This document shows positions 1 to 64,000 of a stretch of 64,000 nt of DNA, one piece after another (position 1 is the first letter of the stretch; every line of letters starts with the position of its first letter). Both the position numbers and the translations under genes were made by a program. Origin of the DNA: Auanema rhodensis (Eukaryota > Animalia > Nematoda); NCBI GenBank assembly GCA_964057225.1, contig OZ059894.1:17112001-17176000 (forward strand). The letters run 5' to 3'. The notes beneath the pieces were generated by a model. The model saw nothing but the letters and a program-made list of their open reading frames with translations, was not told the origin of the DNA and made no database searches.

Positions 1-3000
1 ATGATGATTAAATATTTGTCAAAACTACATTAATTTGTCTATATATTTAGTTGTTCTATATTTTATAATTAGTACTAAAATTTCTATTTCGTAATGATAT
101 GATATTTTGCTATTAAATCCACCAAATCATTAGTTTGAGTTTATAGACTGAAATGAACATCCTAGCTTTATCTTATGTTCCTTTTATATTTTATGGATGC
201 AGACAGTTTTTATGAGCATCGTATCAGTTAAATAAGCATAAACATTTAAAAATATGTCATGAGCAATTGAAATTCAATTGTCTTGGATGACAGCAATTTT
301 TCTATTAATATGTTACATATTCAACAATGGGGTTTGCTGAATAGGTATTAAATGATTTTCATATTTCTCATCTCCAACTTGATTGATAATTCGGTCTAGG
401 AGCTTTGCGTTCTCTCTAATATTCCCAGAATTTCCATATTGATTTTTTCAATAATAATCGTTGTCCGATAATCATATACGAGAATCATGTTGAATCTTGT
501 AATCGTCAGTATTGAACCAATGAATTCGTGATCGAACATACATGGATTACTTGGTCTTGGTTTTCTATTACTTCACCTTGTCTTCCCCTCTTAACTAACC
601 TTTCTTATGAATCATTACATGTATTTCTTTTTAAAATACAACTTGCAAGTGTTTCTGTAAGATAATAATAAGTTCTGAACAGGATTCTCATATATGTATT
701 CGAATAGACAGATGAGATGAAAGATTTAAATGTGGAATGTGTGAGAACTAGTAAAGATACTTATGTTTGTGTTCATCAACTAACACAGCTCGTTTGCTTA
801 CCTTTCGAATGTTGTCATTCATCCGAACCTCTCCTATCTTCACTATCACAACTGTTTTGATTTTCGCATCTTCTTCTTACTCTTCTTCTACTACTTCATC
901 AACGACCTCTTTTAGCTTCTACTTTACCGACAACCTATTTAAAGTATTTTTCTTGCCTTTGCTTTTCTTCTCATCGTTTTCTCTTTTTTTTCTATTTTAC
1001 GATGATTTTTATGTAGTTTGCATCTTGTAATTATCATCAGAACATAGTCTTTATTTCTCTGAAATCTGTATTTGTTTTTTTCTTGTCATTTATGCCAGAT
1101 GATGAACCATTACCATTCAGTCAAATTCTTTCGCATAACGGTCATCTGATATTCTATATTACAACTTTACTTTGTTCACAGCCTTTGTTCTAATTCACCT
1201 ACCGAAGTAAAAATTTTAGGAGCAAGCATTGAGAAAAAGAAGAAAGATGAGATTACGTAGAACGAGTTTATTTTCTTTTTCAAAATAATTTTGTAACTTG
1301 TGAGAGTTCATTTTCAAGTTTGCAATGATCTCATAATTCAAAGTTGCAGTTACTCTTTGCAAGAATAAAGCCATATCGTCTGATTTCATGAACACTCTTC
1401 ATATATGTCTCCACATTATGAACTCATTCTTATAGCTAAGTATCTCAGTAGCATTCAATTGTTCCCCAATCTCAAAACATCATTTGGTGCTCATTGTGCT
1501 TATATAGATATTTTGAAGATTCTTCTACACATCACATCACAAACAGAAATCACTCCATGTGTGAAAACTGAAACAACTACCATCACATGAAATCTTAATG
1601 ACATTCTGATGTTCATGATTTTCCTCGTTATTTCAAATGGAATAATGGGCAAACGAATTTATTTTGCATATCGTTTCCAGTACTAAGTATCGTAGTCATC
1701 TTCAATATAAATCTGATGTTAACTATTTTTCATTCATACTTTATGCCTATCTACATGCTACAATCTTTGGACATATGTAAAGTGCTTATTTAGATGTTCC
1801 ATGTATGGTGTAGTAGTTGCAGTAGTAGCAATAGCAGCAGCAGATTATGTATCCAACCATCTTCTACTATCTGGAGGTCATTCCAGAATGAGCATGGTCT
1901 CTCCGTTCAGCTATCTAATAGACCTTCATCCATATGCCAGTTCCATCTATGTGCACAGTCAGCTATAATTGGCTACCATTGAGACCCATCATTATATATT
2001 GAGAGACTGAAAGAGAGTGAACGGCTACGAGATCTTCAACTAACATAATCTCGTATACATGTATACATTAAGGAGTCATTCGTCTTACAGCTTTTCACAA
2101 GAGCATATCTGTTACTTGTATCCAACAGCAATCTCTTTAGTATTTTAACATTTTCTGGATTTTCCGCTTTGTGACACTATTCCTTTTCCATCTAAAATCT
2201 GAAAAATTCTATAACCTGTAGTAAGTTAAATGACATCTTTTAGTTCTTTTAAAATATATTTTTAAGAGTAGCGTAGAATATTCAGAAATTCATCGCAATT
2301 TTCACATTAAAATCAAATCTTCAGTTCTCTTTTTCGAATCGGCCTTACCTCTTTTTCTTTATTCACACAAAGCACATTAGTGAGATGAAATGATTGAGAT
2401 ATTAAGTAAAATACTTTCCTGATTACATCGAAAATCCTGACAATGATTCTCACGAGGCGAGGTCATTTACATTGTTATAACTGAGTTTTTAAATTTCTTT
2501 ATTATGTTGTCTGAGCTATCAGTAGTCATTCGTCAAAATCTCATTGAAAACTTGCGGAAATGAAATTCTTACCGATATCCTTCTCCTGAAGAGAAACAGG
2601 CAATGAATCAGTATAGCCCCAAGGCGATTTGAAGTGAGGTTAAAGCCACAATGACTGACAAACGATGAAGGATATGTTGTCGGAGCTCCTCCCTTTGAAC
2701 TAAGGACATACACCAATTCGTCTATTTATTCATCTTTGTCTTTCAGTTTCCTTTTCTCATTTTTCTTTTGAGTTCTTCTTGTTGTTTCTGTAAAGTTTAC
2801 GTTTTAAGTTTGATAAGCTGTCGGTCACCAATTCCTTCACCATATGGTAAGCGTATGATCAAGTTCAGGCTTTTGTCTCTTAAACCTACAACATTATATA
2901 TAAACTCTTAACTTGATTTGATTCTCCAATATCTAATGTACTTACCTATTTATTTCTATTTCAAAATTCTGATGAATCAATAATAGATAATCAATCATGA

Positions 3001-5186
3001 ACTTTTCACCGCCTTTTTGCACTCTGCCTTCACCATTTGTATAATCAAAATTCCATAAAAGAGTCATTAATAAGTTTTATTCTTAACGTGTGAATCAGCA
3101 TTCGGCTTAATGGCCGACATAGAAAGCTCAATAACAAAAAAAGCTGCATCAAGCTTCGATTATCTATATGTTTGATCTGATCAGTTATTGATTGAAATAT
3201 TTCTTTTGTTAAGCCGCAAGTCCATTATTCGCTATTATTCTCTTACTTATCTGTTTATCATATACATAGCTCCAGAATAGTGAAGAAGTTGTTGTATCTT
3301 TTGATTATTCACGAAGATTTTGTATTGCATGTAATATGATTTCATTTTCTTCTTTTTATTCTCGACCTTCATTCAGTCTGACACTTTGAACTCAACTATA
3401 ATACTGAAAACGAATCAGACCGTAGCAGTATTATTGCTTTATGAGCTTATGCGGGCACAGTTGTTCTTACGTATGAAACATGATCTCGTCATACGAAGTC
3501 CTTCAGATATTCTAACACATTCTATCTCTTATTCTTTCTTTCAGTTTTGTCAACTCGTATCCCTCTTTTACATCATTTTCATCGCCTGTCTTAGCATTGT
3601 TTCAATTATGAAAAGTGTCTCTTCACAATCTTTTCCCAGTTCATCCTTAAGGACAATTTGTTCTTTAATAATTTAACAACTCTTTTCTCATTTTGAAAAA
3701 CTTAAAACAATCATTTTTAACGCCAGGGAGCCAAGAAAACTTTTTTGTTCTTTATCTAAAATTCTAGAACAAAAAACCGGAGAAAGATAGTTTTTTGTCT
3801 CCGATTTCACATGCACTCATCCATTCTGCTCATCAGCAGTCATATCTTTATTCCCTTATTCCATACATACATGTGTTTGGATCTTGGCACTATATATCAT
3901 ATAGTTTCATCCAATTAGTTGTTGAGTCCTCATACACAGGCTGTCGACACGTGCCTAATCCTGTTCTAAAATCCTCATTATCTTGTCGATCGTATATGCA
4001 ATGTTTTCATTTGTCTGGTAATCGAACCTAATAAGAAGACTTAATGTTGATAATTTGATCCATACTGCCCTTAAATGAACATAGTTAATCATCTAACATT
4101 CCCATTGCATCTTCTTTGCGTAAGCAGGGAAGAAGAACCACGGAAGAATGGCCAAAGATAGACGGAAGGAAGAGAGCAAGAAAGAAGTTCACAATGAATG
4201 AGAGAGAAGAAAGTAAGAAACGGAGAGAGCACAGAAAATAAGGAAGCAACAGAGAGGGAGAGAGAAATAAAGAGCAAGTACAAAATTGGAAGAAAGGAGA
4301 AAACCCGGATGAACCCAGAACTCTATGCAGCACTTGGGTTGTTAGGGTCACTAGTTGATTGGCTGTCATTCTATTGCATTAAATTCAAAGAGTTGCAAAT
4401 CGATGGAGCCAGACACAAATGAAGACGTGCCTGGAGTTCCTACGAACCTTCGTAAGGAAACTAACGCGCACGCTGGAAGATTCCAACTCGTATTCCACGA
4501 CGTTGCGATCATATGGGTCAGTTTCAAAATGATGTTAGAGTCCATCTTATGCAGACGACATGGTCAAAGTAATTGCAACTATTTCAAATCCTCTAGAGAT
4601 CGAATATCTTAGCTTTGAACTTCTCTATCCAAGCTCATCATCATCATCATCATCATCCTAAAGTGTTCCGTTCCATGGACTATCATAGCAGAAACTTAAG
4701 TGGACTGAAGAAATTCTAACCGTTTTCCAGTTTTATCTAGTAGACTATGGCCATCTGGCCGATTTATCCTTTTCTCCCAATCTTTCATTATTTCTCATCC
4801 TCTGCTTAAGACTATAAGTAAAATTCCGGATATTTGAATATCTCGGCCTCCGTCTTTGATATTCATCTGTATCATTTCTTCTTTTCCTGTTATCTCCGAA
4901 TTTTCATTTCCGTTAAGCATTCGCCTTTTAGGCATTACTGTAATTTTGTATTTTATTTTAACTTGTCATTGAAACTTTGTTTGTACTTAATACTTGCTAT
5001 GTCCTCGTATTTCATTTCACCTTGCTTGCTGAACTAATATCTCTGTCATCTTAGCATTTTTTCATTTTCTTAATCGTTTTCGCTCATTACTTGTTTCTAT
5101 TTGTCCTTCACTTTTCTACAAAAAGTGAGATCTTTTACTTTCAGGTTCCATCCCTTACAGCACATCTTCTTGTGCTCTTTGGGTGA

Positions 5187-7828
5187 ATGGAACGGGGTTC
5201 GCCCCATCGGCAACCGTCGTCTCCTCTTCGAACGAACAATCGAGTAAGTTTAGAATATTCTCATTTTTTGCTAAATTTAAAAAAAATTCAAATCTTTGGA
5301 TACTGAATTTACCTAAAAACTCAATGACTAAATATATGAAGAAAAAACGACCGAACTAGAAAAGAAAAAAATTCTCTCAAGTTATTAGCATATGTTACGT
5401 GACTCACGTGAATTACTAAAAACGCTTCAAAAGTTATTATTTGCTGGTTTTTTTAGTTGATTGGTTGCTAAAATTAATGTATTTTATTTTCTAATATAAT
5501 TGTTATTAAATTTAAGCTACGACTATGCGCATATGTTTCACCAGATGATATTCTTAGTGGACGAGTTCAACTTACAACTCCATGCGCAGGCACAAATCAA
5601 CCTCAAATTCATATAGCCGGCAGTACGAAATCACATTCAAAATCAGCTTTTGAAAATGTCTTCAACACCGATAATAGCCAGGTTACTCCCGTCTTATTAT
5701 TGTTTTTGCAATTATTATTTTAGAATGAAGTATCAACAGCATTATTGCCTGAACTTCTACATACATTCTTTAATGGAAATGACTGTTCATTTCTATCGTT
5801 TGGCGGAAAATCGAAAGGTTAGCCAGATTATAGTTTATTTCGTTGTTTATTTGTTTATAAACCAACCCTCCCCCCATCCATAACTATAACCTACTCATTG
5901 GGTTAATGTATTAAAGGCACACCTTACAGTCTATACTTATGACGTCATTGATCACGAATTTGCGGTTTTGTTTTAACAATGGGATTAGCAAGGTTTAATA
6001 TATTCATGAGCAAGAAAGTGATTGACACTTGTTGCAGGCTATATATAATGCCCTTTAAGAAGGAAAAGGTAGAAAATAATAATAAAGAACCGCTTAAGTA
6101 GGAAACTCTTAGAATCCCTTAACTCCTAGTAAAGTTGACCCACGACTCATTGCTTGACAGGTCATGCCCGGATATGTATATGCGGCACACTTTCACAATC
6201 ACATCCACTTTATGTAAATGAAAGGATTGACGATGTCTTGAGGAATTTTTTCCCGTTTTCATCGGTACAATTCCGGGTGTGAATATGTAAATTATCTCTA
6301 GTTTTGTGCTATCATTACTGTACTACAGTTTTCTTATACTATTATAGTATATTATATTAACTGTTCATATGGTATAATTAAATACTGATGATATTACCAA
6401 TTGAATGGTTGAAAATGTGTGAAGAACCACCAAATATTTACTCGATTATAAGCTTGTAAGATGATGAAAGCTATGTGGTACAGTGTAGGTTAGAATAGAA
6501 GTGAGAGAATGATGACAATATTGAAAGACTGCCTAGTTCTTCAAATTTTACGATGACCGACGAGTCTCCAATTTCAAGAAAGGAGAAGTAGTAGGATGCG
6601 ACTATGCAGAACATAAATATTAGGTTTTGACTCGACAGCTTTCAAGCCTTTTTCACTTAGAGAAAGGACAAGTCCTGGGGGGAGAAATAAAGAATCTCCT
6701 GAGAATTAAAGAATTGTTTCCGCTTTTTCAATGTTTGTTATTTATTTTTGCCCCTAACATATAACAAGTTGTTGCAAATTAAATATTCCGCAATTTATAA
6801 AACTACGAGAGAAAGAGAAATCAATGAAAATATTTCAAAATTATCATATTAGTTTTTGAAATTGAACATATGTTATTTAGGGAAATCTGCTTTACTATAT
6901 GGCAATGGACCTGAATCTCCCGGTCTTATTCAAACTGCGGTGGAATCCGTATTCAATATGATTGAGGAATGCAGGTATTTTCAATTTTTCATATAAAAAT
7001 TACTTAATTGTACTAATCAAGTTTTATAATATTCATACTATAGGTCTAAACGAACTGATGTCCGGTTACAGCTTAGGCTATCCGCACTTCACTATTCCCA
7101 AAGGGAAAACACCTTAACCGATCTACTTAGCACCTTTAATCCAGGTTTGTGACAGATATTCTATTGTTATTGTTGAATAATTTAATCATTGGTTATAATT
7201 GCAATCTTATCATATTTATCTTAGATCCACGCCGACACCCCGTTCGTATAGCTGAAGATAGCCGTTATGGTACGCTGGATATTGAGAATGAAAGTTTAAT
7301 CAAAGTTGAATCTGCCGAACAAGCGCTATTTTATCTGAACAGTGTGATTGATCATCGATTAGTTGGTACGTTTTCTCAGAATACTTGATGTACAAACTTC
7401 ATAACACTCGGGAATGTGAACATATCATATTGGTTGAGAATATAATATTGACACTATAGAAACATGATTGATGATGTATATTTCTAGAAGATGAGGAGAC
7501 ATATCGCTCAAATCATCTATTTATCTTCTTCTCCTTGTATGGATATAAAACGAATGGCGCCGAGCTGGAAGGTATGTATGCCGATCATGATAGTAAACTT
7601 GTCATTCGAGCAATAACATCATTATGACGATCATCACAATCTAAAAGGAATTATATTATATCTACGCTTGCAGGTGGCCGACGTCGTTTTTGCTTAGCAG
7701 ATGTCGGAATTGGCGAACGTAATTCTCAAAAAGGCGAACTGACAATGCCCGTTATTGGAAGCATTCTTTTAGCATTATTTCAAGGACAAAAACATCTGCC
7801 TTCGAGGTATGTTATTAATTGATTGTAA

Positions 7829-7860
<32 letters not shown>

Positions 7861-10800
7861 TTATTTATTTATTTATTAAATCATAAGCATATTGCACTCT
7901 TCATGATTGTGCTTGAATTCCCGCATACCTTTTGAGATATTGTCAGACTCCTTGAGCTGGCTGATACAACACTTAACCATATTTGGCGAAACTGCCTTTC
8001 TTGTCCTCGATCATCCATCTTCTTTTATATTATTTTCATCTTTTATTTATTTCTATTCTTTCTTAATCATTTGCTCTCTTCCTTTCTTCCTCTCTACATG
8101 CTCTCAATATCTCTCAGCTCTTCTTATAATTGTTTCACACGCTCAAACAGCAGTCTTTACGACGTTTTACTGCCCAATTGCGTTATTTATCTTTGCGTTT
8201 TGAGCACACACGTGCCGTAGTCCGACCTCACGTATGATCATGCCGCCTGCCCGCCTACTTCTAGGTACTTCACGACCCCACCTTTCCAACCCACCCATGC
8301 TTGACCAACTAAGCCTTATACAGTTTATAATATATTCCTATGTGAGATCGATATAGGTGTTGTAGAATATTATTTGGGAATGGGGTGTTATCCTCATTCC
8401 GATTTCAAGCTCCGCCCATCTTCATTGCTCCAGACTGATCCGATTTCAGCTGACTGTAACAGGGACTCTGCCTCACAGTGGGAGATCCTTGTTCGCTTAG
8501 ACTAATTAGGATTGTATACCACTCTTGTACGCACAAATCATTGCCACAAGAGTACAGATTGCTGTCCCATTTCTAGTCTGACCTAGCTACATGATATCAA
8601 ATTCATTTCACAGTAATTATTCTTACGGCTAATTCTATTTCTATTTTACATTTCTTTTATATATTGCTTCCCAAAATTAATTTGACCTTCTGGTGCTGTT
8701 TCTTTTCGCCATCTTTTTTTGAAATACTGCTTACACGCTTAACACAATCTGACCTAGCTTATAATCTGTGTACACTTTGCTTCAATCGTCTAATTCATAT
8801 CTTATTTCCTCAGAGGAATACTTTTTTTTCGGCGTATTTACTTCTGATTTGTATTTTATTTGTTTTTCATCGTCGTAGCCTTTTGCTTATTTCATTTCAT
8901 CTCACACCTTCCTATCGGATCCTTCTTTTCTTTCTTTTCATCTCTTGCCTCGTTTGCATATTCTCACTTTCTCGCTCTTCTCATTTCGCGATCGTTCTTA
9001 TATTTTGCTTAATTTTATTTTTTATATTTCCGTATATCTTCGTTCCCAGCCATTCATCATCTAAATCGTTATTTTCTGAGTTTCTTCTCTTGGTTATGCC
9101 TCGAGTGCCGCATAGGTAGTACCCCTAAAGTAGATAAATCGTTCAAATGGCACATGTCTCATTTTCCTAATCCTTTTCGAAGTCTTTCTGCTTGCCGCTT
9201 TTCCATTTTCTCCTGTTTTTAAAGGGGGTTGAAGCTTTGCCACCCAAGCAGCTCTTTCACGCCATCTTTCTTGGGGATTCTTAAAACTTGAACTTTCACA
9301 CCTCTCGGTAACAGAAATAAAACATAAAACTCCCAACATGCTCATTAGTTACATATGATATGTGAACGCAATGTATGAACAGTGAGATATCTATATAATA
9401 TGGGATAACACAGCTGTTTTTTGCCCTACAATAGTACATATCTGAGTTTTTATCTTTTTTTATTTTAATAATAAAAGCATACATCATATAGTTATTATTG
9501 AGATGCACACGTTGTTTTAATGCTATCGCCTTCATAATGATTTGAGCAAAAGACAGTCCGGTTCTATTGCTAGCTCAAATGCCTGCTGCATTCGATCTTG
9601 TTCTTTGTTTGAACTCATCTTCACGGCAATTAATTGATTATTTTCGGATGAATTGATAAAATACAATATTCATTGTAATATACAACCTATAAGTCAGCTA
9701 TCAAAGAATTTGTTAACAGTCTGTTGTTTTGTCGGCTTGTTTTATTGTATGACAGATATAGCCAGCCGATTCACTATTAGGTGTTGTATCTGTTCTATTG
9801 GCTTTTTCCTTTGAATTGCTATGTTCTTTACCATTTCTATCGATACCCTTCATTTTTCTTACTGAATTCCATTTCTGGCGGCATTTCTCTTTCATCTTGT
9901 GCGCGGTAAGAAATTCATTAATCACAGAACTGACGAAAAGCATTAGGATTAATGATGTTTGCTTGGATCTGTATGTTTCAAATGGGTTTCACCTCAATTC
10001 TCACTATTTAATTCGTATACGATGTATTCTAATACTTATTCTTGAGTCACATACTTTGGTTACTACTGGCTAGTTCGTTAGTCAATTTATCTTTCTTATT
10101 CATTCTTGCCCGACTTCTTAGTCCCAGTTTCCGTAGCCTCGTCGCCACTTCGTTGTGTCGGCTTGTGTATAATCTGTCATCCGTGTACTCCCGGACAGAG
10201 GCTTGAATTGTGTCGTCCCTTGAGATCATTTAAATGAAATTCCTTTAGCAGGCTATGCTAAAGGCATCGTTTCCGGCTAAGGGTAGAAAATTCTGAACAA
10301 GTAGATGAAAAGATGATTACATAGTATGCTAGACATGATGTCTATGACGAGTGACGATAACACTTTCCGCCTGCGTTTAGGTTCTCGGGCATTCTTTCAT
10401 CCGGGCACATCTATACCTTTTGATACTTTGCGGCATTTGAATAGAAACTTAAACAGACTTTTGTTCATTTTGCTGTGGTTTCGGCAGCCTGAACTCACTT
10501 ATCCCGCCTGTTCAAACTTCTCACTTGTCAATTAATTATATATTCACAGTTCTTCAAGGTTGTGTTTTCTCGTTTCTGACGTTTCTCAAGTGAAGTCCGA
10601 TGAGATTATATTTATTAATTGCTATTACTTGCTTTGATGTATTCTTAGTTACTATATATAAGTTTACCAGCTTTAATTATTAAATTGGATATCATGCCTC
10701 CTGTTTTCTATATTGTTTCTTCTGATAATATATATTACATTTGAACAAGTATAACTTAGAAGTATACTTCATTACCAAAAGTCTCAATCATGCTATTAAT

Positions 10801-13800
10801 TAGGAAGTGACTTTCGATGAGAAGTTACATTGAATCTTCCGATTACCCTAGGCCATATATACTTTAGAACATCATCAAGTACTCACTCCTATTCATTAAT
10901 GTCTCTATACTTATCTATCTCATCTTCACTTAGGCTTTGAAACTGTAGATTTAATGAACAACTTTATTGATTTCGTTCACTTTGCCCTTGGTGTGAACAT
11001 GGTTAGACGATATGACCAATTAGTCTGTCCAAGTACTGCCATAAGGGTAACTCACCTCATTAAGCTTTTTTTCAGTGTCAACAACATTTCTTAACTTTCA
11101 AGGTCATTTATCTTTATATCCCATCTGAACATATTCTGATTAATTCTTACTCATCATCAATAATACATTTTTTTGCTATTTCTTTGAGTTTATTGAGTTA
11201 GGAACAGTTGTTAACAACGTCTTCTTCTATTCTGTCTTGAAGTTTAATGTTTAATTATATTATTTCAATTGAAATTGAGAAAGAATTGTGAGAAAATGAT
11301 GTTCAATGCTGTTAAGTTTGTTTTTTCTCTCAAGTTTTTTCTCAATGTTATACTAGTAATTGATCTGCGTACATACTTATTGAAATTCCTTCATCTCTTC
11401 TCAAATTGTTCTCACTTAAAATACTTTTAAATATTGATAATAAGTGTTAACAGATTCTTTTTTTTCAGAGAAAATACACTGTGTCAGCTTATTCGCTGTG
11501 GTCTATATTGTTCACGGTTATCAACATTACTGTGTAGTTTCGCTTCAAAAACGGACGACAACGAGAATATTCTACAACTGGCGTCTAAATTGGCTCGATT
11601 TCGACGAAATCGTATTCACGTGGCTAAGGTAAGCGAAGCTGTATAAGTGTGCTATTAGGAATAATGTGAAGAGTCGGCAAAAGGTTTTTGAATAAAAACT
11701 GGATGAAAGCTCAGTATTCAGCATATCTTTATGCTACTCTCTTGTTCTCGCCTTCCGTTAATCTAATTCTCATCTTACCGGCAGTTCATTATGCCGACGT
11801 ATACTGTCAAAGAATAGACTAATTTGAATAGCTTTTATGCATTGTTTTCTTTTCGTTTTCTCTGCTTTTAATTGGCTCAAGATCTTAACAAAATGAAAAG
11901 TATATATAAGTACCATATAAGGAAGAGGCAGAGCGAGAAGAAATGAAGTGGCTGTGCAAGCTTCTATTATGCTCGCCTAAAAGACCTGGCCCAACCTCTC
12001 ATGACTAAACCAGAGTTGCTTTCATCTTTCCGGTAGAAGCAAGCTATAAGAGAATTGGTGATTTTTGAATAATATCCTTCTCATATGTCTTAGGTTAATC
12101 TCACTAAATACCATCTGCCCCAAAATGATATTTTTCTTATAATATTAGCGTATACACCCCCGCATCCTCACTGTCCCTGGAAAATGATCGCATGCGACAG
12201 TTACTTTAGCTTGTTTTTCCTTAAAATAGATAAATCATTGATTTTTGAACATTTTGCACGATATTTTTTATGAAGTATTGTTATTATAACAACAAAAACA
12301 AACATCTATCATATTTTTCGACTTCTATCACTCATTTCTCTCGTACTTCTATCTTTTTGCATCAAAAAAGTGTCAGATAAAGCGGTCAACCATGATGTAC
12401 CCTTTCGGCTCGAGAACAGCAATTACTGGCTCTTCAGATTCGTGATGGACACTTCTCACTTGCTGGTCATCAAAATTTTCCCATTTTTGGCAATTCTTCT
12501 TCAATAAATCAGTCTTTCGACTCACAAATCATATATAATTTAATTTGACTTTTTTTTGCTTTTTTTGAGTTTATACAACTGATTGGTACTATTTCTCTCA
12601 AAATCATAAAAGCTGATAGTTTGGACATATTCATTCATCTTCATTTTCTTTTAAGTTATGCTTATTCGATATGCTTCACATATAATTAATCTCCAACATA
12701 TGTATAAACCTATAGCATTTCGATGTGTCTGTTCAAACTATTATATTATATAAACTATGTATACAATATTGCTTGTTTCAGCCAACAACCGACAATTGTT
12801 CCTCTGTATCCGGCAGCAAACGCTCAGAGCTTGAAAGCGGAAGCGAGATGAGTACAGTGGATACGGTCATTTATATGGGGCCATCATCTGGAACATCATC
12901 TGGACCTCGTACACTTCATCGCTCACCTAAAATTATTCCTCCACGTAGTCCCAGTCAGAGTTCAAAGGTATGTATTAACCTTATTCTATATATTAAAAAA
13001 ATTGTCATTGCTATGAATCAAATGTTGTTTCACAACTTGCCAACAGTATAAGGCTTGCCGATCAGGCGACATGTAATTAATCTAAAATCGTTTATATAAC
13101 CCTTTACGGTCATCTGGGCGTTTTGGCAAAAAAAAGAATCCCGTTTTCTTCGTGGGTTTATTCAATTTTCCTGATTGATAGAGAGATACCCTGTTTTACT
13201 CATCCATCAAGTTCACTTACCACTTCTGAGCGTCAATGTCTAACAATAGCAACCTTTTTATATTTCGGTACATGAGCTGAACAGGCGTTAATCGAAAAAT
13301 CTATAAACTTATTCTTTCTGATCTTTACATTGTTCTGATTGAGACAGAAAGAGTCTTATTTTATTCATAAAAGTGCGAGTTCAGTTCGTATAAGAAAAAA
13401 AAATGTTTTTTTTTTCTAAGATGTTCTCTTTAGTATTTGAACAACATCGACTATTATGAATACATTAATCATATACTTCCATTCCAAATATTTTTTTTTC
13501 TAATCTTAGGTGACTCAAACCTCTGACAGCTCAACTCGCACATGTTCAACATCTATTCCACCAATGTTACAGGTGTGACACTTTTATTAAACTATTTGAA
13601 TAATTTTTAAAATCTTTATTATGATGAAGATGTATCTTTTGTAGCAGAATAATTGATTTAATTTATTATTACTATTCAGGGACACACGCCATTCTTGTCG
13701 GCCACCTTGAGACTTTATAACGATTTATGTTCTCCTCCTAGTACGTCGTATGACGTCAGCACCGCTTTTGGAGGAAAATGCAATGAGGTATAGTAAATGC

Positions 13801-16800
13801 TTTTATCATAAACTTAATTATTTGATCTTTTAGAATCGTGACGATTTTGGTATTACAATTGCTCCACCAAAGAAAGCTAAAAATCGGTATGTTCATAATG
13901 GTTATTTTTTAAATATTTTCAACTAAAATAATACCAAAAGTAAGTTTTGCTACTGAAAAGCAGGCTGGGAGGTTTGGAAAAAATGATCCCGATCATAGTT
14001 GATGAGTGACAAACGATCAGCTCAGTCGTTGAGCGACTGCTATTTCTCATTTTATGAGTGCAGCTGACTTATCAGGGGTGGAAAATTCCGACTGATCTGC
14101 TACTAGCTCTTCATCATTTCAATGAACTTAATCAATCTGGTCGGATAATGCCGCGTTTTATTTGAGTTCTGACACGTTCAATGCTAGACAGGTGCTGCAA
14201 CTCGTTTTATGATATCCAACTTTCATTTGGTTCGTCAGGCTTAAGCGCGTTCAGTTGTCGAATCATATTTTTTCTATTTTTTTTGTTATTTAATTGTACT
14301 TTTTAATATTCACTATGTTTAGCGTAAGTATGGATGATGAGAAGCGGATGGCCATTATGGACTGGATCGAACAGTGCGATCATGGTAGCATCTGTTTTGA
14401 AGATGACCGCTTATTAGATGCCTCAGGTGTTCGGGTAAGATTTTGCTCTTTGAATGCAAATAATGAAATAAATAATATACAGGAATGTGTCATATTATCT
14501 CACCCGTTAGAAGATATAATTGAAATGGATGAAGAATCTTTGAAAGAATCTTTAAGGTATGTAAGATTATCAGTATAATTACTATAATACATTTTTCAGA
14601 AGTTTACGTGATTCTCACCCTCTTCGAATTTTAAGTAAAGAAGCACTTGATAAAGTCGAAAGTTTGAATGAGAAACCAGCATTGGTTAGAGGTTCAAACG
14701 GTTCCAATGGCTTTACCGGTCATAATTTACACGATTCTGATGAAGATGCGCTCGAAAAAGCCATGGAAGCTTCAGTGTCTTCTATGCGCTCTCACGAAAT
14801 TCTTTCCCGACTTCACAACAATATAGTTGAATCTATGAAGCAGAATGGAGAAGCCATACAAGTAAGCGAAATTCAAATTATGAAAATTTTCAATCAACTT
14901 ATGTTTATATATTACAAAAATAAGTTTATAGTCGAATAATTCTATAATTAGCTGTCAAAAAAAACGTTCTGTAGCAATGATTTGCTATTGTTTATGATTA
15001 TTTTTTTCTAAACAAAATGAGAGCTAGATCAGCATAAATTAAGATGCAATTTTGAATTTTCACACATTTTCTATTTTTTTGAAATTTCAAACGTTTGAAA
15101 TCTTCAAATAAAATACAATATTCTTTTTGAAAATCAGGTTCATTTTCATTTTTTCATTTTACTGAATATTTCTTTTGCTTTAACTTTCTCGCAGTCTCTA
15201 AATCTATCTTGCTGCCTCTCTCTCTCATCTTGCTTTTGGATTTGTATATATATATAGGCGGTATTCATAAACAAATCTGCAAACAATTGCAACACGATAT
15301 CCGGATTGAATAATGAGCAGCTGAAATTGCACATATCTTCCTTCAAATACCGCTACATGAGGGGTGAACATGCATGTAGGATGAAAAGAAAATATTTATA
15401 AAGCTGCTGTTTACATAATTATGTTAATCAAGTTTGTGTTGTAGGGAATATCGTTGACAACGGGAACTCCAAGTGAGATGGATCTATATAGGCGAGCGAG
15501 CCAGCTCGAAGAATATGCTTTACAACGAGTAAAGGTAACTAAATACCTGAAGTTTGAATGCTTAGTTTTGACATGATTGTGTAGGAGATAGAAGACGAAA
15601 AGAATCAGAAGAAAAGTAAATTGTTGCTCAATTGTTGTCAAGCCAGTATGCTATCATCTGGCAGCACTGTCGTTGATGGACAGCTATTGGAGAAGAAACA
15701 GAAAGAGCGTGAGGAGGACGAGAAACGTCAGGAGCTTAAAGCTCGTAGGCAACAGTTAAAACTTGAAGAAAGTGAACTTCGCCGTGAACGCCAAATGATT
15801 GATAAGGTAAGCAGCAGTTGTTTTTCTTTGAAAATGTAGTAGAGCAAAATCTTTACCAATGTATTAAATTCCAGCAGCTGGATGGCAGGTCCTTACCTTC
15901 TGCTCTTATGCGACAAATCACATATCAGCTTCATAATTTAGCCGTGAATAAAAATAGGTATTAATATTTTGAAAATTCTAAGATTTCGTATCATGAAAAA
16001 AAGCTTCTGGTTACATTATTTTTGTTTTTTTAGTGCCAAAATGCGTGGAGCCTCTGATTCATTGCCATCAACACCAACAATTTCACATAAGAAACTCAAT
16101 ATTCCATGCAGGTACTTATATTATTTTATTCATATATCTATATCTTATTACAAAATGTAGTTCATTTTTATGAATTCCATTTTAGAACGCCATCGCTTAC
16201 TAATTGCTCATCTCTTCTATCCAATGCTCAACCATCTACATCAATACCTAAAATCACGAAAAGAGAGGGTAGCCACTCCAGAAAGACAAGCAAATCTAGA
16301 GAAAAGCGAGATCGGCGTAATTCGGAAGATAAAGAAGAAATACGTTCCCCTTATGCTAAGGCAAGTTCAAAGATATTCAGTGAAAATATATGCTGACTAA
16401 TATTTCTATGCAAATTATTTCTAAAATATCATGATGTAGCGAACAAAGTAACACTCTAATTCAATTGGTATCAATTGGGGTCTCAGTAATCTGGCTACTA
16501 CTATATGAGATCATAATTAAGCTTCTGCCTGATGAATGTATGAGTAACTAGAAAGCCTAAAATCTTACAAAGGGGCTGAATTTCGAGATTTTAGATAGAA
16601 TAGTTGTTGAGTATTATAGCACAGAACGGTCGCATTCCATACATTCGTTTATAAACTTCTTACAAATGCTTAATTAATCCAAATTTTTTCTAGGTCACAA
16701 GCCCTCGTTTGTGCAATGGACCATCTAGCAGCGGAAGAGGATCTGATGCTGGGGATGACTCTTCTGTTATACCAAAAAACAAGAAACGTCAAAGCTACTC

Positions 16801-18004
16801 TGCTTCTTCTGGTTATGAATCAGGTGCTGGCGATTATCATACATACAGTAAGAAGTTCCTATTCATATATCTTTACTAAATGCCCAATCATTTTCAGATA
16901 AAGATACACGTTTTGATAGATTTAGAGTATTTGATAAGGTAAATTAAATGACATCATTTTCATTTTTCAATATTAACTTTTTAGAAACTAAACCTTGGTC
17001 GTGAAGCTGATAATCTCAGGGAATCACAACGACAATTAAAAAAAGAATTGACTACTGCTAAACAGAGAATAGGACAAATTGATGATGCTCGGTTAGTTTA
17101 CTGAACAACATTATACATCTTTCTTCTGTTTTTTTTTAAACTAAAGATGTATTACAGATTGATTTGCCATGAAACAAAAAATAGTGGCATCAGCCAGGCG
17201 ACATTAGTGGACACACTGATGCAGGTTTGTTTTTTTTCTTTTTTTTTTTTAGAAAAAGTCCTGTGTACTTACTTGACAGAAAAAATGAACTTGTCTATCT
17301 GGTATATTAGAAATCCCAAAAAGTTTTTAATATATTTTATACTAATTCACATATCTAAACTATGCATGAAAAAAACTACTGACATATTAATTATATATAT
17401 ATACTATATACTATATACACATGTATATATTATATATTATATATACATACTAATAATAGACATAAAAAGAGCTGAGCAGTTTAGGCTGGATAAGCATGAT
17501 TCAACTGTCCTACCATATAAGCGTTTGCTCTTAAAATCACAAAACTTTTTTCGATAAAAGCTTAGAATGAAAATTGGGTAACGTTTTTCAAAGTCATGTT
17601 TTCGTGTGCAAGTTTTGTCTTTGCTGCTTAACCAATATATGAACCCCACTGCGGATTAGAGTATTAGTATGCATTCGTTAACTGAACCTTGTTGCACTGA
17701 TTTGTAGCAGAACAGAGCAGACTTTCTAAATTGAATTTCTAATATTTTCTAAATAATATATACAATTATGATGTAATCGTGGCAAAAATATCTTAAAATT
17801 ATGTCCAGTATATATATTATGTCATTTAGTCTGATCTATTCTGTTGCCTATTGTTACCCGGTTTTACTTTATCAAATTTTCTACATCATACATCAATCCT
17901 CTAATAATCAAATTTAATAAATATATTTTCAGGAGAATCGAATACTCGAGAAACGTCTGGTAGCTTGTCAAAATCATATTATGCTGGTGACTTCTTTCCT
18001 GTGA
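5187..18004 (+). CDS. vab-8: Atypical kinesin-11/KIF26-family protein VAB-8, long isoform (multi-exon)
   Basis: Manually spliced exons: 5187-5243, 5517-5681, 5724-5817, 6881-6974, 7044-7144, 7225-7365, 7488-7571, 7674-7806, 11469-11628, 12782-12967, 13510-13572, 13680-13787, 13834-13886, 14323-14434, 14483-14556, 14600-14861, 15445-15534, 15585-15806, 15875-15957, 16034-16111, 16186-16360, 16694-16847, 16898-16938, 16985-17091, 17158-17224, 17933-18004. Phases are consistent. Motifs [86 protein letters not shown] and [14 protein letters not shown] match C. elegans VAB-8 as recalled. Confidence 0.95.
7828..7877. repeat. (TA)n followed by (TTTA)n microsatellite
   Basis: Read directly, at the start of the largest vab-8 intron. 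Confidence 0.9.
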
Positions 18005-18258
18005 CCTCCTTCTAATCGTAATCCAGTTCCTTTGATAGTCAGAGATTCGAATATATATTCTATTAATAACATTTTTATATAATTTATATATATAAATCTA
18101 TATACATATATACATATGAAGTCGTATTGCGTTTTGTGCAGCTCAATGTTTTATAAACGGATGGTGTGCATTGTCTGTATAAAGATTATATATTTAATTT
18201 TATCTTTGTTGTTTTGTTTACACTGATAATTCAATAACATTTACAAAAAATATAATTA

Positions 18259-18263
<5 letters not shown>

Positions 18264-18313
<50 letters not shown>

Positions 18314-18318
18314 TATAT
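18264..18318. repeat. (TA)n microsatellite
   Basis: Read directly, downstream of the vab-8 stop. Confidence 0.95.
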
Positions 18319-19621
18319 GTTGAGGTACGAGAACCAAAAGGTCGAAACGGAAATTTTTTCTATACATCCAATGAAACATCCATATACATCCAACTTCAAG
18401 CTCTGTTAGTTTTCTTTATACGGGTATATAGAGGTATGTATGCATATATAGCTATCTATCTCTTTATATCCATATCTATCTATATATATATATATAACAT
18501 GCTTATGATAATGCAAAATACTATATGTATAAAACATCTGTTATCTTCTGGAACATATATAGATATATACACTAATTATCAAGTTATGACGATAAATGGA
18601 CGTGTCATCATTGAAAAGACGGCAACCCGATGAAGAGCTAGCTTATTGGTTGACTGCTTCTGACATTTGTAATACCTAAGCGCATGACGAATTTTTTTTA
18701 AGAACTTTGGTTTAGATGGCAAATGATGCAATAATACTTGTTAATCGTATCTATCTGAACATTTTTTTTATTTTGCTCTAGTTCAGTAATTTTGAAAATT
18801 TGAAATTTTAACACTGGACATCTGACATATTCGTAAAATCTTTGCGTTTTTGGAGTGACGAACTTGTTTACTTCTATTAAAAATAGCTCACCATTAATGC
18901 AAAAAAACAAACTTTGAGGAAAAGATTGTTACGAAGGCTAGACAGATCAAATGCCCTACAATTAAAGTACAGGATTAAGAGAGAGTTCTCACTATAGATT
19001 CCTATTAGATAGGATTAGCATGTTAAAAGTTCAGAATGATCGGTGATCTGAAAAACTTTAGCTCACTTTGACCATTTCTTTCTAAGCTTCATCATCATCA
19101 ACAAGTCTCGACGACAACGTCGTCCACAGCTCGTCATACTTCATTTTCAACTCAGTTAGTATTAGATCTATGCTTTTGAAGTATAATACGGAGCTATGGA
19201 TGAGTTTCACGGTTGTTTCAAACATTATTAAGAGCAAAACCTAATGAAACGTATAGAAAAGACATAGAAATGAGCAACTGAAACTGATGTCATCCTTTTT
19301 GAAAAGTAAAGCACCATGTCATCATTTCATCTAAATAACTCTCATTCTCTCATTTGCTTACTATCCTTCTCTCTATCTCTTCATTTTCTTGTTTCTTTCA
19401 TTTTTTCTCTTTCCCTTCCTTTTTTCTTATATCTCCCGCCTACTGTTGCTTGACTAATGGATTTCGATGCATAATAATAGTTCAATACCACAGCCTATTT
19501 AAACCCAATTCCTGACCACTGTAAGCCCATTTTCACATAATATGTTTGTATATGTACATATATCTGAATCCATGCAGTCTTCCTTCTACCTTTCTTCAAA
19601 ATATATCTCCGTACCATATAC

Positions 19622-19640
19622 ATATAAATATATATATATA

Positions 19641-19684
<44 letters not shown>

Positions 19685-19689
19685 TATAT
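19622..19689. repeat. (TA)n microsatellite
   Basis: Read directly. Confidence 0.95.
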
Positions 19690-21954
19690 GCATGTTTTTA
19701 GTTTTTTATGCTTATCACAGCAGAGATACACTTTTTCCTTATTTGCTTTAACTTTAGTTTATTTAGTAGCCCAATCACCTCTAGCATAAGTTCTGTCATA
19801 TACATACATCCAACTGTAGGAGATTCATATATCTTTTATCCTGTTTTCCAAAAATATTCATTCACATCTATATTTAAATTTTCAAAATTTTCGTGTAGAA
19901 TTTGTCTCAATTACGTTTGTTATTATATTTGTATCAAGGGAATATTTAAAACATTCAGAACTGTTTTTTTTTAATTCCCAGATACATTACGTCTTTTCAT
20001 TATCTTTCTTTTTTTTTCTACATATCGTGCACAGTTTCACATTGCAACATTTGTAATACCACAATTTTTCGTTTTTCAATAATTTCGACAAATTTTTGTT
20101 TGAATTTCAAATCATTTTATATTATTCTGTCTATAACTAATCACTTATATCATTTAATATTATAAATAAAGTTATGATAACTAGTTTACGTTAACTATAA
20201 AACTTCAAAATTGAAATCTTTATTTATATTATATTAGTTCTTACCATGAATCGCAAAAATGACATCAATAGGCTTAATAGCTCAAAAATCATTAATGATT
20301 TTCGTTTTTCTAGTGTAATTATCTTCTAATTTCTTGCTCCAGGGTATTTCCCGCCTTAATATGTTTTCATTTTGACCTTGCTGTATGTTATACGCATCAT
20401 ACTTTATGAATCTTCTTCGAAATTAATCTTAATCATCAATTGAAAACTTGTAATCAGGAAAGAGGAAGTGATTTACTATATACATGTATTGGCTTTTCCG
20501 ATTTTTATGCAATTGGTTGCGGGAGTTCCTAATAAGTACTCTATGTATAAACATAAATTTTCGTCATTATTTGTGAACAACGCAATGAAACCCCAAAAAA
20601 TTACTAATATACTTATTCCTATTGTTAATTTGAATTGAGCAATTTATGGGTAACATAACTACTACTATTAATATATACACATATAGACCTCACCCTACTT
20701 CGATATCACTGGTATATGAGCCTAGATTTCAACCTGTTTAATAGAACATAGTAAAGAACCTTATATTGTGTTTGCATAATTGGTTTAATTAACACAGAGC
20801 TCATTTGACTAGAATTATATATTTTCTTTTTTTTACTAGCATTTTCGATCTTATATCTTCCAATTTGTAATTTATTAATTTCTCTCTCTTTTCTCTCTCT
20901 CTCTCTTTCTTTCGTTATAATCCTCCATATTTCTTCCTCCTTCTTCATCATTGACTTACTTTATCGGTCTTATAAACTCTTTCATCTACTCGTTTCCTTA
21001 GACCCAGAAAAGTGTAATATGATGATCATCATCATTTTTGCAGATACATATAAGATAATTCATGAGAGGAAACTCTTTATACTCTAGACCTCATAAATAG
21101 ATTCAGGATGATGTCATGTTTAATTTTTCATTCGTATTTCCTACAAAGAATTTACCCTAGGAAGCAGATAAAGATAAATAACTGATTCTTCTACATTTTT
21201 ACCAAAATTCTTACCGTTACTGTCACTCTTGTTGCTACTATTATCGTCATGTTTTTTAAGCTTCATAAATATAAATCTCCGCTCAGATTTTCTCAAACTA
21301 AAATTTATCAAAATTTCAGCTCAGATTTACAATAGCCAATTGAGTCTATTCTGTTTTCTAAGATAGCTATTCAAATTATTTTATATTATTGTACTTTTCC
21401 ATCATTCCAGATCAGTACTCTTACACCTGAAAATAAAATGATTTTTGACAATATCATCTAATTAGCTGCAATATATATAGATAAATCATATCCTCTCTTT
21501 CACTTTATTTTTCTTTATCAAGATTGTACCACCCATGTTTAAAGTAGCTTTGAGCTTCTTTCACAACGGGTGATATCTAGTATAGAACAACATTCGGGTT
21601 CTTCCCAATTTCCTAATCCGTATTTTTCGACCCAAAGGCCTTATCCGTTTAATTTAATGCCAACATCAGATGCAGTAACTACGAGAATAATACAAGGAGT
21701 CCTTTTATATATTATAGATAGTACTTCACCCTGTTGATGCTTCTCTAAAACTTCATGGTCTTGTTAGATTTTGCTTTTCCTGTAACCACCCGCATCTTAT
21801 TTTTCTTCCTCTTTACGTAATCATGCATATCTCTATAACTTATTGTCTAAATTTCGCTAGTCCATTGTTATAATATTACTTATTTATTAGTTTAAAACAA
21901 AAAAAGTTTAATGAAATTTTTTTCAGACTCACATCGAAAGCAAAAAAAAGCAGA

Positions 21955-22222
21955 ATGAAAAGTCTGATTGTTCGAGTGGTTCTCATGTTGGTCTATGTTG
22001 CATATACTCTCGCTGTGCCTAGATATATGTGGCAAGATATGATTCCTTTCTCAGTTGGCGATCTTGATGTGAGTTAAATTAGAATATTAAGTTTTGATTG
22101 ATATTTGATTGCCTTTTAAATGATTCGAAAATTGAACCATTTTCTAGAATCAAATGGATTTGACAATTCCTTTGAAGAGGAACATAGCAATTGGCAGAGG
22201 AGATTATCGTCCTGGAAAGTAA
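21955..22222 (+). CDS. nlp-46: RPamide neuropeptide precursor (NLP-46-like), 62 aa, predicted mature peptide NIAIGRGDYRP-amide
   Basis: Exons 21955-22068 and 22148-22222 give MKSLIVRVVLMLVYVAYTLA-VPRYMWQDMIPFSVGDLDNQMDLTIPL-KR-NIAIGRGDYRP-GK*. It has a signal peptide, a dibasic site and an amidation Gly. TTTCAG acceptor at 21921-21926; AATAAA at 22287. Confidence 0.88.
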
Positions 22223-22429
22223 TGAAGACTGTTACCAACTATTCTAGCTTTCAAACAAAATAGCCACATGTTAAACATATGGTATGAATAAAATCATCTT
22301 GATTATGTTTTTTCTTTTTTTAAAATAAAGTATACATTTATTGAATATTTATTTGAATAACAGCATAAAGTACTATGAAATATTAACAATTTATATGAAA
22401 ATAAACGAGACAACAGAAACACTGATATT

Positions 22430-23992
22430 TTAAAAAGTTTTCCAAGGTTTCTGGATGTATCTGGTATATTCCTCACGAATTATATCGTCATCTGTATCGT
22501 TGATATTTACTGCGTTAACTAACAAATCTTCCAATGATTTCATAGTGAAAACCGGGAACTTCTTCTCCACATTCTTTCTTGATTTACTCAATGCTTCAGA
22601 ATCTTTGAATAATCTACAAAAACTTTTTTTTTTCAGAAAAATGTGAAATAATTAATAAAGTAATAAAGTAATTATCTTCGAAACATTCTAAAAAATTAAA
22701 ATTGTTATTACATGTTTGATTTTTTTTTCTATATTTTCTACATTTGAGCTTGACTTATGATTCACAGGAAACTAGTTATTTCACATACATGTATTCATTC
22801 ATCATAAGCTTAGTTTTGCGTGAAAATTGATTAATTTCGCACTGACCTTCCTACTGCAACAGAGTGGTCAAGCCCAATAAAAGATTCTTCAAAAAGCCAA
22901 TGATGTTGAGGTATATTTTTCTCACAGAATTTTGTTGACAAAATATCACAGCCCGAAAGTATATTAATGACACTAAGTAAGAGATCCAGCACAAACCTGG
23001 ACCATAACTTTCATCAGGATTAACTTCGAAAGAAAACGATCTCAAATCATTCACAATACCAGTACCTGTGGCTTTCAACACGGATTCTTTCAGACACCAT
23101 ATACGATAAAATGCTCTCCATCTGTAAACAATAAGTTGGCTATTTCCAAGAGAAATAGAACAATTTTGATATTATTCTTCGAATTCAATAAAATGAAAAA
23201 AAAAATTTTTTGTTATGATATAATGTATTAGATAAAAACCTGTCAAGTTCCGTTTCAGGTTTTTTAATCGTTTCAAGCTCAATATCAGTAAAGAGTTTAC
23301 TCATTTTCTCAATGTGCTCAAGAGATGAGCTATTCCTATCTTCATCTATTCTCATTACATCAACACCTGCGATGAGAAGTAATTGATTTGATTCGAAGTT
23401 GTTCATTAACTAACCTACTAAGCTTTTGCTGCATGTTGCTAAAACTACTAAGTCCCCTTGATGAGAAATATTGAAGTCTACGGTTGAATTGAATGAAATT
23501 GGTAACATTGGTTTCCCATGTTCTCCTGTAACAACTTCCACATCTTCCCATTTGCATTTGGTTTGATCAATAATAGAATTTCTAAATTTTCGTTTTTAAA
23601 ATACAAGTTTTTGTGAGAATTTTAATTAAATTTATAACAAAAATATTAATAAACCTTATCAAAAGTTGCCCTATCACTGAAGCAAGAGAATCGTTTCGAT
23701 AATGGAAGCGAGATTGTTTTGTGAATACCTCATTAGGAAGACATAAAAGTGCTTTTCTATAAAGCAATTCAAATTGAGAGAGCAGTTCAGTCTGAATAGA
23801 TATTATACAAAACATAGCATAATAAAAATTATTGAGAAACCTTCTGTAGAGAAATTGCCCAACGCAGCCCCATTGCTTAAGATTGAGAACGAATAACACT
23901 TGAAATATGTCGCATAGTTTGAAAAATTATATCTAATTTGACATACACGCTTGAAATAAAGAATTGTATTGTTCAACCGAATTAGCTACCAT
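22430..23992 (-). CDS. Sfp-type 4'-phosphopantetheinyl transferase (AASDHPPT/Lys5 homolog)
   Basis: Spliced translation MVANSVEQYNSLFQASMGLRWAISLQK...GEHGKP...DFNISHQGDLVVLA...VGVDVMRID...FYRIWCLKESVLKATGTG...WLFEESFIGLDHSVAV...QKPWKTF*. It carries the FNISH, GVD and WxxKExxxKAxGxG PPTase motifs. An alternative start lies at 23873. One intron needs a non-AG acceptor (see findings). Confidence 0.9.
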
Positions 23993-24206
23993 TCTGAACA
24001 GACAAAATAAAACAGTTTATTACTAATATTGAAATGCAACAAAGAATGTAGGTCTTACAATTAGGAATAAATGACAATATTATAATTTCTCTCGAGAAGG
24101 GAAAACCACAATCGGTTAACCCTGGCAATTATGAAAAATATTTAAAGATACTTATATAGTATCTTTTCTAAACAACCTGTACTCGACTAGTAAATCACGA
24201 TTCATA

Positions 24207-27200
24207 TTACTTGAGCTTGGGTAAACCTAACTTTTTAGCTTCGCTCTCATAAATGAGCAATCGCCACATTTTCACCATGAATACCTCTGCATCATCATCC
24301 AAAATCTAGAACAAATTCAAGTTGAAAAAATTCCCCACAATGAAAAAAACTAACCATAGCAATATCTTTCAATATTACATCTGGGGCTGTTTTCCTGGTG
24401 ATTTTCTCTAAAATGAAGTCGCAAAGTGCTGGTTCTTCCTCTCCTATAATTAGATTTCGTTAGAGGTCAAAAAAAAAGCCAACCTATAAATTCGTTAATT
24501 TTCTTTGAAACCCAAGGTCGCACCCTCTGATCAATCATAGGTTTATCCACAAACGTCCAGTCAATATTAAAGGCGAAAAGATCTTCTGAATAACAAACAT
24601 TTAAAGTTAGAATTTTAAAAATGAATGAAACCTCTGCCTGTAGGTATCCTACTAATAAGGTCTTTAACCATTTTCTTTTTCTCTTCCTCAGTTAACGAAG
24701 CCATTCTATCTTCTTGTGTAATTTCGAATGGCTTTAATCGTTTTCTCTTATAAATGTTAGCATCATCATCTTCATCATCAACGCCTATAGATAAATAGAA
24801 ATAGAATTTATTTAGCATATCAAAAATACCGAATACTCCATTTAATCTTTGTGTGAGATCACGTTTTGGTTGCTGTATAGCTACTGGTGATGAAGCTCCT
24901 AGTTTAACAGGTGCCACAGTATGGGGTGAGTTAGAATTAGCAATATCAACTAAAATCAAAAATACTAAAAAAAAAAGAAAAATAAATTTTTATACCAGTC
25001 CTCCATTTATCCTGTGGGTTCCCAGATTCTCCATTAAGATGATCATCATTACTTTTCTCATCATCATCACTATCACTACTACTGGAACTGCCCCCATCTT
25101 CACCTTGTCCAAGTTTATGATGAGGGTTCGGACTACCACTGTCTGCTCGAAGTCTTCGTAATTCTGCATCTTCCTATACATGCGTGATAAGATAATCAGT
25201 GATTGTTAACAATATATTACCTTTTCTTGATGTCTGCGTCTTGCTTCAGCATCGGCATCTTCGCCGCTTTTGTTTTCAGCAAGAATCTGTCTTTTAAGCT
25301 CTTCAATTTCATTCTGTTCCCGCAATCTGTCTTTGGCATCAGCTTCTCTTTCCTTTTCAAACTCGCGCCTACGTTGGAATAGAGACGAACTCCTTGAATA
25401 GACCAACTTAGAAAAGAATAGAAACTAATCAGCCTACTTGTAATACTTAGGATCGTCTCTTTCGTCATCATAATCCTCTAAGAAAGCTTTCAATTTTTTG
25501 GCTTCTTTCAGAATATTTTTCTTTCTGAATATACAAAATAGAGTGTTGCTTAAACTAAAATATGCAAACCTCTCCTTCTCTCTTCTTTCCTCTTTTTCAT
25601 ATATTTTAGCACGCTCTCTTTCTCTTTTTTCCCAATTTCTGAGTCTGACCATATATGCTGCTTCTTTCTCCTTGATTTGCTTTTTCAATAGCCTTCTCTC
25701 TCTTGCATCGTCGCTATCTTCAGAGTCACGGCTTCTGGACAAAGTAGTCGGTTTAACTTTTCGAAAAAAAAGTGTAACCTGCTAGAACTACGATCCCTTT
25801 TTTTGCGTCTAGGGGAATCTGAACGAGATCTTGAACGTGATGATGAGGATGAACCCGTGCTAGATGAAGATGAGCGCGAAGAGTTTGAAGATGAACGATG
25901 TCTCCGTCTTAATAGAACAAATTTTTAACACGCACCGAATGAAAACAATATACCTTCTTTTAGCGGATCTGCTTCTGCGGTGACGATCACGACTTCTGCT
26001 GCGGGATCTGGAACGTCTACGTCTGCGATCTTCATCCTGAAATTATATCACAAATCAGAAAAGATATACTTTCACGTTTAAAGAACAAATGGTCATCGAG
26101 GACAAGCTAACGATAATAACTAGCCTGTCTCCTTTTGAAAAAATATATCTATATACGTATAAATATATATGAAATCCTGAAACTGTTTAGGTAAAGAAAT
26201 GACATTATACTGCATGCAAATAACGGGGACAACACATTAATTTTTTTTCGTTTTTGAAAAAAAGAGCCCTTATATAGGGAGAGGGTTATGCACAGACAGT
26301 AGACATTTAAATTTGGATACTCACTCGTTCCGTAATTTTCATAAGAAGAGATCACGTCTGAAAGAGAGGGTGGATATATGCTTGTCAAAATTTAAAAACA
26401 GCAACTGGAAAGGTGTGCAACCTGCATGGAAATTGGTATGTACTAGAGCTTCTATTGTAATAAAGTCAACAATCTCTACTGTAAGAAAAAGCTGTGAGGT
26501 GAAAGGTTGATAACCAAGTGCGAAACATAAAAGCATGCAAAAAACACAGGGGCATGGGACGTGCAAAAGAGTATAGGCAAATTAAGAAAAGAGACAGTTA
26601 GAAGCATAAAAGGCAATTAGCTAAAAGTGATTATGAGCACAAATTGAGAAGATCATGTGTCAACCCAGTGAAGAAGCAATTGGTTTTTGCACATACAGGA
26701 CGGCCAGTGAGCACAGATAGTTTATTAGAGATCATTTCTTTGTTAAACATAGGAGAATAAACAACTTACCTTCAACTTTGCGGAAGATTTGCTACCTATA
26801 GAAAGAGATACTATACGTCGAAATAAGGCTAGTATCACATCAAAATCGCTTGCACGCAAATAAAAAATACCCGAGTACTAAACTATGCCTCACCTTTTTC
26901 TTGTCATCCTCCTTTCCTTCTTTCTTTAGTTTGCCATCTTTATCGGATAGTTCACCATCTTAAAAATTAAAAAAACTTATCAGCCAAATTTAAAAAATCT
27001 ATACCTTCTGCCAACATAAGCAGCTCAGGATGATCACTCTCAATCCAGTTAAGAATTTTGAGACGAACCTATAAGACGGCATTATTATGAGAGAAAAGAA
27101 CGGATTAAAAACGTACATCCTCATCCTTTTTCAGATCATCTTCATCGGCGGGAAGTTCTCCTTCTTTAATTTTGAGTGGTGGTTTTCCCAAATCCTTTCT

Positions 27201-27781
27201 GTGTTGAACAGCCCATGTTCGGAGCTCTTCTTTCACTTTATCTTCTGCCTGAAAATTCATTAATAGCAAACTTACTAGAAATTTGAAACCTACTTTAACA
27301 ACTAATTTTTTATCTCCTATTTGGAATTCATTCAAAACCCTTAAAGCCCTTAATGTTCCCTCCGGCGACTCATAATCACAGAATCCGAAGGCTTGATATT
27401 TACCATTAGATCCTTGAATACGTTTCCAGTTTGTAACTGTACCACACTCCTTCAAAGATCTTTAGTAATAAAGTAATTTTATTTATAGAAAACCTGAAGC
27501 ATTTGTTGCATGAACTCATTTGTACACTTCTCAGAAATATTTCCAATAAAAACCGTCGTAACAGGAGTAGATTTAGTAGGAGCTGGAGCTGCTTGCTAAA
27601 AAAAAAAATATTTTGAATCCTGAGATTTTGCGAATACCGCCGATGTTGGAAAAGGGCGAGAAAGTACAGGATTGAAATAAATGGATGGTTGGCTGAATCC
27701 ACCTATAATTAAAAAATTAATACCAAATTAAAAATCATCCTTACCAAATTGGGGAGCGCCAAAACCTGGGCGAAATGCCAT
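24207..27781 (-). CDS. rbm-25: RNA-binding protein 25 / Snu71 homolog (RRM, RS/RE-rich region, C-terminal PWI domain)
   Basis: Starts MAFRPGFGAPQFG. RRM: TTVFIGNISEK...WKRIQGSNGKYQAFGFCDY. RS and ER repeats; AFLEDYDDERDDPKYYK. PWI: RPWVSKKINEFIGEEEPALCDFI...LDDDAEVFMVKMWRLLIYESEAKKLGL. Confidence 0.95.
26770..26795 (-). other. Candidate 26-nt poison cassette exon in rbm-25
   Basis: tctctttctatag|GTAGCAAATCTTCCGCAAAGTTGAAG|gtaagt lies between two phase-0 exons and reads VANLPQS* in frame. Confidence 0.7.
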
Positions 27782-28380
27782 TTATTATAGTGGTTCTTAC
27801 TATTTCCCCCTAAAATATTGTAACAACTTATACAAGAATATTTTAGAAAGAAAAGCATAAGGCTCAAGAAAAAAAATTATTGAATAGAAAAAGCATAAAA
27901 ACAACTTAAGCTGCATGAGAATTCGCTGCATAGGGATGAAGAACGACGCTTAGCATAAGCGCTAGCAAAAGGAAGTCAATAGCGTGAAACGAATTTATTG
28001 ATGTCTGGAGCCGACTCGAGCGTAAACGCCGTACGATTAAGCATAAATATGTTATATAGCACTTTGATTTATAATATTTCTAATGTAATAAATAAAAAAG
28101 GCATAATTTAATATAAATAAAATACATAAGACAAATAAATTAAAAAGCTAATTATTTTGTGTTTTTAATACGAATGTAGTAAAAACAATAGAGCTGTATG
28201 CTGTTTACAAAGAGAATTCGACTACCATGAGTCGCATGGCATGCTTCTGCAACGCGTGCGCGGTTTTACGTTTATTTTAAACCATTGAGCTATCATTTTA
28301 TAATTAGAATGAAGCTTAACGCATATGAAATTTAGAAAAATAGTCAAAAACAACTGTAATAATATCTTTATTTTACAGTT
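27782..28380. promoter_or_regulatory. Bidirectional promoter/outron region between rbm-25 and the zinc-finger gene
   Basis: About 600 bp between divergent ATGs. Trans-splice-type acceptors lie just upstream of each ATG (TTTTAG near 27810 on minus; TTTTACAG ending 28378 on plus). Confidence 0.65.
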
Positions 28381-30751
28381 ATGGATGGAGATGATGAGAA
28401 TGTCCTAAATGAGGATTTAGACGTTGGAGACAATTACAATGTAGAAGTAAAGGTTAGTTAGGTAGTTTCCTCAAATGTTATGAACTCTTTAAGCCTGAAA
28501 TTATGTATCCTTATAAACGACAAAGAAATGTTGGAAGAAGAAATAGATGTCCTTACGGGTGTGGAAAGGTTTTAGCTCCTCGTACTATAGATTATCATCG
28601 AACTAATGGGGTAGTTGGTTATTTATTTAGAGAATAATAAGATTTTTTGTTTTCAGTGCCGAATAGGTGGCGAAGAGCCTTTAGGTGATACCACGAAAAA
28701 ACGTAATTTCTGTTGTGGTGTGTGCTTTTCTGAATTCGTAACTAGAACTGGGTTCTTTCTCCATCTTAAAGTAAGTTCGATTGCTTAATTTTATTCTGAT
28801 TGTCCTCTTATAGAATGAGCATGATGTTCAACCAACTATACATCAGCTAGTTTTCAAAAACAGAACTATGTTTGAGGTATAATGAAGTCGAAACATTAAT
28901 TTAAGTTATTTTCTTAGCGTTTCATGCGTTGGATTGAAATGGAAGGAGGGGCACACTTTCGCTATAAATCAGGCTCGAAACGAAGAGCAAGTGGTCGGGG
29001 TATATTCATGGCATGTAATAGGTAATGTTTACTATTTATTCTTAGGTTAACACATATGGCTCAGGTCTGGCTTTGTTGGCACCAGCTCAGATGATCCTTT
29101 GAAAAATAGAACTGGACCTTATAGAACAGGATACACTTGTACAGCATTTATACATGGTACCGAGCATGCGAATGGGTAGGATCAAGTGTGAAATAGTTCT
29201 ATTCTCTCTTTTCAGTTTGGTAGAGGTGGATGTATGTTGCGACCATTATGGACACGACGCTAGAATGCGATTACCGAACGTGGTTTGTAATAAATGGGAA
29301 TAAGATACACTATAGTTTTATTTTTAGGTAAAGCAGCTAATCGCTCAAAAACAACTTCAAGATGAAAGCCCGCAAGAAATAATTGCTTACTTAAAACGCC
29401 AGTTCGGACCTTTTTCTCATGAAAATATCTATGCACAGCGTGTATGCTTAGTTGATATGGATGAACTAAGGACATTAATGATTTCTACTACAAAGAGGTA
29501 TTGACTAATTTATTAGTTCTGTAACTATCTATCTGATGATTTGATAGATGGGCAGTTACTGGAATTCCAAATGATTGCGAATATTGGGAAGAAGAGTTAT
29601 TGGACAGAGCAGGTATTGTTCGACAAGGTGCCCAGCGATTGCGGCAATCAGGGGAACCCACTACACAGGAGCTAGCTGAGCAAAACGTGTCTTTTTTCAA
29701 ACTTGGTAAATTTTTCATTCATTATTGTTTTAGCACTGGCCACGTCCTAGAATTTTTGTCCCGAAAATGAGGACAGAGAATGGTTTTATTGAATTAAATG
29801 AGCTATGCAAAGCTTCCGCTGAAGCTCGTCGTATTGCTGGTCAAGCTGCAGCTATTCATCCGGTATTTGTTGTTCTAATAATTTGAAATTTAATGAGTGT
29901 CTTAGGAGCTTTATGATTATCCTATAACTGAAGAAACGAAGGCTCCTTTCAATATGCGACGTAGATCAATTGACGGTTTGCGAGGAGAAAATAGTCCAGA
30001 AGGTATTTGTTATAAGTTTCCGCGGTATAAAAGGTATTTGCAGGAGAAAACGAGCAGGATCTCGAAAATATGGAAGCTTTAGTTAGAAATGAGCAAATGG
30101 AATGTACGTTGCTATTGATAGAATGGTGTTTTTGAAACAATTTATTACTTTTGTTTAGCTGAATATAGAGACAAAACATTGTTAAGAAGGCAGTCTCTAA
30201 TGAGCAGCATAGGAAGTGAATTGGAATTCATTGATCGAGTTGCACAGGTCCGTTCTGTTAACGTATGCTTCTTTATTTTTGTTTTTCAGTATGATTTGGA
30301 GAGTTTTTCCGATGGTCATTTGGTTTCTCTTTTAAATCATTTGAGGTCCATAAGGGGTGAAATAAGCACTGTTCTAGATGTACGACACGGAAGCAGTAAG
30401 ATTTTCATATTTCATTTTTCATGCTTTTCATCATCTTTGATTCAGGTTTATCAAATTCTAATAACATGATTGATTATTCGGCTAATCAAAATCCACCTCA
30501 TGTAAATCAACATACGAGTAATGAGCCTTATTCGGATCAAGTTTGTTTTTTCACTGTTAATTTTCCAATATATTAATTGAAGGTGACCATGAATGAGAAA
30601 GTAATCAAAGAAGAAGTTGTTGGCTTCGATGAGGTATAAAAAAAACAATTATTTTCGATCATTGTGATTTTTCTAGGATAGTTTAAATGAAGATGAAGCT
30701 ATAGTTGCTGGTTCAGGATGTTTGGAATTTAATAGAGCTTTGTGGACTTAA
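28381..30751 (+). CDS. C2H2 zinc finger plus WRKY/GCM-like (Mutator-type) zinc-binding domain protein, probable transcription factor
   Basis: Multi-exon ORF MDGDDENVLNEDLDVG...RALWT*. Contains CPYGC..H...C, CGVCFSEFVTRTGFFLHLKNEH, and MACNRSG...GYTCTAFIH...VEVDVCCDHYGH. All introns are short GT-AG with consistent phase. Its position beside mrps-11 and rbm-25 recalls C. elegans W04D2.4. Confidence 0.8.
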
Positions 30752-30969
30752 AATGTTGTGTGATACTCAACTTACACTAGTTCTTTCACGGATTTATTAG
30801 TTTATGTACTTTGCAATGCCGGTATTTTCTGTTAAACAGTGCTGTCTGAATATGATCTCAATTTTTTCCAATGTTTTGTTCTATTTTCCTTTTCTGAGTT
30901 CAGCGGTTAGAACCGTTTATTTATCTCGTATTATTTTTTTATATTTTTTTAATGGAATTTTTTCTGTAG

Positions 30970-31762
30970 ATGTCAGTTGGACGTCTAGCTCTGGAATTTG
31001 GCCGTTTGCTCAGTGTTCAAAGACCTCAGTTTTCTAGGGGTATAGTAACTAGTTCACGGGTTTTTGATAGTATTAGAGATGCCCAAAGACAAGGGACCAA
31101 AGTTCCATCATATCAACAAGTGAGTTTGCTTATGAAAGTTTTTCATTAGTTTATGTCGTAATTTGTAGGAAACTCTAGAGGGAACATCTGGTGCTAATAT
31201 GCGCAGTACTGTGAACCTTAGTGGAATTGATTCTCGATTTCCCACTTCTGAAACTTTAAAGCAAGTACGGTGATAGCTCAATTAATTCTATTCATTACGC
31301 GATTTTAGGAATTCAATGGGATTGTTTACAATGAGCTTCCAATCGTATACATTAAAGCTACAAAAAATAATACTCTAGTCACAGTAACAGATCACAAGAA
31401 TAATATGATCACATACACATCTTGTCGTCTAGAAGGATTCAAAAATGCTCGTAAAAAGACAACTATTGGTTTGGGATAAAAATTAATAAACGTATTCCAA
31501 AACTAAATTTCAGCTGGTCAGACCACAGGAGTTGCTGCTGGGCAAAGATTAGTAAGAAGAGGTATTAGAACTGTTAGAGTTCAGGTAAATGCTCTTTGTA
31601 TGCTAACATTTTCAATATTTCATTTAGGTTAAAGGATTAGGTCCTGGAAGAATGACATGTATTAAAGGATTAACCGTGGCTGGAGTTGAAGTTGTTTCAA
31701 TAACTGATCATACTCCTCTACCTGAACTAGGTCCACGCCCCAGAAAAATTAGAAGAGTGTAA
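30970..31762 (+). CDS. mrps-11: Mitochondrial ribosomal protein S11 (uS11m)
   Basis: Arg-rich presequence MSVGRLALEFGRLL; LPIVYIKATKNNTLVTVTD; SCRLEGFKNARKKTTIAGQ; VRVQVKGLGPGR; SITDHTP...PRPRKIRRV*. The ATG directly follows a TTTCTGTAG acceptor. Confidence 0.95.
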
Positions 31763-31848
31763 CCGTTGCTATGTTTTTCTTAGATTTTCTAGTTGTTTTA
31801 CTGTTACATATTGTTTTGAAATAGTTTTTCTTTATGTTATTAATCATA

Positions 31849-34800
31849 TCAAGGTAAAGTCTTGGAGCTATAATCTTTTTCACATTTTCTTCTTGACAAG
31901 TAATTGATCATCGATTGAAAGGAACGCCGTTCTGCTTTCCTGAATATTATGTATTCTGTGTTTTTCGTAATAGAAGCCGTTACCGTGGTCGATCCGGATC
32001 TTCACAGGATAACGGATGTGATTCTTCACTTGGCTCTTCCGCTTCTTCAACTGTTGAGGGCAATTGTTCAGGTATAAGGGATAATCTGATATTTAATCTT
32101 ATTCATTAACAAGCAATAATATCTTACCGTGATCTAAAATGAACGGAGTTGTTTAGATCAATGTTTTGGCTTAAAGCTATTCTGTCTTCTAACTCCTCAA
32201 GTTCTTCTATCTCGTTCATGTCGTGTATGCTAGGCCGTGAAGGTGGAATTCGTCTTTGTACTAAAAAATATACTATTAATTTTCAACTTTCTCTTACTAC
32301 TTGGCTGTTGCGTGATAGAAGAAGTGAAGGCTGAATCAAAGGATTTAGAAATTACAATCTGAAATTTGTTTTCTTAATTCGCTTGTTCATTAAACACATT
32401 AGAAACCTGACTACATTCACTGTCATCACTAGTAACTGTTGTGCAATTTGAAGATTTGCTTAAACCTGACTCTTCTCTTATTAAATCAGCAAGAACTATA
32501 ATATATATAAATTATATTATTTTGAAGCATTAAGTCTTACTTAAAATGTCTCCATCTTCGGTATCCACCATACGCATAACGTCATCGATAGATAAAGAAC
32601 GTGGTAAAAAGCGATATCTAGAGCTGGTATTAACTATATCAATGTATAACGTAATAAAATCTTACTTTGAATGAGAAACTGCTCTTACTAAACTAGAATT
32701 AGTACTTGTGTGTGAAGGAAATGATAAAACCGTTTGGCACGTTTTGTTTCCTTTGCTTCTATTGGCCATCATAGCTTGTACTGCTTCACGACTGAGCGAA
32801 TGCAGAGAGGATGAAGTCCGAAAAACGCCTGTAAGTAATGAGAAGTAGGTATTTTTTAAATGAAAATGATTTTTCTAAGATACAGCTGCCTCCTTCTCCA
32901 AACTGATTTATAATAAAATTCTTACCAAGACTGCTTCCACGTCGCCGAACTTCAAGATAAGGAACTCCTTTTTGATCAATCGCTCTACCAGCTTCATAAG
33001 TACGCTCGAGTTTAGCCTGCAATCGATATATAAACATATATGTATTTGTTTTTAAAATGTAAAGAAATAACCTGTATCAGGTTAATACACATAGAAACCA
33101 GGGACAGTCCAATGAGGATCAAAAGAAATATGAGAAGAAGATATTTGGGTTGTGTTGGAGTAATATCTCCTAATCCGATTGTGCTGAAATTATAGATTAT
33201 TGTTTCGTATTTCTGCTAATTTTACCTAAGTGATATGAAGAAAAAGTAAAAAGCAACAAAATAATCCCAATCATCCTCCCACAACAACACTGTAGCAGAG
33301 CAAATGAAAATCCAACCCACAACAACAAGTAAGGCAACGGGAATTGGTAGATTGAAGACATCAAGCTCTAAACAAAAGTTATGATTGAAACTGTTGATGC
33401 ATTGAATGAAGAACACCTTTTTTATCCTCTTCATCCAATCGTCTAATCTCTTCCAAAGTTTGCTTTGTACAGTATCGGAAGATACGGCGACATCCTCGCT
33501 TTACCTGCCACCACGGCCAGTTCAGACCTTTCGTAAGTAATTTTCCTGCAACATTAATGAAAAATAAATAAATATTATTTGCAGAATAGTTCTTTTCAAT
33601 ATTCAGTACGCTTCAATCATAGTACTTTAAGAATGACCGTGAAATGGTATATTACCATATTGACATTGGGATGTTATATTATGCTAATTCTGTGTCCTTT
33701 TATGAGCATGGATTCAACAGCATTGTTTCAAGCTTATTTAACACTGCTTTTCCAAACAAGGCCATAAATCAGCCTTATTTATCGATCAATTTCCTTGATC
33801 ATTATTGAATATCCATTTCAACAGTAAACATAAATATGGCACTTTGAACTTTTATGAAGCATGGAGATCAATGCCATAAGCTGAAAAAGCTACCAGTGCT
33901 ATTCACGAACAGGAAATCAATAAGCCTCTTGTGCTCTTCCTAATGATAAATGAGCCTGCAATGCAACTTGGTTATCTCGACGGCTTCCGATCTCATTCTA
34001 TACTTTACAAACGACATTTCGATTTGAATAAAGAGAAAAATGGCTGCAACTCGTCTGCTTGCCGATGTACCAAAGCATTCATTCATATATCTTTCAGTTC
34101 AAATTTTTTTCCTTCATATTTGAATGGGATTTTTGATATTCATTATTTTCTACAGTTTTTTTAGAACAAGCAAAGATCAGCAGCTCACCGAAATCGTCCA
34201 ATATGGATAGAACTAAAGGAATACCAAAAATAGCATAAATCATAGTGAAAACACGTCCAGCTACTGTTGATGGATAGAGATGGCCATATCCAATTGTGGT
34301 GCATATTGTCTGAACCAATAAAGAAATCTTAAACAATAAGAAATGCTAAAAACCTGAGCATAAAGCATGGAATGCCAGAAATCCCAGGGAATTTTTTGAT
34401 CTGTATATTTGATATCTAACTGTCTCTCATATCGCTTCATTTCACTAAGCAGTTTTTTAGTAACCTAAAATAGAACCATGTGAATTATTTCAAAAATATA
34501 TATTACTTGCTCAGTTTGTTCTTGAGTTAAAAAGAACAAATATTCAGTATTATTAAACATTAATGGAATAATATCCTTAACAAATGTAGTTCGGTTTTCA
34601 GCTATTCTGAAATAGATCATCAAATTCAGTTGAGCCACTTAATTTTAATACTTTTGATTCCATATTAGTTCTTTTTCTGTGTCAAACTCAGCTTCACACA
34701 TGTAAAATATTCCAGCACCCAAAAATTGATATAAGACAAGAATTGAAAAAAGCATAACATGTTTAAGACCATAATCATGATAGATCTGAAATAAATTTAA

Positions 34801-35053
34801 GTTTATAGAGATTTCAAAAAAGAGAGTTTTCAACTTTATTCAGCACTGTGACCCATCTTGGCACTTTACGAGCTCTAATATTTCTCTCTACTAGAGTTCC
34901 TACTGTTTGAGCCTATAATAAATTTAAAAATATCAACATTCTTATTATTCTTATTTGGATTTCATTTTCTTAAATATAATCCAATACCTTATTTCGGAAA
35001 GACTGTCGCGCTTTTTCGAGCCGCGACAGATTTGTCGCCGGTGATTTCCTCAT
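31849..35053 (-). CDS. Two-pore-domain (TWK/K2P) potassium channel
   Basis: M1 YGLKHVMLFSILVLYQFLGAGIF; P1 WDFWHSMLYAQTICTTIGYGHLYP; M2 GRVFTMIYAIFGIPL; M3 PIPVALLVVVGWIF; P2 FYFFFISLSTIGLGDITP; M4; long C-terminal tail. Specific twk paralog not assigned. Start MRKSPATNLSR inferred. Confidence 0.92.
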
Positions 35054-35996
35054 TTTAACATTTCATCGTGCTTAAAACAATATAAAATAATATGTCATGT
35101 TCAAATGATTAAAAATAAAAATTGTGATTTTCTGAAAATCAAAAAATCATAAGAACATAGTTAATTAGTCTTGCCGGCAATGAAGAGAAAAATATTGTTT
35201 TATAAGAAAAGAGTTACAGGCGATAATGATATGGACCAGAAAAATAAAACTGACGTTTGCAATTTCTTGTTTACTTCAGCTCTTGTTCCTTTAAACTGCC
35301 TTTCCTTCTGGTGCTCGAATCTCTAGCCACTAGGGAATAAGGATTGCATCTGCCCTTTTGGCCTTTTTATCTCCATCTTCAGTCTCGTCCTGCTCTCTCT
35401 TTCTCGGCTTGTCTTCATGTCCACTTCTTATTCCATTATATACTATCTTTTGTCCCTTTCACATCTATCATAATTTCGGTTGTCTATAGTTCTATAAACT
35501 AAATCTTAACGTCCTCGGCTTTCTTTCAGATGCTGAAAGCGTTCGCATTCTAAGAAAGTCGGATGGTAGCAATATGTTTACTAGTGTTCAAAGAAATTTG
35601 TGAACACAGCACTAGATTATCAATAAACTTTGATTAAACTGTATTTCTTAATTTGAATTAAATATCAAGCTTTAAGAACATAAGAAAAAATATTTATTAC
35701 CAGTCACAATGTTGGCGACCCGAATCATTAATCTAGGATAAATGTATATAGGTACTGTATAACAATAATAATATAAATATATGAATGTATATATAAATAT
35801 ATATATTAACACATGATAAATACAATATATAAAGAAAACATTGTAAAATGGAGCTCACATAAAGCTGCAGAAGGCGATAAGCAACATCATTCTGATATCA
35901 AAGGCACATGGATTTGATAATGGCAATTACTTATATGCTCATAGAGCAGTTTGTTTAGTAATTTTATATTTAAATTAGATTTTGAATTATTCATAA

Positions 35997-38551
35997 TTAA
36001 AGCTCTAATTTTCGTTTAATAGGGAAATGTCGTTTAGGATAAACTCTTAAACGTTGTAAACGCTGAGCTTCATCGAACATTTTCTTCATCTTGTCAGTAG
36101 TTGGTGACATAGTTATATATAAGAATTCGTCAATTGTATTTTCAACAAATAGCGGAGTCATTTCACGTCTGAAAAATTCAAGTCTAAGTTTTTTAAGGAA
36201 ATATCAAACTACCTGAGAGTATTCTCGACATCGTTTAATTGATTATATAGATCTCTAACAATAGGCTCAATCTGCTTCAAATACCTTCAAAATAAATAAA
36301 TTATTATTCAATCCATAAAGATTTGTATTACCAATTTTGACTGAAATCATGACGCATACTATAAGGAGAAAGCCAACCCATGATATGATGATTTTTGCTT
36401 AATTCATCTTCTACGTGAGCAATTGTTTGACGAGCTACTCCTTGGAACATCTTGTACACTTGCGATCCTAAATTTTGAATTTTAAGAATAATTTTAAAAG
36501 TAAAGTTCAAAGAAAATAGTTAGAAAAATTTAAATCATATTAACCTGGGAAATCGCAAGTTGCACTAACTATATTCAAATCTTGAACATCGAATGATGAA
36601 CAGCCTAACAGTTTACCTGCCTTTGTACGAGCTGTATTTGTGTTCTAAAAATATACAAAACTAAGTTCGATTTTAAAAAATTGAATATAATCATTTGAAG
36701 AATACTTACGACATTATCTCCTAATAAAGCTATTTGAATTTGTAATATCATTGATGGAGTTCCCATGGGAAGAATTTCACATAAAGCTGCCATATGATCA
36801 TATCTAAGAAGAAATAAATGTTAAAAGAACATGTAGAAGTGATGAATGATACCTCTGCCAGCCTGTGATAATAATTCCCCCAAACTTCCTGAATTTCTTT
36901 TCTTGACTCTATAAATCAAGCAGAATATATTTTTTGTTTATATTTTATCAAAAAGAATTACTAATTTAGTATTTATCCAGGCACGATTATTTGCTTCATA
37001 ATGTCGAATATCGATATATTTCGCGGATGGGAAGTTTGCCCCCTTGTATGCTGATGAAGCCCAAATTATAGGGAAATTGTCGGCTAGGGTTGAAAAACTC
37101 CAATCTATAATTTTTTATTGAGATGAGAGATCATGAAATTTTTCGTTCGAACCGTTCATGGTGACTATGTTTTCGGAATAATCCCAGACAACTGGCTGAA
37201 TATATTTTGAAAGTTCCAATCGTTTGATAAGGCGACCATCAAAATCTTTGAGCATATCATGCCACGCCAAAACTCTTCAAATATGAGAAAATAGACAAAA
37301 TGATTTGTATCAAACAAACGTTGTGTTAGTCATTGATTTCACATATTGAGCGATGCCCTTCAGATGACTAAGAGCTAATGTCTGTCGTCCACCATCCATG
37401 CCATGCTTGGCAATCCAATCTTTAGATTTTGTACAAACACCGAACTGAAGATAATACTATTATTTTTATACTATTCTATATTTACTGATCGCTATAACCT
37501 ATATTGCAATCAAAGACACTGGAAAACGATATTTACCTCAAACGCTTCATCTGCTCCTATGTGGAAATAAGGAATTTCAAATTCGTTGTGAACATCGATA
37601 ACTTGTTTCAATGCATCTTTCACTACTTGAACGCCTTCTTCATCTCCAAGACATAATACCTTAAAAAATTTGATTTAGATATTAAATTAATTCAAATTGC
37701 TTTGAAAACCTGAGGATAAGCTTCATTTTCACGCAAATGTTTGAACTCTTCTAATTTCAATATCCATTCTAAATGACCAAATGTTTGAACCAGTGGAATT
37801 ATATCTAATCCCAAATTGCTAAAATAAGATATTTAGATACAGTTCTCCCGATTCCTTGTCTTACGTAGCCTCAGTTAAAATTTCGCGTACATCATCCATA
37901 GAATAGAAATCGGTACCTCTTGCCAGCTCCAATCTGCCTGTCCATGGAAACGTCTCTTCCCACTCAATAAGAACACCTGGAATCAATAAACTGGGAATAC
38001 GAAAACGTCAACAATATAATAAATAGCTGAAAAAAACGAATCTCCCACCTGTAGCTCCAGCTTTAGCTATAAGCCCGAGAAGCTGTTTAAAATATGGAAC
38101 TTTTGGGGCTGCTCCTTTTAAATCAAAGTGCACAATTACATTTTCATAAAACTCTTTCTAAATCAGGAGTAGGAGATGAAAACTAAAAAAGTTTACTACC
38201 TCTCTATTTTTCTTTGGTTTATGTCTAATATTGCTGACTTGCTTTTGAGGCTCAGGAATCTTGACTACTTCCTGAATAGAAATATCTATGCTCGTGCTGA
38301 TTATTCAATGAAAAACTCACTGGTTGTTCTTTAACAAACGTAGGCAAGTTTTCAGCCTTTTCAAGGTTCTATAATTGAAATTACAATGAATAGAAGTAGA
38401 ATAAAAGTATTCTAACCTCTTCATGATGATAACTTACTCCTCGTGGATGAGATGATGTTATTTGAATGAATATAACAAACAAGCAAACAACTAAAATACT
38501 TTTAAAGAAGATTCCCCATCCGCGTCGTCGTACAGAACGAATAGTTAACAT
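35997..38551 (-). CDS. hex-2: GH20 beta-N-acetylhexosaminidase, HEXD-like subfamily, type II membrane protein
   Basis: N-terminal basic stretch plus TM segment; VHFDLKGAAP, GVLIEWEETFPW, IIPLVQTFGHLEWILK, catalytic FHIGADEAFE, LAWHDM, VVWDY, WASSAYKGA, IIITGWQRYDH. Family is secure; hex-2 versus other hex paralogs is from memory only. Confidence 0.88.
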
Positions 38552-40340
38552 GTTTTATGGAACCATTCAAATGATATCGGAAATAATAAATTATATTATA
38601 AATAAACAAGAAGTACAGATATTATTCAATTGAAGATTTCTAACTAAATATACAGATATGAAATATGATTATGTTTTCAACTGTTCTATATATATTTATA
38701 AAAGCGATGAATGAATGACAATTCAAAAAAGGATGATTGCATGATGAAAAATCATAATAATTAGACGAAAATGTTCTTTCTCTATTGAAAAAAAAGTTTT
38801 TATTAAAATCACGTCTACAAGAAGAAAAACTGCAGAAATCTAAAAAAATATTTTTGTTTTTCTGAAAAAAAAGAACTGCGAAATGTATAGTAAGTACAAA
38901 GATCTTTTATTCGTGGAAAATACACGATATGAATTCTCTTTCAATCCAAAAAGACTAAAAAATCAATCTGCTATATATGAGAAGCTTAAACTACTAATTA
39001 CACCTTACACCACATATCTTATTTTTAAATGAATTTGTATGTATATAGATAAAATAATTCTTACATACATATAAGTATCTTGAAATATAAAGTTGTATAG
39101 TTAATTTCGATACCTATATCATTAAACAATACAATATTGATATAGCATGAAATTAGAAGAGTTGGTAATGATAGCAAGAGAAAGAGAGATAGAGAAAAAA
39201 AAACTTAATATGACCATATAAAAGAAAATTTGATTTGAAATGATAATAAGCGATATGTATGTATATAATAATAGAAAAAAACCAAACTCTACAATACGAA
39301 TAGAAATTTATCGAGTTATATGGATTTCATATAAAAACAGATAAAATCCGATTGATAAAATGTGACCTGAAGCAAAGTAAAAGCAAAACAAAATTCTATA
39401 AAGAATGGTTTTACACTTTATAGCAGATACTAACAATGTTTCATCTATGATTTGGTAATATTTACAGAATGTAGAATAGAAATATTCGGATGATATAGAG
39501 GAAAGTCAAGGTTATACGTTCAATAGATCCTGAAACCGTGCCAACAGAGTAATTCAAAATTTATCGTGGATTTCTGGGGGAAGGTAGTTTGAAATAGAAA
39601 AAGGGAAAAAGAGGATGTTAGTTCTGTGGTAATGTATTATGAAATGGGTAAGAGCGGATGAGTGAAAAAAGGATAAGTAGATACACAGTCGTTTAATCAA
39701 ATGGATAAAGCAAAAATACTTCGACATCAATAAAGAGATATTAGACAAGATGATTGTTCTGAAGATTGCCGGCTAGTTGAAGATATATAAAAGTCGAAAA
39801 AGAAAAGCGCAGTTCAGAAAATTTAATTTGCTAAGATGTGGGAAAGATAGATAAAAGTGTTAGTTTGTCTCTTATCTGAAAGGTCTTGTATGTAGTTAGT
39901 TACAACTAAAACAGAAATGAGATTTCAAATAGAAATTGTCTCCATGAAAATATCTTTCTGTAATAGTAGGTTATGTAAAATACAAAGTAATTGATGAATA
40001 TAAGAACATTCAAAGATCCAGCTAACAATGACCTGTCATTATTGAACGAGAGATCAAAGACAACACGAAAATAAAAAAGAAAAGCAACTGGTGAATGCGA
40101 AATTTGGATGGGAGCCAATAAGCTTGTTTATGAAAGATTTCATGTAAATCCGAAGAAATGATTTGGTTATGAACCCACAAGTTAGTTTGTCAGAAACAAG
40201 GGATAGATTAGTTTAGATTGAGTTATTGAGTTAGACAAAGCACAGGGAGGCAATAGGAGGTAGAAATGAAAAAAAAAGACAAAAAAGAGTGAATAAAAGA
40301 CTAAGAGATTTAACAAATATGAATAGTAAAATTGTTAGAA

Positions 40341-40423
40341 AGAGAGAGGAGATAGAGATGAATAGATAGAGAGATAGAGAGATAGATATATATATATATA
40401 TAGAGAGAGAGATATAAAGAGAT

Positions 40424-40463
<40 letters not shown>
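40341..40463. repeat. Compound (GA)n/(GATA)/(TA)n microsatellite
   Basis: Read directly. Confidence 0.9.
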
Positions 40464-40465
<2 letters not shown>

Positions 40466-40954
40466 ACAGCAAGAAAATGGGAGGAAATGTTGATATACTA
40501 AGAGTATTAATCGATAAGGTTATGCACTGATAAGGAGACAGTGTGGAGATGGTTAATGTTGACGAGTAGTGAACCTAAAAACTGTATAGGAAATTGATTC
40601 ACAACAGGTTTCACAACACAGGAGGCTTACGGATTCAGAACAGAAGCAACATCATTGATCTGTTGCAGAAAAGTGTCATTAGCCATACGAGATCTGATCT
40701 TTGTTGTCGCTTTGCTATTATGATTATGGAACTCATATGCGAAAGAAGACCTAACACGCGGTCGATGATGTGAGAGTAAAAGAAAATGTATAGAAAACGT
40801 AAGAAAGAGAGGTGTACAACCGGTCAAAACTAAAGAGAGAAGAACAAGAATGAAAATTAGGATAAAGAGAAAAGGTTACAAACACACGATTTGTAGAGAA
40901 TCGAAGAAATGTTTCCAACTAGATGCGGTTATGAACATATGTTCCTCTTTTTCA

Positions 40955-40996
40955 AAGAATTTGTCATTTATTTGCAGATGAAAATGACAAATTCTT
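40955..40996. repeat. Perfect 15-bp inverted repeat with 12-nt spacer
   Basis: AAGAATTTGTCATTT (40955-40969) and AAATGACAAATTCTT (40982-40996) are exact reverse complements. Confidence 0.85.
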
Positions 40997-42583
40997 GTTA
41001 GAAAAAAGGTGAAGAATATCTTGAGAAAGTTGCTACTAGGACTACAAAGTATATTGATATTTAGAAGATCAAACTATTATACAATCAGCAAAGGTTCAAA
41101 TACAGCATTGAGCAATTGCCCGAATTGAACACAGAGCGTAACCAAGGTAACGAACATTGAAAGTGATCAGGAAACCTTTTGCCTGAATGTTGTGGAAGGA
41201 ATGATCACAATTATCAATTAAGTGATAAAAGTTAATAGAGACTAATATAATATCACAATTTATATAATATTGATATAGATATGAATTGGTCTATAGAATT
41301 CATCTATGGAACAGATGGCAATATAGAGACTTTTGTGCAATAAACCTCAATGAGGCAACAGCTCGTTTAAACATTTGGATGTGAAAATTAAAGTTTCGAA
41401 GATATTAAGGAAATAAACGACATGAGAATGAGTATTTTGATTTCTATGACAATTTACGAAAAAAATCTACAATTATAGGATAAAGATGCGATAAATAGAT
41501 AGAAAGAACATCAAAAGGACAGCATATTAGCGAAGATGTATTAAGAAACAGAATTTGTACAATTGAGGTAGGAAGAAAAAGTGGAGAAGGAATAAAGGAA
41601 TTGGAAAAGTAGGAGATATTGCTAAGGTTGTTTGACCTCGAAAGTAAGAAAGAAAAGAAATAGATTATGACTTGGACAATGAGAGTCAGGAAGAAAATAA
41701 AGTATAAATTCGTCACTCTACATTTGGATTTATACCGCATTATTGAGATCAAATCCCAACTAAACGGATGAAGTAGTATAAATAAGTGAGGAAAGCATGG
41801 AAAAGCCAGAATATACTGGGAAAGTTTGACAGATATTTAAACAAAAATTTCCATGAGGCTTCCAATTAATTAGCAACCTATGTATGGCAGTACTGCATAA
41901 TAAATCCAGACAAAAACAGCTATTTTAATAGAATAACATGTAGTAAAAGAAAAACTTTTACTAATGCTAACAGCTTCAATATCGGACAGTCACATTCATT
42001 CATGTTCAATAACAGAGATATATACGTGAACGAGAAACAAAGGCCATAAAAGGAAGATGCTCTCAGTTGTTCAACCATTATCAAATGTTCTGGCTTTGTT
42101 TCGAGGAAAACCCAAATTGAAGAGACCAATCAGCGACTCATTATTGAATTATAGGACATTTCATGAGAATGACAACTAAATAAATGAGATTTTGATGTTG
42201 ACGGATTTATTTAACCATTTTTTAAGAAAGTTATTATTGTGACTGAATTTTTCAGAAATGCGGAAAATGGACTCAGCAAAGTAACACAGAAACAACTTGG
42301 ATAAACACTAGTTTTTTTGTTATTCTGCTATATCTTACACTCTGTTTTTTCTCGGAAAAACTTTTAAAAAATGGCATACGTATATTCCAAACAAAGATCA
42401 TAAGCTAACTCTTGGTGAAAGAATGCAAGAATAATTGAGTATATCTTTATGAATTTTCTAGTTTAAAGTCTACCAAGACAAAAACTTTTAATCGAGGTTG
42501 AAATCGAGTTAGTAGTTCGAATTAAAAAACTTCTATCGATCTGCTTTACGAAACTTCAGCATAACTAGCAGAGTAGAAAATCA

Positions 42584-42655
42584 GGCCGAGTGGTCTAGTG
42601 GTATGATTCTCGCTTAGGGTGCGAGAGGTCCCGGGATCGATCCCCGGCTCGGCCC
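42584..42655 (+). tRNA. tRNA-Pro (anticodon AGG)
   Basis: GGCCGAG/CTCGGCC acceptor stem, D arm TGGTCTAGTGGTATGA, anticodon arm CTCGC-TTAGGGT-GCGAG, T arm CCGGG-ATCGATC-CCCGG, followed by T-runs (Pol III terminator). Confidence 0.97.
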
Positions 42656-45600
42656 CAACTTTTGCTTTTTTATGTTCGAACGGTTATCTTATCATTTTAT
42701 AGTACAAAAGCTGTAGTACAATATGAATAATCGAAAAGTTACCATTATTCTAGAATAAAATATTATTTTCAAAAAATATCTCAACATAAATTGGATGTAA
42801 GCAGGGAAGAAACTGAGAAAAAGGTGTATGAGACTGATTCTACGAAGACAAATCCGTTTTCATCGCTAAAAATGTACTTTAAAAGGTCTTTTGTGTTTAC
42901 GAGGTGATGCAGATTTAACAATTGGTATAAAAAGATAAAGAAATCATGAAATAGAAGAATGATTTCAGAGGTATAATAGTCGCAGATCTTTCTTTATAAC
43001 GTATAGGGCAGTACAATTGCAGTACTGGTCTTAGAAACTGTATAAAATATAATATAAAATACGAAATAAAGGATAGTTTGTATAGATTGGTCATATTGAT
43101 ATCATGACAAATATTGTCTCGAAATTTTGTATGAGCAGCTGAAAAAACATAATAAAAGGAAAATATAATTACAAACTATAAAAGGATATGTCCAGGTTAA
43201 TTAAAGCCTTTTAATAAATCTGATTGAATGAAAAATCGATTTCGAGCTGAAATATAAAGATAATAATAAAAAAAATCAAGACAAAAATGTTTCTCGCCAT
43301 GTACGTGACGATCAAAACCGATGTGAGAGAGGACGTACTATACAAATAAAAGCAGTATTTATTGATTTGTTAGATTGACACAGAATCTTTTATGGAAAAT
43401 ATGAATGGGTTATAATATATCATATTTGAAAGGAAAAAAAAGATAATTGTTATAATTACAGAGAGATAAAAGCGTGTCAACTATACGGTAGGATTGATGA
43501 GGATAATTCAACTAATATAGAATCAAGAAAAAAAAAGCGAACAGTTTCTTTGTTGAATATTGGAAAAAAAGAAAAAAGGGAGATAAATAGAAAACAGACA
43601 CAAATATTTTTTTCTGAAAAACAGAATTTCAAAGGTGTGCTACGACGTTTTCAAGCTCTCTCGCAATCACGTTCCTGCAACCTTCAACATGAAGTAGACG
43701 CAATTTAAATATCAATAACAACTTATCTAAATGAAGAATATTGTATTAGAATTAGAATTTTTTTTTCAAATCGAATTTGGAAAAAAACAGCATGTGATAT
43801 ACGAATATATGAAGTATATAAAATTACCAGTTAGACAGATCAAGTAAATATTTAAAATTTTCGAAAAAAAAAGAGCAGAAAAAAGTTTGAAATAAACAAA
43901 GAACGAACAACGAACACAAAATTATGAAATTTTTTAAATTATTGTTTGTTTACTATAAGTGAGCAGTTGAAATACTTAAATATAATTTTTACGTGTATTT
44001 TGAATCGAAAAACAACTTGAGCATATCAAAGAAAATAATTTATGCGACCAATAGAGCTTAAATTTTTACATGTGAAGGTAATTACAACTAATTTTTGTAG
44101 AAAACTTAAAAAATTTCATAGGAAAGATCCTTTTTTTCTATCGGAAGTACTGAATATTTCTTTTTTTTTTATCCAAATATATGATTTATGAATAATTCTT
44201 AACTTCATTTCATTATTTCTTTCTTATTGAAATTAGGCAATCTATTGATATTTATAAATATTTGTTACCTTCATACTCTTTAGGTAAATTTATTAAAATT
44301 ATGAATGATTGAGTGACAAATGAAGACAATCAACAAGATGACCTATCGTATGTTAGAGACAGATGAGGTGACAATTGACTTATCTTGTCATCTATGATTT
44401 GGCTACTTTCCAGATAACAAATAGGTCATCATAGTTCTCATAAAAACAACAACATTTTAACCATTACAAACAGTTTAACTATAATATATTGCTCTATCTC
44501 GTTGTAAACAATGAACGAAAAAAACAAATTTGAGAACACTTTCTCAAAAAAAACTTTGACCTTGGTATTCATATACTTGATCCCCTTTAATAAAACGAAG
44601 TTACCTTTAAGCTCGATGCAGAAATAAACTAATAGAATATTTGTCGAAGGAAGCAATTGTAGCCTTTAAAGTAAATGATTTGCTCACCAGATTATCTTTA
44701 TTTACTTATTAATATATAACAACCTACAGTTGAGCATATGCTTGTCTTTTTTCATTCAAATGTTTGTATTTAAATAATAAAATTTTATTTTAAATTATTT
44801 CCTAATTAACATAAATGTATTAATTAATACAAACATTAAATTGTCAAAAATACAAACGCAGACAATCATGTTCATAAAGCTAAGACTGTTATAAGCTAGA
44901 TCTCTTGACCCTGGGATTGATTAATAGCACCGTTCGGCAAATAGACAAACTAACTGTCTTACAAGGTGGATTATAAGAATAAACAAAGCTAAACGAGTAG
45001 TTTTAAGTAAAGATGAGACTGACTTATCCTTCTACTAGCTTTTATCTATCTCCTCAATGTTTCTTTCCCTCATTAAATCCTTTTTTTTTACGATTTTTGC
45101 AGGATTGGTACTGTAATTTATAAAAAAAATAGTTCTTCAATGAATGAATTTTTTATTTTAAATATTTGTAGTCAATCTAAATTTACTAAATTTGTTTTAT
45201 TTTATGTGATAAATGCTGTTTCTGAACATCAACATTGCAAAAATAGTTTCAGTTTGTCTAATTTCTTCAATTTGTTTCTTTTTGTTTCTTTTTGATTAAT
45301 CACATGTTACATTTTATACATTGCTTTATATAATGTCAACTTAAGTTGTTCTAAGTTTTTCCTCGCAAATCATGATGATGTTAGTCAATCGGTAATCGAT
45401 CATATCTGTTGAACTGACGGCTGGCGCCTGTCGTATGCGGTCCCCTTTCTCGTCCGGAAAGAACCTCCTCAGACATCGAACAGACATAAGTCTGAGCTCA
45501 TCACATATCATAGATCCTATTTTTCATAAGATAAGATTTATTACTTTTTTTTCCATAATCTTGATATTTCAAATTTCTATTATCTTTTCTGAAATTATAT

Positions 45601-48600
45601 TTGAGGTTTATCTATTCCATTATTTCTAGTATTTCAAGTTCGAATATTTTACCTCATCAAGGTGTCAAAATCAAATTTACAGTTGTTTATTATTTCGAAT
45701 TTCAAAATATTTTTCAACGTGAAGCTCTTTGTGCAACCATTCGAAATTCCATCATTCTGCTACATATATAGCTTTGATGGATGGATGGCTGACGATCATT
45801 GTCGGTTTAGGATCTGAACCTCTATTGACAGCTGATGTAATTAAAATTGCTGGAGGCGTTAATAATGTCACCGCAAGAGCTTCATATGTCTCTTTTATTC
45901 TGTGTGGCATTTCGATGTATTGCAATAGTTTTGTACCTATTTCTGTTTCTATATTTATTTTCTTTTTTGTTCTCGTTCGATGTTTTGTCAAAAACTTATT
46001 TTTATTCTCAATTTCATATCATTGCTAGGACGGATGGACGAACTTTGCTTCATCAAAATCCCAAAGGTCTTATTGCTTATTCCTGAAGGCGAATTTCTTT
46101 CCTTAGCTTCAAAAACTTGAATTTATCTTTTATAATTCTTCAATAACGAACGATGCTTCTTTATCTTCTTCTACGTTTATGGCTGAACACCATATTGCTA
46201 CTGTTCAGTAATAATGGCTACTTATTGCCGCAAACCATTAAACGATTTAATTATAATATATAGATAAGTACTTATATGAAGAAAACCAAAATTTTCTCAT
46301 TCGACATCCATTAGGACATATTCAAGAAGCCAAAAAGGCATCTCTTTCTTTTTCTCTCGCTCTCTTAAAGACGGCAATGCATTGTTCTTCACATGGCTTC
46401 TGTCCATTTACTGACCTCCGTAAATTCTAAGCTTTTGCCTCTGCGTATGGGTCAGCTGGCTTGTAAACATCATTCAATTTGCATATTCTTATGCACTTAT
46501 CCCAAATTAAGCTATTCATATTACCGATGTTCATTGGCTAATACAATGTCGTATTTAGTATTTCTTCAGCGAACTTCTTAGAGTGTCTGGTCAAATCTTC
46601 AGTAGAACTATGAAAAAGTTCACCGTTTGCTGTGCTAACATTGCTTTGCTAGAAATTAGATTATAAGAATCACTGTAACACGTCAGGGGAGATAACAACT
46701 TTTACAAATTTAAAATGATTTACTCCTTTCTCAGCTTTGGCTTTTGAATGATGCTTCAAGTTTTAATATTCAGCTCTGAATATTCCTATCGCATTTAACA
46801 ATATTTCCTTCGATTTCTTTGTTATCTATTGAAGTTCTTTCACTTGCTTCTAATGGCTTTGATCAGTTCTGCAGATGGACGTTCGAATCTCAATGCAATC
46901 AGTCGCCTGTTCATACTCGAAGTGTCTTGACGTCGTTCGCCCATATGACCAGAGGGTAGACGACAACAAGGATAGAGAATGGAACTAAGGCATGAGAATC
47001 CACTTGATAATCATGGTCCACACTCATGCAGACTGCCTGTGCCACACATGGACAACAGATCGGAACAGAAGCATACGGAGAGAGAATGAGAATAAGAGAG
47101 TTATCCATATAGACGTTCATTAGGGCAGACTTATTGCTTCATACATGTGTGGCTTCTGTGCATCTAATTCCTAATTACATAATAGAATCTTCTGCTTCTC
47201 GACATAGCCCTCCTCCATTCTTACCAGTTGTCCTCCAGATTCTAAATTTCTCCTGTTCGCAACATATCTGTATGTTCTTATACATTTTTGAAATATTACG
47301 TTTGTTAGCTATCAGGCTTGAAAACAAGGGATCCAGCTCTTAGCTCTCTTATGGCTATTGCTTTTGCATTTTTATTAAGAATATCATATAGTATAGACTA
47401 GTTCCATATTTTTCAAATCAAACTATGCATTTCGAAATCTTGCTATTCCTCTCTCCTCTCCTCATCTATGCTACACTTTCTCTGCGTTCCAACGTCTAGC
47501 AGTGGCTACGATGTTCTCTTATTGCTGCTTATCTTCCATTTTTCCGTCAATCATCGCCGCTTCGAATTCAGATGGCCGGCCACAGATATGGACCGGACAT
47601 GTGGCTTAAGTTGATGCCCTTAGGCTACTTTCATTTTATGCTAATTAAGTCCTTATGGCAGTAGTCAATAGCCGTGTGTCTAAAACTAAAATGATTCCAC
47701 TAATGGAATATCCTTTTTCGTTTCGTCTTATTCTATTATTATGCTAAATCTACAGCTGGCAATGATGTTGCCCGAAATTCTTGTAACGCTTGAGTACTTC
47801 ATTCCATATTTCTGGATCAGAAACACAGCTTTAAGCTCCGATAGTGATTCATCCAACAGCTTTCTCAAATCTTCCTACGTTATTGTCTATTTTAAGACTT
47901 TTTTCTACCCCTCGGAAAATCAACAGTTAGATTTTCCCTCATCTCAATTCTATTCATCACATTTTTTTCTTCGTATTGGTTCCTCACAAGCATTTCTTTC
48001 CGTTTCTCACTTATGTTACTTCTGTGATGAAGCCGACGGCTAACTGCGGCTGCTTTGTACCATCAGACCAGGTGCTCAGGTCTTTCCGGTTCCCGACCAT
48101 GCGTCTTCTTTCACACCTATCGTAGTATCCTTTCATTAAGATGGGCTCCGGCAAAAGCATATTCTTAACCTATTGTTGCAGATCTATCACCTCATATTTT
48201 TCTTTTTTTGATTTTTTCTTTTTTTGTAAGGTGTGAACATGAATCTGAGCCGAGGTCAAGTTCAATTGACATGCATTAGCGGAGAGAGAGAATAACTATT
48301 TGCAACAATAGATGCATGAGCGGAAGTTTCAAAATAAATTTCTTCCAAATTGATCAATTCCGAAAATTTATAATTATAACTGTTTATGATATGGCTGATG
48401 ATTAAATTTGGTCAATTGTTATGTTGTTGTCGGTCATATGTAGCGATTACATTTCATGTCACTCAAGCACGGCCATGACAACCCAACGTTCCCGACTGTA
48501 CTGCCTACCTCGTTGTCTATGTTGTCCGTCAGTTTCTTTTTCTCTCTACCTCTTTCCTTTCTTCTAGTCTCTCTGAACATTCAATAAGAAAAGTAGAACT

Positions 48601-51600
48601 ATCTTAAGATCATCTTCAACCATTTCTAACACCAGCCCTGGGTCATCATTCATTTCTATTCTAAATATGTATTCTTTTCAAGTTTCATATGCAAATTCAT
48701 GTTTAATTTTCTGAATTGATCTTACTTAATAAATTTATTAAACAAAATAAGTATTAAAATCTCTTTAGTATCCCATTCATACAAATTTAAGATAAACTTA
48801 AGAATATTACCATAAAATTATGTATAATCATATTCATTCCTTCGCTTTTTTATTAAAAATCCATGAATATTTGCTGAATGCTTCGTATATTTTATTTATT
48901 TGTCTATACTATATATGTACAAATGTATATATACGTTTTTTCTAGATACTATATTATAGTAGATACCATATCAGTACTGTCCTTAGTCAGTTATCCACAT
49001 CTCTTAACGCTTGATTAAGTCGATTCAGTCATCGAGGCTGGTCCTAGAACTTGTGCTTGACCAAATTGTGTTGCGATATGATCTAAAGTATCTCCATGAG
49101 TAGCCTAGGTTGTTCCATCAACCACGGACTGAGAAGGACACTCAGTCATACACCTTGCTGTCTTATTGTTAAGGCTAATTTGCTGCACAATTGGTTCTCA
49201 AAACTGTTACGTATCTCAAGGTTTTGCATACCTTCTGGGACCTAATCACATTCCCTTTTGTTTTATTTAATTATATTCTATTATATTTTGTTCTTTTATT
49301 ACCTTGGCTCACTTTCATTCCACATTTTGTTTTCACTTATTGGCTTTCCGTCAGCCGGTCGTCGGCTTTCGATCTTCAAAAACCTGGCTACTAGGTCTAT
49401 TCGTAAGACAAGATATATCTCAATCTCTAAATCTCCTCTTTTTACCTTACTCTGGTTCTGTTCTCTTAAATCTGGTAAGCTTTTGAAACGCGATATCAGC
49501 AAAGGCTGTAAGCTGTAACCCTTGAAGCCGGGCGACTGCTATCGTTCAGGTCGGCATACGGACAAAGCTAGAAGACGACACACAAGCAACCAGCCGTCAG
49601 GTTACGCTCAAGTTTTGAATATTCTATTCTAATGAATTGAACATTTGTTTTCCCAACATATTCAAAAAGTTTTTATCCATTTGAGTTCTCAATGCTGAGA
49701 CTCAGACTTAAATATTCATGTTTATAAGGAATATATTATAATTTTAAATTTTTGAACTTTTTGCCATATTCGAAGATGCTAGGAATATATATTTATAATT
49801 TTTGTTAAATCTGATAGAAGGAAATGATCCTGTGCGAGAAGAGGTTAAATCAAATGAATATGCAAGTGATCTCTACTCATCTAGTACATTCATAGAACCG
49901 TAGAAGATCAGCCTTCTGTATCAATTGGAGGGCGGTGAAGTGCCTGTTCTTCTTTTCTTCATTTTGCTCTTCTTTCATTCAGGGATCATGTCATCTGGTC
50001 CAAGAACCTTCTTAGCTTAGACCCATTTGACCAACCCATCCACTCATCTCATGTGTGCCAATTATCAAGCTGTTTTCCCATCGTTACTCCTCACATTCTA
50101 TTTCTAATGCTCATTAGTTTCTTCTATATTTGAATTTCTTCTCATTGATTTGTCATTTTTCTTTTTACGAGAATTGTTGATTCTGAAAATTCGGGCAATA
50201 TGATTGAACACCTCAAACCTTGGCATGAAAAATCAAAATTACGTAAAAAACCACTGGTTAGTCTGGAAATCAAGTTCTCTATACATCATCTCTTTGTTTA
50301 TGTTATGTTCTTATACCACAAACTACATATCGGTCAGGCTATATAGAAATACCAGGTTCATAAAATATTATAAAATTACTTTAGTAATTCCATTGTATTT
50401 TGTGATTCACAAATAATAGAAGATGTTTCACCATCTGTCTACATGTGCTCATCATGCTCACTTGTATAAGTAGAATAATACCCGGATTAACTGAATGATA
50501 CTGCGATCATCCCTTCCCACAGTGATCACCTACAACGTCTGCTGGTCATTGTGTCTAAGCACTTACTCAGATTTGATCTTAATTATGCCTTTTTTGCCTC
50601 ATTCTCTCCATAATACCCTTACTTAACAGCTTTTTATACGCTGACAGGCATTAAAGTAGTGGCTTAAGTTCGCACATTCCCTTGGATTCTATTATTATTG
50701 TCTTTTTACCAGCTGCAACTCTATTCAACGCTATTTAAAGTCACCGTTTGTTCTCGTTTAACAATATTTTGTTAGTTTACTTCTATAAGCTTGCCTAAAA
50801 ATGCTTGAATTTACTATTTTTACATAGCCAAATTCATTTCGAAAGCAGCTTATTGCTTCGCTTTTTCATTAGTTTTTATGATGCCCCAAAGAGAGAAGAG
50901 GAAAACCCTATTCTCTTGTCATCTGTTACCCTCCTCCCGTTTCTACCACCACACAACATCCCAGCATTCTACTCCATTCGTTTAACAACAAACTTGGCAA
51001 CATCACTTCCTCACTCTATATATCTCTTTGCTTCTTTCGTCAGTCTCATTTTCTCTATCTCTTCCGGAATTGATGTCAGAGAGTCAATGAATACTATACT
51101 AGGTGGATGTCATACATGTCATCTGTTATTCGACGACCTATCTCTAATATTCCAACTTTTTCCAACAGTTTTTAATCTTTTATATTGTCGATTCTTTACC
51201 ATTTCATGTATTAAAACAATTTTGATATCTCGCACAAGTGCCATTCAGCTTTTCCATCCCTCATATGTTATAAAACTCGAAGGGAGTTTGAAATGAAACT
51301 CTATAAAAGTCTTTAAATGATTCTTGATTTTGGCTTTCTTTTTGTCTTCTCCTTTTATGACGTCTGAAACCGTGTCCGGCATTCTGATTTTCATACGTGA
51401 ATGTAAATGTCCATCAGTCGATGTGTATTATGGTGCGCATGTCAAATGAAATCAACGTCCAGCCTTCTGTCTTGCCCACGACGCCACTCTCTTCTTCAAA
51501 ATTCTGCAAATCACTTTGAATTCATGTTATTGCCAGTCAAAGTATTTTCGCCATCGACATCGAAATGATTCAGTTTTTTCCCAATTTTCTTAACCATCCT

Positions 51601-54600
51601 TATATGATATATTCGTTTTTTGTTCTGAGGAAAAGATACATGCATATACATTGGTACAAACATTCAAAATAATCTTTTTTCTTTAGTTTAAGCTTATTTT
51701 CGCTTAGTAGAAACCCTGTTGTGCTACTAAGTTCAAACGAAGTATAATTCAATGAAGATGGTGTTTGATTTTTGCTTAAACTATGCAAATTAGATAGGAC
51801 GAATGAGGTTTTTATTTGAAATATCTTTCTCATATTCATGATTAAGAGATCTCACCCGGAAATTAGAAAGTAGAGACTTCTTTCCGTTTTTCTTATATCT
51901 GCAATACACTATAGTCATACATTGGGTATATATGCAGATTTCTCAAGAAAATTCTTTTCTTCATTGCTCTTAACCTTATCAAAATTATTTTATTTTCAAG
52001 ACAATTTTAAAACTTGACTTAAAGAAAAGAAACTTATATAGCGATTATAATTTCTTGCGTAGAAATTCCTATCGTTTCTTCTTCTTATTTTTGGAAATCA
52101 ACTCACATGTGTCTCTACGCACTATTACACGGTAGTAATGTTTGCTCTGACGAATAGTACCCCAGAAGGAGATACTTCACTCCTTTCATCTCTTGAATAT
52201 AGGCATAGTTAGAGAGAAACATGTACATACAGAAAACACAGAGAGATTGAAAAGAAAAGTAAGCGATTGTCATAGAAAGAAAGTACTAGAAGGAAAGAGA
52301 GAGAGAAGTTGGTACAGACCAAACCGTTCAAGAGATGTCATTTCCACTAGAAGATGTTAGAACAATCTGCTATTTAACTTGCTTCTTCCTTTCAAAGTGT
52401 ATAGTCAAACTTGAATTAACATTGATCTCAATGAAAAATGTTAAAAACTTTACTTTGATTTAACTTTTCGCATTCTTATCATCATCTTTACAATTGTATA
52501 GTTCAGTATTATGAATATTAAATAAAATTTAAATATGATCAAAATTCAAATTTGTATTGTCATTATTGTGATCATAAGTTAGAGAGATTTGTAGTTAGAT
52601 GGCTAAGCCAGCTAAATAAAGCCAGATGACCTCGACTTGTGCATTTTCCCAATCCTCAGCCTATTCATCGGCATATGATCCTGTTAGTGGAACTTATACG
52701 CAAGATTCATCTGTAGTTTATCCGCTAGAGTCATGAATGTTGGTAGTAATAAGAAGTATATGAGAGAAAATAAGTGAAAAGAGAGAGACAGAGATAGAGA
52801 TAGAAAGAGAGGGAGGCAATGAGGGGAATATAGAGAGAGAGAAAGAAAAAAAAAGTTTTGACTGATCAATGAACTAGAAAATCTCATATAACGGATTTTT
52901 CCATTTCCTGTCAATAATATTACTTTTTATTCGGACATTTTATTAAGTATTCTTCACGTGTTATTTGTTTTCAATTTTTTAATTTGGAAGTGTAAGCATT
53001 AATACCCAATCGTGTTCTTAATTTTTTCCTATCTTTCTAATTCAAAAGTAAAATCTTTTTTATAAAAAAAAGGATGTGGCCGTATTGTCCAGAAATGTAA
53101 AATGTCTTCATAGGCTCTTGACCATCACTGTTAAGAGGGTGTGCTGCCTTCCTACATTACATAATAACAGAGCATAGACCGATGTTACTATGTTTGTCTT
53201 CAACCTTCTGAAGCTCTTTGTTTTAGCCGAGACTTTGTTGATGTTTATATGCCCAAGTACCTCAGCGAAGTAACTCACTCGACCTTTGTCATTTCTTTTC
53301 AATTCAATATTCAGTTCAATTCCTATCATTATAGTTATTTATTTCTTTAAAAATAATTATTTATTCAATCAATTTTATTTTCTACTGATTCATAATATAT
53401 AATTTTCATTTCACATCTCATATGGTATTCATACGTAGAGCTGCTACTCATCTAACTAGCTGCTGCTGTTTCATTTGGGTGAACATGCTAGCATAAAAGC
53501 TTAGACGTTTAGTAGTTATTTCATCAGCATTCTGTCAATTCATTTCATTACATTCTTAAAATTTCGTAGTTTCTCCTTTCATTCATTATCAAGTAATATT
53601 TTCAAAAAATATTCTTTCTGAGTATTTTTTTGAGCATTTTTCTCTGAAAAAGTTGTTGGTTTTCAAAAGAAAGTTGTTTAAATTCGAACTTTGAGAATGA
53701 AGCATCCGGACAAAACGTTTTGCTTCGCGTGCTATTCCATACTTTATCTATAGCTATTCTCTCACAGCATGTTGTCTATTGTTTTGCATAGAACAGTTTT
53801 ATGTTCTTCCAAGTTTTATATTAAAGTATTCATTCAATCTTTTATTTATATTTTATTTATACATCTTATTGCCGTACTAATTATGTATCTTTCAGAATAA
53901 TACTTCAAGTCTATTGTTTTATATACGATGAACATACATACATACATATGGTCACCTCTTGTCTTTATACTCATTACCAGTCATTATCCACGCAACTCCT
54001 ATTCCTACAGATTGGATAAATCCACTCAAGCGATCAACAACTATTCCTACCCCTTCAACAACTAATTATATTCTTCAGATTAATTTTCTATTAACTGATC
54101 TGCATGCAATCTTTTACTTGAGACTCAACAAGGAATTCATCGTTGTCAACCTCATCCATTCACAACTTCCTCCACATCTCTGTTCTTCTTCTCTCTACAA
54201 AACAATTTAGCATTTCGTTCTTTCATTAGAACGATAAAGTATTCGTCTGCTAAATATGGAGATGTATTGTCTAACCAGTTGGTTCTTGTGGTCTATTTTA
54301 CGGCTTCGAGCCGGCACTACCTCATCTCAATATTCTATGCGATTCCACGCTTGAACGGCACAAAGCTTTGATGCCCTCGGGCTATCTTTCTCGTATTCTA
54401 CTCTCTTTCTCTGTATGTTTCAATGATCTACCTATTGCCTCAGTGGCATCCGATATCTCTGCTCTCTCCTCTAACCACGTAATCTATCAACTATAGAGGA
54501 ATGACTGAATTCGTGAATAGGTAAATACTTGAGAACAAGTAAGAACCCCAATCCGTTTACTTTGTTAAATTTTCAAAATTTCAATTTAGTCGGTTTAATA

Positions 54601-57600
54601 GTTTCTCAAATCAATAGCTCACATTCAAACTATAATTATTAATATTATATAATTATGAAAGATAGAAGTTCACGGTTTTTCATCTTCCCTTTCTCGAAAA
54701 TTTCTAAGAAATAATCAAAAGTTTGTGTCTTTTCTTCATTTCAAAGAAATGTATTTTCTTTATTTCCTTTGTAATGTCAGAGCTCGAAAATCCGATACTG
54801 GTCAAAATCATGTTCGTACTCTTTAATAATTCAAACCCCATTAGATTCATGAATCTGCATCTCTTTAAAGAGAGAAAGAGAGAAAGAAAGCTGATATTGA
54901 GTAGATATGAAAAAGTGAAACATCATAGTTTATATGAAAAAGACAAGAAAAAGAAGAAGATTATAATTACTTCAAGATGTTTATTACACATCTGTTAGAA
55001 AAACTATTTGTTGATTACAAATTTGTCTCATAATAATTAGAGAACTTATCAAGGAATGCAATCTATTTCAGACTAATTAGCTATATATGTATGTCCAGAT
55101 GTTTTCTTTTCTATTCAATCTCTTTTCCAGTCATTTAACTAAAACCTTGTCACAACGATTTATAATGTTAGTTCTTGCGTAACTATACATATAGTGTTAT
55201 ATATTTATATTTATATATATACATGGTTTATACTACATCTGCTATAAGCATTTTAACAGCTTTCATATTACTTTAGCTTGTTCTTAAAAGGATCAAATAT
55301 ATATGAACTAAAGTTGTTCATATGCCAATGGCAGTGAAAGATTAACACCGTAGGCTGTCTTCACGCCTCAGCCTATATCATATCCGAGTTTTGTTTTGTT
55401 TATTCAAATATTATTTAGTTTGAACCAAGAACCTTTGTTCCTATTCTAGCTGTCCTTTGTTCATGTTTCTCATGCAGCCACTGGTGTCATGTTTGGCGCC
55501 ATAGCTGGAAAGCTAGATCTTCACAGGTTCATTCAGTAGTTCAGTAATATGTAACACTTCGGAACAGTCTTAAAAATTTTTCTTCAAAACTCTATGAAAA
55601 CTTGTCGTGACTCGCTGCATTTTAAACTTTTCTTCTCTCCTCACTATGTAATCCGTTCAACCTTTCCAAACTTTGATTCTTTCGGATGCCTATTCATGGC
55701 TTTTAAACTCTTTGTATTGTTCTTTCTCTTCGGCCATTCTGCCGATATTTCACCTTATTTTGTTCTTGAGGAATTTCTCTCAAGTTTTCAGGAATTGTCT
55801 GCACACACACAATGCTGTTTTTGGTGTATATCCAAGTTTTTTCGATCTCAAATACATTTTCTTTTTTTTTCTCTAAACTGTCCGGGGATTTGCCGTTTTA
55901 CCTCAATCCAACCACTCGAAGTGCTTTCAAACACTCATGCGGAACCGTACTATGTGTCATCTTCTTCTCGCCTTTTCATCGGCTTTCAGCTCATTTTTCT
56001 TTATCTTTTCTTCTCCTCCCCCTTTTGAAATATCTTACCGTATTTACAATTTTATATTTTTAATAATAATTTTTTTTAAATGACCTAAATGATTGAAACA
56101 TATAATTTTCGGTCAAAAAAAATTATATAATAGAGTACATAAAAATAACTTTAACTAGTAATTTTCATGGAATTCTTTATGCAATCTACATACATTATGC
56201 CTATAATTTCTTAGTAATTACAGCTAATGCTTGTTGACCTTTAAGCAGATAATAAGTTCAGCCTACTGACTATGCTCTAATGTATAATGCCAACACATTC
56301 TATTGTTTTCATTTTTGTCATAACCTGAGAAACCGAAAAAAAAGTTTAGGAGACATTCAATTCGACCTTCTTTAAACAGTTATAAGGAACAGCATCACAT
56401 TACCTCTATTTAGTTCTGTTGAGAAAGTTGGTCAAACCTATTTTGTTTTAACTATACTATATATAGTATATAAACCTCCGTACGCAACTATCGGCATTGT
56501 TCACCATGGGGGGTCAAGCTGCACGATCATTATTTTCGGTTCCGTCTGCTGCTGCTCAACGGGACTCAGCTATTAGAGCTGATTCTAAGATCTCTTTTTT
56601 CTTTTTTTGGTCATCTTTTCTTTAAAAATACTTATTCATTCTTTTTGGTTTTCCTTATGGGACAGATAGATAATTACTAAAGTAGTGACCTACTGTTTAT
56701 ATCAAAGATTGTCACTTTGATTCAAAATGTATTCGTATATTTCTATTTCTCTCTCATATAATTAATGTTTTGTTGATTTTAAATGTTAAACATGAAGTAA
56801 CTATGAAAGCATCTTTGAATTCATAATCCTTTATTACAAGGTGTGAAAGATGCAGAATGAGTAGCATCCGTTACCATAGTTACATAGCACTTTGTTCTCT
56901 TAACCTATATAAGTACACATGTATACGCATATAGTTGGAATAATTAAGCTTTTCCTATAAACATTTTACATGTTCAAAGCTATCCAAACAATATTACACA
57001 TATGACATTGCTCTTTTGTGTATTTTTTTTGCTAAATATGGTGTTTTTATGAATTCTTGCCTTCAAATTAGACATCAATTCTCTTTATGTTTTGGTCATT
57101 CTCTATGAATAGCCTGAACGAAGTTAGTTGGAACACGATAAATTTGTTTTCGTTTTTGCCTTCTGTTCTTTCAGTTTTTTCCGAAATAGGGAATAGCATT
57201 TGGTTAGCTTGATCACGCTGTCCTATTTTCCTCTTTTTACGTTATTGTAGTAGATGACTTTTAGGTTTACTCGTATATATGTCATATATATCTGATAACC
57301 TTACTTATTCTCTTATAATATCTCTTAAACTATTCATATTAGTCTATATCCTTATACACTACGAAATACTCACTTAGCCTCGGCTACTGGCCTCTTGCAT
57401 TCAACACACGTGTGAACATGATATGTCATAGTACTTATAAAGGTTCTTATTCCAAGGGCTATTATAAGCAAAATTTAAAGTTGATTGAGGTTTTAGGTAC
57501 TTCCATCTTTCGAAATTGAAAATATAGTTTAGTCATCCTTAAATATTGAATTCTTGTAAAGAAGGCCATTCCTTTCTTTTCATCTTAGAAATATTGGAAG

Positions 57601-59177
57601 CTGGGTCTGTTTGGGCATATCAAATATCTTTTCAAGTTCAGTAAACTGTCTATAAACTATAATAACTATACTTTCTTTTAATTTTGCCGATAACTTTAAC
57701 TATATCTCTTTGTTTTCTTTTCAACATTGAAAGCTCTTTCTAAACTGTTTCCCTTAACTACAGCAGATTCTATAAACTATTTTAAACCAATCCAAATTGA
57801 GAAGATGAGAAGAAAATATCCTTGTTAAACTTACGAGGAACTTGATGTCAAATATCTTTTTTTGATTCTCCGATCATTCCTCTGACAATGCTGTCTTCTT
57901 TGCAGTTTTTCCGTTCTTACAGTTGCAAAATACAAATACACAAATACTTCCTATCAGATTTCTTCTTGCTCTACTTAAATTTTCATTTCGAATTTTTGCT
58001 CTTTACAACCAGAGTACACGGAATTCCCATGCCTTCCTGTGGATCAAGCAAGCTTCTTACTATCTTGTTTGCCTTTGTCAATCTCACCGTATCTTCTCGG
58101 GGCCACTTACCTTGTGTTCCGGACATCCACCGTAAGCTCCACCTCCATTGTCCAGCTCGTCCACGTTTCCTTCTCCCTCAACCTCTAAGGCTCATTTGCG
58201 TTACTCCTCCTACTCTTCTCTTTACCCTCCTCCTCTCCCATCATTCTTCCATTTATGGTCATCAGTGTGTATTTTTGATCCAAAAAACATACAGCAATTC
58301 TGATCTCTCACATATTCTTCATTAGTCTCCTTATTTGTCTTTTAGTATCTTCTCACTTTGCCATTCGTATACACATCCTGCAACATTGGCTAGGTAAACA
58401 ATTCTCGATGACTGTATTTGACTCCTCCTACTACAACTACTATCTTAGCTACTGCTATTCACGTAGACAACATTCTCATTTACCTTGTTCATATTTGGCT
58501 TTCTCTACATATGTATTCATATTCATATCTTTTATTCAAACTAGTTGTTCATCATGTTCTTCTAATTCACAAGAGTATATTTTTAAAAGTTTCGATCTCA
58601 CTGTTGAAACTCTATTTACATTTGCCTATTTTCCTGTTCCATGTATTTTAGCTTCGTCTTCCGCTATGATATCAGTAGCATCAACAGATAAGAATTATGA
58701 AAGTGGAAAAAGAAATTGAGAAGAGAGCAAGGCAGGGGAACTGAGCAAGAAAGAGAAGGGGGGGGGGGCTGGTGAGGTAAATCCACTAAGAGAAAATGAG
58801 AGAAGGGCCGTGCATAGACCAGTCCTCTTCAGTCGACTATCAACAGTACGTCGTTCTCTAGTAGATCACTGGCTTTAACAATCTCTCTATCTTAATTTTT
58901 TTCTCTCATTCATTTTCTCTCTCCTGTTTTTATTAAATGTCTAATGAAATCCTCATCTATACATTGCTTGTCAATCTCATGTTCAAGACACGGATTTTCT
59001 GTTTTTCAAATAAAAAAAAAAATAACTACATTTTGAAAAGATAACCTTTTGAAATACTTTCATGGATTTTCTTTATTATATTTGATTATTCATTTTTCTT
59101 TTTATATAATTCCTCGTTTTTATATTCTTATTTAAATATTCATTTTTTTAGATTGAACCTTCGTATCAGAAAAAACA

Positions 59178-61148
59178 ATGAACTTCCTATTTTGGCTGTT
59201 CATATTCGGTCTGAATGTTTTTTCTGCTCACAGTAAAGGATGTGAGCCAATTACTATACCTTTATGTCGTGGAATTGGATATAACATGACTTCATTCCCT
59301 AATAGTTACGGACATGAGAAACAGGAAGAAGCTGGACTTGAAGTACACCAATTTTATCCATTAGTTGAGGTAAAACATCTAACTATCTATAAAGGTTACT
59401 AATTGATTTGGCAATTTTAGGTAGGATGCTACCAACATTTGAAGTTTTTCCTCTGCACATTATATACACCTATCTGTCAAGATAATTACGATAAACCAAT
59501 CCTTCCATGTATGGAACTTTGCTTAGAAGCTAAAAAAAGATGTAGTCCAATTATGCAAAGGTATATCTTACTTTATATCAACTAATTTACATTTTACCTT
59601 CTTAGATATGGATTCCGTTGGCCGGAAACATTATACTGCGATTCATTGCCACGTATGGCAGACCAGTTAACATCAGGAAATATCTGCGCTGCTCCTCCAG
59701 ACACCCCGAAACAGATGAAAAAACAACCGCAACATTTGCCTGTTTTACCTCTCGATCAGGGTCCTATTGTTGTGGATATTGGAGATATCTCTGCTCCATC
59801 TAGCGACTGTGAATGCCGATGTGCTGCTCCATTCCAATCCGTTGCTAGTCGTCAAACGATGGTTGGAAATGTATCAGGATGTTCATACCCGTGCCATTCA
59901 TCGCTATTGACTGAGAAGAACAAGCCTTTCTTAACCTCTTGGATGGGTGTTTGGTCTATCACCTGCTTCATATTATCTGCTTTCACCTTTCTCACTTTCC
60001 TCATCGAAACTGATCGTTTCCAATATCCTGAGAGACCAATCTTCATGTTGGCTTTCTGCCAGATGATGGTATCTGTTGGATTTATCATTCGAGTATTTGT
60101 CGGTCACGAGCAAATTGCTTGTGATCAATACCGTATCCGAGGCGTAGAAGATGGTAACAGCAGTGTTTGCCTTTTGGTAAGAATACTGTTTTTCTAAACA
60201 TTTATCTTATATTATGCTTTTAAGGTATTTCTTCTCACATATTTCTTCGGGATGGCAGCATCTGTTTGGTGGGTGGTGTTATCACTTACATGGGTCTTAG
60301 CAGCTGCCTCAAAATGGTCATCTGAAGCAATTGCTTCCTATTCGTTCTACTTCCACATTCTCGGATGGCTTGTACCAGCTGGACAAACCGTTCTTGTTTT
60401 AATCTTCCACTCTATTGATGGAGATCCAGTAACTGGTATGTGTTATGTAGGAAATACTGATGTGATGGCTCTCCGCATTTTCGTTCTTGGTATGTTTTCA
60501 TATGTTAATACTCAGCATATTCATTATCTTTTAGCTCCACTTGTTGTATACTTTGCTCTTGGTGTTCTCTTCTTGTTCGTCGGTTTCTTCAATTTATGGC
60601 GTATACGCAATGAAGTACAAAAGCAACACCCAGGACTTGACAATGCTTCTAAGCTCACTCAGCTCATGTCAAAAATCGGAATATTCTCTGTTCTTTACAC
60701 TGTACCAGCCCTCTTTGTCATTCTTGCTTTATTCTACGAGCAACATAACCGTCAAGCATGGGAAGAATCAGCACTCTGTCCATGTGCTGCTAAGACAACA
60801 TCATCACATGATATGACTTTGATATTAGCACTCATCAAGACAGCCTGTATGTGTGTTGTTGGATGGACCAGTGGTGTCTGGATTTGTAGTCGCAAGACAC
60901 TTTCCTCATGGCTTAATCTTATCTGCTGTCTCGGTAAGTATATTTTGATAATTCTTCTCATATCTAGCAGAATAATCTAATAGACATTTCATTCATTTTT
61001 CTATTTTCCAGGTCGTCCAGTATCATCAACTAAGTATCAAGCAGCTGATATCTTATATGCCAAGAGCGATATATCGGCTCCCCCACACTTCTACAATACA
61101 GCACTCAGGCAAAATCATATCTATGGAGCTATTTCGAACAAGTTATAG
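59178..61148 (+). CDS. cfz-2: Frizzled receptor (Fz5/8-like)
   Basis: Exons 59178-59369, 59421-59560, 59606-60176, 60225-60489, 60535-60933, 61012-61148. Signal peptide; [49 protein letters not shown]; RFQYPERPI; seven TM segments; KTxxxW motif (KTLSSW); tail [12 protein letters not shown]...NKL* as recalled for CFZ-2. Confidence 0.95.
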
Positions 61149-62691
61149 GCATATGTAACATATGGTTCCTATTTTAAAATTATTCTTGATCATATCAAGA
61201 TTAATATACGCATGATATACAATTAGTTTGAACATTTTTCAACAACACAAAACACCGATATTCCGGTCATCTAGTCGTTTTAACTTCATATGATTCTTTC
61301 TAACTCTCTGATAATATATAATATATCCTTTCATTATTCCAAAATCAAACTTTTATATATTTACAGTAAAGAGCTTGTCCACACATTGGTTATCATGTGA
61401 TAGTTATTTCTTATACCAAATGTTGTTGTTTGTCATCATTATCTTTGAAATTTCGTTTTTTTATCTTTAAGATATAGCCTTTATGTACATATTCATGATT
61501 CTTCTATGAAATGATCTCAGGATGAAATCTAATTATTCAATCAAATATTGTAATTATCCACCTGACTGAGCTTAATTTTCCACAGCTTGACAAGATTATT
61601 CAGGGTATGCTTGTTCGAGAAATGTTTTCTTATAAATAAATGTATTTTATTAAATCATTAAGTATTATAATCTAATATGAATATAAATAGATTAATGAAA
61701 ATTGAATCATAGAACGGTTGCTTGTGTAATATTAGACATGAAATGCAACTATAAAACTCAACTAAATCATCATGATCTGTGATTGATCATCTGTGAATGA
61801 ATTGTTTGGAATTTATTTTTTTTATAATCAACTATGCATCTCATATACGTATATCACAATGAATATTGAAATTAAAAAACTATGCTTAAAACTGGCTGTT
61901 TCCGAAAAACACGTGGAAAAAGCAGAATACGTGATAGTGATATGGAATCAGCGAAAATATATATACGAAATGTTTCATATTAAAAAGTTCAAAAACGAAT
62001 TTTTCGAAATTTTAAATTTCTCTATGAACCATATTCGTACCTATCTTATATTGAACAATGAAAACGGGTTTTTCCATTGTTGGTGAACCAACGTACGGGA
62101 ATTAAAGGATTAAATCTGAGAAAAAATGAAAATGAGTATAAAAAGTTGAGAAAATCTATAGGAAACTGGATTATTGGAAGTTTTTATCAAAAAAGTAATT
62201 AATATTCTTCTCATTAAATATATATAAATATATATAGACATATAGATATATAGATAAAGAGATATTTTTAAGTAATAAAATTAAAAAAAAATTATTTTTA
62301 TAGTAATTTACAAATAAAATTAAAAAATATAAACAAAAATAAATTGAAGAAAAATTAAAAAACATTGAAGAGAAATGCTTATTTCTTTTCAATTAAAACA
62401 AAAAACTGAAGAAATATCGTTAAACAGGATATAAATACTGTAAAGGCAGACTATTCAGATTTTTTATTAATTATAAATTTATTTAAAGAGTGTACAGGGA
62501 AGCTAATTAGCTATATATGATGATTAACTGTTATTATTATTTTTATTAAACTAACTGGAAATGAGTATATGCACAGGTGTAGTGTACTATGGTTCCGATA
62601 AGAAGAACCATAAGATCTTTATGAGGCTCTATGATAAAAAAAAGATGAAAATACGAGAGAATTATCGGTCTTGTAACATCTGTGATACTTT

Positions 62692-62779
62692 TCAGATAAG
62701 ACACTCTACAACTGCGTTCTTCGATATTGTCCAAGGCTGTTCACCATTTGCAGGTGTGAAAGCTGCAGCTTCTGCAAAG
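62692..62779 (-). CDS. Possible terminal exon of an unidentified minus-strand gene
   Basis: ttttatatag acceptor, then FAEAAAFTPANGEQPWTISKNAVVECLI*, and AATAAA about 145 nt downstream (62542-62547). No homology recognised. Confidence 0.25.
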
Positions 62780-64000
62780 CTATATAAAAACTATTGAATG
62801 ACATGTAAATCTCCTCGAAATACAACCATTTTTTGAAATTCATGAGTTTCTTTTGTAGATTCTTACAAATTTTATTACAAATCCAATAAGATTGATAGCA
62901 TTCGCCAATGATTCTGCGATGAACTTTTTATAGAATCAACTTTTTTTCATGAAAGTTTTAGCATATCCGATTCATAATTGATTAGAACAATGAATTTTGA
63001 ATAAAATAATATATAGACAAATAGATTATTTGTAAAAGAAAGAAAGTAAGAAAAGTGAAAGTACTGATATGTTTTGATAATATTATAACAGGAAAGATGG
63101 CATATGAATTAGAACAAGAAATAATATAATTCTTTTTGGGTACTTTTGAATAGCTAAGAAGCTATAATCTTTGATCTTCTCACATATATTTTCAAATAAA
63201 AATAGTGAAAGATTCTGAAAATCTAGAATCATAAAAAAGCTTGAAATACATATAGTTACATCATAAAGAAAAATGAAAGTTGTTGCAATTAGAAGCGATA
63301 CATGATACATTATGATCTAGTAGAATTTTGTACTAATTTTTAATTATTTCACCATTTACAAGACAAGAAAAGGTGAAAAATATTGGAAACATGAATAATT
63401 TTTGTTAAAAAAAAAAGGAAAATCGCTAAGCTTGAATGGTAAACTCTATCTTTTCGGGATTTGTGAGGATTATCTATCAAATATGGGAATTCTTATTCAG
63501 TTGAATTTAATAAACCTCCGATGATACAGGACAATGTTCTGATTCAAAGTTTCAAAAAAATGACTTCCTTAGCAAAAATTCTGCTAGATCCATTTATTCG
63601 GTATTGAACAAGCTAATCTTATAGAAAAAAAGAAGGCCTTCTACGAACTAGTGTCGCTTGGCGCCCCGAAACCTGCGTCAGGTTCCAGGTTCTTGCATAC
63701 GCCCTGCAAGTATATAAGGCCACTGATTGCCCACAAGAACAAGCCACATCGAGCAGTTCGAGCTTTCCAAAGCATCAGCATTTCTTAAGAATTTACTGAT
63801 CTATCAGAGAGTTTACAGAACCATGTAATCCATAAGGCTTTTAAACGTATATCTGACTTAGTTTGAATTTGTTATTCGTTCCACTTCCATTTCTGAAAAG
63901 AAAATCTGTAATAATCGTACTTCTTCTAAATCTTTTCACTTCGGCTTTATAATCAAGCCAACACGACTACCTTCACAACTATTCTTTCCTGAATTTTCTT

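Follow-up and report, generated by a model that had tools for sequence, protein, structure and literature searches.

A conserved long intron of nematode rbm-25 with a candidate poison microexon in Auanema rhodensis

The window, by which we mean the whole 64,000-nt stretch of the Auanema rhodensis contig OZ059894.1 that was analysed, carries on its minus strand the gene rbm-25 (Table 1). The predicted protein consists of an N-terminal RRM, a central region rich in Arg/Glu/Asp and in Arg/Ser (RS/ER-rich), and a C-terminal PWI domain, which is the layout of RBM25/Snu71-type proteins. Exon 4 matches Pfam RRM_1 with 27.4 bits (cut-off 20.7) and residues 181-420 have an R/S/E/K-rich composition, while the PWI domain is split over three exons and its last one alone, exon 18, reaches 20.1 bits against a cut-off of 22. 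Databases were queried with single exons and with the segment 27108-27461 of the minus strand (exon 4, unspliced intron 4 and exon 5); exons were joined by script only to check the frame and to count stops. Searched in this exon-by-exon fashion, the closest relatives are nematode RBM25 proteins that possess both Pfam domains, and the orthologue of A. duodenale was likewise matched exon by exon with tblastn.

Table 1. Features of rbm-25 and of its intron 7 in the window (positions are those of the window)
Feature	Position	Strand	Description
rbm-25 (RBM25/Snu71-type) coding region	24207-27781	minus	18 exons, 665 aa; frame open throughout
Exon 7	26894-26958	minus	65 nt; ends on a complete codon; donor AAG/GTGAGG
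Intron 7	26037-26893	minus	857 nt; sole long intron of rbm-25
Upstream mini-intron, exon 7 to cassette	26796-26893	minus	98 nt
Poison cassette	26770-26795	minus	26 nt; in-frame TGA at 26774-26772
22-nt variant of the cassette, from an AG 4 nt downstream	26770-26791	minus	frame-shifting; runs into a stop as exon 8 begins
Consensus donor GTAAGT of the cassette	26764-26769	minus	context AAG/GTAAGTT
TGCATG no. 1	26534-26539	minus	230 nt downstream of the cassette donor
TGCATG no. 2 (TGCATGCA)	26213-26218	minus	about 180 nt upstream of exon 8
Exon 8	25954-26036	minus	83 nt; Arg/Ser-rich region begins here

The gene model is confirmed by spliced RNA contigs from four runs, among which GT..AG joints are listed for 15 of the 17 introns. 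The two unlisted joints are those of introns 7 and 13, the latter crossing a skipped repeat. Sixteen of the introns measure 40-49 nt each, and intron 7 is indeed the only long one, as the original prediction from the DNA letters had recognised. That prediction had drawn the intron from 26893, which is correct, to 26039, which is two bases short of its true 3' end: the spliced downstream RNA contig starts 2 nt (a shared AG) before 26036. Since exon 8 starts at 26036, the second of the two junctions proposed as diagnostic of an alternative exon has to be read as 26770/26036 instead of 26770/26038, while the first, 26894/26795, stands.

A short cassette lies within intron 7, and its anatomy on the minus strand is the one originally described, with a pyrimidine-rich acceptor tract ending in AG at 26797-26796 and a consensus donor. 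When the cassette is skipped, exon 7 joins exon 8 in frame. When it is included, the frame, checked by script, reads VANLPQS and then TGA, as foreseen, so that the stop comes 7 codons past exon 7 with about 1.4 kb and 11 exon junctions downstream. The alternative AG had also been pointed out correctly; the shorter exon that it delimits reads QIFRKVEG before a stop, which is the second codon involving exon 8. The stop on inclusion thus lies far upstream of the final junction, and skipping leaves the frame intact, the arrangement that is typical of a poison exon. Intron 7 contains only one GTAAGT, the one at the end of the cassette, and no other donor of the gene comes close to it in quality. 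Counting both strands, the 64-kb window has only 3 copies of the 8-mer AGGTAAGT, which corresponds to about 0.01 expected occurrences in intron 7.

Intron 7 is itself represented in RNA. In runs X1 and X4 it is assembled whole, within a contig (26009-26922) that includes 28-29 nt of both flanking exons, and it must therefore be retained or detained. In runs X2 and X3 the corresponding contig covers 26009-26797 and stops there. Because exon 7 spliced to the cassette and the genomic sequence both carry AG at this place, 26797 is the exact base at which they diverge, and the break fits a spliced form, exon 7 joined to the cassette, existing beside the unspliced one. The assembly used 31-letter words, so the branch at 26797 cannot arise unless some transcript has exon 7 spliced to the 26-nt acceptor and runs on past the cassette donor. 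As the break falls at 26797 and not at 26793, the 26-nt acceptor is favoured over the 22-nt one. We infer from these breaks that the acceptor is used and that the segment behaves, as predicted, like a real alternative exon; the signal consists of contig ends rather than of a listed joint and comes from two of the four runs, all from one study. No junction between the cassette donor and exon 8 was seen among the contigs of the four runs, and a search by words, using a stop-free reference of 118 aa, gave no truncated isoform for this species. A good proportion of transcripts appears to keep the intron, if not whole then from the cassette downstream, in runs where pre-mRNA may be enriched and contig depth is an unreliable measure.

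The sequence of intron 7 is single-copy in the 181-Mb genome, and a repeat or transposon origin was rejected on this ground. An Rfam scan of the intron returned only a sub-threshold match to U3 (17 bits, gathering score 34), and the open reading frames inside it are short, with TTG or ATG starts, and of no significance. Folding of the region around the cassette gave z-scores of -0.04 in the window, -0.19 in N. brasiliensis and +0.45 in C. elegans, and thus no indication of RNA structure.

Conservation in orthologous introns had been named as a check on the prediction and, in the alignments, the position and the splice sites of the cassette are kept across rhabditid nematodes. A matching cassette of 28 nt is found in the same intron of the strongylids A. 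duodenale, H. contortus and N. brasiliensis, where it is near-identical among the three. Alignment of the cassette block of the window with the strongylid one, in which the acceptor, the exon start, the donor and a short downstream block match, yields a score of 35, a value that was reached by none of 1000 shuffles (mean 18.4, maximum 30). Positional counterparts with invariant splice sites exist in C. elegans (37 nt), C. briggsae (38 nt) and C. bovis (41 nt); the sequence match between the window and the Caenorhabditis cassettes is not significant, and they are equated on the grounds of position and splice sites. All six aligned species share the heptamer GTAAGTT without change, none of the cassette lengths (26, 28, 37, 38 and 41 nt) is a multiple of 3, and inclusion leads to an early stop in each of the five species computed (the window, C. 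elegans, C. briggsae, H. contortus and N. brasiliensis). The tails added after exon 7 in these five comprise 2, 3, 7, 13 or 105 codons, and the peptides are unrelated. Selection can be seen at the splice sites and in the disruption of the frame and not on the peptide. A constant premature stop combined with a non-conserved peptide is what marks a poison exon off from a coding exon, and the two alignments, the lengths and the tails all show that the cassette is conserved as RNA and not as protein.

The surrounding intron is also distinctive. It is over 800 nt long in ten of ten loci; besides the window, nine loci have all their introns mapped, and in 6 of these nine the orthologue is the longest. 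Conservation of this intron is unusually high among the strongylids, as it is between C. elegans and C. briggsae. The window intron resembles those of the strongylids in short islands only, and neither global alignment with MAFFT nor an nhmmer profile of the strongylid introns found anything in it. Cassette candidates based on GTAAGT in Pristionchus and Steinernema were unconvincing, and a 25-nt candidate in M. belari was rejected as it is not conserved in M. spiculigera. A different candidate, of 31 nt, is common to M. belari and M. spiculigera.

The two TGCATG elements noted at the outset downstream of the cassette are present and recur in orthologous introns. Window intron 7 has 2 copies where about 0.16 are expected, and nine orthologous introns together have 20 (3.4 expected) with similar spacing. 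A copy lies 230-270 nt past the cassette donor in the window, in three strongylids and in two Caenorhabditis species, and 150-330 nt from the 3' end of the intron in 7 of the 9 introns compared; in C. bovis this distance is about 250 nt. In the orthologous introns GCATGC ranks third of 4096 hexamers, is the top non-repeat one and is present in all seven lineages. The sequences flanking TGCATG show no significant likeness between the window and other clades, and the 5.9-kb intron of M. spiculigera contains no TGCATG. In C. elegans, exons that depend on UGCAUG are under the control of Fox-1/ASD-1, as in the regulation of the egl-15 and unc-32 type. The rbm-25 elements resemble these in that copies of UGCAUG sit in the intron flanking the exon and recur in orthologous introns, and they may be considered putative Fox sites of the Fox-1/ASD-1 type. 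They differ from them in their distance from the cassette (at least 230 nt) and in flanks that are not conserved across clades, and Fox binding is putative.

The C. elegans gene, W04D2.6, offers the closest comparison. The counterpart of the cassette is annotated there as the exon with which isoform b begins and lies in intron 7, the same intron of the same gene, after exon 7 and before the RS region. As in the window, it is a short element situated 100-140 nt into the intron and ending in GTAAGTT, at which it is spliced to exon 8, and its inclusion after exon 7 leads to an early stop. Isoform b has 11 residues of its own, which map within this element, and their ATG start is in frame with exon 8. 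The C. elegans element differs in its size (37 nt against 26 nt), in an interior that cannot be aligned to the window, and in being annotated as a start exon whose ATG is absent from the other species. In C. nigoni an annotated 218-aa product ends in the counterpart element after reading through its donor. C. elegans reads joining exon 7 to isoform b's opening exon are mentioned as data not shown in a 2026 preprint (Koterniak et al., bioRxiv 10.64898/2026.09.14.751627). The same preprint reports that RBM-25 activates the inclusion of exons of at most 51 nt (median 36 nt) in C. elegans, demonstrates an RBM-25/PRP-40 complex in this organism and speculates about autoregulation of U1 components. 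It also reports a stop-introducing, unannotated 22-nt microexon in C. elegans rbm-25, which may be another exon in intron 5, an intron that the window gene does not have, or the 3' part of the 37-nt element. Our literature searches found no report describing the element as a conserved poison exon.

We propose that intron 7 is a conserved regulatory intron built around a poison cassette, an explanation that, taken as a whole, we consider reasonably likely. That the cassette is a real regulated alternative exon appears highly probable. It probably acts by unproductive splicing. Its control by RBM-25 itself must be put more tentatively, at a little under an even chance. The boundaries of the cassette would be an acceptor of the usual nematode kind and a perfect U1-type donor. 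Skipping would give the full RRM-RS-PWI protein and inclusion an unproductive mRNA, most likely degraded by NMD in view of the long, junction-rich stretch that follows the stop. Since C. elegans RBM-25, which is associated with the U1 snRNP and with PRP-40, specifically favours the inclusion of exons of such size, negative feedback would be the most likely logic: more RBM-25 would cause more inclusion of the cassette and hence less productive mRNA. The two TGCATG sites downstream would probably add tissue or stage input. As a sizeable share of transcripts seems to keep the intron, slow removal of its downstream part may belong to the same switch.

That last feature could also be the whole of the mechanism. 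In a detained-intron switch, regulation would act on the splicing out of the 733 nt that follow the cassette. Held back by the perfect U1 site and by the cassette, the transcript would stay partly spliced in the nucleus, and output would be set by its release and not by NMD of a fully spliced inclusion isoform. Several observations are in keeping with this idea: intron RNA is assembled in all four runs (in X2 and X3 from 26797 down), the sole junction-type signal is exon 7 joined to the cassette and running past the donor, the C. nigoni annotation reads through the donor too, and conservation extends over long stretches of the intron past the cassette. However, an annotated C. elegans isoform has the donor of the counterpart joined to exon 8, and pre-mRNA may be in excess in the runs, whose contig depths are a poor guide. 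We regard this alternative as unlikely. Detention and a poison exon can coexist.

The truncated protein (207 aa with a 7-aa tail) could instead be the functional product, for example as an RRM-only competitor of full-length RBM-25. A truncated RRM-only isoform was part of the original prediction, and it is true that the RRM remains intact on inclusion and that NMD is not always complete. The length and the sequence of the tail, however, differ in every species, from 2 to 105 codons, and this makes a function of the truncated protein improbable.

Two further ideas concern the way in which the cassette is used. In the window and in the three strongylids the cassette starts with GT, so joining it to exon 7 creates an AG/GT junction and rebuilds a 5' splice site, from which the cassette and the rest of the intron might be removed in a second step. 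The upstream-spliced, downstream-unspliced form deduced from the RNA contigs would be the expected intermediate of such recursive splicing. But the rebuilt site is poor beside a perfect GTAAGT only 26 nt away, the counterparts in three Caenorhabditis species start with GA or GG and not with GT, and the rebuilt 5' splice site is thus weak and not conserved across the species. Recursive splicing is known to serve very long introns, and this one is below 1 kb; we consider it very improbable here. The annotation of C. elegans isoform b, in which translation starts at an ATG within the counterpart, in frame with exon 8, would make the element an alternative first exon of an RRM-less isoform, a reading to which we give hardly any weight: the window cassette has no ATG, C. 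briggsae has CTG in its place in a 38-nt exon, a conserved acceptor precedes the element in every species, and exon 7 is reported to be spliced to it in C. elegans (bioRxiv 10.64898/2026.09.14.751627). Least credible is a chance splice-like pair in an intron whose length has some other cause (an enhancer, a nested RNA or a repeat), for although AG and GT pairs are common and the data yielded no direct junction read, conservation and the shuffle test, the rarity of the consensus donor in the window, the uniqueness of the intron in the genome, its lack of an Rfam match and the contig break at the exact predicted base all speak against it.

The poison exon that we favour for rbm-25 would join a well-known class, that of self-limiting poison exons in splicing factors. 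Poison cassette exons and autoregulation through AS-NMD are described for SR, hnRNP and core spliceosomal genes, as far as the work of Lareau 2007 and Saltzman 2008 is cited in bioRxiv 10.64898/2026.09.14.751627. The likeness extends to the location of a conserved exon with a premature stop in a splicing regulator's own gene, to nucleotide conservation exceeding that of the peptide, and to conservation of the surrounding intron. The rbm-25 exon differs in its microexon size and its perfect U1 site; NMD and self-regulation are putative here, and what is kept is the splice sites, the position and the frame disruption rather than a long block ultraconserved across phyla. A second parallel is the poison exon of LUC7L, which, according to the citation of Choudhary & Norris 2024 in the same preprint, is controlled by PRP40A. 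There too the mRNA of a U1-snRNP-associated factor would be limited by a poison exon, and the PRP40 arm of U1 involved is the partner of RBM25. The gene and the phylum are different, however, and cross-regulation was seen there by knock-down, as far as that citation goes, whereas regulation of rbm-25 is deduced.

In its complete form, the proposal is that the RBM-25/PRP-40/U1 activator of microexons is set by its own RBM-25-dependent poison microexon, gated by Fox-1-family sites and by a slowly removed downstream intron; that this circuit is conserved in rhabditid (clade V) nematodes; and that isoform b of C. elegans is its misread trace. This combined picture is possible but tentative. It suggests that the annotated RRM-less isoform b is an artefact of the poison exon. 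If the proposal is true, a stop-carrying microexon would act as the homeostat of the microexon programme, and a size-specific activator would restrain itself by means of an exon of just the length that it activates. Such a loop would be simple and directly testable in a genetic model organism, and the consensus U1 site and the UGCAUG sites are conserved cis-elements that can be mutated.

In intron 7 of rbm-25, the best reading of a 26-nt element is a conserved poison cassette. The original observation is borne out and its interpretation in part: the exon is judged real, conserved and frame-disrupting, with NMD and self-regulation putative.

The gene comprises 18 exons and 665 codons (sequence reading with a scripted frame check); its exons were searched singly and joined in scripts only, for frame counting. 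An exon-by-exon profile search gave an RRM_1 (Pfam) match above cut-off in exon 4 and a match of the last exon to the end of PWI, while Arg, Ser, Glu and Lys abound in its central part. A stop-free stretch of genomic sequence covering exon 4, intron 4 (left unspliced) and exon 5 matched nematode RBM25 proteins, the closest relative being a Heterorhabditis model with 75–83 % identity over two exons. Read from the sequence, a gene for AASDHPPT (a phosphopantetheinyl-transferase) seems to lie close behind rbm-25 on the same strand. This neighbour is also annotated in C. elegans and Pristionchus, the two genes are fused in one Heterorhabditis model, and together they look like a conserved operon-like pair.

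Sixteen introns of rbm-25 measure 40–49 nt and intron 7 measures 857 nt. It is the only long intron, as had been proposed, but its 3′ end had been placed two bases off, at 26039. Exon 7 ends on a full codon, and inclusion of the cassette then reads VANLPQS-stop. If the AG four bases downstream is used instead, the exon shrinks to 22 nt, the frame shifts and a stop follows at the start of exon 8. The acceptor, the donor and both of these reading outcomes were as predicted when checked by sequence reading and scripted frames.

Features of rbm-25 and of orthologous loci. Positions without prefix refer to the window; L003 and L010, Mesorhabditis; L004, Pristionchus; L006, C. elegans; L007 and L011, other Caenorhabditis; L008 and L009, strongylids.
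Feature	Position	Strand	Remark
rbm-25	27781 to 24207	minus	
Intron 7	26893..26037	minus	
Cassette	26795..26770	minus	pyrimidine-rich tract ending AG before; AAG/GTAAGT after
TGA read on inclusion	26774-26772	minus	
Exon 8	starts 26036	minus	
TGCATG sites	26539-26534 and 26218-26213	minus	motif scan
AASDHPPT gene (apparent)	23000-24000	minus	
AASDHPPT neighbour	L006 6013-6224; L004 11826-12018		annotated
Private residues of isoform b	L006 1944-1976		inside 37-nt element
Intron 5	L006 1153-1469; L008 1527-3534; L009 1724-3657		
22-nt segment of intron 5	L006 1370-1391		in-frame TAA
Second Caenorhabditis block	L006 about 3046-3094; L007 about 2821-2869; L011 about 1927-1967		cassette-like
31-nt Mesorhabditis candidate	L003 about 5261-5291; L010 about 6364-6394		

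The RNA data are contigs assembled from four runs of one study, which are cDNA since all contain spliced contigs. Fifteen short introns out of 16 show GT..AG joints at the predicted bases; for intron 13, where the joint spans a skipped repeat, none is listed. The mRNA assembles as two pieces that end at the borders of exons 7 and 8, and a third contig (26009-26922; runs X1 and X4) holds the entire intron 7 with 28–29 nt of each flanking exon, at about one third of the word depth of the exon contigs, such depths being a weak measure. In runs X2 and X3 the intron contig stops at 26797. AG ends both exon 7 and the sequence ahead of the cassette and the third base back differs, so that 26797 is the exact point at which exon 7 spliced to the 26-nt acceptor would part from the genome; for the 22-nt acceptor the predicted break is 26793. 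Because the cassette with the shared letters (29 nt) is shorter than the assembler word, the branch can arise only from a molecule in which exon 7 is joined to the cassette and the sequence continues beyond the donor. The contig ends are thus good but indirect evidence that the cassette acceptor is in use and that the downstream part of intron 7 is removed late. Use of the cassette donor was not seen among the listed joints of the four runs, two joints being unlisted. Both the RNA contigs of intron 7 and a C. nigoni gene model that reads through the donor make a detained-intron component likely.

Ten orthologous loci were compared (A. duodenale, M. belari, P. fissidentatus, S. hermaphroditum, C. 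elegans, C. briggsae, H. contortus, N. brasiliensis, M. spiculigera and C. bovis). The intron between the exon-7 equivalent and the RS region is long in all of them (0.84–5.9 kb) and is the gene's longest in six of the nine whose introns are fully mapped; in H. contortus it is second to the intron at the intron-5 position. Large parts of it are conserved, at 67–85 % identity among strongylids and at 67–69 % between C. elegans and C. briggsae. The three strongylids have in common a nearly identical 28-nt cassette, with the same acceptor context, first bases and donor GTAAGTT as in the window. The A. duodenale block aligns to the window cassette with a score of 35, which none of 1000 shuffles reached (mean 18.4, maximum 30). 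In the strongylid introns (1.4–2.8 kb), the cassette GTAAGT is the sole copy besides the intron's own 5′ end. C. elegans, C. briggsae and C. bovis carry, equally far from exon 7, an element whose acceptor and donor are invariant and whose interior varies (37, 38 and 41 nt); sequence comparison does not align it to the window cassette, and it is therefore termed a positional counterpart. None of the cassette lengths is a multiple of three, and in all five species computed inclusion leads to a stop 2 to 105 codons later.

Other cassette-like blocks occur in these introns. Both Mesorhabditis have a different candidate of 31 nt, far inside the orthologous intron, whose acceptor matches the consensus and whose donor is GTAAGTG; it may represent an equivalent that is independent or displaced. 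Among the GTAAGT candidates checked in Pristionchus and Steinernema, no convincing cassette was found. Deeper in the Caenorhabditis intron lies a second conserved block (49, 49 and 41 nt, ending GAGTC/GTAAGTC), for which the window intron, with its single GTAAGT, has no counterpart.

An annotated truncated, RRM-only product of C. nigoni (P0294, 218 aa) owes its tail to the intron-7 element and terminates at the TAA within that element's GTAAGT donor; the model therefore splices exon 7 to the element and then reads through the donor. An RRM-only protein as the product fits less well than a poison cassette; the peptides added on inclusion are unrelated between species.

In C. elegans, the counterpart is annotated as the exon that opens isoform b (P0183), whose 11 private residues map inside it and end at its GTAAGT, spliced to exon 8. 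Together with preprint reads joining exon 7 to the counterpart (bioRxiv 10.64898/2026.09.14.751627), both junctions are therefore on record. Inclusion after exon 7 reads EHV-stop. The counterpart's ATG is CTG in C. briggsae, so that the short RRM-less protein is not conserved. An alternative first exon fits less well than the poison cassette, as does a recursive-splicing intermediate.

The gene was formerly named W04D2.6 (PMC6126614), under which name isoform changes were reported in recovery from L1 arrest (PMC3460187). In C. elegans, RBM-25 and PRP-40 activate inclusion of microexons and short exons; the median length of RBM-25-regulated exons is 36 nt, and the effect sets in below about 100 nt (bioRxiv 10.64898/2026.09.14.751627). 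The same preprint notes an unannotated 22-nt microexon in rbm-25 with a predicted premature stop, autoregulation of U1 components in this way being its authors' speculation only. This microexon may be an exact AG/22 nt/GT segment of intron 5, for which conservation in C. briggsae was looked for and not seen; another candidate is the intron-7 element's 3′ portion, which measures 21 nt in C. elegans and 22 nt in C. briggsae. Intron 5 is a second long intron (0.3–2 kb) of Caenorhabditis and strongylids, falling within the window's single exon 5; it was lost from the window's gene or was never there. Among the papers searched, none describes an RBM25 poison exon with autoregulation.

Chance also fits less well as the source of this pair of splice-like sites. 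AGGTAAGT has three occurrences in the 64-kb window, counting both strands, which corresponds to ~0.01 expected in intron 7, where the cassette donor is the single GTAAGT. All 17 constitutive donors of rbm-25 are far from consensus. Perfect U1 sites seem rare in this genome, and the cassette donor stands out.

The two predicted TGCATG motifs, near 26533 and 26213, were located, against about 0.16 expected in intron 7; in the whole window the motif is not enriched (24 found, 28.7 expected). Across nine orthologous introns there are 20 copies where 3.4 would be expected. A copy recurs 230–270 nt downstream of the donor of the cassette in the window, in three strongylids and in two Caenorhabditis, and a further one 150–330 nt from the intron 3′ end in seven of the nine introns; C. 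bovis, compared separately, carries a copy about 250 nt ahead of exon 8. The flanks show no significant likeness between the window and other clades, and the M. spiculigera intron has no TGCATG. Of all 4096 hexamers, scanned in representatives of seven lineages, GCATGC ranked third and best among non-repeats (15 found, 2.6 expected, present in all seven lineages) and TGCATG fourteenth. CTCTCT/TCTCTC and TGTGTG/GTGTGT were strongly enriched, and pyrimidines make up 59 % of the window intron's transcript strand; these hexamers may be bound by CU- and UG-binding splicing regulators or be just simple repeats.

Under the poison-cassette reading, skipping would yield the full RBM-25 protein and inclusion an early stop followed by 11 junctions and about 1.4 kb, a predicted mRNA with the typical features of an NMD substrate. 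Negative feedback by RBM-25 would be the natural model, because the cassette's size lies within the RBM-25/PRP-40-dependent range and its perfect U1 site is conserved; the predicted Fox-1-family sites would add context. The C. elegans case was partly anticipated by the 2026 preprint, and the finding is of value for its cross-species evidence and for a loop that is directly testable.
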